From: Eledone cirrhosa
Lineage: Eukaryota
Assembly (NCBI GenBank): GCA_964016885.1
Contig: OZ024742.1
Coordinates: forward strand, 278,504,001-278,568,000
DNA: 64,000 nt
Direction: 5' to 3'
Every line of letters begins with the position of its first letter. The first letter of the stretch is position 1. Both the position numbers and the translations under genes were made by a program. The notes beneath the pieces are model-generated. The model was not told the DNA's origin. It ran no database searches and saw nothing but the letters and a program-made list of their open reading frames with translations. Below, one piece after another: positions 1 to 64,000 of this stretch.

Positions 1-300
1 AGTTGAAATAGTTAATTCAGAAGATAACTCAATGACCAATGAGAAGATTTCTTGTGTAATTTACTGAATAAAACTATAATGGAGAATTTTGATGAAAATA
101 ACAAGATTCACACTTAATTTGCTTCCTGACTATTTTTCGAAAACAATTTTTTTGCAATATTTTAGTATTGTTTATTTTTATGTTAAATTGTCCCTTTCTC
201 TTTCTTTCAATTCTAAATGTTTCTGATTTAATTTTTCTCAACTAAGTTATTTAACCTCCTCGTTATTTATGACTTTTTTCGATATATGTCTGTCTGTCAG

Positions 301-485
301 TCTGTACACACATATACACACGCACACAGACACATATACAAGAACGCATACACATCGATACTCACACGCACACACTCACATAAATACATATATATAAATT
401 AACACATATACATATATATATGTAAATATATGATAACTTATTCATGATTATATATACAATGAAGGAATTGCATATATAAATTACG

Positions 486-538
<53 letters not shown>

Positions 539-597
539 CTCATATATAGTTCTACAAATATGTATGTGTACATTTACATATATACACACAAATATGC

Positions 598-644
<47 letters not shown>

Positions 645-711
645 TATATATATATTTGTATATTTGTATACACACGCACACATAAATATTTATATATATA
701 TAGAGAGAGAG

Positions 712-764
<53 letters not shown>

Positions 765-1211
765 TATATATATATATATACATATCTATATCTATATATA
801 TACATATATATACATGTGTGTGTGTGTGTGTGTATGTCTATGTGAGTGTATAATTACATACATACATTCCTTGACCATTCTAACGCACAATACATAAACA
901 TATATTGAGAAACAACACCTACATCTACACATTTGAAGTACCCACCAAACATCTGAAAGCATGCATCAATAGTCACAATCCATCATATATACACACTATA
1001 CATAAGTACGTACACTATACATAAGTACGTACATCATCTACAATATACTAAACGCTTCATTCCATCCTGCCTTCTACAATTAACACACAATCAGAATGCA
1101 TAAACACATACGCAGAGCAAATACACACGTATACACACACATACACACATATATTTATATGTTAAAAAGGTGTATATATCTATAATATATACATATATAT
1201 ATATTAATAAT

Positions 1212-1251
<40 letters not shown>

Positions 1252-1294
1252 TTCTTATATATATATGCACATATATATACATGTATATATATAT

Positions 1295-1366
<72 letters not shown>

Positions 1367-1545
1367 TATATATATATGTATGTTATATATATATATACAT
1401 TATATATATATATGTATATATATATACATTATATATATATATACATTATATGTATATATACTATATAATATATATATACGTTATAAATATATATATATAT
1501 ATATATTATAAAAAATATATATATATATACATATATGTATATATT

Positions 1546-1588
<43 letters not shown>

Positions 1589-1592
1589 ATAT
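301..1592. repeat. (TA)n/(CA)n microsatellite field; similar tracts recur throughout the window
   Basis: Direct dinucleotide runs. They are the source of the [12 protein letters not shown] ORFs. Confidence 0.97.
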
Positions 1593-2039
1593 ATGTAAAA
1601 TATTTCAATAGACATTTTCAATGTTCTACTTGTCTACCGTATTAAGACGGTCAATTTAGCACAGACGGTTGGGTGTTGAATTTAAATGCTTCACTTCTTG
1701 CTTCACCACCTGATGCTCTCCCTTTCCACTGAAAATGTTGTTCTTGTTATTATTGTTGCAGTCGTTAATAAACAAATCATTATTGTTGCAGTCGTTCTTG
1801 TTAGTATTGCAGCTGTTTTACCTATTGTGTTATTATTTTTGTTGTTGTTGATGATGTTGCTGTTCACGTAATATGATATCATTCTTATCAGTGCTATTTA
1901 ACCCCATTGAAGATTTCCACCTTTTAAAAACTTCTAGCTTTGACCATCCCGTAATTTGATATATATAAATATAACGTAAAAGGAAGGGAATGGCAAGGGC
2001 TCTAATGTCACATAACAATTGGTAGGTTGTGGGTAAGTG

Positions 2040-2295
2040 TAAATGGTCTTTGGGCTTAGTGCGCGGCAGTAATGGGGTGCGCACGACGCACAAGACCGCA
2101 AAAGCACTTCCATAGACAATGGCTAGCGATTTCCGTTGCAACAGTCACACCTCCACGCGGGACTCCTTCCTCAGACGGGCTGCCGACGTTCCGATCTTGC
2201 GGAGGAACTCAACAGTACAGGGTCCATGTACGCCTGTGGTCTTGACAGTGACCGGTCTGAAGAGAAAGCGGTCGGACAATCCCCAGTATTTGTTT
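2040..2295 (-). mobile_element. CRE-like non-LTR retrotransposon 3' remnant (restriction-like endonuclease C-terminus)
   Basis: Minus translation KYWGLSDRFLFRPVTVKTTGVHGPCTVEFLRKIG...*LLQRKSLAIVYGSAFAVL fits the CRE pattern KY..L...F.P.AVET.G..G.....FL..IG...LFQR.S.AI.RGNA..VL. Confidence 0.7.
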
Positions 2296-2344
2296 ATATT
2301 ATATACAAGACCATTTTCCAATGCTTCCTTCATTATTTTCCAGA

Positions 2345-2535
2345 GGGCGGTGGATTGGCAGTATCGGTGGAGGGTCGGACGCCATGCTTTCCAGTATAGT
2401 TACGTCCCTTTACGATCTGAGTTCAAATCCCACCGAGGTTGACTTTGCCTTTCATCCTTACGGGGTCAATAAAATAAAGTACCAGTAACGCACTGGGTAA
2501 TTGCAGGCCTTGTGCCTAAAGTAGAAACAATTATT
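2345..2535 (+). mobile_element. tRNA-derived SINE (Octopus OK-like, Meta-type core)
   Basis: A-box TGGCAGTATCGG, B-box GAGTTCAAATCC, core GCCTTTCATCCTTACGGGGTC..TAAAATAAAGTACCAG, tail GGCCTTGTGCC..AAGTAGAAACAATTATT. About 10 copies in the window. Confidence 0.9.
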
Positions 2536-2975
2536 TTCCAGATGTTGGCAATGTGTGATTTGAAGGAATTTATGCTGCTATTTCTGGCAGGGATGCGTCA
2601 AGTAGACACTCTTTCATACCCTCATACCATGTCTTTAAAAGTCAAAGAATACACATGTATTTAAAGGTAGATTAATTCTGAGTGAAGTCATTATGATGTG
2701 CTGAATTCAAAGCATTTCCTGGACACATATTTTGCTAAGGATTGAACATGTAATACCCCTCATTCAATTGTCACATACCCACATTGGTTTCCAAAACATC
2801 CATTCTCACTACATTATGGAATATCCTCTGGGGACTGGCTTAATTTGACAGCTTCTTTTACTCATTTGAACTGGCAATGAAGAGAGCAAGGATCCCTAAG
2901 GAAATTCAAGAGTTCAACCCTCTTCAATCATTCTACTACTGCTATAAATAATTCCTTACTTTAACAACTGTTTCT

Positions 2976-3167
2976 ACAAACCTTCAAATCGACTTAATAT
3001 CGACAGTTGAAGGAGTTCAGGAATACTTGGATTGTTTCGATTTCTGGGTAGAGGCGAGGGAAAATCTTTCAGAAAAGGCTATCAACGGTACTTTTCTAAC
3101 TGCAATAGGAAAGAAAGTATTTTCACTGGTGAATAAATTGATCTATCCGACAGATCTCATGTCATAA
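2976..3167 (+). mobile_element. Gypsy (Mag-like) gag N-terminal remnant
   Basis: Translation LQIDLISTVEGVQEYLDCFDFWVEARENLSEKAINGTFLTAIGKKVFSLVNKLIYP resembles the gag motif EDYLERF..W.....AHFLT.IG.EAYSLL..L.YP. Not in the ORF track. Confidence 0.6.
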
Positions 3168-3444
3168 ATATTGTAATGTATTTGCATGATTAATGCTAGC
3201 TTAGATGTTTACTGACTTTTTTCTGAAAACCCAGATTGTCAGGTAAGGATTTACTTACGTATACAATTGCACCAATAATTATAAATATATGTGAAATTAT
3301 AATCTAGAAACAGGTGTTGAAGATTTCGAAGCGTGTGTTAGTAGTTATTTTGCCTCTCACTGATTTAGAAAAAGTGTCGTATCGGCAGTGATGTTAACTT
3401 CTACGACAGTACATAATTTTTCTCATATATACATGCATGTATGT

Positions 3445-3525
3445 ATTCATGGTTGCCAACACTGTGCAATACATTTTAGATCATTTGCTGGGCTAAAAAG
3501 CCACATTCGATTGCAACATCATTCA
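3445..3525 (+). mobile_element. Isolated C2H2 zinc finger, probably the extreme 3' end of an RTE-group LINE
   Basis: CQHCAIHFRSFAGLKSHIRLQH (Cx2Cx3Fx5Lx2Hx4H) flanked by microsatellite. Such fingers end RTE-group ORFs. Confidence 0.5.
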
Positions 3526-4288
3526 TTATTAATATATGTATATATATATGTATATATGCGTGTGTGTGTGTGTGTGTGTGTGTACGTGTGTGTGTACGTG
3601 TGTGTGCGTGTGTGTATGTGTGTTTTAAATTTAATTTTCTTTTTATTTATTTATTTTAATTTAATTTTATTTTATTTCTTTATTATCTTTATTTTATTTT
3701 ATCGTGCAAGGTCCATACTCTATAACGAAGGGACAGCCGTCAGGTATTTATGTATGTACGCATGTATGCATGTATGTATGTATATATGTATGTATCCACG
3801 TATGTCTGTATGTTTTATATCAGTTTTCTTCTCCAAATGAGCGTCTGGATGGCCGTTGACTCTTTAATTCCGGATTTGTTTAAACCTCCCTAAGAAGCAA
3901 GTACTGTAGATATTCAGAAGAGGATACACATTTTTCACGTTTTATTGTCACAAGTGCACATTTGGACTCACCACATGTCATCAGAAAGAAAAGTGGATAA
4001 GGAGGTCCAGTTATTTGTTTATGTTGTTTGTATCTGGCCCTTAGAATTATCACCCTGATAATTCCATTATTAGCACATGGTATCAGACTTAATTTGCTTG
4101 TTATTAGCCCTAATGACCAAAGAGGTGTACTACGTCTTGATCAGGTGTCACACGTATACATGTATATATAGCTATGTATGTGCGTGGGTTAATATATATA
4201 TATATATATAGATATATATATATATATATATATATATGCACGTGTGTGTATGTGTGTGCGTCTTTGTCTGTCTGTGTGTTTGTTTGAA

Positions 4289-4332
<44 letters not shown>

Positions 4333-4539
4333 TAGAGAGCTAGAGAGAGAGAGCTAGAGAGAGATAGAGTGAGAAGGATAGGGAGAGAGAGAGAGGGGGG
4401 ATAGAGAGTGAGAGTGTGTGTGCTTGTCCATTTGTTACTGCCCCATGTGCACTGAAGCTAGTGTTATCGACCTTAAATCATCGAATCGAAACCACGAAGA
4501 CCCTCCATTGTCTTCACTCACCATTTTTAATTATATATA

Positions 4540-6170
4540 TATATACAATATATTAATAAATGGAAACTATATTTATAAAACCATATTTATTTTATTATAC
4601 ACATTTCAAGGGGAACCAAGGCAAATTATGGTGCGCTTTCATCAGATAAAATACAGATTTGTTTTATAAATAAATATTGACATACCCGGAAAAAAAGACA
4701 ACCTTAACGGTTGGAGCTTCCTGGATAGTGGAGATAGTACATTTATTGAGGGCGATACACAATTATGAGTTAATATGCATATGAGTGTCTGAAAGGTTGA
4801 AAAGATAACGGTTTATTTAAATTATGCTGTTGGAAGAAGAATATATGTAAGGGAGAGAGAAAAAAATAGAAAAAAGAAAATAACAAAAAAAGAAAAAAAG
4901 AAAAAAAAGAAAGGAGAAAGATAGAAGAGGAAAGAAAGAACGATTATATATATGGATAGTGAAAATAGAGTGCATGAAGAAATAAATATAGACAGTGTAA
5001 GTAAATGAGAGAAGAAATGAGAATAACGTGGATGAATAATATTTATAATGCAGGATTCATTACGTTTTGATTATAATACTAATAATGATAGGTTAAAATT
5101 AAAATTAAAAATTAGAATCAAAATTAAAGCTTAAAATTTACCTTAATATTAAAGATTTAATTTAATAATTTAATATTAATAATTAGTTTAAATGTTAAGG
5201 ATTATAAATTATTTAAATAAATATATAGTATTTTACATTAGAGTAAAACTAGTATAGTTTATTTTATTAAAAGTTGTAAGTCAAAATTAAACATGCAAAT
5301 AATTCTAAATTTATGAAAAATCTACGAGAGTTTACAAAAGAATAACCACTTAGTTATATTATAAAAACAGTAAGGAAGTGTAAAGGAAGTTAGAAGTGAT
5401 TTTTTAAGAACTCAGATGACTCTAAGGATTAAATGTTATAAAGTTAAAAAGTTAAAAATTTGTTATCTTAAGAATATAATTAAAACATGAACCATATGTT
5501 ATTTTATACAAAGTCATAAATTTACTTGCTATAAAGTTAAAACATTAACATTAAAATTAAAATTAAAACATTAAAAAATTTATCTTAAGAATATATTTAA
5601 AGCATAAACCATAGGTTATTCCACATATATATAAAAAACCTATATATAAAAATCATATTTTTTTCCACATATATATAAACATTTGGATATATTTATTAAA
5701 AACATTTGAAGATATAAAAAATATAAAAATACAAAAATATTAGAAGGTATGAAAATAATGGTTATTCTATATCTTTCAAAGGAATTTTCAAAAGATTTTT
5801 CCTAAAACCTTCCGTAAGTTTTTCAAGAAAATTTTTTTATTAAAGAAGTTTCAAGCAGTCATATAAAAAGATGTTATAATCTATCGATCGGTGTAACAAT
5901 ATAAAGTATATAGTATATATATGTGAAGTAGAGATGTGAATTATATATAGATATAGAAGATATTATGTAAAAGAGATAAGTCATATATTACATTATATAC
6001 ATATATTTAAAAGTTGAGTTTAAACGATGTTTGCAGGAACAGAATAAATTATTTCGCAAATTAATAGAGTTCTTACTTTTTAGTATAAAGAATATTTCTT
6101 CAACACAAAGAGAGCAATTTTGGGATAAAACAGTGTATACATTTTCTGCTGACCTTTCTAAATACAGCAG
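4540..6170 (-). mobile_element. Naiad-like PLE 3' end with long AT-rich tail
   Basis: Minus translation LERSAENVYTVLSQNCSLCVEEIFFILKSKNSINLRNNLFCSCKHRLNSTF is homologous to the C-terminus of the 43550-46320 element (CKLCNVELFCIMKSKNILLNNR..LYCNHRLKSTF). An HHR lies at the end of the tail. Confidence 0.7.
4590..4651 (-). ncRNA. Type I hammerhead ribozyme candidate in the PLE tail
   Basis: UUUUAU CUGAUGA AAG..CUU GAAA UGUGUA UA AUAAAA: 6-bp stem I, 3-bp stem II base, minimal stem III. Confidence 0.55.
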
Positions 6171-6253
6171 CAGCCAGTTGGTTGCAGCTCACGTTTATGT
6201 ATATATATGTATATATATAATTATATAAATAAATACATATATATATATATATA

Positions 6254-7055
6254 TGTGTCACTCACTTATTTGGTACAGAGCGAAATACCTGTTGAAAACG
6301 TGATATTCCTTGTTCGATGGTTATACACAAAGCTTATATTTTTAAGCAGACTGTATTTTGATTTAGGTGTCACAGAAACTCTACATCGGATTTTAACAGC
6401 AATTCCGGGAGTCCAGGTCTGGTTATCATTTATTTGTTATCATTTATTTTGTTTTGACCTGTTTAGCTTGATTTGGTTTTTGGCTTCGGTGGTTAATGCC
6501 TTCTTGACCACCTTTTCAGTTTTGCATGGCTTCTTAACACATTGTTTAGCTCTGGTTTTTAACTATTGAGCACTTTGCCAGTATCATTTCTGATTTTTGC
6601 GTTTCGCTTCCCTTTTCCTGCCCGCCGAAATGCGATTCTCGTTGAATCTTTATTTGTATTAATCTCCCGTGACTTACAATTAACTTGTTAATAATTTCTA
6701 TTGACAGGTTAATTGAATAATTTTATTTTAAACTACTCGGTTGAGAACTTATTCGATTTGTGGTATTTATGCGATTTTTCGCATGATTTACACTAACTGA
6801 ATTACTTTGTCAAGATCTGGAGTTTTTCCCTTTGTGATTTCCACACGTGGTTTAACTTACCACCGTGTCACTCACTTATTTGGTACAGAGCGAAATACCT
6901 GTTGATAACGTGATATTCCTTGTTCGATCGTTATACACAAAGCTTACATTTTTAAGCAGACTGTATTTTGATTTAGGTGTCACATTTCTGATATTTTCGC
7001 TTCGCTTCGCTTTTCCTGCCCGCCGTAATGTGATTCTCGCTGAATCTTTATTTGT
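6254..7055. repeat. Partial tandem repeat (about 610-nt unit); second copy internally deleted
   Basis: 6255-6373 repeats at 6865-6983, and 6586-6660 repeats at 6984-7055. Confidence 0.85.
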
Positions 7056-7056
7056 A

Positions 7057-7138
<82 letters not shown>

Positions 7139-7589
7139 TGTGTGTGTGTATGTATATACATATATGTATGTATATATATATATGTGTATATATATATATA
7201 TGTGTATATATATGTGTGTGTGTATATATATATATATGTATGTATATATATATGTATATATGTATATATATATATGTGTATATATATACGTATATGTATA
7301 TATATGTGTGAATATATATATATATATATATACACATATATATATACATACATATATATATATATATTTATAAATATATGTATGTATATATATATATATA
7401 TATGTGTGTGAGTGTGTATATGTATTTATTTATTCATCTATTTTCTGTATCTATCCGTTGAGATTCTGTCTCTATTTTTGTACTCCTCAAGAAGGGCTAA
7501 ATCCCGACACGCCGCACATTCTTTCCCCCATTTTATATAAAGCCTGCATCTATTAAGACATGTTGTGCCTCTATTTTGTCGTTTACTTG

Positions 7590-7712
<123 letters not shown>

Positions 7713-7793
7713 AATGTATACATATATATATACATGTATATACACACATATAAACATATATATAAATATATATAAACACTCACATATATATAT

Positions 7794-7922
<129 letters not shown>

Positions 7923-8022
7923 TGTAATAAACAACATAAGGCAATTATTTCATTTTATAATCTATATGTAAGTGAGGCTGGAAAAGGGAGAGAGAAAGGA
8001 AAAATAAACTCACATGCACACA

Positions 8023-8122
<100 letters not shown>

Positions 8123-8320
8123 TACACACACACACACAATTACATACACACACATACATACATACACATATATATACACACACATACTCACACTCATATA
8201 TATGTATATATATGTCTACATACACATACATGTACACATACATACATACACACATATATATCAACATATCCATACATACACATACTCACAAATACACAAA
8301 CACGCACACACACACACACA

Positions 8321-8432
<112 letters not shown>

Positions 8433-8669
8433 CATACACACAATCATACATATATACACACGTACATACACACACATACATAGACACATATATACACGCG
8501 TACATACGCTTGCACAAATATAGATATATGTACACACACCTACATACGCATACACATAAATAATTATAATAAAAAATAAAATAATAAAAATACCGTCACA
8601 CAAGAATAAAAATGTATATAAAAATTATTGTAAATTATAAATTCTTAAAAATTATTATAAATTATAAAT

Positions 8670-8752
<83 letters not shown>

Positions 8753-8754
<2 letters not shown>

Positions 8755-9350
8755 ATGCCAATCATTGTTTGAATCTAACAGATATGCAAAAACATATATA
8801 TAGGAATAAGGTATACCCAAATCATAGTAGAATCAAATATCACAGAGAGAAAGCAAGAGGGAAGAAATGAGGTGCAACTGAAATGAAACATGGACTACAG
8901 GTTACAAAATAGTTTAGATAGATGGGAAACAAAACGAGGATGTAGTTTATGGAACACCCAAATGATTTAGAAATCGACCTTAACTAGGATGAAAAACATT
9001 AAGAAAGATATGGTCGACACCACAACACTTTGTTTTGAAAATTTTTAAAATTTTTAAAGTATGAATTTTTATAAGATTTTCGTAGTTGTCTCTGTCGCCT
9101 ATAGAGACGGAGGAGATCCTGGCTTTGGGTTCAAACCTTGTCAAGAGATACCTGTAACCTTTTTGAGTTTACAACCTATAGAAAAAGAACTGAAGAGGTT
9201 TACTGGGAACACTACTACCGACCAGGATCGACCTTAAGTAGGAGCAATAACATTAAGAAAGACATGGTCGACACCACAACACTTTGTTTTGAAAATTTTG
9301 AAAATAGGTTTATAAGCATGAAATTTCATGAGATTTTCGGAGCGAAACAA
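8753..9350. mobile_element. Dispersed repeat family, homologous to 14165-14780
   Basis: Shared AATGCCAATCATTG...GAAACAAAACGAGGATGTAGTTTATGGAACACCCAAATGATTTAGAA...; internal duplication of ACATTAAGAAAGA..GGTCGACACCACAACACTTTG. Confidence 0.8.
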
Positions 9351-9692
9351 TTGTAAACGGACATTATTATTATTAATATTATTATTATTATTCTCTACAT
9401 TCCTTACATCAAACTAAAATATGTTGACAATCGTTTAATAATGTCTTCCTTGTGAAATTTGTGGTCTTGTTTTGCTTAACTAATGAATATATATATATAT
9501 ATTTATATACATGTTTATGTGTATTTGGTGTATACGTCCGTATGTGTGCGGGTACGGGCGTTGCGTGGGTTCTGTATGTATTCTTTTTGTGTACGTGCTT
9601 GTATTTGCATACCCATTGCGGGTGTTTTCGAGTATGCTTATGTATGTACGTATATGGATGCGTGCATGTATATATTTAATTTCAATAACCTC

Positions 9693-10270
9693 TGTTATTT
9701 ATTTACTTTATTCTTAACTCTGAAGTCGAGTATCATTCGGTTTCCTAAATAGAAATTTACACTACGACTTCAGTTATACCATATATGTGGTTTTGTCTTT
9801 GCGTGTAATTGTTCTCACCGCTCCACATATGACGTATCACCTTCGTGTTTTCCGCTTATTGCCAGAGAACGTCTCCACGAACCACCTAATAGAATATTAG
9901 TCTACGACTTCATTTATACCATACACGTGGTTTTGTCTTTGCGTGTAATTGTTTTCATTGCTCCAATTCCAATTAATAACGTATTATTTTCGTTTTTATC
10001 CGTTCTTTGCCAGGGAACGTTTCCACGAACCAAAGTATCGTCTTCCTGTCTACCTTCGGTGGCAAAGTATTTTGAAATATTTACTTCTGCGTTCACAGAT
10101 TGATTTCTTTAGTTTCAGAAGATCCCGTTAAGGGTGAAAGCAGCGATTCTTTGCTTAAACTTTAATCTGTTATTTTAATTAATATTTGCACTACGGTTCT
10201 TATCTATATTTCATATATATATATTCTTATCGAGCCCTCTTTGGATTTTAGTCTTCAAATTTATTATTAT

Positions 10271-10272
<2 letters not shown>
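9693..10272 (+). mobile_element. Non-coding repeat family A (about 140-nt internal tandem plus variant HHR)
   Basis: Other copies at 18790-18978, 19868-20210, 46958-47690 and 60787-61250. Confidence 0.85.
10095..10170 (+). ncRNA. Hammerhead-like fold with CAGAAGA core (family A)
   Basis: ACAGAUU..AGUUU CAGAAGA U CCC GUUAA GGG U GAAA GCAG CGAUUCU UUGC UU AAACU..AAUCUGU; all three stems pair. Confidence 0.6.
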
Positions 10273-10332
<60 letters not shown>

Positions 10333-10345
10333 CATATATATATAT

Positions 10346-11161
10346 TTCAAACAATACCTGCTATTCACCTCCAGCCATCCAAAGCACACGAAGACGAACC
10401 TCTCTTTTAACCTAGCAAAAATAATTTGCATAATTCAAAGATTAAAGGAAACTCTTCTCGAAAGACAGTATCCACCGTTACTAATAGATAATGGAATACA
10501 ACGGACTAAAGCATTAGGCATTGATGAATTACGAAAAGAGAAACAAATTCAAGGTACGTCCAATATTCTATCATATATCTCAACACACACCCAAGAAATG
10601 CGGAAGCATTCAACATTATTCAAAAGAACATCCCACTATTGAAACAAGACCCAAGAATGAGAAAGTACTTGAAACACACAAAATAATCAAAAGCAAAAGA
10701 CAACCGAAATCTCTAAAAATATTACTGGCCAATGCCAAATTACCTATCACAAACCCACAGTATACATTTCAATCAGGACGACATTTTCCTGTATAATATC
10801 ACTTCACTTGTTCATCAAAAAATTTAATTTGTGCCATTAAATGTAAAGGATGCAATGAAGATTATATAGGGCAAACTAAACTCACACTCAGAAACAGAAT
10901 GACAATTCATCGCCAAAAATTACGAGACCCTACCACAAGACAGATACCACTCAGTGCACATCTAGACATATGCGCAAGAGATAAGACACCCAAATTTCAA
11001 GTCTTCCCACTTTATCTTTGCGCGGACAATACAATCGACCAAATACAAATAAATAAGGAAAATATGTTTATTCAAAAATATAGACCAGCATTAAATATGG
11101 TTTAATATACATTAATATGTTAACACAATAACACGCTACACATCCAAACAGACACACACGC

Positions 11162-11251
<90 letters not shown>

Positions 11252-12347
11252 GCACACACACACACAGACACACACACACAGACACACACACACATAACAC
11301 TAACACCCTCTTCTATATTCGAAAATAAAATCCCGAGCTAAATAGACATTAACATACGTTAATACTCTAACACCTTAACATGCTAACCATACCTCCCCCC
11401 ACATACGCATACACACACACACATAATTCCGCCCCTAATGGAATCCCCCCCCACACACACATGTATTCTCTACCCTGTCAACATCATAACATACTAACCA
11501 TACTCACACACACACGTATAACACCCATACACACACACACACATAACTCCTTCCCTCATTTCTACTAATGGAATCATTTTCATACACACACACACAGACA
11601 CAAATCAGCACACAAATAAAAATATATATCTCTATTTTCTCTATTTCAATAGAAAGTCTGAAGTTTTACACCTCAGCACATCAGCCATAATCGCTGAACC
11701 AGAACAATTCACGCCACCCCATTTTTCTTGACCATTATCTTTTGTTTGGCATAAAACTCTCTAAACGGCTACAAAGAACTCCCAAATACGAACAAGCGCG
11801 AAATTTAATGTACTTATTCACGTGACAGTCATAACCAATCAAATTACATTTATAAAAAAACAACATTTTCGAGCCACTTTCTTAAGTGAAATGAACCCTC
11901 AAACACGAACTTGCACGAAAGTTAATGTGCTTCTTCACGTGACTGCATCAACCAACCAAATTTCACTCATATATGATAAAACAATCTGAGGCCCCACCCC
12001 TTTTTTTTAAAAAAGGCAAATATAATAAGAACTCTGTAACGCGAACTGGCGCGAAATTTATTATACTTATTCACGTGACAGTCATCAACCAGCCAGAGTA
12101 CTTTTCTAAAAATCCTAGCATTTCTAGCCACTTTTTTCCACATAAAACAGAAGTAACATTCGAACACCAATCAGATGCGAGAAAATCCACAAAACCTCCA
12201 TCTCAATTCTACTTTTAAAAGTCATAAGAACTGCGAAACAGGTAAAGGAAACAAATAAATATTCTTAAAACGACTCCAGTTGCATTTTCGATTTCATCTA
12301 TTTTCCTTATACTTTCACTCGTGTGAACCCCCCCCCCCCCCTCATTT

Positions 12348-12350
<3 letters not shown>
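10346..12350 (+). mobile_element. 5'-truncated Penelope-like element (thumb, GIY-YIG and 3' tail), same family as 30762-33385
   Basis: KQYLLFTSSHPKHTK...; AIKCKGCNEDYIGQT..RMTIHRQ..LSAHLDIC..YRPALNMV; high DNA similarity to 31447-33380 with deletions. Confidence 0.9.
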
Positions 12351-12377
<27 letters not shown>

Positions 12378-12384
<7 letters not shown>

Positions 12385-12750
12385 GAATTGGTGCTCTGAA
12401 TTAGCGATATATATGAATGTATATATAGTGTATTTTGCAATACACTGTATGCTTAATTAAAAGCATTTTGAAGACCTCACGCTATTGTTTTAAAGTAGTG
12501 ACAGTGTCACTTACTTCTAATTTCAGCAAACGAGGGGAGATAGGCTTACAGAGCTTTGTTTCGAACTTGATGGTACTTATCAAAGCTCAGCACTCCTCCT
12601 GTTTGCTGAAAATTATGAATGTTGGATTCTTATAGAATTCCAGTAATAATCAGAACTGATTATCCAGAGCGGTTGCCGGTCCAGCAAAAATTGAAAATTA
12701 GAATTGGTGCTCTGAAATAGCGATATATATATATGAGTGTATATATAGTG
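12378..12750 (-). mobile_element. Non-coding repeat family C (about 318-nt unit with terminal direct repeat, U3-A8 HHR at 12541-12589)
   Basis: AAATTAGAATTGGTGCTCTGAA.TAGCGATATATAT occurs at about 12378 and 12696. Other copies at 13643-13940 and 29473-29835. Confidence 0.85.
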
Positions 12751-13642
12751 CACTAGCAATAAAGCGTGGCGTTGCTCGAGGCTGCTCAGTAGCTGTGTTA
12801 AAGTTACAATGTTAAGTTCCTTTCTTCGCTTAAAAACTGTAGAGTCTACAGTGAAGACTTTCATGTAGTACTTCTGATTAATATTCCCTCAACAAAACAG
12901 AATGCCTTATGAAGTTAAGAAAACATAACCATAACATGAATGTTAAAACAAAAGAGGATGCTGGGGATAAAAACATCACTGGTAATCTATTAACAAAAAT
13001 CTAAAATGTAAACACTGCAACAGTTGTCTCAGAGAAAAACATCAGCGTAACCAAACTATCAGTTATTTTGAAACAAAGAAATTGGATTGACATGAAAAAC
13101 AAAAAAACAAAACAAAATGCGTTATTTGTCTGTCGTTGCTTCTAAATGAAAATCTCATAAGGCTTTATTCGAGATCAATGCTTTTTTTACAAAATATTTT
13201 CTTGTTTTACGATGTATTCACATAGGCTTGTTTTCAAGTAAAAATATTGTTTTAAAAGACTTTTAAATGGAAATGAAGCAAAATGGAAGCTTAAAGTTGA
13301 AATTTCGAACTCATGAATTTTGCAGGTCAAAAGTTTGCTGGCTCGAAAGTTGTTCGTGTATTTTTGTACTTTTTCACGCGTCGTTTATTCGTAACATAAA
13401 TAGATAAGCAGAATGACGCCATAAAAGGGAAATAACTCGTCTCTCATCTCTATTTATACATTTGAACTGAAAAATCAATACATTACAAATTCGATTTTTG
13501 CACTTGGCGTGGGTCGATTTGATAATTTTTTTTGACCGATGTCTCCGCCGGAACTTCATCTATAAGTGTAGCAATTTCACCGAAATTTGAACGTAAGGTT
13601 TAGGAGGAGAAGTGTGTCGACCGTTTTCGTAGACAGACAGAC
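12751..13642 (+). mobile_element. Non-autonomous Helitron/DINE-like element (tentative)
   Basis: Begins ACTAGCAATAAAGCGTGGCGTTGCTCG, like the start at 63041. Ends ...GGTTTAGGAGGAG...AGACAGACAGACAG, typical of HINE/DINE ends. Confidence 0.5.
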
Positions 13643-13940
13643 AGAGCACCAATTCAAATTTTCAATTTTGGCTGGAACGGCAATCGCTCTGTATAATCAG
13701 TTCCTGATTATTATTGGAATTCTATAAGAATCCAACATTCATAATTTTCAGCAAACAGGAAAGTGCTGAGTTTTGATAAGTACCAACAAATACGAAACAG
13801 AGCTCTGTCAGCTTATCTCCCCTTGTTTGCTAAAAATAGAAGAAAGTGATACTGTCACTACTTTAAAACAATAGTGTAAGGTCTTCATAATGCTTTGAAT
13901 TAAGCATACAATGTATTGCAAAATACAATATATATATACA
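13643..13940 (+). mobile_element. Family C copy
   Basis: Reverse complement of 12410-12714. Confidence 0.85.
13767..13815 (+). ncRNA. Type I hammerhead ribozyme, U3-A8 core variant (family C)
   Basis: UGAGUU UUGAUAA GUA CCAACAAA UAC GAAA CAG AGCU CUG UC AGCUUA; GUC cleavage triplet and palindromic stem III. Confidence 0.75.
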
Positions 13941-14059
<119 letters not shown>

Positions 14060-14071
14060 TATATTTATATA

Positions 14072-14164
<93 letters not shown>

Positions 14165-14169
<5 letters not shown>

Positions 14170-14780
14170 CAATCATTGTAAGTTTGAATCTGACATGCAA
14201 AAACATATATATATGAATAAATTAAGCCCAAATCGTAGTAGACTCAAATATCAAACACAGAAAGAGAGAGTGGAAAAATGAGGTGCAACAGAAATGATTA
14301 CAGGTCAAAATATAGTCTAGATAGATGTGAAACAAAACGAGGATGTAGTTTATGGAACACCCAAATGATTTAGAAGTCGACCATAAGTAGGAGCAATAAC
14401 ATTAAGAAAGATATGAACGACACCATAACACTTTTTTTTGAATATTTTGAAAGTAGGTGTATATGTATGAATTTTCATGAGATTTTCGTAGTTGTCTCTG
14501 TGGCCTAGCGGTAGTTTCTAGAGACGGTGGAGATCCTGGATTTGGATTCAATCCTGGTCAAGTGGAGTATGTAAATCTTTTCAGTTTTTATTTTACCACT
14601 CTTATTAAAAAACACTGAAAGGGCCTGCAGGGAGCACTATTACCGACCAGGATGGAACTTCAGATCAGGATCACTACCGTCTATGAATCCTTCAGCTAGG
14701 CCACCGAGACAGCTATAAAAGTATAATGAAAATTGATAATTATAAACGTACTTTCAAAATCAAAGTTAAAAAGATGAGGT
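14165..14780. mobile_element. Repeat homologous to 8753-9350 with inverted tRNA-like segments
   Basis: 14445-14559 and 14645-14759 are diverged inverted repeats. The left arm has A-box GTGGCCTAGCGG and B-box-like GGATTCAATCC. Confidence 0.7.
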
Positions 14781-14999
14781 GTCGTTCATGGCTTTCCTAG
14801 AGCTATTAGTAATATTTACGGCCGACTTCTGGTCATTATTGAAAGTCTCTGGATTTCGCAAAATACATAATATTTTTTATTGGAGAAGGTATGATATTTT
14901 TCCGCAAAAATTTGATTGCACTGTTTTGTTTCTACTTATGTAATTTTTGAAAATATTATTTATTGATTATAAAAATTAAATTATAACATTCTATATGTA

Positions 15000-15159
<160 letters not shown>

Positions 15160-15456
15160 CATGTTTAATACAGAAATGGCGTCTACAGGACTAGAACTAT
15201 TTCAATCAAAACAATCATCAGGTAAATGCTTTCTACTAATGTATTGAGTACCTTACTATGTTTACTCCCGATTGAAACCGGGATTCATATATATATAGAT
15301 ACGTCGAAAGATAGATAGATAGATAGAATTGATAAATAGACAGATGGGAATGTGTGTAATTGATTACATGTTATGTAGTTATTTACATTATAGAATTTAA
15401 TTAACAAACAGACACATACACACATTTTATATGTATATATACATGTGTATATATAA

Positions 15457-15518
<62 letters not shown>

Positions 15519-15620
15519 TATTAATTTCTGAATGGCCAACTCCTGCATATGTAATAAGTAGTTCCGTACTTTTATTTAGAGTTGAATAGTAATATATGTA
15601 TGTATAACTTCAAACAATAT

Positions 15621-15669
<49 letters not shown>

Positions 15670-15675
15670 TATATA

Positions 15676-15768
<93 letters not shown>

Positions 15769-15770
15769 TA

Positions 15771-15901
<131 letters not shown>

Positions 15902-15975
15902 GTGTATATACATATATATGTATATATATATATATATGTGTACGAATATATAGTATATATACATGTATATATATG

Positions 15976-16098
<123 letters not shown>

Positions 16099-16170
16099 GT
16101 ATATATACATATATATGTATATATATATATATGTGTACGAATATATAGTATATATACATGTATATATATG

Positions 16171-16259
<89 letters not shown>

Positions 16260-16749
16260 ATATACTATATATTCATACACACAAAAATAGATGGATAGAT
16301 ATATTCTTTGTCTGCCAGATAGTGTATGTGTTTGTGCGTGTAGACTAATAGGCGCATATCCATACAGATAAACGTAAATTGCGTAATATCATATCTATTA
16401 TACGACATGATAAATAATGGAATGATATATCTATGCCAGAACACCGTTGCCACTTTCGATTGCATAAATATCTTCCACGTAATAATTTACCGGGGCACTC
16501 ACGCCATAAATCCACCACTTTGCTGGTGGCTGCCGATTTAGTAGATACCGAGTCGGTTATGTATCGGTTAGATAGGCGCCAAACGGGATAAGACACCACA
16601 CAATGATGGTTGGTGGAATGATCGGTTGGGTTGGCGTATTTTAAATAATAGTGGGTGAACCGAAACTGCATGTTCATAGGTTTTAAGATTTTCAGATTTC
16701 TCATAAATGGTAAAGCAATGGATAGTGAGTTCACATTAACGGAATCTGT

Positions 16750-16873
<124 letters not shown>

Positions 16874-16874
16874 G

Positions 16875-17069
16875 TAACGAAGGAAATGTGGTAAGGAACC
16901 AGGTGGACCATAACGCACCAAAGTACTCAATACTTGAGGTAGTAGAGTGGGTAATAGGAACCAGTAAGACCCCGACAGCTGAGCTCAAGCCGTTTCGACG
17001 GCTAATCAATTAATAAATTAGCCGTCGAAACGGCTTGAGCTCAGCTGTCGGGGTCTTACTGGTTCCTAT
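16875..17069. mobile_element. Family F: tail plus about 116-bp palindrome containing the 3' half of an HHR
   Basis: Inverted arms 16954-17069. A second copy lies at 19577-19776, with related tails at 60050-60140 and 61345-61440. Confidence 0.85.
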
Positions 17070-17072
17070 ATA

Positions 17073-17177
<105 letters not shown>

Positions 17178-17743
17178 ACGCATGTAGGTGTTTTTGTATG
17201 TATTAATATATATATATATACACTCGTAATTTCACATACGGGCGCATAGAAAAACACAATACATACACACTTTGTCTTTCTCCCCCCCCCCCCCATATAT
17301 ATATATTTCATCTACTTGTCAGTCACTTCATCGATTGTCTCTCTGTTGACCAATGGTAGTTGGTATCTGTCCTCTGAGGCATTTTTGCCTATTGCTGTTT
17401 TTGACAGGATCAGCGGCTCTTCTGGCAATTAGTTTTCTAATTTTTATATTTAGTCCAATATACTTTCGCTTCGTCTCGATCAGACAAAACATTTCCTTTA
17501 TATATATATAATTACAACAGTGGCATAAGCATGTAATCAAGTTTCGTTGGGTTCTGGGCCCCAATAAAAAACAAACAATCGTTGTTTTGTTTATTTTTCT
17601 CGTGACAGCCTGAACGAATTGGGGTTCAGAACACAACAAAACTTGAGTACCTGTTTATGTCACTGTTGTAAATATTTATACTAAACTCGTCCTATGGACT
17701 GAGCTATCTTACCCTTGGATATTTCCATTTAACTTTTACTTCA

Positions 17744-17805
<62 letters not shown>

Positions 17806-18039
17806 CGTTTCTGAATTTGTTTAGCAAGATTCTGAAAAGGTCACAGAATGTGTGACGAAAGAACTTTGACAATATATAAACAACTATCTGGTTGTGGAAC
17901 CAACCAACCAACCAGAAATTTATAAATTCCTAAATTTATAAAATTATTATAATAAATTGAAGTGAAAACACTGGTGCGTGTGTTTCTTATTGGCAACATG
18001 ACCCTCCCAAAGTATAACAATATATATATATATATATAC

Positions 18040-18460
18040 GTCTAGGACGGGTAAAATGGACGAGTTCTCTCCAGCGGTATCAGTCGCTCATTATCGCTAC
18101 CATGTCCTGCGTCTCCAACAGACCAGTGTCTGTCCTTAGGGCATCAACATACGTTAACCTTGGTCTTCTGCTTCCAGTGTGTCCATGAAGGGGATCCCAC
18201 AGGAGCACTGAGTGCAATTTCCACTGTGAATGTCGGTGAGCATGTCCAACTAACATCAGTCTCCTCTGTGTCACTTTTGAGCTGACGTTTGGGAGACTCC
18301 CATACAGCTCTGAGTTTTTCATCCTCAGTGTATACTGATTAATGTTCAGGGCCATCTTCAGCATTCTCGTGTAGCACCCATCCACCATCTAAGTGAGTTT
18401 CTTGGTCAGTGTCCAAGTCTCAGACCCCTACAGCAGCACAGACTCCACTACAGCAATCGC
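18040..18460 (-). mobile_element. RTE/RTEX-group LINE 3' fragment
   Basis: VESVLLYGSETWTLTKKLT*MVDGCYTRMLKMALN...RRLMLVGHAHRH..VLLWDPLHG..RRPRLTYVD. Confidence 0.88.
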
Positions 18461-18489
18461 CATACACACACACACACACACACACACAC

Positions 18490-18570
<81 letters not shown>

Positions 18571-18980
18571 GCTGCTTTACGGGTCTGAGACTTGGACACT
18601 AACCAAGAAACTCACTTAGATGGTGGATGGGTACTACACGAGATTGCTGAGGATGGCTCTGAAAATTAATCAGTATACACTGAGGATGAAAAACTCAGAG
18701 CTGTATGGGAGTCTCCCGAACGTCAGCTCAAAAGTGACACAGAGGAGACTGATGTTAGCTGGACATGCTCATCGACAGATATATATAGTAATAATAATAA
18801 ATTTGGAGACTAAAATCCAAAGAGGGCTCGATAATGATAAATATATATCAGATATATAAAAACCGTAGAGCAAATATTTATTAAAATAACAGATTAAAGT
18901 TTAAGCAAAGAATTGCTGCTTTCACCCTTAACGGGATATTCTGAAACTCAGAGTTTCAGAAGATCCCGTTAAGGGTGCAA

Positions 18981-19565
18981 CCGATACGTGCATATATATA
19001 TATGTGTGCATGTATGTATATATATATACATACAACTGTACGTCTGTATACATATATGTATGTAGGTATACATACATACATACTTACATTTAAGTAACTG
19101 CCGTACTAAGTGTAAGAAATGAAATTTCGTTGCATTCTATTCCATTTATCGTTTTCGGTGCGCCCGGCCGACTAAACTCACTCGATATGCAAATTAGGCT
19201 GCTCAGCTGTTAATATGCATAAGGAAAGTATATACTTTCAGACGTTCAACCATCTGGCAGGAAGGTATACGATGCTGACGATAGCTAATAAGCTTGAAAC
19301 TAGTACATCGTTCCTGTGTCAGTGTTGAACAAAAAGGTGACGTGGTTGCGTAATTCGGGCTGTTTGTTTGTTTACAGACAAACCGAGCATTATCATAAAT
19401 GTTCGGCAAACCGATACGTGCATATATATATATATGTATGCATGTATGTATACTACTGTACGTCTTTATACATATATGTATGTACGTATATATACATACA
19501 TACATACATTTAAGTAACTGCCGTACTAAGAGTGAGAAATGAAATTTCGTTTCATTCTATTCCAT
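18981..19565 (+). mobile_element. Non-coding repeat family B (about 430-nt unit, terminal direct repeats, HHR)
   Basis: 18981-19145 repeats at 19411-19565. Other copies at 27727-28530 and 46355-46800. Confidence 0.88.
19269..19311 (+). ncRNA. Minimal type I hammerhead ribozyme (family B)
   Basis: ACGAUG CUGACGA U AGCU AAUA AGCU U GAAA CUAG UA CAUCGU. Confidence 0.85.
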
Positions 19566-19576
19566 ATATATATATA

Positions 19577-19771
19577 TAACGAAGGAAATGTGGTATGGAA
19601 CCAGGTGAACCATAACGCACCAAAGTACTCAATACTTAGGGTAGTAGAGTGGGTAATAGGAACGAGTAGGACCCCGACAGCTGAGCTCAAGCCGTCCGAC
19701 GGCTAATTCTGGACTAGTCCAGAATTAGCCGTCGAAATGGCTTGAGCTCAGCCGTCGGGGTCCTACTCGTT

Positions 19772-19776
<5 letters not shown>
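19577..19776. mobile_element. Family F second copy; palindrome 19656-19776
   Basis: Centre GACGGCTAATTCTGGACT|AGTCCAGAATTAGCCGTC. Confidence 0.85.
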
Positions 19777-19866
<90 letters not shown>

Positions 19867-19867
19867 T

Positions 19868-20208
19868 AATAATAATAAAATTGAAGACTAAAATCCAAAG
19901 AGGGCTCGATAAGGAAAATATATATCAAATATATAAGAACCATAGAGCAAATATTTATTAAAATAACAGATTAAAGTTTAAGCAAAGAATCGCTGCTTTC
20001 ACCCTTAACGGGATCTTCTGAAACTAACAAAGTCAATCTGTAAACGCAGAACTGGATATTTCAAAAAACGTTGCAACCGGAGGAAGACAGGAAGACGATA
20101 CTTTGGTTCGTGGTGACGTTCGCTGGCAAAGAACGGGAAAAAACGAATAATACGTCATTAATGGGAGCGGTGAAAAACAATTACGCGCAAAGACAAAACC
20201 ACGTTTAT

Positions 20209-20210
<2 letters not shown>
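19868..20210 (-). mobile_element. Family A copy (variant HHR 19966-20041)
   Basis: Reverse complement of about 9920-10270. Confidence 0.85.
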
Positions 20211-20271
<61 letters not shown>

Positions 20272-20385
20272 ATGCCCTAAGGACAGACACTGGTCTGTTG
20301 GAGATGCAGGATATGGCAGCGATAATGAGGGACAGAGACCGCTGGAGAGAACTCGTCCATAGATCTCGGGAATTTTACCCGCCTT

Positions 20386-20428
<43 letters not shown>

Positions 20429-20444
20429 CATACATTTACATACC

Positions 20445-20476
<32 letters not shown>

Positions 20477-20606
20477 TATAGATATAAATTGAAATTGATG
20501 TGTTTTGTATAACGATAGTGTGGCTCTACGATAACTCTATGAGAAAATTAGGGCTAACATACCATGGCCTCGGAGCTTTACACACTGCCAATATGTTGGG
20601 AACCTG

Positions 20607-20890
20607 AAGTAGCGATATTTGCATGTGCATTATCAAGTCTGTATCAGCATGTTTTACTTCAGTAACTGATTTAACAACGTTTGATGCTTTAATGAGTATT
20701 TGTTTGGAAATAGTCGCGTAATAGTCCTTTATGTTGAAATGAACGATGTAGCAACATTCTTTGTTGAGTATGTTACGGAACCAATTGATATCAGCTTCGG
20801 TGCTGTGCTAAAGAGGTAGGGTTGATTCCTTTTTGTATTTTCGTATGTAGAAATCTAAAATGTTCTTGCTAATAATACGGAGGTCAGTCA
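20607..20890 (-). mobile_element. Naiad-like PLE RT fragment
   Basis: [12 protein letters not shown]...PL*HSTEADINWFRNILNKECCYIVHFNIKDYYATISKQILIKA aligns to SDIGKISKYILD..LWGNTHEAIRWFNNITDK..FIQFDIDEYYSSIS of ORF 43744. Confidence 0.8.
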
Positions 20891-20912
20891 TTGAGGTTAT
20901 ACGCACACATAC

Positions 20913-20968
<56 letters not shown>

Positions 20969-21007
20969 GGTTACATATGTGTATGTGCATATATATATAT
21001 ATATATG

Positions 21008-21045
<38 letters not shown>

Positions 21046-21071
21046 TGCGTGTGTATATATATATATATATA

Positions 21072-21256
21072 CACACTAATCATTTTCTGACGTTTGTAAT
21101 CCATTGAGGTTACACACACACACACACACACATACACGCCCTCCCCACACACATATGTTTGTGTACGTGTGGGGCGGTGGGAGGGGGGGGGGGGGGGTTC
21201 GTGTATATGTGTGTGTAACCTCAATGGATTACAAACGACAGAAAATGATTAGTGTT
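21072..21256. repeat. Inverted repeat
   Basis: ACACTAATCATTTTCTGACGTTTGTAATCCATTGAGGTTACACACAC and its reverse complement. Confidence 0.9.
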
Positions 21257-21258
21257 TG

Positions 21259-21358
<100 letters not shown>

Positions 21359-21818
21359 CATTCATCATTTTCTGACGCTTCCTATCCAACATTTATATTT
21401 GTAGTTTTGTTTTTCATTCTCACCAAGAAACACAGAAGAGAATTGAAAATAAAACAAAACATAACAAAAACAAAAACACAAAAAACAAACAAACAATCTA
21501 AAAACTAAAAAGTAAACACAGAAACAAAAGTATTGAATATTCTTTTTGCAAGTCCATCGCGTGATTCCTGCAAAGTGAAGTTCAGTTGGTATAATTTTAT
21601 GGCCATTAAAATTGAAATATTCCATTTCTTCTTTTACGATACTTAGCTTCAAGTGGGTGATAAAATATTTGATAATGAACTTTGATTGTTTTTAACCATT
21701 CTTTTCTCCACTTTTCGCACATCTTATTTTTTGGTTTCAAATTATATCTATTTCTGTATTCTCGCTCGCCTTTCGCACCCTTTCCCTGCTATTACATTCT
21801 GATAGTTTTTCCTTTACT

Positions 21819-21892
<74 letters not shown>

Positions 21893-22023
21893 GTATTTGT
21901 CTCTGTCTTTCTCTCTATTCCTGTCTCTTTCATTCTCTCTCTCTCCCCTCTCTCTCTCTCTCTCTTTCTCTCTCACTCTCTCTCTATATATATATAATAT
22001 ATATTTACACACACACACACACA

Positions 22024-22057
<34 letters not shown>

Positions 22058-22484
22058 CATATATATATATATGTATATATGTGTGTGTGTGTGTATGTCT
22101 GCATTTATTCTTAAATATACACAAATACACACATTAACACACAAATACTCCTACCCCTTTATCTAATCTATCTCTCTCTCTCTATATATATATCTACACA
22201 CACTGAATATTTATGTGAGTGCGTGAGAGTGTTTATAAAATTTGCATATTAGCAAGTTGATATACATATATCATCATTCCTACATCAGCAGTCTATATTA
22301 AATCTATAAATATTAATGTATATAGAGCGATATAGGCGCACACCTGCACATATCCATATACATATACATATATATATTTATATATATATATGTTCATATA
22401 TATATATATGAATATATATATATATATGTTCATATATATATATGAATATATATATATATATATATATATGTTCATGTATATATA

Positions 22485-22538
<54 letters not shown>

Positions 22539-22562
22539 TATATATATTTTATGTATATATAT

Positions 22563-22647
<85 letters not shown>

Positions 22648-22661
22648 CGTATGTATATGTA

Positions 22662-22704
<43 letters not shown>

Positions 22705-22710
22705 AATATA

Positions 22711-22756
<46 letters not shown>

Positions 22757-24131
22757 CATGTGTAAATATTTCTATATATGAGAGAGCGAGGCTGCGTGAG
22801 TAAGCGAGAGTGAGAGGGAAATTAATTGAGTGGTTGATTGATTGATATTTTTATAAATGTATTTCTTTATAGAACAGTTTCAATAATTTACATATATATA
22901 TATAAGGGCGTGTACATGGCTGTCAGCTTATAGTTGGCAGTCAGCTTTCGTGACATCTTGAGCTACTGCTGACAATATCAACAGAACAAAGCTAGAATCT
23001 AGTCTAATATGGGTGCAACGACTTCGATAATGGGTCTACACAATAGAGGTTGACCTAACCCATCGTCAAAAGATGCTGAGGTTATATATATCGTTTAATC
23101 ATTATAATTATTTCCACGGTTCTCCATGCAATCGTGATGCCCTTCATGCATTTCCTGTTGATTATGAGAACGGTATCCTCAGATGAATGAGCGATATGTT
23201 TGATCTGTTGCTGGCAGGAAAAAACACACGTCCTATTGTTTGTGTGCCCAGCAGACATATGAGTTCCTTGAAGGGTTTACCCGCCAAGGTGTTTGCTTAA
23301 AAAAGCTATCAACGAAAAAAACGAAAGAACTGTGTGTAGCCAAAGCCCAGTAGACAGTGGAAGCAATAAATGGAGCTCTGAGGGAGGATGTGGTATACTA
23401 TTTGTTGACAGCCACCTGTAGACAACAACTAGAATAACAACAATAACGACTGCGACAACAACAATAACGACAATAACAGCAAAACGCCAATATCATCTAC
23501 GCTGGCCGCACCAGTCGTAGTGATATTACTACTCTACTGACAACAACAACGAAAGCAACAGCTACAGTAAACAGTTTCAACAACAACAACAGCAACAACG
23601 ACAACAACAGCAAACACACAGACCAGCGTCGTGTACACAGGCCGTCGCAGTCGTAGTGACGGTATCACCCCGCCAACGATAAACCTAAAGCAATAAAAGA
23701 GGTTCTGAAGTAGGTGGATACACGGAATTGGTGGCATCAATCACCATGACTATATATAGCAACAACAACAAACATTAACACCGCCCATCACCTACCCCGT
23801 TTAATACATTAACAGAGAAAGCTTTAAGCAATACTCCGACCGGCTTCCGTCTCACTCACCAAACAAAGGATATACCTTATTATAATCCCAATTATACGTT
23901 TGGGGTGCTAACTATACGTATTTTGCGGATAGCCAGTTGTATTATTTTATATGAGACATATTTAAAATACATCTCTCTTTCCAAACGATCGTTTCATTAT
24001 AAGTTTTCTACAAATTGGGAAAATAATGTCCAGGTTATGTAGAAGCCTACACATAGTCCGTAGGAATATATGTAGGTGGGCACTTATAAATCATCAGTGG
24101 ATGTCCGACAAATATCGATATAAAAAAAAAC

Positions 24132-24333
24132 CTTACCGATATTAATGTTCAGCGATGGTACCCTTCCGTGCTAGAATGACCGCTAAATTTGATATTCCAG
24201 CAGTCTCACAATGAGAAATCTCACACTGCCATCAAGCGGTGTGAGATTTCTTATTGTGAGACTGCTGGAATATCAAATTTGGCGTTCATTCTAGCACGGA
24301 CAGGTACCATCGCTAAACATTAATATCGGTAAG
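24132..24333. repeat. About 200-bp near-perfect palindrome
   Basis: Arms of about 97 bp, CTTACCGATATTAATGTT...TCTCACAC / GTGTGAGA...AACATTAATATCGGTAAG. Confidence 0.95.
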
Positions 24334-24374
<41 letters not shown>

Positions 24375-24377
<3 letters not shown>

Positions 24378-25237
24378 CACGATTTCACCGAACTTATATT
24401 CATGGAAATTTGGGACTGGACTCGTTCTTCCTCACTTTTCGTTGCTTTACCATCTTTGTTTACACTCCGCTGTCCCCTTTATTTACATGTCGCAACGACT
24501 TTTTTTAGCCGTTGCTCGCACCAACCGGAGGTATATGGCCTTTAAAGCGATGAAATAGCAATGATGGTTGGAAGATCACTGATGAAGGACTAACTTTATT
24601 CATATGTAACCCATTTGCAACCACGCAGTACGTTTATTCTCATATTTACACATATTTCTTCCCCCGCTATGACCCGTCTATTTCGTTTTTACTGCTTCCT
24701 CTTTCTCTGTATATTTACCCTCTCTAACAGTCACTCTCTCTGTTAGCCTCTTCCTCACCCTTCACTCACTCACTCTCTGTTACTACCTCTCCTCCTCCTC
24801 CTTCTTACCGCTTGACCTGTGCGTTGATTCTTTTCTTTCGCACGCTTGGTCAGGCTGGTTCACCTTTTTTCTCTCTCTCGTCTACGATTTCACAGAACTT
24901 ATGTTCACCGAATTCACAGACTAGATTTCTTCTTCCTCCCGTTAGACCTGTACATAATTCCTTCCTTGCTCTCATTCCATCCAGGTTTGATGGTCTTTAT
25001 TCTCTCTCGTTCACGATTTCACCGAACTTATATTCATGGAAATTTGGGACTTGACTCGTTCTTTCTCACTTTTCGATGCTTCACCATCTTTGTTTGTTTA
25101 CACTCTCGCTGTCCCCTTTATTTACGTGTCCCAACGACTTTTTTTAGCCGTTGCTCGCACCAACCGGAGGTATATGGTCTTTAAAGCGATGAAATACCAA
25201 TGATGGTTGGAAGATCACTGATGAAGGACTAACTTTA

Positions 25238-25242
<5 letters not shown>
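24375..25242 (+). mobile_element. Family D: partial tandem (about 633-nt unit, about 230-bp direct repeats) in (TA)n
   Basis: 24375-24605 repeats at 25009-25242. Each repeat ends ..GATCACTGATGAAGGACTAACTTTATTCATAT. Confidence 0.85.
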
Positions 25243-25309
<67 letters not shown>

Positions 25310-26150
25310 AGACAGTATATAGAGAAAAATACACAAAAAGGTATGTGTTAAAGTATACGTAATATAATACCACCAGAGTGATAATCATATAATCTACGAA
25401 CAGAATGGAAAATAAGTAACAAATTAAAATGATAAATTAAAATGTACAGACCATTCATTTATAACTATATCACCTGGACATGCAGTAAGCATCTTTCGCC
25501 ACAAATAAAGTGTAGAATCAAACCGCTGAGGGCCTATCAACATGAGGAACAAACAGTATCATCCACACTTCTAAAACAAATATCAGACAACGAGCAAGAA
25601 CACATGGTATAAAGAGAAAACATGTGCGCTATGCAGCACATGGTGGTGTGAATGGGCCAAAAGACTGCTAAAAATAGCAGCCGAGAACCATTCAGTTTAA
25701 GAAGCTCAACTTACATATAGAAATGAAACAGGAACCAATATATCAAATTAAAAAACGGAGTTGAAGACTCACATTAATTGCCTATAATTATATATATATT
25801 TATATATATAATTAAGAAAAACGAAGTTTCGTTTACATGTAGTTAGTTCTTTATTGTGTATCGATCTGTTACGTGCGTTTAGCAGCGGATTTGACATTAG
25901 AATTCTTAGAGTCGCCCTTAGTAGTTATGGATTTGAATCCATTATCGATCTGTTCTACAGACTGGCGATTCAATATGCATTCAAACACTTACATACGACT
26001 ACATACATGAAGAGAAATAGAGCCAACCTCACAAATCCTTACAAACACTATATTTATGTTGAACATGTATATTGTATATAAACCTATAGCATAAGTTTAT
26101 GTATAGTTTCATATACACCTTCTCTCCCTCTCTTTTACACACACACTCAT

Positions 26151-26181
<31 letters not shown>

Positions 26182-26195
26182 TACATATGTATATG

Positions 26196-26626
<431 letters not shown>

Positions 26627-27184
26627 ACATACATATACATGCATACATATTTAAGTAGATACATTCATTGTTATAAATCTGTATTAAATTAACGATAGTA
26701 CGGTCGTATCTTTTGTCGCTTTCTCAAAAGCCGGAATCCACATGCCGGAAAAAATACTTCTCTGAAAAGAAAATACCTTTAGAAAATACATTGAGATTAA
26801 ACTCATGGATTATTTTATATAAATGTCAATACTTCGAAAATAATATACGCTAAGATGCAGCGTAACGTTGTAAAATATAAGATATGTGAAATACGCAGAA
26901 GCATCAGTCGATAGATAAGGAGATAAGATTTTAAACATGCATATATCGATACATGTATACATATATATGTAGAATAAGGGATAGAGAAACAGTGCTAAAA
27001 AGAGAGAATGTGAGGGAGGGATAAAGTGAAAGAATTTCAGAGATGGAACTAGATCGATAGCTAAATAGAATGGTAGTGCGATAAACAGATACGTATTTAT
27101 ACACATAAATACACACATGCATGCATGAGTATAAATCGATTTTCTTATGTAGGTATGCATTTATATATGTATACACACACACAA

Positions 27185-27216
<32 letters not shown>

Positions 27217-27614
27217 TATATCATATATAATATACACATATGTATATTTGTAAGTATGTATGTAAGTATGTATGATATATATGTATGTATATATGTATGT
27301 ATGTATGTATATATGTATGTATGTATGTATGTATATATGTATGTATGCATGCATATATGTAAATACACACGTAAATATAGTAAATGAAATGGAAATCGTT
27401 GAAATAATGTTGTAGTTTATTAAAGAAATATAAGAATAAAAACTGTATTATGTTTAAAGAAATATTCCTCGTAATATATTTCAAGAAAATACATGGAAAA
27501 ACATTCTTGACAGATTATATGCATAATAAACTATATACAATTACAATGAGTGTATGAAAGCATCCACCCCTCCCTAACACACACACACACACACACACAC
27601 GCACGTACACACAC

Positions 27615-28530
<916 letters not shown>

Positions 28531-28552
28531 TATATATATATATATATATTTG

Positions 28553-28586
<34 letters not shown>

Positions 28587-28708
28587 CACACATATATATG
28601 TAGATATATATGTATGTATATATACATATACATATATATACATATATATATATATATATTATATATATATATATATATGTAAATTTACAAACACATATAT
28701 ACATGTAT

Positions 28709-28779
<71 letters not shown>

Positions 28780-29237
28780 AATAGATAGAGTTAGATGTAT
28801 TCAATAAAGTATATACATACAGTGGTAGTTTATAAGAAGGCATGGTTTATTTAATAAAGTATATGTATTTAATAAACTACATATACAAAGGGGTATATAA
28901 CACGACAAATACATATTTGCTACTACACTATATGTATACAATAGGTATATAGAGAGCAGTTATATATTTATTTAAAATGTATATATATTCAATAATCTCT
29001 ACACATACAATGAACACGCAGACGACAAATGTATATTTAATATAATATAGACGTCATACATATATTTACTAAACCATGCATGCACTTCTGAGTTAATAGT
29101 ACCAAACTTATTTAATAAACCATAAAATGGGTATATAGAAAACAGGGCTTAATTCTTTCACTAATCTGGTTAGTTTACGTATATGTAATCTGTTTAGTAT
29201 GTACACACATATACCAATATGTACATACATACATACA

Positions 29238-29273
<36 letters not shown>

Positions 29274-29353
29274 TATATGTATATATATATGCACATATTT
29301 GTATATGCATATTATATATATATAATAGTTATATATATATATATATTATAAAT

Positions 29354-29464
<111 letters not shown>

Positions 29465-29472
29465 TATACAAA

Positions 29473-29835
29473 GTTAGAATTGGTGCTCTGAAATAGCAAA
29501 ATACACTATATATACATTCATATATATATCGCTATTTCAGAGCACCAATTCTAATTTTCAATTTCCGCTTCACCGGCAACCGCTCAGTATAATCAGTTCC
29601 TGATTATTACTAGAATTCTATAAGAATCAAACATTCATGATTTTCAGCAAACAAGCGGAGTACTTAGCTTTGATAAGCACCAAAAAGTGCGTAACAGAGC
29701 TATGTTATCTTTATTTCCCCTGTTTGCTGAACATTAAAGTAAGTGAGACTGTCACTACTCTAAAACATTAGCGTAAGGTCTTCTAAATGCTTTTAATTAA
29801 GCATACAGTGTATTGTAAAATACACTATATATACA
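29473..29835 (+). mobile_element. Family C copy with short inverted 5' end; degenerate HHR at 29664-29712
   Basis: UUGAUAA GCAC CAAAAA GUGC GUAA CAGAGCUAUG; inverted TTAGAATTGGTGCTCTGAAATAGC. Confidence 0.85.
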
Positions 29836-29861
29836 TATATATATATGCAGATTATATATGA

Positions 29862-29927
<66 letters not shown>

Positions 29928-30001
29928 TATATTTATTTATATATATATATATAAATATATAATATATATATATATACATATGCATATTATATATATATGT
30001 G

Positions 30002-30096
<95 letters not shown>

Positions 30097-30244
30097 ATTA
30101 GAAATGTAAGCTATCGCCGTATTCTGACTAAAGAAATTAAAGAAATTATTTAGCCTGATAGTGGGGTTAAGAACCCTCGGAGAAATGGACAAATATGAGT
30201 ATTGACGTGCACGTCAATACTCATATTTTCTCAATATTCATATT

Positions 30245-30760
30245 TCAGGTTGTTTTTTCATATATGAGTGAAGTTTGGTTGGTTGATGCAGTCACGTGAA
30301 TAAGCACAACAGCATTCGCGCCAGTTTGTTTGAATTTCTTTTTACTTAAAAAAGGGGCTCACGAAGACTTTCTTTTATAAACGTAATTTGATTGGTTATA
30401 AATGAAATTATGGCTGTCACGTTAACAAGTTCATTAAATTTTGCGCCCGTATTTAGGAATTTATTTTGTAGCCTTTTAGAGAATGTTATGGCAAACAAAA
30501 GATAATGGTCAAGAGAAATGGGATGGGGGGAATTGTTCTGGTTCAATGAAGATGGCAGGTTGTTTTGTCATATATCAGTGAAGTTTGGTTGCTTGATGCA
30601 GTCACGTGAATAAGCATATCAGCTTTCGCGTCAGTTTGTTTGAATTATAAAAAAAAGCCTTTGTGAGCCACTTTTTTTAAGTAAAAAGAAATTCAAACAA
30701 ACTGACGCGAAAGTTGATGTGCTTATTCACGTGACTGCATCAACCAACCAAACTTCACTC
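30245..30760 (-). repeat. Inverted pseudo-LTR segments of the adjacent PLE
   Basis: 30245-30550 is the reverse complement of about 32775-33090; 30576-30760 folds back on itself. Confidence 0.85.
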
Positions 30761-30761
30761 A

Positions 30762-37107
<6,346 letters not shown>

Positions 37108-37555
37108 CAACGAACGTGGTGCATTGTCTGTTTCAGTAGAGTTTCGGAGAGTATGTGGTATTTATTTATTCCTTTATACTTTCTGCGTTCAAAGCCCGCA
37201 GATATAACTTTGCTTTTCATCTATCCAGGGTCGATAAATTAAAGAATAAGTTACAATGACTTCGTTTTATTTTCTATTTCCTCCTTATTCCGGATATTGT
37301 GTCAAGTTTAGAAAGAATTATTAATTAATAAATGTTTTACAAATAGCTCAGCGAATTTGAATTTTAAATGCATGTTTACTTCTTGCTAGATACTAAGGTT
37401 TTATTTTTTAATAGTCAAACAAGTCGTGAGAAATGAACTCACATTTCTTGTATACTGAACGTGACTGTGTCCTCATTTGTTCGTCTCTAGGTGTTTATAT
37501 AACCAACTTGTACGACTGTTTAATAGTCAAACTTGCGTTTTAGCACTTAGCAACA

Positions 37556-37635
<80 letters not shown>
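37556..37635. repeat. (CTA)n(CTG)n trinucleotide repeat; another at 54055-54172
   Basis: Direct observation. Confidence 0.95.
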
Positions 37636-37714
37636 CTGGGACTACATGCATGTGCAATTGATGACGTTATTTTTATTACTATCGCATCGTAGTATCGATA
37701 GTGCGTCGGACATT

Positions 37715-38155
37715 ATGCTTTATGGCATAGAGTTACGACACTACGTTCTGAGTTGATATCGCACCAGGTTAACTTTACATTTCATCCTTACGGGCTCGAT
37801 AATATAAAGTACCTGGCATGCATTGGTTCGATTTAATCGACTTTCCCCTGCCCCAACATTGCTGGACTTGTGCCTATATAAGGAACCATTATTATTGGAT
37901 CCACAGCGAAGACGAGCCAAGATCATGGATGTTATCCAATCATCTTGGCAGTATTGGAAGAAGGTCGGACGCCATGCTTTGCAGCATCGAGTTACGGCCC
38001 TTTACGATCTGAGTTCAAATCCAGCCGAGGTTAACTTTGCCTTTCATCCTTATGTGGTTGATAAAATAAAGCACCAGTAACGTAGTGGGGGTCGATTTAA
38101 TCGACTTTTCCCTACCCCCAAAATTACTAGCCTTGTGCCAATAGTAGAAATCCTT
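37715..38155 (+). mobile_element. Two tandem OK-like SINE copies
   Basis: Core TTTCATCCTTA.G.G..GATAA..TAAAG.ACC at about 37780 and 38040. Confidence 0.85.
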
Positions 38156-39375
38156 GTTAGTGTCATAGCAGCGGATTGACAATGCAGTTAGAGCGTCGGA
38201 ATTGTCAGGACGTCGGACGGGATGCCTTTCTGTAGTTATCCCGACTCTTTTGTGTTCTAAGTTCGAATCCCACTTTGGTATACTCCTGTGGTAATCGTAA
38301 TCAGTTAATCTATTTAACAAAGCCGCCATTTTCACATCGAGTGTCTTTAACAGAGTTCACTCTGTTACAAGCATTCCAACAACTGATTTCAATAACGCAA
38401 CCCAAGTCCAGATATTGTTGTTGAACCGGGTGACAGATCAGCTCTACTACCTAAGATTAAATACAGTTCGACCGGATTTTGTGCATGGTATCCCTCAATC
38501 CAAATTCAATCACCTGGTTCGGCTCGAACCAAAGCTATAGTTGAAAAGAAGGACCAAAAGTACCATTGTACACGGAATAACAGGATAAAGAAGCACTCTT
38601 TTTAACCATACCGCCATGCTTTTGCCTATATTCTCATCATGCTGGAAAAATGTGTTATATACAACGACGTGGTAAGTTCTATAAATAATAAGATATTTTC
38701 CACTATAATTATATACTATAGCATATATCATCAAGAACGATTTGACATGAAATAAGCATCTTTTGTTATTCTGCATACTACATAGATAACGTAACCAGTT
38801 AAAGCTTACGAATCTGCACTAAAAGAACGCTATTTTGAAGAAAACCTTACAGCCGCAAATAACCAACTACAAAGAAAAACGAAAAATAATAATGAAACCC
38901 TTTGAGACTGTCAGATAATTCCTACTTAGTTTAGGATTTTGCACACGACCCATTTTCTTTTGGTATTTTTTTTTTTTTTTAGTTACGCCAGTTTGCCTGT
39001 TGCGCATGATAGCGATTATTTATAACATATCTCCTCAGATCTGTCACTTTATGGTCAGAGTGTATTTCAGTTGAAACACGAGAGACATTTTATTTATTCT
39101 TGTTTTTTGAAGTCAGCATCGCTAAGACTTATCTTTTCACTCTTATGTCTTAAAAAAGAAAACATTTATAAACGGATTAAATTGTATTTCGATCTCAAAG
39201 CTAGCGAACAGCGAAACGGTCTTTATTTTTTATAAATTAAACAGGACAATGCAACAAAGAAAATTATTGAATACTATCATCACACACACACACGCGCTTT
39301 GATGTTTATGTGTGTCTATCTCTCCTCTCTTTATCTCTCTCTTTATATGTATATATATATGCATACATACATACA

Positions 39376-39411
<36 letters not shown>

Positions 39412-39418
39412 TGCATAC

Positions 39419-39499
<81 letters not shown>

Positions 39500-39613
39500 G
39501 TATACGTGCATGTATGTGTGTGTGTGTATATCTTTTGAAACGCTGAAGACATTTTTTTCCTATTCACCAAAGTGTTAAGCGGATAAGTGTATGTTTGTAA
39601 GTATCTATGCATG

Positions 39614-39680
<67 letters not shown>

Positions 39681-40754
39681 GTGTGTGTGTGTATGTATAT
39701 ATGTATGTATATATGTATGTATGCATGCATGTATATATGTATCTATGTATGTATGTATTTATTGTTTTTCATTTTTTATGCTTAATGTACAGAAACAATT
39801 ACCCTCACAATCACATACAAGCTCATACATAAATCTTTATTTTGTATTTGTTTCGCAACATTCGTGAAAACGGATATTATTGTATTTTGAGAGGATCATA
39901 CTGACACTCAAAAGCAGATTCACTGTTTGTTTCGTTTATGATTTGTTAATCAAACAAATAATTAGATCAATTATCAGTTTATCAATTAACTAATTAATTA
40001 TTTCCACCATCAATTTTCTTTCGTTACTGCCTGCGACCTCATCGATGTCTTTGTACCCTGTGTACACTTTATTAGTTTACGCTTACACCTTATTAGTTTT
40101 ACGCTTTTCTTTGGCCTTTCTGGATTTTATGCCAGAAAGGTAGCGAACAAGATATGTGTGAGTTCTGTTGCTTTTATTTGTGTTTAATTATATTTGTGCT
40201 TTTGTATATCTAGCACGAGGTGGAGCGGTGGGGATTTAGTTAATATTTTTAGCAAGCATTTGATAGAGTGAGCCTTCGCTTCGATGCGAATCTCACTTTT
40301 ATCATCCCGTATTCTCTTCCACTCGAGAGAAAAGATTGTTTTTTTCACATATCTCCTTTGAGACCTGTTGAGCTTCCTGAATAGTCGTTCGCTCCCAGCA
40401 TTTACTGCGGAGATTTACGGATTTATAAATGATTGTATATTTTTGTACATTTGCAATTACATCTTCGGCACAGCTACTTGCAATTGTCTGTCGTCTCTCT
40501 GCATGTGACGCTTCACTTCTCTGAAGGTAACTAAATCCACTTTGCTGCAACGCAATATTTATTTTCTCATTTGGCATTGGTAGCAGTGTTGTTGTTGTTG
40601 TTGGCGGCGATGGAGATGCTGGACAAAATAGGAAAGCTTCAAAATCTGCAACTCTGTTTGGTTTTTGTTGCTGCTATTGTTGTTGTTGTTGATGCTGTTG
40701 TTTTTGTTGTTGCTGTTACGTTTATCGTGTTTGAGTGTACAACTATTTCTAGCT

Positions 40755-41125
40755 CATTATTTTTGCCAATAAAAGAACTGGGGAGGGGAAAGTCGATTAA
40801 ATCGACCCCAGTACGTCACTGGTACTTTATTTTATCGACCACTTAAGGATGAAAGGCACAGTTAACCTCGGCGGGATTTTAACTCAAAACGTAAAGGGCC
40901 GTAACTCTATTTGAACACAGAACGTAAAGGACCGCATTATTTGGCAGTATCGGTAGAGGGTCGGACGCCATGCTTTGCAGCAAAGAGTTACGGCCCTTTA
41001 TGATCTGAGTTCAAATCCCGTCGAGGTTAACTTTGCCTTTCATCCTTACGGGGCCGATAAAATAAAGTACCAGTAATACACAGGGATAATTGCTTGCCTT
41101 GTGCCAAAAGTAGAAACAATTATTA
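40755..41125. mobile_element. Two divergently oriented OK-like SINEs (minus 40755-40915, plus 40940-41125)
   Basis: SINE core present on both strands. Confidence 0.85.
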
Positions 41126-41934
41126 TAATAAATTGTTTGCTATTTTTAGTGAGTTAGGATACATTCACCTACCAAAACAGCTACTACTAAAATTATTACT
41201 ATTGCAACGACATTTAATTATGAGATAGGAACTGCTAATTAATGAAATTTAAACAGAAATACAGCGATGATGAAAACACCTTGTAGAAATCGTACAAAGA
41301 TCAGACGGTATGAGAATTGTGCTGGTGATTTAGCTTACTTTCTCTCTCCCCTTCCATCTATCTATTTATTTGTTTATCTATCTATCTCTGTGTTTCTCTA
41401 TATCTCTCTCTGTATGTCTATATATGTAGTTATCTATTTGTCTCTCTATATGTCTGTCTGCCTATTACTCCTTACATCATACTGACTCCATATTAAAATA
41501 TCTGAAACGAAAGTAAACATATATATACATAAATAGGCATATAAATAAAGAGATGAATAAATGGCACTAAACAAATTGTGGTTTTTGAACGTGTAAAACT
41601 GCGAACATAATTTCATCTGTATTCTTTTTTTCTACAAACAAGAGTTTTGTTATGGAACTTAAGATCACTAAAGAAACACTAGTGCCGTTGTTGATTACAT
41701 TACATAAATAGATGAACAAAACAATATCAAAAACAAAACAACAATAATAACAACTGCGTCAGCAGAAAGAACAGCAACACTCACCAGCAGCAACAACAAT
41801 AATAACGATATATATTTTCACACCTTTCAAGATATGAATTGCTTTGACATATAAAACAAAATACTCAGCCTTGCATTAAGAACTTCGGTTGCAGTGACGT
41901 TATTACCTTTACGAGGAAATATTATTATTATTAT

Positions 41935-42482
41935 TAGAGGGTCGGACGCCATGATTTGCAGTATAGAGTTACGGCCCTTTATGATCTGAGTTCAAATCCA
42001 GCTAAGGTTAACTTTGCCTTTCATCCTTATAGGGTCGATAAAATAAAGTACCAGGCACGTACTAGGGTCGACTTAATCGACTTTCCCCTCCCCAAACTTA
42101 CTCGCCTTTAACCTATACTAGAAATTATCATTATTGGTGGATTGGCAGTATCGGTAGAGGGTCGGACGCCATGCTTTGCAGCACAGTTACGTCCCTTTAC
42201 GGACTGAGTTCAAATCCCGCGGAGGTTAACTTTGCTTTCATCCTTACGGGGTCGATAAAATAAAGTACCAGTAATACACTGGGATAATTGCTGGCCTTGT
42301 GCCAAAAGTAGAAACAATTATTATTATCACCTACATTAGGGCGGTGGATTGGTAGTATCAGTAGAGAGTTGGACACCATGCTTTGACGCATAGAGTTATG
42401 GCCCTTGCCATTCTGTGTTCAAATCCCGCCAGTAATGCACTGGTTAATTGCTGGCCTTGTGTCAAAAGTAGAAACAATTATT
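41935..42482 (+). mobile_element. Three head-to-tail OK-like SINEs
   Basis: Repeated AGAGGGTCGGACGCCATG..GAGTTCAAATCC..; the third copy lacks the core. Confidence 0.88.
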
Positions 42483-42715
42483 ATCACCTACATTATCATC
42501 ATCATCATCACCATAATCATCATCATCCTTGTTACTAGTAGTTGGCCCCCTGCCGTCTAAAATGACGAATAATTGTAATATGTATACATAATATAAAAAA
42601 AGACAGGTTTGTCCGTTTGTTGGTTGGTTGGTTCCTTCGCGCTCAAGTGATACAAACATACAAACACACAGTCAATGTATGTAGCCAAATCAATACACAC
42701 ACACACACGCACACG

Positions 42716-42753
<38 letters not shown>

Positions 42754-43549
42754 GATGTGAAGAATCTTAAAATGCTGGACCTCTATATTTTCTCACCTAC
42801 CTCCTTCGTCAGTCATCACATAGATTTGTGTGTATGTAAAACAATATTTTTTCTAAGTGGGTATATTTATATATATGTATGTGTAGGTTCGTGAGTGTTT
42901 GTAATTCTATTGTCTATATATCTTACTAAATAAACACACACAAACACATATACACTCTCACAAATATTGCATATAAATATAATTTACACAACACACATTG
43001 ACACACACACTAACACACACACAATCACAATGTGTGTAACCAATTCGCTATACATATAGACCCACACAGATGTAGCCAACATTTGGACGCTGCATCCCCT
43101 TCCTTCGCATCGACGTTATCCCCCCTTCCTTTCTCTGAAGGTAAGTTGTTGGTGCTGGACGACCAGAGGTTAAGGCTTTGTTGTCAGGCTATTGGCTGTC
43201 TATGCCCTGCCGTGGTCAGAATTGTCTGAATTTTCAGATGCCTCGAGACATTTCTAGGACCATCCTGCATAGTCTTAATGGGCGACTGGAACGGTATCTT
43301 GGCGTTACTCTGGGACTGTGTGGGCTAGTAGATAGGGAAAGTGGGTGTAAAAGCCTCGCAAACCAGTTCAGATATGTCCAATTGTCTCACAGGATACCGA
43401 GCGGATTTCCCGAATATGACAATGGGGACATGAGTAAAGGTTTAGTAAAGAAATGGCTATAGAAAAACAAAACAAACTAGATTAGAGGGTGAGCTAGTTA
43501 GAAAGTTAGAAAAATCTCTTATGTAATACATCTGACGTGCTAGCATATC

Positions 43550-46320
43550 TAAAATCTGCTCAATAATCTAAAAAACGCCAATGGAATTATTGTTAGAGCA
43601 GACAAAACATCAAACGTATATACCATGGATGTGGACACTTACAATAACTTCATCCGTAAGGAATTGCATAAAAAATACAGGAAAACTAATGAAGCCACAC
43701 TTAAAAACATCAACAACTCGGCATGTGATATTGTTAAAAAACTTTGTATTACGATAGAACGCAACCCTTAACACCAGCTATACCATCCTTCAACCTGAAG
43801 GACCACAAGATAAACTTCGATACTAACCCTAATATTAGACTTATATGCCCCTCTAAATCTGATATAGGTAAAATTAGCAAATATATACTAGACAGAATTA
43901 TCCCCCAAGTTAAGGTTAAAGTAGAGATTAAACTATGGGGTAACACTCATGAAGCAATAAGATGGTTTAACAACATTACTGATAAGAAAAAATCAAAATT
44001 TATTCAGTTTGATATTGATGAATATTATTCCTCAATTTCACCTGATACTCTACATGAAGCTCTTTCGTTCGCTAAGGATAATTCCGACCTTACGGATGCT
44101 GAAATTAAAATTATTATGGAAGCGAGAAAAACTATAGTTAAATTCGATGATAGCTACTGGGTTCGCAAAGATAGACCTTCTAATTTTGATATCACTCTGG
44201 GTTCTAATGATTCGGCGGAAGTAACAGATCTTGTGGGAATTTATATCACCCACAGATTACAAGGAAAATTCAAGGATCTCCACGGTGGAATTTACCGTGA
44301 CGATGCGCTCCTATTAGTTAAGCATATGAATAACCAGAATTTAGAAAGGATGCGTAAAAATATCTGAAAACTTTTTAAAGAACTAGGATTAAATATTACA
44401 TTTGAATATAACCTCAAAGAGGTCAACTTCCTTGATGTTACTTTCAATCTCAATACAGATACGATTAAACCGTTCCATAAACTAAATGAGAACCTTAAAT
44501 ATGTAAATACGAGTTCTAACCATCCACTCTCTATAATTAAATCCATCCCTAGAAATGTTTCTCTTAGAATCTCCCGCCTATCGTCCAACCAACAAACCTT
44601 CAAAGAACATGCCGAGTATTATGATGATGCACTTAGGAAAGCCGGTCACCTAGATAATATAGAGTATATAGTCAATGATCACCAAAACACCCAAAATAAA
44701 TCACATAGGAGTAGAAATAGCACAGAATCACCACCATACATACACTACCGCAATAGACACAATAATAGTCGCACACCACCAAACAGAAGGCGATGTAAGG
44801 AGTATATCTGGTACAACCCGGTCTATAACAAATCTATTAAAACCAATCTACCCTAAAAATTCTTTCGATTAGTTAGAAAACACTTTCCAACATCACATAA
44901 ATATAATAAAATCTTAAACCCTAACACTATTCGACTTTCATATTCAACCGCCCCTAATATTGAACAACATATAAAAAAGCTTAACGCAAAACGGTTGTAT
45001 AAACGCCTTCCAACACATAACAATACACGTAAAACATTAGCTATAACATCACAAAATAACAAACAACATCCTGTCCTACATAAGCAACCTCATCAACCCA
45101 TCCATGGCAATACAACAACGCAAAATTGTAATTGCAACTGTGTCCAACCAGGAATGTGTCCGTTGAACAATCAGTGTTTTGAACGCAACATCGTATACAA
45201 ATGTAGTATCGAATTGGATAGACAGAAGTGGTACTATGTGGGATCTACAGCCACCTCCTTCAAATCACGCCTTTATAGACATCGTTATTCGATAAAATAT
45301 GAAAACCAGCGTTATGTAACAACACTCGCAGACAAGGCTTGGCAGCTGCGTGAAAATAACCAACAATTTCACCTAAAATGGGATATAATAGCGCTGCCCC
45401 CCCCCCCCCCCCCCCATAATCCAATGGACAGGAATTTTGTAAATTATGTAATGTAGAATTATTTTGTATTATGAAATCCAAAAACATTTTATTAAATAAC
45501 AGAATAGAGCGATCGTTATACTGTAACCATCGCTTAAAATCTACATTTTCATATTATAAATACTACCAGGATTGAACGCCTGTCTCTATCCCCGTTTGAT
45601 TGTCAAAATAGATATGAACATTCTTTATTAGTCTTAATTCTATCAACTCTTCTATTATTTACCTTTTAATACAAACTGCTATAGATAAAATGAGATTTCT
45701 GATTTCTTGATTCAATTCCCTAGTGCATATACCAGCTGGCTACTAGCATTGATGTTATTTAGTAGCAATCGAAATCTCCCGCTTCCCCAATTGACACTTT
45801 ATAATTAATACTACTGCACCAAATGACCACCCTGTCCACTGTCCAGTTGGTCAAGTAGAGATTAAAATTGGCACTCCCAAAATTCTTATTTAGATTTACT
45901 CATGGTATTCTCATTAAAAACCCATTATATACTTGTTTAGCAGTAAATTATTTTACCATCTGTCATATTCTATCCCCTCTGTTCCTTCCTCTTTTACTAA
46001 TATAAATACTTCAATTTTTCAGATTTTATCCAGTTTATCCAAAATCTCTGAAGAAGTGACAACTGATTATACATTTGCTATCGAATACTTGCTAACATTA
46101 TATGATTACGCAAGCAGCGATACATAGGTATTCGGTCTGTTACAGAAACATATGTCAATACCTAATAAATTCCTTTTTTAACAAAAGCACTTTCATTTTA
46201 TATTCATCCTTTCTACATTTCTCCGGAATATAATTTATACTCGTTGAGCAAACCTGCACGTACGCTGTTCATCTCTAACGTAACGATATATTATCACTAC
46301 ATTATTGATAACCTGAAATT
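43550..46320 (+). mobile_element. Naiad-like Penelope element (RT plus C-terminal GIY-YIG), decayed
   Basis: IIVRADKTSNVY, LKDHK..NP..RLICPSKSDIG, FDIDEYYSSI, FDITLGS.DSAEV.DLVG, GIYRDDAL, VNFLDVTF, IWYNP, CNC..CPL..QC..IVYKC, YVGST, CKLC, CNH. Disrupted by frameshifts and stops. Confidence 0.92.
46048..46156 (+). ncRNA. Hammerhead-like fold with extended stem II in the Naiad tail
   Basis: CUGAAGA A GUGACA ACUGA...UCGGU C UGUUAC A GAAA CAUAUG UC; stem I pairs poorly. Confidence 0.5.
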
Positions 46321-46354
46321 TTATATATATATATATATATATATAAGTTGTAAT

Positions 46355-46949
<595 letters not shown>

Positions 46950-46957
46950 ATATATAT

Positions 46958-47690
46958 TAAAATATCAAATTAAAGTTTAAGCAAAGAATCTCTGCTTTCA
47001 CCCTTAACGGGATCTTCTGAAACTAAAAAAATCAATCTGTAAACGCAGAAGTAAATATTTCAAAAAACGTTGCAACCGAAGGAAGACAGGAAGACGTGTA
47101 AACGTTCCCTGGCAAAGAACGGATAAAGACAAAGATAATTGTTTCTACTTTTGGCACAATGCCAGCAAATATACCAGTGTATTACTGGTACTTTATTTTA
47201 TCAACCCTGTAATGATGAAAGGCAAAGTTAACCTCGATAAGGATAAAGACAAAGATAATACGTCTAATTTGGAGCGGTGAAAACAATTACACGCAAAATC
47301 ACGTTTATGGTATAAATGAAGTCGTAGACTAATATTCTATTAGATGGTTCGTGGAGACGTTCTCTGGCAATGAACGGAATAAACGAAAATTATACGTCAT
47401 TATATGGAGTGCTGAGAACAATTACACGCAAAGACAAAACCACGTATATGGTATAACTGAAGTCGTAGACTAAAATACTATTAGGAAACCGAATGATTCC
47501 CGTCTTCAGAGTTATGTATAAAGTAAATAAATTACAGAGGTAATTACAGAGGTAAAGCAGCGATTCTTTGCTTAAACTTTAATCTGTTATTTTAATAAAT
47601 ATTTGCTCTACGGTTCTTATATATTTGATAAATATTTATCCTTATCGAGCCTTCTTTGGATTTTAGTCGTCAAATTTATTATTATTACTA
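46958..47690 (-). mobile_element. Family A copy with inserted SINE fragment (47137-47240) and inverted end (47553-47690)
   Basis: Homology to 9693-10272. GGATAAAGACAAAGATAAT is duplicated around the SINE piece. Confidence 0.85.
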
Positions 47691-47966
47691 TATATATATA
47701 TATATATATATAATTATATATAAAGTCGGGTGTGTATGTTTATGAATGTGTGTGTGTGTGTTTATTTAATTATATAAAGACTGCTATCTTTCCGAATTCT
47801 TTTTCATTTCTTCATTTCTTCCCATTCTGTCTACCCAACCTCATACCTCACCCATTGCCTCCTCTAATCCACTACTAGGTAGCTCCTCCTTAAAATGGAC
47901 GCCTCCCATTAGCATCAACTCCAACCCCTAGGAAAGATATAAATATCAACAACTCTCCATGTCACT

Positions 47967-48020
47967 TGGCTTGCCTGATGATTTCATAAGAATGAAACAG
48001 TGTTCGTCCTGTCGAAGCCA
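47967..48020 (+). ncRNA. Type I hammerhead ribozyme (family E; degenerate copy on minus strand at 15177-15225)
   Basis: UGGCUU(G)C CUGAUGA U UUC AUAA GAA U GAAA CAG UGUUCGUC CUG UC G AAGCCA. Confidence 0.75.
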
Positions 48021-48216
48021 TTTCTATATTAGATAATAATGATTACACTCTACTAGTTTATTGAGTATCGTTTTAGCTGTGGTTATCCCCGATTTCACTC
48101 AGGATATACATATATATGTATATAACCAAAGATTAATATGGTTCGTTGATTACTCAATGAATACAATTTTACAATAGACTAAAAGTACTAAACAGAAATT
48201 TCACTGGAGTTTTTAA

Positions 48217-48309
48217 TATTATTCAAAATATTAACAAATGAAAGATATTCACATAATCATATATTTTGATTATGTGAATATCTTTCATTTGTTAATATTT
48301 TGAATAATA
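48217..48309. repeat. AT-rich palindrome with perfect arms
   Basis: TATTATTCAAAATATTAACAAATGAAAGATATTCACATAATCA and its reverse complement. Confidence 0.95.
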
Positions 48310-50239
48310 TATATGTATATAGGTTACTAGTGACCGAGTATATTTAAAACGTGTAGGGAAGGAAAATTGATTAATTAAATAGTCAATTTGAAGCACTCTA
48401 GGCCACAGTCAAAGTTAATCTGAACAACACATGACTGAAGAGATCACAAGTTACCGCTCGATAGATTATCATATCTCACCAAAGCTCACATATCGACGAA
48501 AATGGCATTTACTATTTACTTTGGATTTCGCAATGATATACTGGACTACCTGACCGGTCGAAAATAAAACCCACCAATTTTAGCCTTCAGCACAAGTGCA
48601 GATATATATGCAAGAAATAATAAGAACAACCCCTTATTCTTCCAATAATGTACTTCTGTAAATCCTCGCTATTAAAAATTAAAAAATAACTGCTTTGATT
48701 TAACATAATTTAGCACATGCAGTTTGGAAGTTCTAGTAAACTTTATTTTTTGTGAAAACTCCTTGATCTTATAATTCTTATTATCCATGCAACATTACAA
48801 CCTTATAATTGGTTGAATCTATACTTTTCTAGGCAATATTATTATCATTTTTTCTATCTTTAAATTTTACATACCACTTCTCCCCTTTAATTATCTTCAC
48901 GGTGGACTGACTTGTCTGAAAGATGAACGGTAGATTAATATATTTTGATCACTCCGACAGTGTAGGCACGGCTATAATTAATGAATGGCATTCTCTATGA
49001 CGGATGTATCTCTGTAAACAATTCGCCCCCCTACCTCCTCCACCACACCTTTTAACCCACAAAGCTGGCATTGGGTATAATTCGGGTAACGTCCGCTACC
49101 GATATAACACCGTATTTGCAAGCTGTGTCCAAATCGATTTTCTATTTTCTGTTATCTCTATATCCAATCTTGCATTTATATGGTTGAATTCGACGCAATC
49201 CTTTTACATAATTCTGCAGATGACACCTGATGCGATCACCTTCTCTTGCATCATAATTGGACGAGCTTGGCCATTGAAATATATATAGTCATTTAGCGGA
49301 ATTAAAATTCGGAAGTAAATTTTCCAGTCCGACCTTCTGTTGATGTTTTAATGAATACGTTACCCCGTAACTGTACCAACCACTGGATACGAACATCTAA
49401 AATGGATGATTTGCATAACGTTGAGTGGTATAATTAATTTGTTTTATCCTCATTTTTCAGCCCGAACCACTAGTTCCACCTATTCGTAAACACCCTAACA
49501 TAAATTATATATATACATACATACATTTCTGTATGTGTGTATGGGGCGGAATTCTGAACAATTTCCGTTAAGCAGTGAATTCCCTTTACATGGTTATGGT
49601 ATCTCACGATTAAGGTCGGATGCTCTTGCACAAAATCTGCATTGAAATCGATCTCAGAATTCGAATTTAGGAAGTGAAGTTCTTATCTTAATCACGCAAC
49701 CATTCTTTGATAGTGGCTAAAACCACTGAAAGCACTTAAGTTTAAAAGGAAAAAACCCTTTTCGTATTAAATCTTTTTTGCTTACACTAGACTTTTCAGT
49801 TCCAACTACAGCAGTCGATTGAACTTACAATAATATGCCAACTAAACAATTCTTCACTTTTTCTTTACTCACGTTGATAGCTTGTTGGCCTTATTCTGTT
49901 TTGGACAAAGCTTGGTTCATACAATTTATTCCCTCAGCATAACTCTGACATTTTGACTGGAAATCTTCTCATTAAATCCACCTTAGAAACCGATCTAAAC
50001 ATTTCGTTATCGTCTTGAAAAACGCGCAGTCTTTCAGGAGCCTGTTGTATGTATCACTAATGAATTTCGATTGTGTGTACAATAGTAGCACAAAATCTTG
50101 TTGAAATTCGGCATAACAATAACAAAAGCATACAAGGTATAGTACCAATCATATGAATGTATAAACGGAGGAAATAATGAGTTTACACACATACGTGGGT
50201 ATGTATGTACGTACGTTTCTATGTTGTTGATGATGCGGG

Positions 50240-50600
50240 ACTGCCGTCGGTTATAATGATGAGTGTTCCAGTTGAATGATCATAAGGTCAGCCTGCTCCT
50301 AAAATTAACATGCACGTAGCTAAGCATTAACCAGAAGGGCTTACTCTTAATGAAGTTGTCAGGGAGATTGAGCGTAACACAGTGTGTGACAAGGCTATCT
50401 ACTTGATATACAGGGACTCAATTTTTCCAGCTAAATGGACTGGAGGAAAGTGAATTCATGTTGACGTAGGTATAATTGATGGGTTAAGAAGTTCGCTTCG
50501 CAATTATAAGGTACGGGGCTCGATCCCACTGCACGACCCTAATCAAGAGTCGACTCGTGATTGTAAATGAAATTGAATTGATGGAAAGTATTTGGGGGCC
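50240..50600. mobile_element. Degraded Octopus-type SINEs of other families (minus 50240-50460, plus 50465-50600)
   Basis: CAGCCTGCTC..AAATTAAC.TGCA.GT.GCT.AGCA...GTGTGACAAGGCT; GGTTAAGAAGTTCGCTTC.CAA...CTCGATCCCACTGCACG, recalled as resembling Octopus SINE consensuses. Confidence 0.55.
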
Positions 50601-51774
50601 AGTTTGATACACTGCACTTGTAATTCAAAGACTATGATATATAATATTGCCATTGTATATGTCTTTTTTGCCCCCTCTATTTCCATAATTCTCTACTTCT
50701 GACTGCACACTTCCCTTCCCTATCTGTTATTCTTCACCACCCCATATATGCATGCATATATATGGGAAACCAACCCAACAATGGATGTGAAATCCGAAAT
50801 ATAGGGACGAATAAATCTATTCCAAGATAACTCCATCTTTGGTTCTCCTTTTAAGCCTTATTACGTCTCATCTCACGTTTCTTTCTACATTTATCTTCCT
50901 TCTTCCTACTACCATTTGATTTTAGTACTCGGAGATTTACTCATCTGCATCGTAAAACGACAGTTTTACACACACACACACACACACACACATACACATA
51001 TATACACGATTTGTTAAAAAAATTGATTTCAGGATTCAACATGTTTATTAGATCTGTGGTAAGTAAAGTGTCTTAATTACTAATTTCTCGTTGCAAGTTC
51101 ATGTGTCGGGTTAAACCAAATTGTAGCATGTAAATGTGAGCAAGCGAAGAAAATCAGAAGGGCTATATAGGAAGGCTTTAAAACTCTGCATTAGATAACA
51201 AACAAGAAACACGCTGTATAAATAACAATTTATTTATTATTTACTCTACAAAAGGTTAACGTAACATTACTATGTAGATGCAATGTAATAAACACAATCA
51301 TTCCAACATTAATTCCAATAAAATAATGTAATGTGGTGTATGCTTTTTTGTGTAAGTATTAATGTATGCTAACCCAATCGATAAATACCTAGGTGAAAGC
51401 ATGATTCTTTTGTATGAAACGACATTAGTGTATTGAAAGAACCCGTTACACATATATTATTATTGACGAAAAAAGGTTTGCAACGATAGGAATCCAAGTG
51501 GCATGGAATCGGGAAGAATGATTAGATCACTTCGATTAGCTTACACTTTTCGCTGGCTTTAATAATCCGCTGTCACGGGACAAAACACCTACAGAACATT
51601 TCTTATACATTCATAAGGCATATCCGAAATAAGATATTCGATGTAACAGATTTAATGTATCCAGACATAAACTCTAAATTAACAGAGAAAGAGAGAGAGA
51701 GAGGCGGGTGGTTGAGTGTTTCGATAGACGGGGCAATCTCAAATCAAAGTGTTCTACGGTAGTTTGACTCTCCT

Positions 51775-52290
51775 CCTTCTTCGCCCACTTATTTCTGAGA
51801 AGGTCGTAGGGACAGAGTCCTCAAACACTCATTCTAGCTGGTCCTGTCAGTAGCAACAGTCTCCAACTGATCCGGCAGGATCCCTAAGCGTAACCAGCAA
51901 ATACAATTGATGTTATCCAACCATCCTCCTTGGGGTCTTCCCCTTGGTCTGCTACCGGTCGGTTTTGACAGTAAAATCTGTCCAGTGATTCTTTCCTGAG
52001 TCATTCTAACCACATGCCCATAGTATCGGAGCTGTGATCTTTCAATTCGGAGAAGTAGCGGCTCCACCTGGAATGATTCTCTGATCTCTCAGGTACACAC
52101 TTTATCAAATAACCTTACTCCAAAGACACTTCCGAAAAATCACATTTCCGCCGCTTGTATTGGCGATCGTATTCTTTTGGTCATTACCCAAGATTCTTGG
52201 CACGAAAACCGAATTGAAGAGAACAAGTTTGGCTCTTACACCTACTTCCCTCCTGATAACAATTACTGCACCAATTCTTCTCGCAATTTC
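51775..52290 (-). mobile_element. RTE LINE 3' fragment
   Basis: ESWVMTKRIRSPIQAAEM..; EPLLLRIERSQLRYYGHVVRM..RPRGRP..WLDNI. Confidence 0.88.
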
Positions 52291-52744
52291 TAATCATTTC
52301 GTTTGAAAGTGTGTCTTACGGACACGCTTTCAGGTACATAATCGGGTAAGAAAGACAGAACGATGGTGATATAATATAAGCTGCATAAAACGTTAAAAGT
52401 AAAATACGTATACTCATAATAAACGTGGCAGTAAAAACAAGCCAACATACTTCTGAAGTTAAAACGTGGGGGTTTGGTAGCGTTGACAAATTCATGGACT
52501 TTGTTGTTCCAAATGAACTGCAAGAGGCATTATAGGAAAATTTGAGGAGGTTTTAGCAAGAAAATTGAAACTCGAAAGTAGTTGTCTTTAACAACAACTT
52601 ACTGGCATTCACACACACCATAGACACACAATCAGACACAATAAATATATATATACTGCCATGTTCTTTCATACTCACAAACATACACACATTGTAGCCC
52701 ATATATTCATAATTCGTAGATGAGAAACTAGCACAATCAACATC

Positions 52745-52933
52745 AATAATTGTTTCTACTTTAGGCACAAGGCCAGCAATTAACCAGTGCATTACTGGTA
52801 CTTTATTTTATCGACCTCGTAAAGATGAAAGGCTAAGTCAACGTCGGCGGGATTTGAACTCAGATCGTAAAGGGACGTAACTATGCTGGAAAGCATGGCT
52901 TCCGACTCTCTACCGATACTGCCAATCTACCGC
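52745..52933 (-). mobile_element. OK-like SINE with target-site duplication
   Basis: Full reverse-complement copy flanked by CAACATCAATAAT on both sides. Confidence 0.9.
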
Positions 52934-53282
52934 AACATCAATAATGTTGCATTAACAGATTTAAATGTCACACAGCACAAGGCTATGTCATAAGGACAGA
53001 TAATCCTTCTTAATCTCACCTACTTATTTTTGTGTCTCTCATCAAAGATGTCGTCTACTGTCTGCCATTTCATGTCTCACTCCCTCAGTCTATATTCTTC
53101 CCGTTTCTCAGTATATTACTACCTCCTATTTGTCTGCCCCCGCTCTGCTTTAAATTTATACCTTCTTCTGTTTCAAGTTTTGTATTTTAACCTCTCCATT
53201 CTCAGTATATTCTACTGTCCTTCTAATTATTTTTGTTCCTCTCTCTCTCTCTCTCTCTCTCTCTCCCCCCTCTCTCTCTCTA

Positions 53283-53324
<42 letters not shown>

Positions 53325-53482
53325 CCCTTTCTCTCTCATGATGTTTATATATATATATATATATATATAAACACATAATTATTAAGGCCAGTTACTACAA
53401 CGGTGCCATACGATCTACATAGGTTTCGTTAGCCCTGAAGACACAGATAGCTTTCTATTAGTATTTGGGAAGTGGCCTAGAA

Positions 53483-53763
53483 TGTAGGAAATATTCTCGG
53501 AGAAGCCGTTATTGCGTAAGGTTGTATTCTAGTAGGAGGTTGCCCCATCGAAAGTGGTTAGAGCTCCGCCTACTAATGTTCTTAATTAAATTTTTGAAGA
53601 CTATAGGAGGGTGGTAATAGGTCTTGTGTATGAATTTATGGTTTTCACTAGGCATATGGAAGGGTTTATGAGTGTGTGTACGTAGGTATAGGGTGAAGTT
53701 TGAGAAGTTACCACAAGTGAGGCTGGTGGATACAGTGATTTTTAACCCTAGCTCCCTAACTAA
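53483..53763 (-). mobile_element. Naiad-like PLE RT/thumb fragment
   Basis: LVRELGLKITVSTSLTCGNFSNFTL..KPFHMPSENHKFIHK..HPPIVFKNLIKNISRR aligns to LFKELGLNITFE..VNFLDVTF..KPFHKLNENLKYVN..HPLSIIKSIPRNVSLR. Confidence 0.78.
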
Positions 53764-54075
53764 ACTTCTCCATCAAATGGAAGACACTATAAAAATCCCG
53801 ACCATGTATGAAGGGGCTCAATATATACAGATTATGCTATGACGACAATTGGTGGATATTGAATATAATCTCCAAACCAGTTAACACACGTACAGTGTTC
53901 TTCTCTTGATGTTCTCATGTTTCTGGGTACCTTTTAAAGAACTGGTTTCTAATATTGATTCATATCCTTCTTAATCTATAGATTTGCTCTAGCCCCCTCA
54001 TAATATTAGTAAATTTAGCCGTTTTCGTGTGTTTTATGTAAATTGTCTCCTCTGTTGTTGCTGCTGCTGCTGCTT

Positions 54076-54161
<86 letters not shown>

Positions 54162-54386
54162 GCTACTACTGCTTTCTGGGCAACGCTGTCATTGAACTGT
54201 TGTTCTGTATTTTCCTTTTGAATACATTTTTCGGTTCATCTCCATCGGCATAGGCTGAGCAATTTGGTCACCACGTCTAACAAAACGTACATACCTGGCA
54301 TGGTGCCATTGTAGTAATATTATAATCAAATCTGTCCAAAGAACAAGACTTGCTCTATACGAATATTTTTACCAACGATTTACTAC

Positions 54387-54440
<54 letters not shown>

Positions 54441-55720
54441 ACAGGGAGAAAAAGACGATTATTAGGAAGAAAAATATATTTTTTTGCCTTTTCATTTCTT
54501 TCTCTCTTTTTTTATATATATATAGGGAGTTTAACGTGCAGATACTTTAGGTTCAAAGAGGTGAGCACTCGATGCGTAGATTCACGTCTGTAATGAGGTG
54601 TAGAACGAAACAGAGTGTAAATATAATAATAAAAGGACGATTTCATATGTTTTCATTACGTTTATTTAATAGTAGCGCGCGTTTCGCTATTGATCAGCTC
54701 AAGGTTCAATCTGTATCGATCTAGCCCGACACTGGAATCAAAAGTTCACCGGACCTCTGCTGTGGTAATGACATATATATATATATAAAGAGAGAGAGAG
54801 AGAGGGAGGAGAGAGCGAAAGGGGGAGAGAGAACGAGAGAGAGAGGTATATTTCAATCCCCCACATACGCTTTCCCTCAGCTGCGCCTCTCTCTCTTTGA
54901 AATTCATCACTCATGTTTTTTCTCACTCTTGCTTTAGAAGGTGATTCTAAATCTACACGTACGCATATATATAATGGGCCGCGGTTGGGAGAATACCTCT
55001 TTCCCACTATCTCCCTATCTATCTCTCTCTATATATATATGAATAAAATTAGTCCTTCCTCAGTGATCTGCCAACCTTCATTGGTATTTCATCGCTTTAA
55101 AAATCATATATCTCTGGTTGGTGCGAGCAATAACTAAATAAAGTTATTGGGACAAGTAAAATAGGGTGAAGCGAGCGAGACAGGTAAACAAACAAAGATG
55201 GTATTGCAACGGAAAGATAGGAAGAGACAAGTACATGATAACTATAAGCTTAAGCTTGGTGAAATCATGGATGAGAGATACAGACCATCCGACATGGGTG
55301 AGATGTGAGCGAGAAAAGGATTTCAATATATATATACCCAAAAATGGTGAGAGAGAAAAGAGAAAGGCAGTCAGAAACAGAGATTTAAAAATATTATATG
55401 AAGAGAGAATATAAGAAAAGTATGATCCGGTGACTAGGCAAAGCAAAGGCTGTCTGACTTGTTGAAGATGGTCAGCTGTTGTTTGATTGTGTGAGGGATT
55501 ATACAAAGCCTTTTCAGTAGACAGCCAGACACAGTTTCACTTCTTAAACAAGATTAACACATTTAACAATGCCTCACAATCGAATTATTCATTTTCTTAC
55601 TTCCTTTCCTTCATCTGATACAGTATTTCGCAACGCGATATATGCCCTACATAAACCTACCTCAACGCACACTGAGACACGTTAACACACTTTTACATAA
55701 TCATACATACTCTCTCTCAT

Positions 55721-55781
<61 letters not shown>

Positions 55782-57448
55782 CACATAATACAAATATAAA
55801 TCGAAGTTTCAATTCAACATACTGTATTCGTAATCACGCGTAACAAGTATTTTGCGAATGTCCGGCTGTGATCCGTAAGCAGTTATAGTTCGTTAACATG
55901 TAACTCAATTCTAGATTACTATTTCCTAATCAGAAATGAAGATTTTTATCAGAAAATACCCAATTAATAGACAACATCCAATTCACATAAAAGCAATGAA
56001 TGCTGAAACATGTATCATCATAAGTAATTCGTATTCCTTATCAACTGACATTACATATATAGTCTGGTTTCTTATAATTTGTAACTAAATTCTTTGGAGA
56101 AGTTGGGTCGTCCGTTAAAGTAATATATGTATAACAAAGTAACACGTCTATAGCAACCCTGTGACGGGAACAGGAACAACCAGCAGCCAGAAAAGAACAA
56201 AAAAAAACAAACAATATAAAGATAACAAGGAAGTAACGTTAAAGGCAATGCATATTTTCATAGAATTCAGAGAAATATTCTTCAGAACAATGTTTTATGC
56301 CACATCCTCGTCAACAAAGTACACATCTTCACATGAGATACAGCATTCAATTAACAGAAATCAAACATCGACTCTGAAAAAGAGAGTCAGCTGGCACGTT
56401 ACAGTTATCAACCTCATGTTGTGGATGCAAGAATGGCGAAAAGGTTAAGAAGTTTTATTCGCAATAATAAGATCCCTTGTGAGCATGGAGAAACCGGGTG
56501 CAAGTTCATCACATAGACGGTACCCGTCATTCAAAGACCTAAACTTGTCCCAAATTGTATCACGCTGATTTCGCTTGCCGAATAACTAAGATTTGAGGAA
56601 TAATTCGCTGTTATTTCTCGCAGGTTGCGCTATCACAGATGTATAGAATTTTCTTTGTTGTCGCGTGCTATTTAATGATGTTGAATCTCCCTGAGAGTTA
56701 AGTGAAGGGCAAACTTGCCCGTGGAATATATAGCATAGCTTTAAAACCATAACCACGAGATATCCTATAAAATGCAACTGCATAGAATGCTTGATAAACT
56801 ACGCGAGGCGTGAACCGTAACAAAAACAGCAACAAAAATAGTAGCCTTTTAGTTCCTGTTTCTCTTTCACTGGATATTTGAATACATTTGCTAGTATGTT
56901 GTAAGTACATTTTAGCTATATTTGACAGAAGTTTGTCAACTTAGCATTTTTTAGTACTTTTCAATCTTTCGTATTCTGAAGTATCTAGGCTATTTCTTGG
57001 ATTGTTACATCTCAGGATTGTTGCGCTATAGCACTTTTTTTTTTATTGAATATTTCCGCTTGTGGCGTATATCTTCTCTTCACACTTTTCACGCGAAATT
57101 TTATAATAATCTTGCTGTTAGCGATAAAGCGGGTTATATTTTATTTTTACCTAATTTTTGGTGGATACAAATTCTTCGTAATTTAGTGAAGAATTTTCAA
57201 TATTCGTAATGATGAATTATGTGATTTAATAAATTTCTCTCTTATTTAAACCACAATATGATTTCAGTCACATCCCTTTTAGAATTAGGTAAATTGACAG
57301 AGTTGATAGTGCGTTGAGAATAAAATATTTTGTGCAATTATTCCAACTTTCTGTTCTCTGAAGTCAACTTTGCTTTCAATTTTTTCGGGTGTGATAAATA
57401 AAATACTAGATCACGGATGGTGGATTTGACAGAATTAAAAAAAAAAAT

Positions 57449-57628
57449 TAATCTGAGTTTTTCGAATATTAATAATAACATTCGATTCGTTTGCAATTAT
57501 GCAAACAAGCATCCACAAGAGCAAGAATGAAGGGTTCATTCTACTAACATGGCTATAAAATTGAGGCCTCTTTGCATAATTGCAAACGAATCGAATGTTA
57601 TTATTAATATTCGAAAAACTCAGATTAC
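57449..57628. repeat. Inverted repeat with perfect arms of about 56 bp
   Basis: TAATCTGAGTTTTTCGAATATTAATAATAACATTCGATTCGTTTGCAATTATGCAAA and its reverse complement. Confidence 0.95.
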
Positions 57629-58197
57629 ATTTATTGTATTCAGCCATGTAGAGCGAACATTTTCCTTTTTATAAAAAAAAAAATGACTGCATACTTTGAA
57701 GTGTCTGCTCCAGCTCAGTGCGTTTTCAGTTCAAATTCCACCCCCTGTCACCAGGAAAAGCTACCAAAAGTTGCAACTGGCATATAATATCAGCAGTGCA
57801 AAGACTGATGTAAACAACTTCCTTGGTCTGATCCCGAAAATTGTCTTCTTTCTTTGTAATGTATTTGTATAATATTGGTCTCGCTTTCTATTGTTCTATG
57901 TTTTTAAAACTATTTTCCTTAAAGTTATATTTTATGCTAATGTGTCAGTTTATTCTCAATGTTGTTAACTAGAGTTATAACAAATAGACATACGTATATT
58001 TCGACAATAACCATTCCAGTTATTTGATCATTGGAACGATCTACTCTGATTAAATTAACGGGTATATAGCTGACTATTACATATATAAATGTACACTAGA
58101 TATCATCGGGTAGATTTAACAAGACTCAACTTGTAACAAGGTTGCTCATGTAAAGACCAGATACAATCTAACTGGTAGTATAAGTGAAAATAGCGAT

Positions 58198-58385
58198 GGG
58201 GGTGGCAGTATCTGTAGTGGATCGGATGCTATGCTTTACAGCATAGAGTTACGGCCCTTTATGGTATGAGTTCTAATCCCTCTGAGGTTAACTTTGTCTT
58301 ACATCCGTACAGAGTCGATAACATTAAGCACCAGTAATGCACCGGGATAAATGCTGGCCTTGTGCTCGACGTAGAAACAATTATA
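58198..58385 (+). mobile_element. Diverged OK-like SINE; another at 59020-59190
   Basis: A-box, B-box, core and tail motifs. Confidence 0.8.
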
Positions 58386-59344
58386 GTAGTAAACTAAAGA
58401 AATGTGTACCTCTAATGTAATTCTCATGGCGGTTCAGCATGACGCACTGCACAACCAAGGTGGTTATTTCAATTACAAGTATTCTTAATTCGACGTGCTT
58501 CCAATTACTTTCCACCTACTCAAAGGACTATGGGACCCAATACGAAGCATCATGGTTACCAAACAAACGTCTTAAACATTCGGCCTGCCTGTATCCAACT
58601 TGAGTATGACTATCCCCATATGAGGCGTTTTAGGAAATAACCGCTCACATTCTGTCTATTATGGCTTCCGTATTGATACGTTTATTGATCTGGGTGATAT
58701 TGATGTTTACATCTGCTTCCAGTAAGTCTATGACGACGAGGCATATTTTAATTTTTATTTTTTTCATTTGATTATGGTTTGCTATTTTATTAAGTTATAA
58801 CTTTTGGGATGGCCTTTCGTTAGTCAATGGGAAGATATTCTATGGATTTTAATTCTTTAACTATTTCCACCATTAAATTATTGTCCTATTCAAAAAATTT
58901 TTTTATTTTTGAAATTCTCCGTTGTGTTGCTGTTTGTTTGGTTCTCTGAGTTGGCTTTTGTTTGTATATCGATATTCTGTACGTATGGTGGTATCGGAGT
59001 TTCTTCCAGCGGTTTGTTCCTTAGCAGTATCGGTATGGCATCGAACAAAATGCTTTCTGGTATATAGTCATGGCCTTTTAATTTCTGAGTTCAAATCCCA
59101 CCGAAGTTAGCTTTGCTTTTCATCGTTACGGGGCCAATGAAATTAAGTATCGGTAATGCAGTGGCGTAGATTTAATCGACACTCCCCTTATATGAAACTT
59201 CTTTGAATTCTGCTTCTTTCTTGCCATATCTTGTCGATTGTCAACATCATATCTGAGACAATGTTTAGTAATACATACATTTAACAATCAATTGACATAC
59301 AAATGATACCATAAAGGAGTAACCAAAACAATAAATGTCTTTGC

Positions 59345-59960
59345 AGAGTGGTTCAATTAATATTGCCCTTCTCAATACACGGAGAGTGGCAGTCAGCACT
59401 ATTGTTGGTATCTCTTGCAGAGATTGCTTTTCAGATATTTCGTTCATATACTTTTCTGTTTTCTTTTTTATCATTAGATGTGCACCGACTATCACTGCAA
59501 CTATATAGCCTTCAGATGCCACATTTTCTCAATTTCAATTATCAGAACTTAATATTTACAGAGCTTTTCGAGCTCTTTCCAGGAGATGTTACCATCTGAT
59601 GGTATGCTCATGTCATTAAGAGGGGTGTTTGCTTTTTACGGTCATTCAAAATTATATCGAATTTATTGGCTTTGATCGTTCTGTATCTGGGTAAGATTTG
59701 TACCCTTTTCCTCTGTCTTTCTCTCATAAACCTGCATATAACCCAGTGTGGACATAGCCTCACTGTATCAAGCTTACACCTTTTAGTCCTAGGGGGCTAA
59801 TGCTTTGCAGCCAGACATTAGATGGTGGATGGATTCAACCTGCTCATCGTTAACTTTGCACTTTAGGTCTGTTCCATTTCTGATCACATTTGCTTCACTG
59901 TGGAACGTGGAAAGAAGCTTGTTTTGTGTGGCAATTTGCCGAGCTATTCAGGTCGATCGA
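59345..59960 (-). mobile_element. R4/Dong-like non-LTR retrotransposon 3' remnant (RLE endonuclease)
   Basis: HWVICR...KELEKLCKY*VLIIEIEKMWHLK..VIVGA..MIKK....SLQEI..IVL.AT..VLRRAI, in shifted frames. Confidence 0.75.
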
Positions 59961-60166
59961 CGAGCCGTATTATAAGATGGATTTCAAGGTGAAGCTAAAT
60001 CGCTTGTCCTGTCTATCGACTACTTTGTTGTAGTGCTGTAAAACAACGACTCTCTTCATACTACCCACTCTACTACCCAAAGTATCAAGTACTCTGATGC
60101 GCTATGGTCCACCTGGTTTCTTACCACACTTTCTTTGTTTATATATATATATATATATTCATTTAT

Positions 60167-60527
60167 ATTTGTTGGTTTACCTGGTCATTCTGCAATGTTA
60201 ATCATGACGTTATATGAGAAAAGCACTCGACATCATGCACCTCTTCCATTTTTGATGTTGAATCATGTTGGTGGTGCAGAAATAAATAAATAAGGAAATT
60301 CAACATATTTGGCCTCCTGTGATTTCACTTTATAAATATATATATATATATAGTATATAATAAACTGAAACTACAGGAGGCCAAATATGTTGAATTTCCT
60401 TATTTCTTTATTTCTGCACAACCAACATGATTCAACATCAAAAATGGAAGAGTTGCATGACGTCGAGTGCTTTTCTCATATTACGTCATAATTAACATTG
60501 CAGAATGACCAGGTAAACCAACAAATT
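60167..60527. repeat. About 360-bp palindrome (arms about 165 bp, TA-rich spacer)
   Basis: ATTTGTTGGTTTACCTGGTCATTCTGCAATG...GGCCTCCTGT / ACAGGAGGCC...CATTGCAGAATGACCAGGTAAACCAACAAAT. Confidence 0.95.
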
Positions 60528-60595
60528 TAAAAGAATATATATATATATATAGAGAGAGAGATTACAATAATCAAAGTTCAGTTTAAATCATTTAT

Positions 60596-60644
60596 TTGCT
60601 TACAATTGTTTCCTCCAAACCGAGGTTTGGATTCTTCGGAGCAA
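60596..60644 (-). ncRNA. Type I hammerhead fold with CCGAAGA core (family H)
   Basis: UUGCU CCGAAGA A UCCAAAC CUCG GUUUGGA G GAAA CAAUUG UA AGCAA. Confidence 0.7.
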
Positions 60645-60786
60645 CTATTTAGTGATCTATAACATACTTGACCTCCTTTTCAACACAAGAGACATATAAA
60701 AACATATGCATATATTGACCCACAGTGGGTTGACATCTATCATAATGATATAGCATGGCAATTTACATATAATATTTATATATATA

Positions 60787-61249
60787 TCGTAATAATAATA
60801 AATTTGAAGACTCAAATACAAAGAGGGCTCGATAAGGATAAATATATAGGAACCGTGGAGCAAATATTTATTAAAATAACAGATTAAAGCTTAAGCAAGA
60901 ATGACGTATTATCTTCGTTTTTTCCGTTCATTCCCAGGAAACGTCTCCACGAACCACCTAATAGAATATTAGTCTACGATTTCATTCATACCCTAAACGT
61001 GGATTTTGTCTTAGCGTGTAATTGTTCTCACCGCTCCAAATAATGACGTATTATCTTCGCCCCCTCCCCCCACACGTTCCTTTCCAGGGAACGTCTCCCC
61101 GAACCATAGTATCGTCTTCCTGTCTTCCTTCGATTGCAACGTTTAACGAAATATTTACTTCTGCGTTCACAGATTGATTATTTTAGTTTCAGAAGATCCC
61201 GTTAAGGGTGAAATCAGCGATTCTCTGCTTAAACTTTAATCTGTTATTG

Positions 61250-61250
<1 letters not shown>
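60787..61250 (+). mobile_element. Family A copy with inverted 5' segment (60787-60900); variant HHR at 61169-61244
   Basis: Homology to 9830-10175. Confidence 0.85.
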
Positions 61251-61335
<85 letters not shown>

Positions 61336-61490
61336 ATATATATAAACAAAGAAAGTGTGTTAAGAAACCAAGTGGACCATTACGCGTCAGATTACCTGAT
61401 ACTTTGTTTAGTAGAGTGGGTAACATGAAGAGAGTCAGTATTATAATACTGGTGGGTTTTATCGGATCTAGGTGTTTTATCGGATCAGCT

Positions 61491-61535
<45 letters not shown>

Positions 61536-61714
61536 ATATATAAAATTCAATATGTTGAAAAGGTAACACACTAGAGAGAGATATACAGTGCGCTATCAAT
61601 AAAACAGAGAAAAACCACCAGTGTATGGAATCTATAACCTATGAAAGGCAGGCTATAGACCCGATAATTAAAAATATAAATTAAAGCGTAAATAAATACC
61701 TCTATAACTCTATA

Positions 61715-61796
61715 ACACACGTACAAATCCAAAGAGATCTATTTCGCCAGTAAGTTGTTGACAGAAATGGAATAACCCCGGTTCCTCAGCGTGTGT
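61715..61796 (-). ncRNA. Hammerhead ribozyme (family G, inverted copy)
   Basis: ACACACG CUGAGGA ACCGG..CUGGC GAAA UAGAUC..GAUUUG UA CGUGUGU. Confidence 0.8.
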
Positions 61797-61980
61797 AAGG
61801 CTATACATTTCAGACAACACTAAGATAATTTTAAAAGTGACTGTCCAGCTACACGTGGGAGAGAGAAGTCACAGCGTGTTTAAGGGCTGTGGGAGAGAGA
61901 AGTCACAGCGTATTTAATGCACGTGTAGCTGGACAGTCACTTTTAAAATTCTCTTAGTGCTGTCTGAAATGTATAGCCTT

Positions 61981-62062
61981 ACACACGCTGAGGCACCAGT
62001 GTTATTCCATTTCTGTCAACAACTTACTGGCGAAACAGATCTCTTTGGATTTGTACGTGTGT
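61981..62062 (+). ncRNA. Hammerhead ribozyme (family G, A9C substitution)
   Basis: ACACACG CUGAGGC A CCAGU..ACUGG C GAAA CAGAUC UCUUUG GAUUUG UA CGUGUGU. Confidence 0.75.
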
Positions 62063-62522
62063 TATATAGTTATAGAGGTATTTATTTACGCTTTAATTTA
62101 TATTTTTAATTATCGTGTCTATAGTCGGCCTTTCATAGGTTATAGATTCCATACCCTGGTGGTTTTTTCCTGTTTTATTGATAGCGCACTGTATATCTCT
62201 CTCTAGTGTGTTACCTTTTCAACATATTGTATTTTAAAGAGCTCAGGATGTTTTCTCCTTTGAGAACATTATTTACAGGGAATGGCGAGGGTCTATGACT
62301 CCGTTAATTTATCGTGATATTTCGCTGCTTATAACAGTCTTTCCCATCTCTCTGTTTGGTTGAGGACACTTCTCTGAGTGGTTTTGGGCTGCCCTTTCTA
62401 GCAGCTCGTCCCTCGAGGCCACTGGTTCACTGCCCTTAAACACGCTGTGAGTTCTCTCTCCCACGTGTAGCTGATCAGTCACTTTTAAAATTCTCTTAGT
62501 GTTGTCTGAAATGTATAGCCTT

Positions 62523-62604
62523 ACACACGCTGAGGAACCGGGGTTATTCCATTTCTGTCAACAACTTACTGGCGAAACAGATCTCTTTGGATTTGTACGT
62601 GTGT
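62523..62604 (+). ncRNA. Hammerhead ribozyme (family G, intact core)
   Basis: 7-bp stem I ACACACG/CGUGUGU, CUGAGGA, GAAA, 7-bp stem III, GUA triplet. Confidence 0.88.
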
Positions 62605-62854
62605 TATATAGTTATAGAGGTATTTATTTACGCTTTAATTTATATTTTTAATTATTGTGTCTATAGTCTGCCTTTCATAGGTTATAGATTCCATACACTG
62701 GTGGTTTTTCCCTGTTTTATTGATAGCGCAGTGTATATATCTCTCTAGTGTGTTACCTTTTCAACATATTGTATTTTAAAGAGCTCAGGTTTCTCTCTCC
62801 TTTGAGCACATTATTGACAGGGAATGGCGAGGGTCTATGGCTGCGTTAATTTAT

Positions 62855-62891
<37 letters not shown>

Positions 62892-62989
62892 TATGTAGTG
62901 TTTTTTGCAACATTAAATCTATAATTGGATATTTCCCTCCGGGGTTCTGTTGTTTTAATTAACCCCCCACCCACACACACACTCACACC

Positions 62990-63040
<51 letters not shown>

Positions 63041-63044
<4 letters not shown>

Positions 63045-63800
63045 TAGCAGTCGTACCCGGCGTTGCACAGGATAAGGTATTTTGGAACGGGAGCCGCCTA
63101 TAAACCTAATCGTGGAAAAACTGCAAGCCTGGACAATATGTAAAGAAAATAAACCCAATACACTAATCGCTGGATAATCTTTAAGATTTTCCCCGATGAA
63201 GCAGGAAAAATGCAGGTTTTCACGTAATGCGGACCCTAGGGGATGAGGAAAATGAATTTTTTTACGTGCATAATATGCCTTGAAATTTCGGGAAAAGCGG
63301 CGGCTAGATGTACCGCCTCAAAAAAGCCCTAAAAAGCTGAAAAAATGAGGTTTTTCACCTAATGCGGGCCCTAGGCCATAAGAAAGTTGGATTCTTTTTA
63401 TGTGCGTAACACTTCATGAAACATAAGTATTACGCCTGTAAAGTTTGAAAAAAATAGGTTGCGTACTTCTCGAGTTTTAGGGATTCAAACACACAGACGC
63501 ACACACACACAGACACACACACACACAGACACACTCACTCACACACACACATACAGACAGACATCCTCTGTTTTATATATATAGACTAGCAGAAAACCAC
63601 CCGGGGGGGGGTTCTGCTAGTCTATATATCTAAAACAGAGAATGTCTGTCTGTCTGTCAGCTCACTAAAACTTGAGAACCATCCAACCGATTGTTTTCAA
63701 ACTTTAGACATGTAATACTTATGGTCCTGTGAGCGTTTTGAGCAAACATTATTTCAAATTTTCAATGCCCTAGGGACCGCATTAGGCGATTTAGCGTTCT
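63041..63800. mobile_element. Helitron/DINE-like non-autonomous elements joined in inverted orientation through a hairpin
   Basis: Start TACTAGCAGTCGTACCCGGCGTTGC, ACAG/CA microsatellite, end TTTTATATATATAGA; CTAGCAGAA..TTCTGCTAG hairpin; inverted related copy at 63620-63790. Confidence 0.65.
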
Positions 63801-64000
63801 CTCTATATAATTCTTAGTCTTTCTTTTTAGATAGATACATAGATATAACGTTGCGCCCTTATAATATCTGTCTGTATGTCTAGCTGTCTGCATTACGTCA
63901 TTATGACGCGCTCAGCGCGATTGCCTCGGCCTCAGTGACCAAAGACAGTGGAGAGGGGAAGGTAATGTTTCTGTAGCACGTGTTTTAGCGTCTATTCACT

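What the first reader, a model, noticed from the sequence alone, without database searches (positions are those of the whole stretch)
18981..19565. Family B: about 425-nt permuted unit with minimal HHR and pairing-preserving variation
Three copies show stem I as ACGAUG/CAUCGU, ACGUUG/CAGCGU and ACGGUG/CAUCGU. Other variation falls at N7 and the stem II loop. The palindromic stem III ACUAGU implies dimeric cleavage. Copies start at different points of the unit (18981, 27948, 46420), as expected from a circular or multimeric template. The unit carries its own TA/TACA microsatellites, so it may seed them.
Basis: partly seen in the sequence, partly recalled or inferred. Interest (0 to 1): 0.78.

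Follow-up and report, generated by a model that had tools for sequence, protein, structure and literature searches.

The report
Hammerhead repeat inserted Penelope-style
A roughly 420-base non-coding repeat carrying a predicted self-cutting hammerhead RNA is a small parasitic element of a known kind (retrozyme-like); its copies have fixed tail ends and mirror-image arms like those left by Penelope-like retrotransposons, which suggests those elements paste it into the genome.

Summary
The three hammerheads are real (3 matches, none in 100 shuffles). They have canonical type I architecture, not the 'minimal' form: 6-bp stem I with a bulged extension, 4-bp stem II over a U·U pair, and a palindromic stem III. 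The pairing-preserving variation is one base pair and is not significant (173/500 shuffles).

The unit is 420-430 nt and non-coding. Only 5' ends vary. All five 3' ends fall at two sites about 57 nt apart and run into (TA)n. Two of three loci are head-to-head, with the extra 'tail' on one arm only. This is the insertion pattern of Penelope-like elements (PLEs), and four decayed PLE ORFs lie in the window. In one genomic read set, 24,806 reads leave the unit at one position (19126/19127).

Variable starts therefore reflect 5' truncation, not random entry on a circle. Copies do cross the cleavage site, so the template was a circle or an uncleaved tandem RNA; I cannot tell which. Each locus has one hammerhead, so none can release a monomer. 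Seeding of microsatellites is minor (1 of 67 TA arrays). Verdict: a new retrozyme-like family with useful junction evidence for PLE mobilisation.

The parts
18978..19568 (+). Locus 1, direct arm: a 5'-truncated partial unit (18978-19149) followed head-to-tail by one full 420-nt unit. It ends at site B in a short (TA)n run.
19255..19321 (+). Type I hammerhead of locus 1. Stem I 19269-19274/19306-19311; UAU bulge 19266-19268 with distal helices; core 19275-19281; U.U at 19282/19295; stem II 19283-19286/19291-19294; GAAA 19296-19299; palindromic stem III 19299-19304; predicted cut after A19305 (GUA).
   Evidence: cleavage is inferred, not shown
18990..19088 (+). Internal TA/TACA block of the unit (repeated at 19415-19510); ends at 3'-end site A
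19089..19149 (+). 'Tail' segment between end site A (19089-19092) and end site B (19145-19149). It contains an imperfect hairpin whose loop (19126-19129) is where most reads of run X21 leave the unit.
18779..18977 (-). Left arm of locus 1: 3' end of an unrelated repeat family (here called C) with a 61-bp fold-back, joined to family B through a 1-nt overlap
27727..27942 (-). Locus 2, inverted 5'-truncated arm; carries the tail and ends at site B in (TA)n/(CA)n
27946..28532 (+). Locus 2, direct arm of about 1.4 units. It starts within 2 nt of the unit position where the inverted arm starts (short spacer between them), lacks the tail and ends at site A in (TA)n.
28263..28329 (+). Hammerhead of locus 2 (core at 28283; U.G in stem I)
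46345..46417 (-). Locus 3, inverted arm; carries the tail and ends at site B in (TA)n; 3-nt overlap with the direct arm
46415..46798 (+). Locus 3, direct arm of about 0.7 unit; internal TA run expanded to 24 units; lacks the tail and ends at site A in (TA)n
46465..46531 (+). Hammerhead of locus 3 (core at 46485; G.U in stem I; variant loop II)

Best explanation
Family B is a non-autonomous, non-coding retroelement of about 420 nt with a canonical type I hammerhead (a non-LTR-retrozyme-like family), copied into the genome in trans by a Penelope-like RT/GIY-YIG protein. SHOWN in sequence: unit length, hammerhead layout, head-to-tail continuation, fixed 3' ends, variable 5' ends, head-to-head arms with a tail on one arm only, and TA-rich flanks. 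INFERRED, step by step: (1) A master locus elsewhere is transcribed as more than one unit. (2) The PLE endonuclease nicks AT-rich or (TA)n DNA on both strands. (3) RT primes from each nick at one of a few fixed internal sites (site A, the tail hairpin loop, or site B) and copies toward the RNA 5' end, crossing the hammerhead cut site, until it stops at a variable point. (4) The two cDNAs are joined at their 5' ends by 1-3-nt microhomology or a short spacer, giving the inverted structure. The template is either a hammerhead-made circle or an uncleaved tandem transcript (I put this near 45:55). The hammerhead most likely cuts only as a dimer. The three loci here hold one hammerhead each and cannot release a monomer alone.
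For: (1) Five 3' ends in two clusters: 19089 and 19092; 19145, 19149 and 19149 (locus-1 coordinates, read by eye). Summed cluster width is 7 nt, with P 0.0003 under a uniform null and 0.002-0.006 under TA-biased nulls; the five 5' starts span 264 nt. (2) Both loci whose two arms are family B (2 of 2) have one arm with the tail and one without. This is the PLE signature in PMC8557442 Fig. 2 and PMC3846280, and PMC11167929 explains it by two internal RT start sites and both-strand nicking. (3) In RAD run X21, + mate depth falls from 30,748 to 2,694 after 19127. There, 14,664 + 10,142 reads leave at 19126/19127 into heterogeneous AT-rich DNA (agreement 0.33-0.34). (4) There is no depth step at the cut site (7,993/8,179/8,720 on + mates across 19282-19323). 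(5) Four decayed PLE ORFs lie in the window: RVT_1 or GIY-YIG Pfam hits for three, and an RT-like Atlas hit plus DKT and CxCX5C Hydra-type motifs for the fourth. (6) Longest sense Met-ORF in a unit read as a circle is 51 aa. (7) The family is abundant: 10,487 contigs of run X1 and 80,259 of 12,467,656 reads of X21 were laid, some of them only on the microsatellite part.
Against: (1) The in-window sample is three insertions; using only the three right-hand ends, clustering is not significant (P 0.054-0.125). (2) The dominant exit in the RAD reads (19126/19127) is about 20 nt upstream of in-window site B. Site A is not among the loose ends displayed for X21, and 926 rows were not shown. (3) RAD reads are a biased sample and the number of distinct loci is not given. 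(4) The in-window tail is 55-60 bp, longer than the 30-40 bp reported for PLEs (site A to 19127 would be 35-38 bp). (5) No sequence link between B and any of the four PLEs in the window was found, so the helper is unidentified. (6) Target-site duplications cannot be read inside (TA)n. (7) Neither cleavage nor transposition was tested.
Confidence: 0.8

Rival explanations
1. The unit is the pseudo-LTR of an autonomous PLE whose ORF lies elsewhere in the genome; the loci are short truncated insertions of that element or of a doubled pLTR.
For: Retrozymes match PLE termini in Xenopus (24 of 57 families hit known TEs, 21 of 22 of them PLEs; bioRxiv 10.64898/2026.07.22.740005). All junction features fit PLE ends. 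One search shows only the best-supported loose ends, so a rare ORF junction could be hidden.
Against: In 2 of 2 arms that span site B, the sequence closes on the unit's own start rather than running into an ORF. Reads also continue through 19142-19155 (4,830 + 3,096). The hammerhead is canonical, whereas metazoan PLE hammerheads are mostly minimal, as in the window's other family at 33624/26353. No B sequence flanks any of the four PLE ORFs here.
Confidence: 0.12
2. One reading: copies come from a circular RNA entered at arbitrary points, so both ends are permuted.
For: The 5' starts are spread over 264 nt. Copies exceed one unit and cross the cut site. The unit folds stably as a circle (z -6.7 to -7.6). 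Comparable animal repeats do make circles (PMC7229834).
Against: The 3' ends are clustered. Five of 29 control slices of the window reach z <= -6.5, so the folding score is not specific. Variable 5' ends are the norm for PLE insertions.
Confidence: 0.04
3. DNA-level dispersal of a hammerhead-bearing satellite (extrachromosomal circles, gene conversion or rolling-circle DNA transposition) into fragile TA tracts.
For: Partial tandems and inversions can arise in repair; the copies sit in TA tracts that are prone to breakage (general knowledge, recalled).
Against: Fixed 3' and variable 5' polarity matches the hammerhead's sense strand in all five arms. The tail/no-tail asymmetry is specific to PLEs. 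No DNA-transposon termini were seen on reading.
Confidence: 0.04

Closest known systems
Metazoan non-LTR retrozymes (Cervera & de la Pena 2020, PMC7229834; Li, Clavereau & Pollet 2026, bioRxiv 10.64898/2026.07.22.740005)
   Same: Non-coding unit within the reported 150-450 bp range, GC about 38%, one canonical type I hammerhead per unit, head-to-tail repetition, and coexistence with PLEs. A U.U pair at the base of stem II also occurs in axolotl HHR_Amex2.
   Different: These loci are dispersed 0.7-1.4-unit copies with one hammerhead each, not arrays of two or more. They carry inverted arms, fixed 3' ends with a tail and an internal microsatellite block; I found no such junction analysis in either paper's main text. 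Cleavage and circles are untested here.
Insertions of endonuclease-positive Penelope-like elements (Craig et al. 2021, PMC8557442; Arkhipova et al. 2013, PMC3846280; Frangieh et al. 2024, PMC11167929)
   Same: 5' truncation, partial tandems, an adjacent inverted 5'-truncated copy, palindrome or microhomology at the inversion centre, an optional tail on one end, and (TA)n/AT-rich targets.
   Different: No RT or GIY-YIG ORF. The tail is 55-60 bp in the window against 30-40 bp. The hammerhead is canonical rather than minimal. Non-autonomous PLEs reported for Chlamys share 3' sequence with their helper; no such match was found in this window.
Minimal hammerheads of PLE pseudo-LTRs (Cervera & de la Pena 2014, PMC4209133)
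   Same: Type I topology, palindromic stem III and expected dimeric cleavage.
   Different: Family B has a 6-bp extended stem I and 4-bp stem II, and has U.U instead of the conserved G10.1-C11.1 pair. The window's other family (33624, 26353) is the one that fits the minimal type.

Membership tests
Non-LTR retrozyme | Canonical type I hammerhead in the unit | tested here: met
   Complete core and 20 of 20 pairs formed in all 3 copies. Rfam support is weak: HH9 17.6 bits, below the gathering score of 52.
Non-LTR retrozyme | Short non-coding unit (150-450 bp), GC below 50% | tested here: met
   420-430 nt, GC 0.37-0.38. Longest sense Met-ORF 51 aa; one 100-aa antisense ORF in locus 1 only, over low-complexity sequence.
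Non-LTR retrozyme | Head-to-tail repetition of the unit | tested here: met
   About 1.4 units at loci 1 and 2
Non-LTR retrozyme, 'active' by Li et al. 2026 | [quoted passage not shown] | tested here: not met
   One hammerhead per locus, 3 in the window. These loci are therefore not filed as active retrozymes. The rest of the genome is not held.
Non-LTR retrozyme | Self-cleavage, monomeric or dimeric | not testable with these tools
   Needs an in vitro assay
Non-LTR retrozyme | Expressed as unit-length linear and circular RNA | not testable with these tools
   Needs RNA data or a northern blot
Non-LTR retrozyme | Highly self-paired predicted circle | tested here: inconclusive
   z -6.7 to -7.6; z -3.05 and -6.24 without the TA block; but 5 of 29 control slices reach z <= -6.5
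Non-LTR retrozyme | No primer-binding site or polypurine tract | not tested
   No search was made for these motifs
PLE-type insertion | Variable 5' truncation with fixed 3' ends | tested here: met
   small in-window sample
PLE-type insertion | Adjacent inverted 5'-truncated copy | tested here: met
   2 of 3 loci; in the third the opposite arm belongs to another family
PLE-type insertion | 30-40-bp tail on one end only | tested here: inconclusive
   Asymmetry in 2 of 2 inverted loci, but 55-60 bp long; site A to the RAD exit at 19126/19127 is 35-38 bp
PLE-type insertion | (TA)n or AT-rich targets | tested here: met
   5 of 5 3' ends run into TA repeats; AT-rich loose ends in X21
PLE-type insertion | Target-site duplication | tested here: inconclusive
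   Cannot be read inside (TA)n
Autonomous PLE | RT plus GIY-YIG ORF | tested here: not met
   None in or beside any B copy
Minimal PLE hammerhead | Short stem I (4-5 bp), long stem II, unpaired base after A9 and G10.1-C11.1 | tested here: not met
   6-bp extended stem I, 4-bp stem II, U.U at the base (definition)

The most novel reading that the evidence does not exclude
A hammerhead-made ~420-nt circular RNA is the transposition template. A dimeric Penelope-type protein primes it at fixed hairpin-defined sites from both strands of a TA target, and can load two different parasite RNAs in one event (the C-B composite at 18779-19568). The family would then be a natural record tying retrozyme circles directly to PLE integration chemistry.
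Probability: 0.3. Interest if true: 0.55.

Novelty: new member of a known kind. Interest (0 to 1): 0.33.

Why it matters
Hammerhead repeats of this size are known from many animals, so the element class is not new. What drives their spread is still open: the 2020 paper names PLEs only as a candidate, and the 2026 preprint adds co-occurrence and pLTR phylogeny. This family offers a different kind of evidence, the PLE-specific junction pattern on a canonical-hammerhead repeat, and it names exact priming sites to test in the available in vitro PLE system. It also shows that permuted start points alone do not indicate a circular template.

Tried and rejected
Rfam: nothing at gathering threshold over the window. 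An E-value search of 18900-19700 gave 93 sub-threshold matches, led by microsatellite-like miRNA models, and no hammerhead. Only the 121-nt search showed HH9.

My first structure string was out of register; the result was discarded and the count redone.

Searches for more copies with flanks found none: viral contigs 0, metagenome contigs 0 twice. No genome is held. Earlier scan notes held nothing by place or sequence.

No RNA holder was listed, which is no evidence on expression. Sixteen runs had small shares; I laid one of them (X6) and draw nothing from the other 15. Four of 23 listed runs were laid in all.

Covariation from reads could not be tested: position 19272 varies widely (A>T in 807,420 of 1,273,118 depth in X1), but its partner 19308 is not among the 40 rows shown, and 92 rows were hidden.

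An unmasked BLAST was swamped by TA repeats and was redone with masking. My descriptor required stem I of 5 bp or more and so skipped the minimal hammerheads at 33624 and 26353.

B as the 3' UTR of the Hydra-like ORF at 43400-45560 was rejected: locus 3 starts about 800 nt later with its own (TA)n-anchored inverted arm. A resemblance between the last bases of B and of the Neptune-like element is too short and AT-rich to count.

Literature. Full-text searches. 'non-autonomous Penelope' + hammerhead gave 0 papers; retrozyme + target-primed + Penelope + tail listed 2, of which I read passages of one and only the listing of the other. The library lacks most subscription papers. The host species was not determined.

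Full report
CONTEXT. The window is AT-rich DNA packed with microsatellites (132 tandem-repeat rows) and short interspersed repeats, many with inverted arms. It looks like animal genomic DNA; the host was not determined and no genome is held. It carries four decayed Penelope-like (PLE) ORF regions: 10346-11105 (+), about 30800-32300 (+), about 34940-36920 (-) and 43400-45560 (+). Pfam gives RVT_1 or GIY-YIG for 3 of 9 fragments scanned, one from each of the first three regions. The fourth has an RT-like Atlas hit (0.94) and the DKT and CxCX5C motifs that PMC8557442 lists for the (TA)n-targeting Hydra clade.

THE HAMMERHEAD. The pattern has 3 matches and 0 in 100 shuffles. With stem I, its distal extensions, stem II and stem III, 20 of 20 pairs form in all 3 copies. 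Two pairs vary: one on both sides (A-U, U.G, G.U) and one on one side. On three sequences this is not significant (173 of 500 shuffles as high). Isolated 71-nt folds are no better than shuffles (z -0.4 to -0.6). Rfam finds nothing at gathering threshold and a weak full-length HH9 match in a narrow search (17.6 bits, E 0.032).

The layout is 6-bp stem I with a three-base bulge, 4-bp stem II and a 1-2-bp palindromic stem III. PMC4209133 (parts 1-2 of 4 read) calls this canonical, not minimal. The U.U pair under stem II has a precedent in axolotl HHR_Amex2, which cleaves weakly alone and better as a dimer (PMC7229834; parts 2-3 of 6, the discussion and passages read). The stem III palindrome gives a 6-bp duplex of -4.8 kcal/mol. 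Dimeric cleavage is a reasonable inference but was not tested.

THE UNIT AND ITS COPIES. The period is 420-430 nt and GC is 0.37-0.38. The three loci are 87-91% identical over the shared non-microsatellite parts. The longest sense Met-ORF is 51 aa. Low-stringency BLAST of the non-repetitive core finds only the three loci. Locus 1 is a 5'-truncated part-unit plus one full unit. Locus 2 is an inverted arm (27727-27942) head-to-head with a 1.4-unit direct arm. Locus 3 is an inverted arm (46345-46417) head-to-head with a 0.7-unit direct arm. Each locus has one hammerhead, so none can excise a monomer by itself, and none meets the 'active retrozyme' criterion of the 2026 preprint (parts 1-3 of 5 read).

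THE ENDS. In the hammerhead's sense, the five arms have 5' starts spread over 264 nt. Their 3' ends fall at site A (19089, 19092) or site B (19145, 19149, 19149) in locus-1 coordinates, each running into TA repeats. These positions were read by eye and are uncertain by a few bases because of TA overlap. The chance of such tight two-site clustering is 0.0003 for uniform ends and 0.002-0.006 if ends are restricted to TA-like positions. The three right-hand ends alone give 0.054-0.125, so the window by itself is suggestive, not conclusive. In loci 2 and 3 one arm ends at B and the other at A. Inversion centres show a near-palindrome with a short spacer (locus 2) and a 3-nt overlap (locus 3).

PMC8557442 (passages, outline and sections 3 and 11) and PMC3846280 (passages) describe this pattern for PLEs: 5' truncation, partial tandems, an inverted 5'-truncated copy and a tail on one end. 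PMC11167929 (parts 1-2 of 4) shows a PLE protein cutting AT-rich DNA on both strands and starting reverse transcription at two internal sites that define the tail. It also finds that hammerhead cleavage is not needed in vitro.

READS FROM OTHER COPIES. Four of 23 listed runs were laid on 19030-19420 at 80% likeness. The family is abundant in organism A, and related sequence occurs in runs of organisms B and C. In RAD run X21, + mate depth drops from 30,748 (19114-19127) to 2,694 (19128-19141), and 24,806 reads leave at 19126/19127 into heterogeneous AT-rich sequence. That position is the loop of an imperfect hairpin whose foot is site B, and it lies 35-38 nt past site A. This supports a fixed 3' end, with three caveats: it is not the same base as in-window site B, site A is not among the rows shown, and RAD sampling is biased. 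There is no depth step and no listed pile of ends at the predicted cut (19305), so genomic copies were not made from cleaved linear monomers.

MECHANISM. The best reading (0.8) is a retrozyme-like RNA borrowed by a PLE protein: nicking of TA-rich DNA, priming at fixed internal sites, variable run length and joining of two oppositely primed cDNAs. The template must continue across the cut site, so it is a religated circle or an uncleaved tandem transcript. The data do not choose between them. Circular folding is stable (z about -7), but 5 of 29 control slices score as well. At locus 1 the opposite arm is a different family (C), joined with a 1-nt overlap, and the rest of C's arm does not follow B's 3' end. 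This suggests co-integration of two RNAs by the same machinery; it is one case and an inference.

MICROSATELLITES. The internal TA runs are 6-8 units in five passes and 24 in locus 3, so local expansion happens. Only 1 of 67 merged TA arrays lies inside a copy and 3 adjoin copy ends. Carriage of microsatellites by Penelope elements is already reported in shrimp (PMC7878876, passages).

COMPARISON AND VERDICT. It works like a non-LTR retrozyme and is inserted like a PLE. Family membership is probable, while cleavage and circles are untested and these three loci fail the two-hammerhead criterion. In the main texts I searched, the 2020 paper has no occurrence of 'inverted' or 'truncat', and the 2026 preprint has none of 'tail' or 'junction'. 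The junction evidence may therefore add something, subject to supplements I could not see and papers outside the library (searches). Earlier scan notes describe similar cases in other genomes; they are unchecked leads, not support. Novelty: new member of a known kind. Interest: 0.33.

Noticed in passing
window 18779-18977: Family C's 3' end with a 61-bp fold-back forms the left arm of locus 1 and is fused to family B with a 1-nt overlap; this may be a two-family co-integration. Other C pieces lie at 9684-10273, 19857-20210, 46957-47688 and 60789-61251.
   Followed up: partly
window 33624 (-) and 26353 (-): Minimal-type hammerheads in the 3' repeat of a Neptune-like PLE (ORF about 34940-36920, -). 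Both copies end at the same point in (TA)n.
   Followed up: partly
window 43400-45560 (+): Decayed PLE with Hydra-clade motifs (DKT, CxCX5C); no Pfam hit for its three fragments; no hammerhead core found near it by the scans.
   Followed up: partly
window 13761-13820 (+); family 12419-12722, 13642-13927, 29530-29834: Candidate hammerhead with the U3-A8 core variant and a 12-nt palindromic stem III; the 29530 copy is degenerate and has an inverted arm.
   Followed up: no
window 47975 (+) and 15221 (-): Two further hammerhead-like cores with U after A9 and U before GAAA; stems not checked.
   Followed up: no
window 19578-19773, 16876-17066: Another short family with a ~110-bp palindrome, next to (TA)n; one copy directly follows locus 1.
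   Followed up: no
window 35119-36920 (-): This PLE ORF is GC-rich (0.46-0.58 in the 2-kb bins) against about 0.33 for the window, and a long (TA)n tract cuts it off at 36913.
   Followed up: no
window 19333-19350: Subfamily-variable segment just downstream of the hammerhead; the three loci carry three versions, and runs X1, X21 and X6 show these and others.
   Followed up: partly

Follow-up and report, generated by a model that had tools for sequence, protein, structure and literature searches.

What kind of element is the head-to-head, hammerhead-bearing insertion at positions 61,493-62,887 of this Eledone cirrhosa window (the whole 64,000-nt stretch of DNA analyzed here), and what put it there? 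Its best explanation, to which we assign a probability of roughly 65%, is a two-armed insertion of a dispersed, non-coding 542-nt element bearing a hammerhead ribozyme (HHR), likely a non-autonomous Penelope-like element (PLE) of the animal non-LTR retrozyme type; that the origin is non-autonomous and PLE-type, taken alone, we regard as highly probable. Insertion into (TA)n was likely carried out in trans by a PLE reverse transcriptase/GIY-YIG enzyme. The earlier note on this DNA had set retrozyme against PLE: the unit is indeed non-coding and of retrozyme type, but its insertion anatomy is that of PLEs, and the two are linked in print (bioRxiv 10.64898/2026.07.22.740005, in its available text, argues that animal retrozymes derive from PLEs and relates them to PLE pLTRs).

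The two arms of the insertion sit between two (TA)n runs, as had been noticed before: a (TA)n/(TG) microsatellite on the left (61493..61542) and a (TA)n microsatellite on the right (62859..62887). The inverted arm (61541..61891, minus strand) is 351 nt long, comprises unit positions 509-542 followed by 1-317 on comparison with the unit, and is 96% complementary to 62428-62778; its 3' end (61541-61545, minus strand, u313-317) is the short one of two fixed ends described below. The plus-strand arm (61920-62862) consists of one 542-nt unit and a further 401 nt, across which its two copies are 95% identical. Unit 1 occupies 61920..62461, with u1 (61920) at the 5' truncation point of this copy; partial unit 2 (62462..62862, u1-401) terminates at the long fixed end and carries an 88-nt tail (62775-62862). 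The longest stop-free frame of this arm is 82 codons. Between the arms lies a junction (61889..61919, minus strand) in which 61855-61883 has been copied again as 61889-61917 (29 nt, 97% identical) through realignment at GTG, followed by 2 nt, directly past which the plus-strand arm begins at the palindrome CACGTG. The short junction duplication of the earlier note is thus present, and the template jumping it proposed is supported by the 3-nt GTG microhomology.

That note had also called the insertion young. Counted over 317 shared positions, this means 7 private changes in unit 1, 5 in unit 2 and 7 in the inverted arm, a total of 19 over 3 x 317 nt, or ~2% per copy. The three segments were therefore probably identical at insertion, and each has drifted by ~2% since. 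The window locus is an ordinary, partly decayed member of its family.

A motif scan finds three type I HHRs in the insertion, all with 7 bp in stem I and 8 bp in stem III. HHR1 (61981..62062, core 61988, plus strand) is predicted to cut after 62055 and HHR2 (62523..62604, core 62530, plus strand) after 62597, which reproduces the HHR-to-HHR anatomy first proposed for this locus: a predicted cut-to-cut monomer of 542 nt (62056..62597, plus strand), with 40% GC and, when folded as a circle, 59% pairing (z -2.1 relative to 40 shuffles). HHR3 (61715..61796, core 61789, minus strand; predicted cut after 61722) lies in the inverted arm, where a third motif had been reported; the "antisense HHR" is real as a motif, but it is the same motif carried in the inverted arm and nothing separate. 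HHR3 has an intact core with a C15.2>U wobble, and HHR2 an intact core of CUGAGGA/GAAA/GUA. In all three, loop II has 25 nt and stem II is closed by A10.1.C11.1, not by G-C. Because an Rfam scan of the window gave no hits at the gathering threshold, their identification as HHRs is based on motif, stems and conservation within the family.

HHR1 reads CUGAGGC in place of CUGAGGA. This A9C change, already suspected of impairing the ribozyme, occurs in only 1 of 115 HHR copies and is thus private to unit 1 of the window copy, where two further private changes fall in stem II or its loop. A9 is required for efficient hammerhead cleavage, and HHR1 is likely impaired; the window copy is predicted to release little monomer and to be a poor source of circles. 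Owing to A9C it also lacks the two complete HHRs that bioRxiv 10.64898/2026.07.22.740005, in the text at hand, asks of a retrozyme. Its promotion as the best retrozyme candidate is not supported: 13 of 24 sampled multi-HHR arms keep two intact HHR cores in tandem, and the window copy would be a poor choice for experiments.

The unit is non-coding, has a GC content of 40% and is arranged head-to-tail. An exact 28-mer from it has 1,008 matches in the genome and its reversed control none, which shows that the unit is no product of chance. Searching the genome with the unit gave 2,778 first-look candidates; among the 40 of these that were scored, full-length matches are 90-94% identical. The genome-wide search for multimers suggested earlier does find them: the family is dispersed over many contigs, mostly as one to three units, and a long array stands at C4:220353396-220357250. 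Some multimers are later DNA duplications (three identical units at L023; 0.6% divergence at L002). An older subfamily, 75-88% identical (153 matches), shares the unit and its ends. We found no tRNA gene in the unit and no matches to the family in viral contigs. We mapped 101 copies in all: 90 loci yielded 76 elements, and another 30 loci yielded 25 once 5 duplicates had been dropped. The loci were chosen as best matches or as the first listed on contigs 1-2. A truncated copy of the family is also embedded in a 3-kb non-coding composite repeat, found on several contigs and in tandem (L012, L022, L030, L038, L074-L076; G000:C1:135719276-135725623). An apparent autonomous tandem at C1:135.72 Mb, with three HHRs 2.7 and 3.2 kb apart, was rejected, as it consists of truncated copies inside this repeat.

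The 5' ends of the copies are scattered. Their 3' ends fall at u304-318 (short) or u394-404 (long) and abut TA-rich sequence; the two sites, 88 nt apart, are found 177 nt and 265 nt downstream from the HHR cut, and both finish with 3-5 nt matching (TA)n, within which a target-site duplication is unreadable. Two-armed copies make up 43 of the 76 mapped elements, and 16 of 26 in the set not selected by length. In all 28 of these 43 that retain both ends, one end is short and the other long (the remaining 15 have a broken end), and the same holds for 9 of 9 scorable two-armed copies of the older subfamily (6 others have a broken end). Combined, 37 of 37 scorable two-armed copies are short+long, with no short+short, no long+long and 21 unscorable because one end is broken. 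One-armed copies of the 76-element set are found with either end (short in 15, long in 11 and other in 7), so that under independent choice 37 of 37 would have a probability of ~0.5^37.

An abundant coding PLE family of this genome, PLE-A, served as a control. Among 60 of its loci, 25 of the 26 with both ends scorable are short+long, where the long end reached the edge of the reference and its exact position is not fixed; in the single exception the arm stands 5 kb off. The family has two features of PLE insertions, a partial tandem with an inverted 5'-truncated copy and a tail at one end only, the latter in every scorable two-armed copy. The one-sided PLE tail and the inverted copy had been described qualitatively (PMC3846280, PMC8557442, in their available parts). 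In the portion of PMC11167929 that we could use, the PLE tail spans in vitro the interval between two internal start sites of the reverse transcriptase, and both strands of AT-rich targets are cut and extended. Within the accessible text of the literature searched, we found no count of end pairs and no such rule for a retrozyme; what matters here is the strict end rule with a coding control, together with constraints on the template. Insertions of the family end exactly as the coding PLEs of this genome do, which makes the element likely to be a retrozyme copied by PLE enzymes.

On what template, then, did such an enzyme work? Over 41 non-CpG columns, subfamily-diagnostic positions are discordant at 6.5% between arms and at 4.6% between tandem units, both at background level, and at 38% between elements. 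Of 47 elements 42 are homogeneous, and in the other 5 one pair, of units or of arms, is mixed. Sharing of rare variants is ~10 times more frequent within elements than between them, and informative sites group by locus in 4146 cases, by position in 85 and crossed in 68. These counts point to a single template variant as the source of all arms and units within a copy. The cut site was read through at least once in 92 of 132 arms and at least twice in 24 of 132. A pile-up of 5' ends at the HHR cut is not seen, either within 3 nt (2 against 1.9 expected, p=0.57) or within 8 nt (7 against 4.65 expected, p=0.19), nor are there convincing fixed differences between upstream and terminal units (u329, in the tail, has p=0.0003 among 88 columns tested). 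One variant per copy, together with reading through the cut, excludes a linear cut monomer for most copies. The template was thus either one unit read repeatedly, that is, a circle, or a homogeneous uncut multimer.

The second of these alternatives, an uncut linear multimeric transcript of the same non-autonomous PLE, from a young homogeneous tandem source whose HHR cuts late or rarely so that no circle is needed, we think the less probable account. The 92 of 132 arms that pass the cut site are compatible with it, and long arrays such as that on C4 are available as a source. In the available text of PMC11167929, HHR mutants left insertion unaffected and the main substrate was uncut RNA; in that of bioRxiv 10.64898/2026.07.22.740005, only 1 of 9 Xenopus retrozyme dimers was cleaved in vitro.

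The predicted fold of the HHR also bears on this question. Folding, in a prediction without tertiary contacts, favors an alternative to the HHR in which UUUC-U-GUCA of loop II (62552-62560) pairs with UGGC-GAAA (62570-62577), forming a hairpin (62552..62577, plus strand) that covers the catalytic GAAA. The pairs of this masking helix are retained in 96.6% of cells, compared with 70% for stem II, and the hairpin could form before stem III is transcribed, as the uncut-multimer account would have it. In the 44-sequence alignment, 96.8% of cells are paired for stem I, 94% for stem III and 70% for stem II. In the U11.1 subfamily one pair of the hairpin is broken. For the linear precursor, the hairpin is predicted with pair probabilities of 0.1-0.6. 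Of 38 copies with intact cores, 37 have a predicted probability near zero for the strict HHR fold, and in the circle model the pair probabilities of stems I and II are about 0. The conserved loop II hairpin is predicted to mask the catalytic GAAA as a competing inactive fold. PLE HHRs are described as weak and atypical in the part of PMC4209133 available, and the action of the HHR as protein-assisted in that of PMC11167929. Roughly a dozen distinct type I HHR variants recur across the loci fetched, most of them lacking the canonical G10.1-C11.1 pair.

Two observations weigh against the uncut multimer. Subfamily variants are uniform over all units of a copy, with no position-specific signal; such uniformity calls for repeated passage through a single unit followed by re-expansion, which a circle gives for free. 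The HHR structure also appears to be under constraint among source lineages: polymorphism affects 4 of 48 core or paired positions, compared with 13 of 34 in loops (p=0.002), though 4 of 48 is not clearly below the rest of the unit (54 of 460). The four polymorphic core or paired changes keep or improve pairing, and the variation is located at N7, at 11.1 (C or U) and at wobble positions. One pair of stem I has changed on both sides, from A-U to G-C, in 4 of the 44 aligned sequences; neither the HHR nor the masking hairpin shows covariation above the level of shuffles.

A separate question is how the two arms were primed. In a scheme put forward in the available text of PMC3846280 and PMC8557442, fold-back self-priming or an antisense template would give rise to the inverted arm and endonuclease resolution to the tail, in place of two priming events; this concerns the priming step only. 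The palindromic or duplicated pieces at junctions (CACGTG in the window copy, and also at L155) fit this scheme, as does the single template variant common to both arms, which it predicts. We nevertheless consider it doubtful: there is often no relation between the unit positions at which the two arms start, either arm may be the longer, one-armed copies finish at the same two sites, and two such sites are start sites of the reverse transcriptase in vitro in the text of PMC11167929 at hand.

Could the unit instead be the pseudo-LTR of a coding PLE outside our sample? The anatomy is PLE-like, and PLE families are many in this genome and only a few were sampled. Several copies have fragments of a PLE open reading frame (ORF) no more than 1.5 kb away, and at L157 a mid-RT fragment stands directly against the long end, on its strand. 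An ORF flanked by the unit, on which the earlier note would have given up the retrozyme reading, is found in none of the 101 copies (~1.5-kb flanks, eight PLE protein pieces as queries): what stands upstream of u1 is either u542 or the point of truncation, in no case an ORF that copies share, and the only flank shared among copies is the non-coding composite repeat. The nearby PLE fragments come from different families, and the ones we inspected have distinct HHRs of their own. We therefore hold this explanation to be very improbable. The one candidate with a 3-kb spacing proved to be non-coding. A satellite or MITE-like repeat spread at the DNA level, with a chance or dead HHR, would fit the few arrays with identical units and the covariation that stays within shuffles, but is largely refuted by the fixed 3' ends, the scattered 5' truncations, the (TA)n targeting, the short/long rule common to a coding PLE and the constrained HHR core.

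Returning to a non-autonomous PLE, we looked for its autonomous partner with four PLE endonuclease-region queries and by local alignment to 14 HHR/pLTR regions, and found none that shares unit sequence. The best alignment score (z 3.8, PLE-E) is likely due to AT-rich sequence, and a score of z 90 was discarded because a copy of the family lay inside the test window. PLE-type open frames of at least 844 aa exist in the genome, and one young family has frames of 844-873 aa in ~5-kb tandems. The 844-aa frame has no match in Pfam or PDB, and we take it to be a PLE from motifs described in the literature and from its Atlas neighbors. The young family represented by L298, L300 and L301 (G000:C15:42.26 Mb; C1002; C1:337.65 Mb) has very long 3' regions and is a candidate source of the enzyme. 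The lack of a partner among the families sampled counts against our best explanation, as do covariation no higher than in shuffles, the low predicted probability of the HHR fold, a tail longer than the 30-40 nt in print, the 5 mixed elements and the multimers that are later DNA duplications.

Copies of the family often adjoin PLE ends inside shared (TA)n, and in three cases the join contains no (TA)n. At L155 (G000:C3:286688145-286691525) a short-ended retrozyme arm is joined to a long-ended PLE-A arm at TATA microhomology; at L154 a long-ended retrozyme arm meets a short-ended PLE-A arm, and at L156 an arm of the family meets a different PLE family, neither with (TA)n between. L154 and L156 were set aside as chimeras, since they are explained equally well if one element inserted later next to a PLE end and a small deletion occurred. 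No further chimeras with PLE-A were found at the 5' junctions of the 60 loci fetched. Only L155, one of 61 PLE-A loci reached other than through the retrozyme family, is hard to explain by later insertion, and we treat it as a lead only.

How might a non-autonomous PLE of this kind produce such a locus? A tandem copy would be transcribed, and HHR cleavage, probably slow or protein-assisted, followed by ligation would yield a 542-nt circle, a step to which we give even odds. A PLE protein would then nick both (TA)n strands and both 3' ends would prime on the same RNA, which we think probable, one at the short site and the other at the long site, with 3-4 nt of TA microhomology helping. The enzyme would travel round the unit for a variable distance, the two cDNAs would be joined head-to-head by microhomology, leaving junction duplications, and the window copy would have gained A9C after insertion. 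In the accessible text of PMC11167929 there is no start-site difference between strands and the main substrate is uncut RNA, which counts against this account. A more specific version, in which a PLE dimer sits on one 542-nt circle and, at a (TA)n break, primes each strand from its own dedicated site, the two sites being mutually exclusive, while it rolls round a circle whose HHR the hairpin switches off, we offer tentatively as less likely than not. If it is true, the one-short-one-long rule, common to coding and non-coding families, would be a genomic footprint of PLE integration, and chimeras such as L155 would be direct records of PLE enzymes moving a retrozyme.

The window contains other elements of related kinds. 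A second HHR family, with a minimal-type motif, occurs on the plus strand at 19275, 28283 and 46485; at L044 two of its copies stand in tandem 420 nt apart (2487 and 2907, minus strand), probably representing another retrozyme-like family. Broken PLE-type RT/GIY-YIG frames lie at 43738-45456, 31013-32027 and 10166-11105 (plus strand) and at 35119-36706 (minus strand), and for the family to which the 10797-11102 piece belongs, the genome holds 17,335 first-look candidates. Other inverted-arm elements are nested to the left of the insertion (60039-60168 / 61316-61445, 60132-60561) and include an HHR-like motif at 60639 (minus strand); to the right is an element bounded by inverted repeats (63422-63483 / 63662-63723, 63045-63600).

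The enzyme that moves retrozymes and the mechanism of the inverted-plus-tail PLE insertion are stated as open in the available text of PMC7229834, PMC8557442 and bioRxiv 10.64898/2026.07.22.740005. The present family ties retrozymes to PLEs by insertion anatomy, beyond co-occurrence, and sharpens the description of a tail "often at one end" to a rule with almost no exceptions (37 of 37, and 25 of 26 in the coding control) that any mechanism must explain. Its 542-nt non-coding RNA with two mapped ends is also small enough to be convenient as a substrate in the in vitro assay that exists for PLEs.

It is instructive to compare this insertion with known systems. In L1 twin priming, a head-to-head inversion arises through priming by both target strands, with the second primer at variable internal sites. 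Here, in contrast, each end lies at a fixed site, and part of the sequence is common to both arms.

Judged by its sequence, the family has the tandem HHR-bearing units, the non-coding make-up without LTR-type architecture and the dispersed multicopy distribution of an animal non-LTR retrozyme. Like those described in the available text of PMC7229834 (Cervera & de la Pena 2020) and bioRxiv 10.64898/2026.07.22.740005 (Li et al.), it is built of tandem units that code for no protein and contain one type I HHR apiece, has a GC content below 50%, ranges from monomers to multimers and is dispersed alongside PLEs. The 542-nt unit falls within the 51-972 bp range of the latter, but exceeds the 170-400 nt circles shown experimentally for animal retrozymes. 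Most animal retrozyme circles are predicted to have a free HHR (PMC7229834, in the part at hand), whereas here a long stem III and a 25-nt loop II are predicted to mask GAAA; and unlike the animal retrozymes compared, the family has no sister PLE pLTR among the families sampled. The Chlamys elements such as MRC1 (PMC8557442, as far as available) are likewise non-autonomous and pLTR-forming, with head-to-tail multicopy insertions, but their 3' ends are similar to those of an autonomous family and most Chlamys lack a canonical HHR, whereas here the HHR is present and no partner was found.

Compared with endonuclease-positive PLEs (PMC3846280, PMC8557442, and Poseidon from Anolis, PMC11167929, in their accessible portions), the present element has no ORF, is 542 nt long, has a tail of 88 nt instead of 30-40 nt, and ends 177 and 265 nt downstream of the HHR cut. 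With the same PLEs it shares the partial tandem and the adjoining inverted 5'-truncated copy, the tail at one end, the HHR upstream of two fixed 3' ends, and (TA)n or AT-rich targets.
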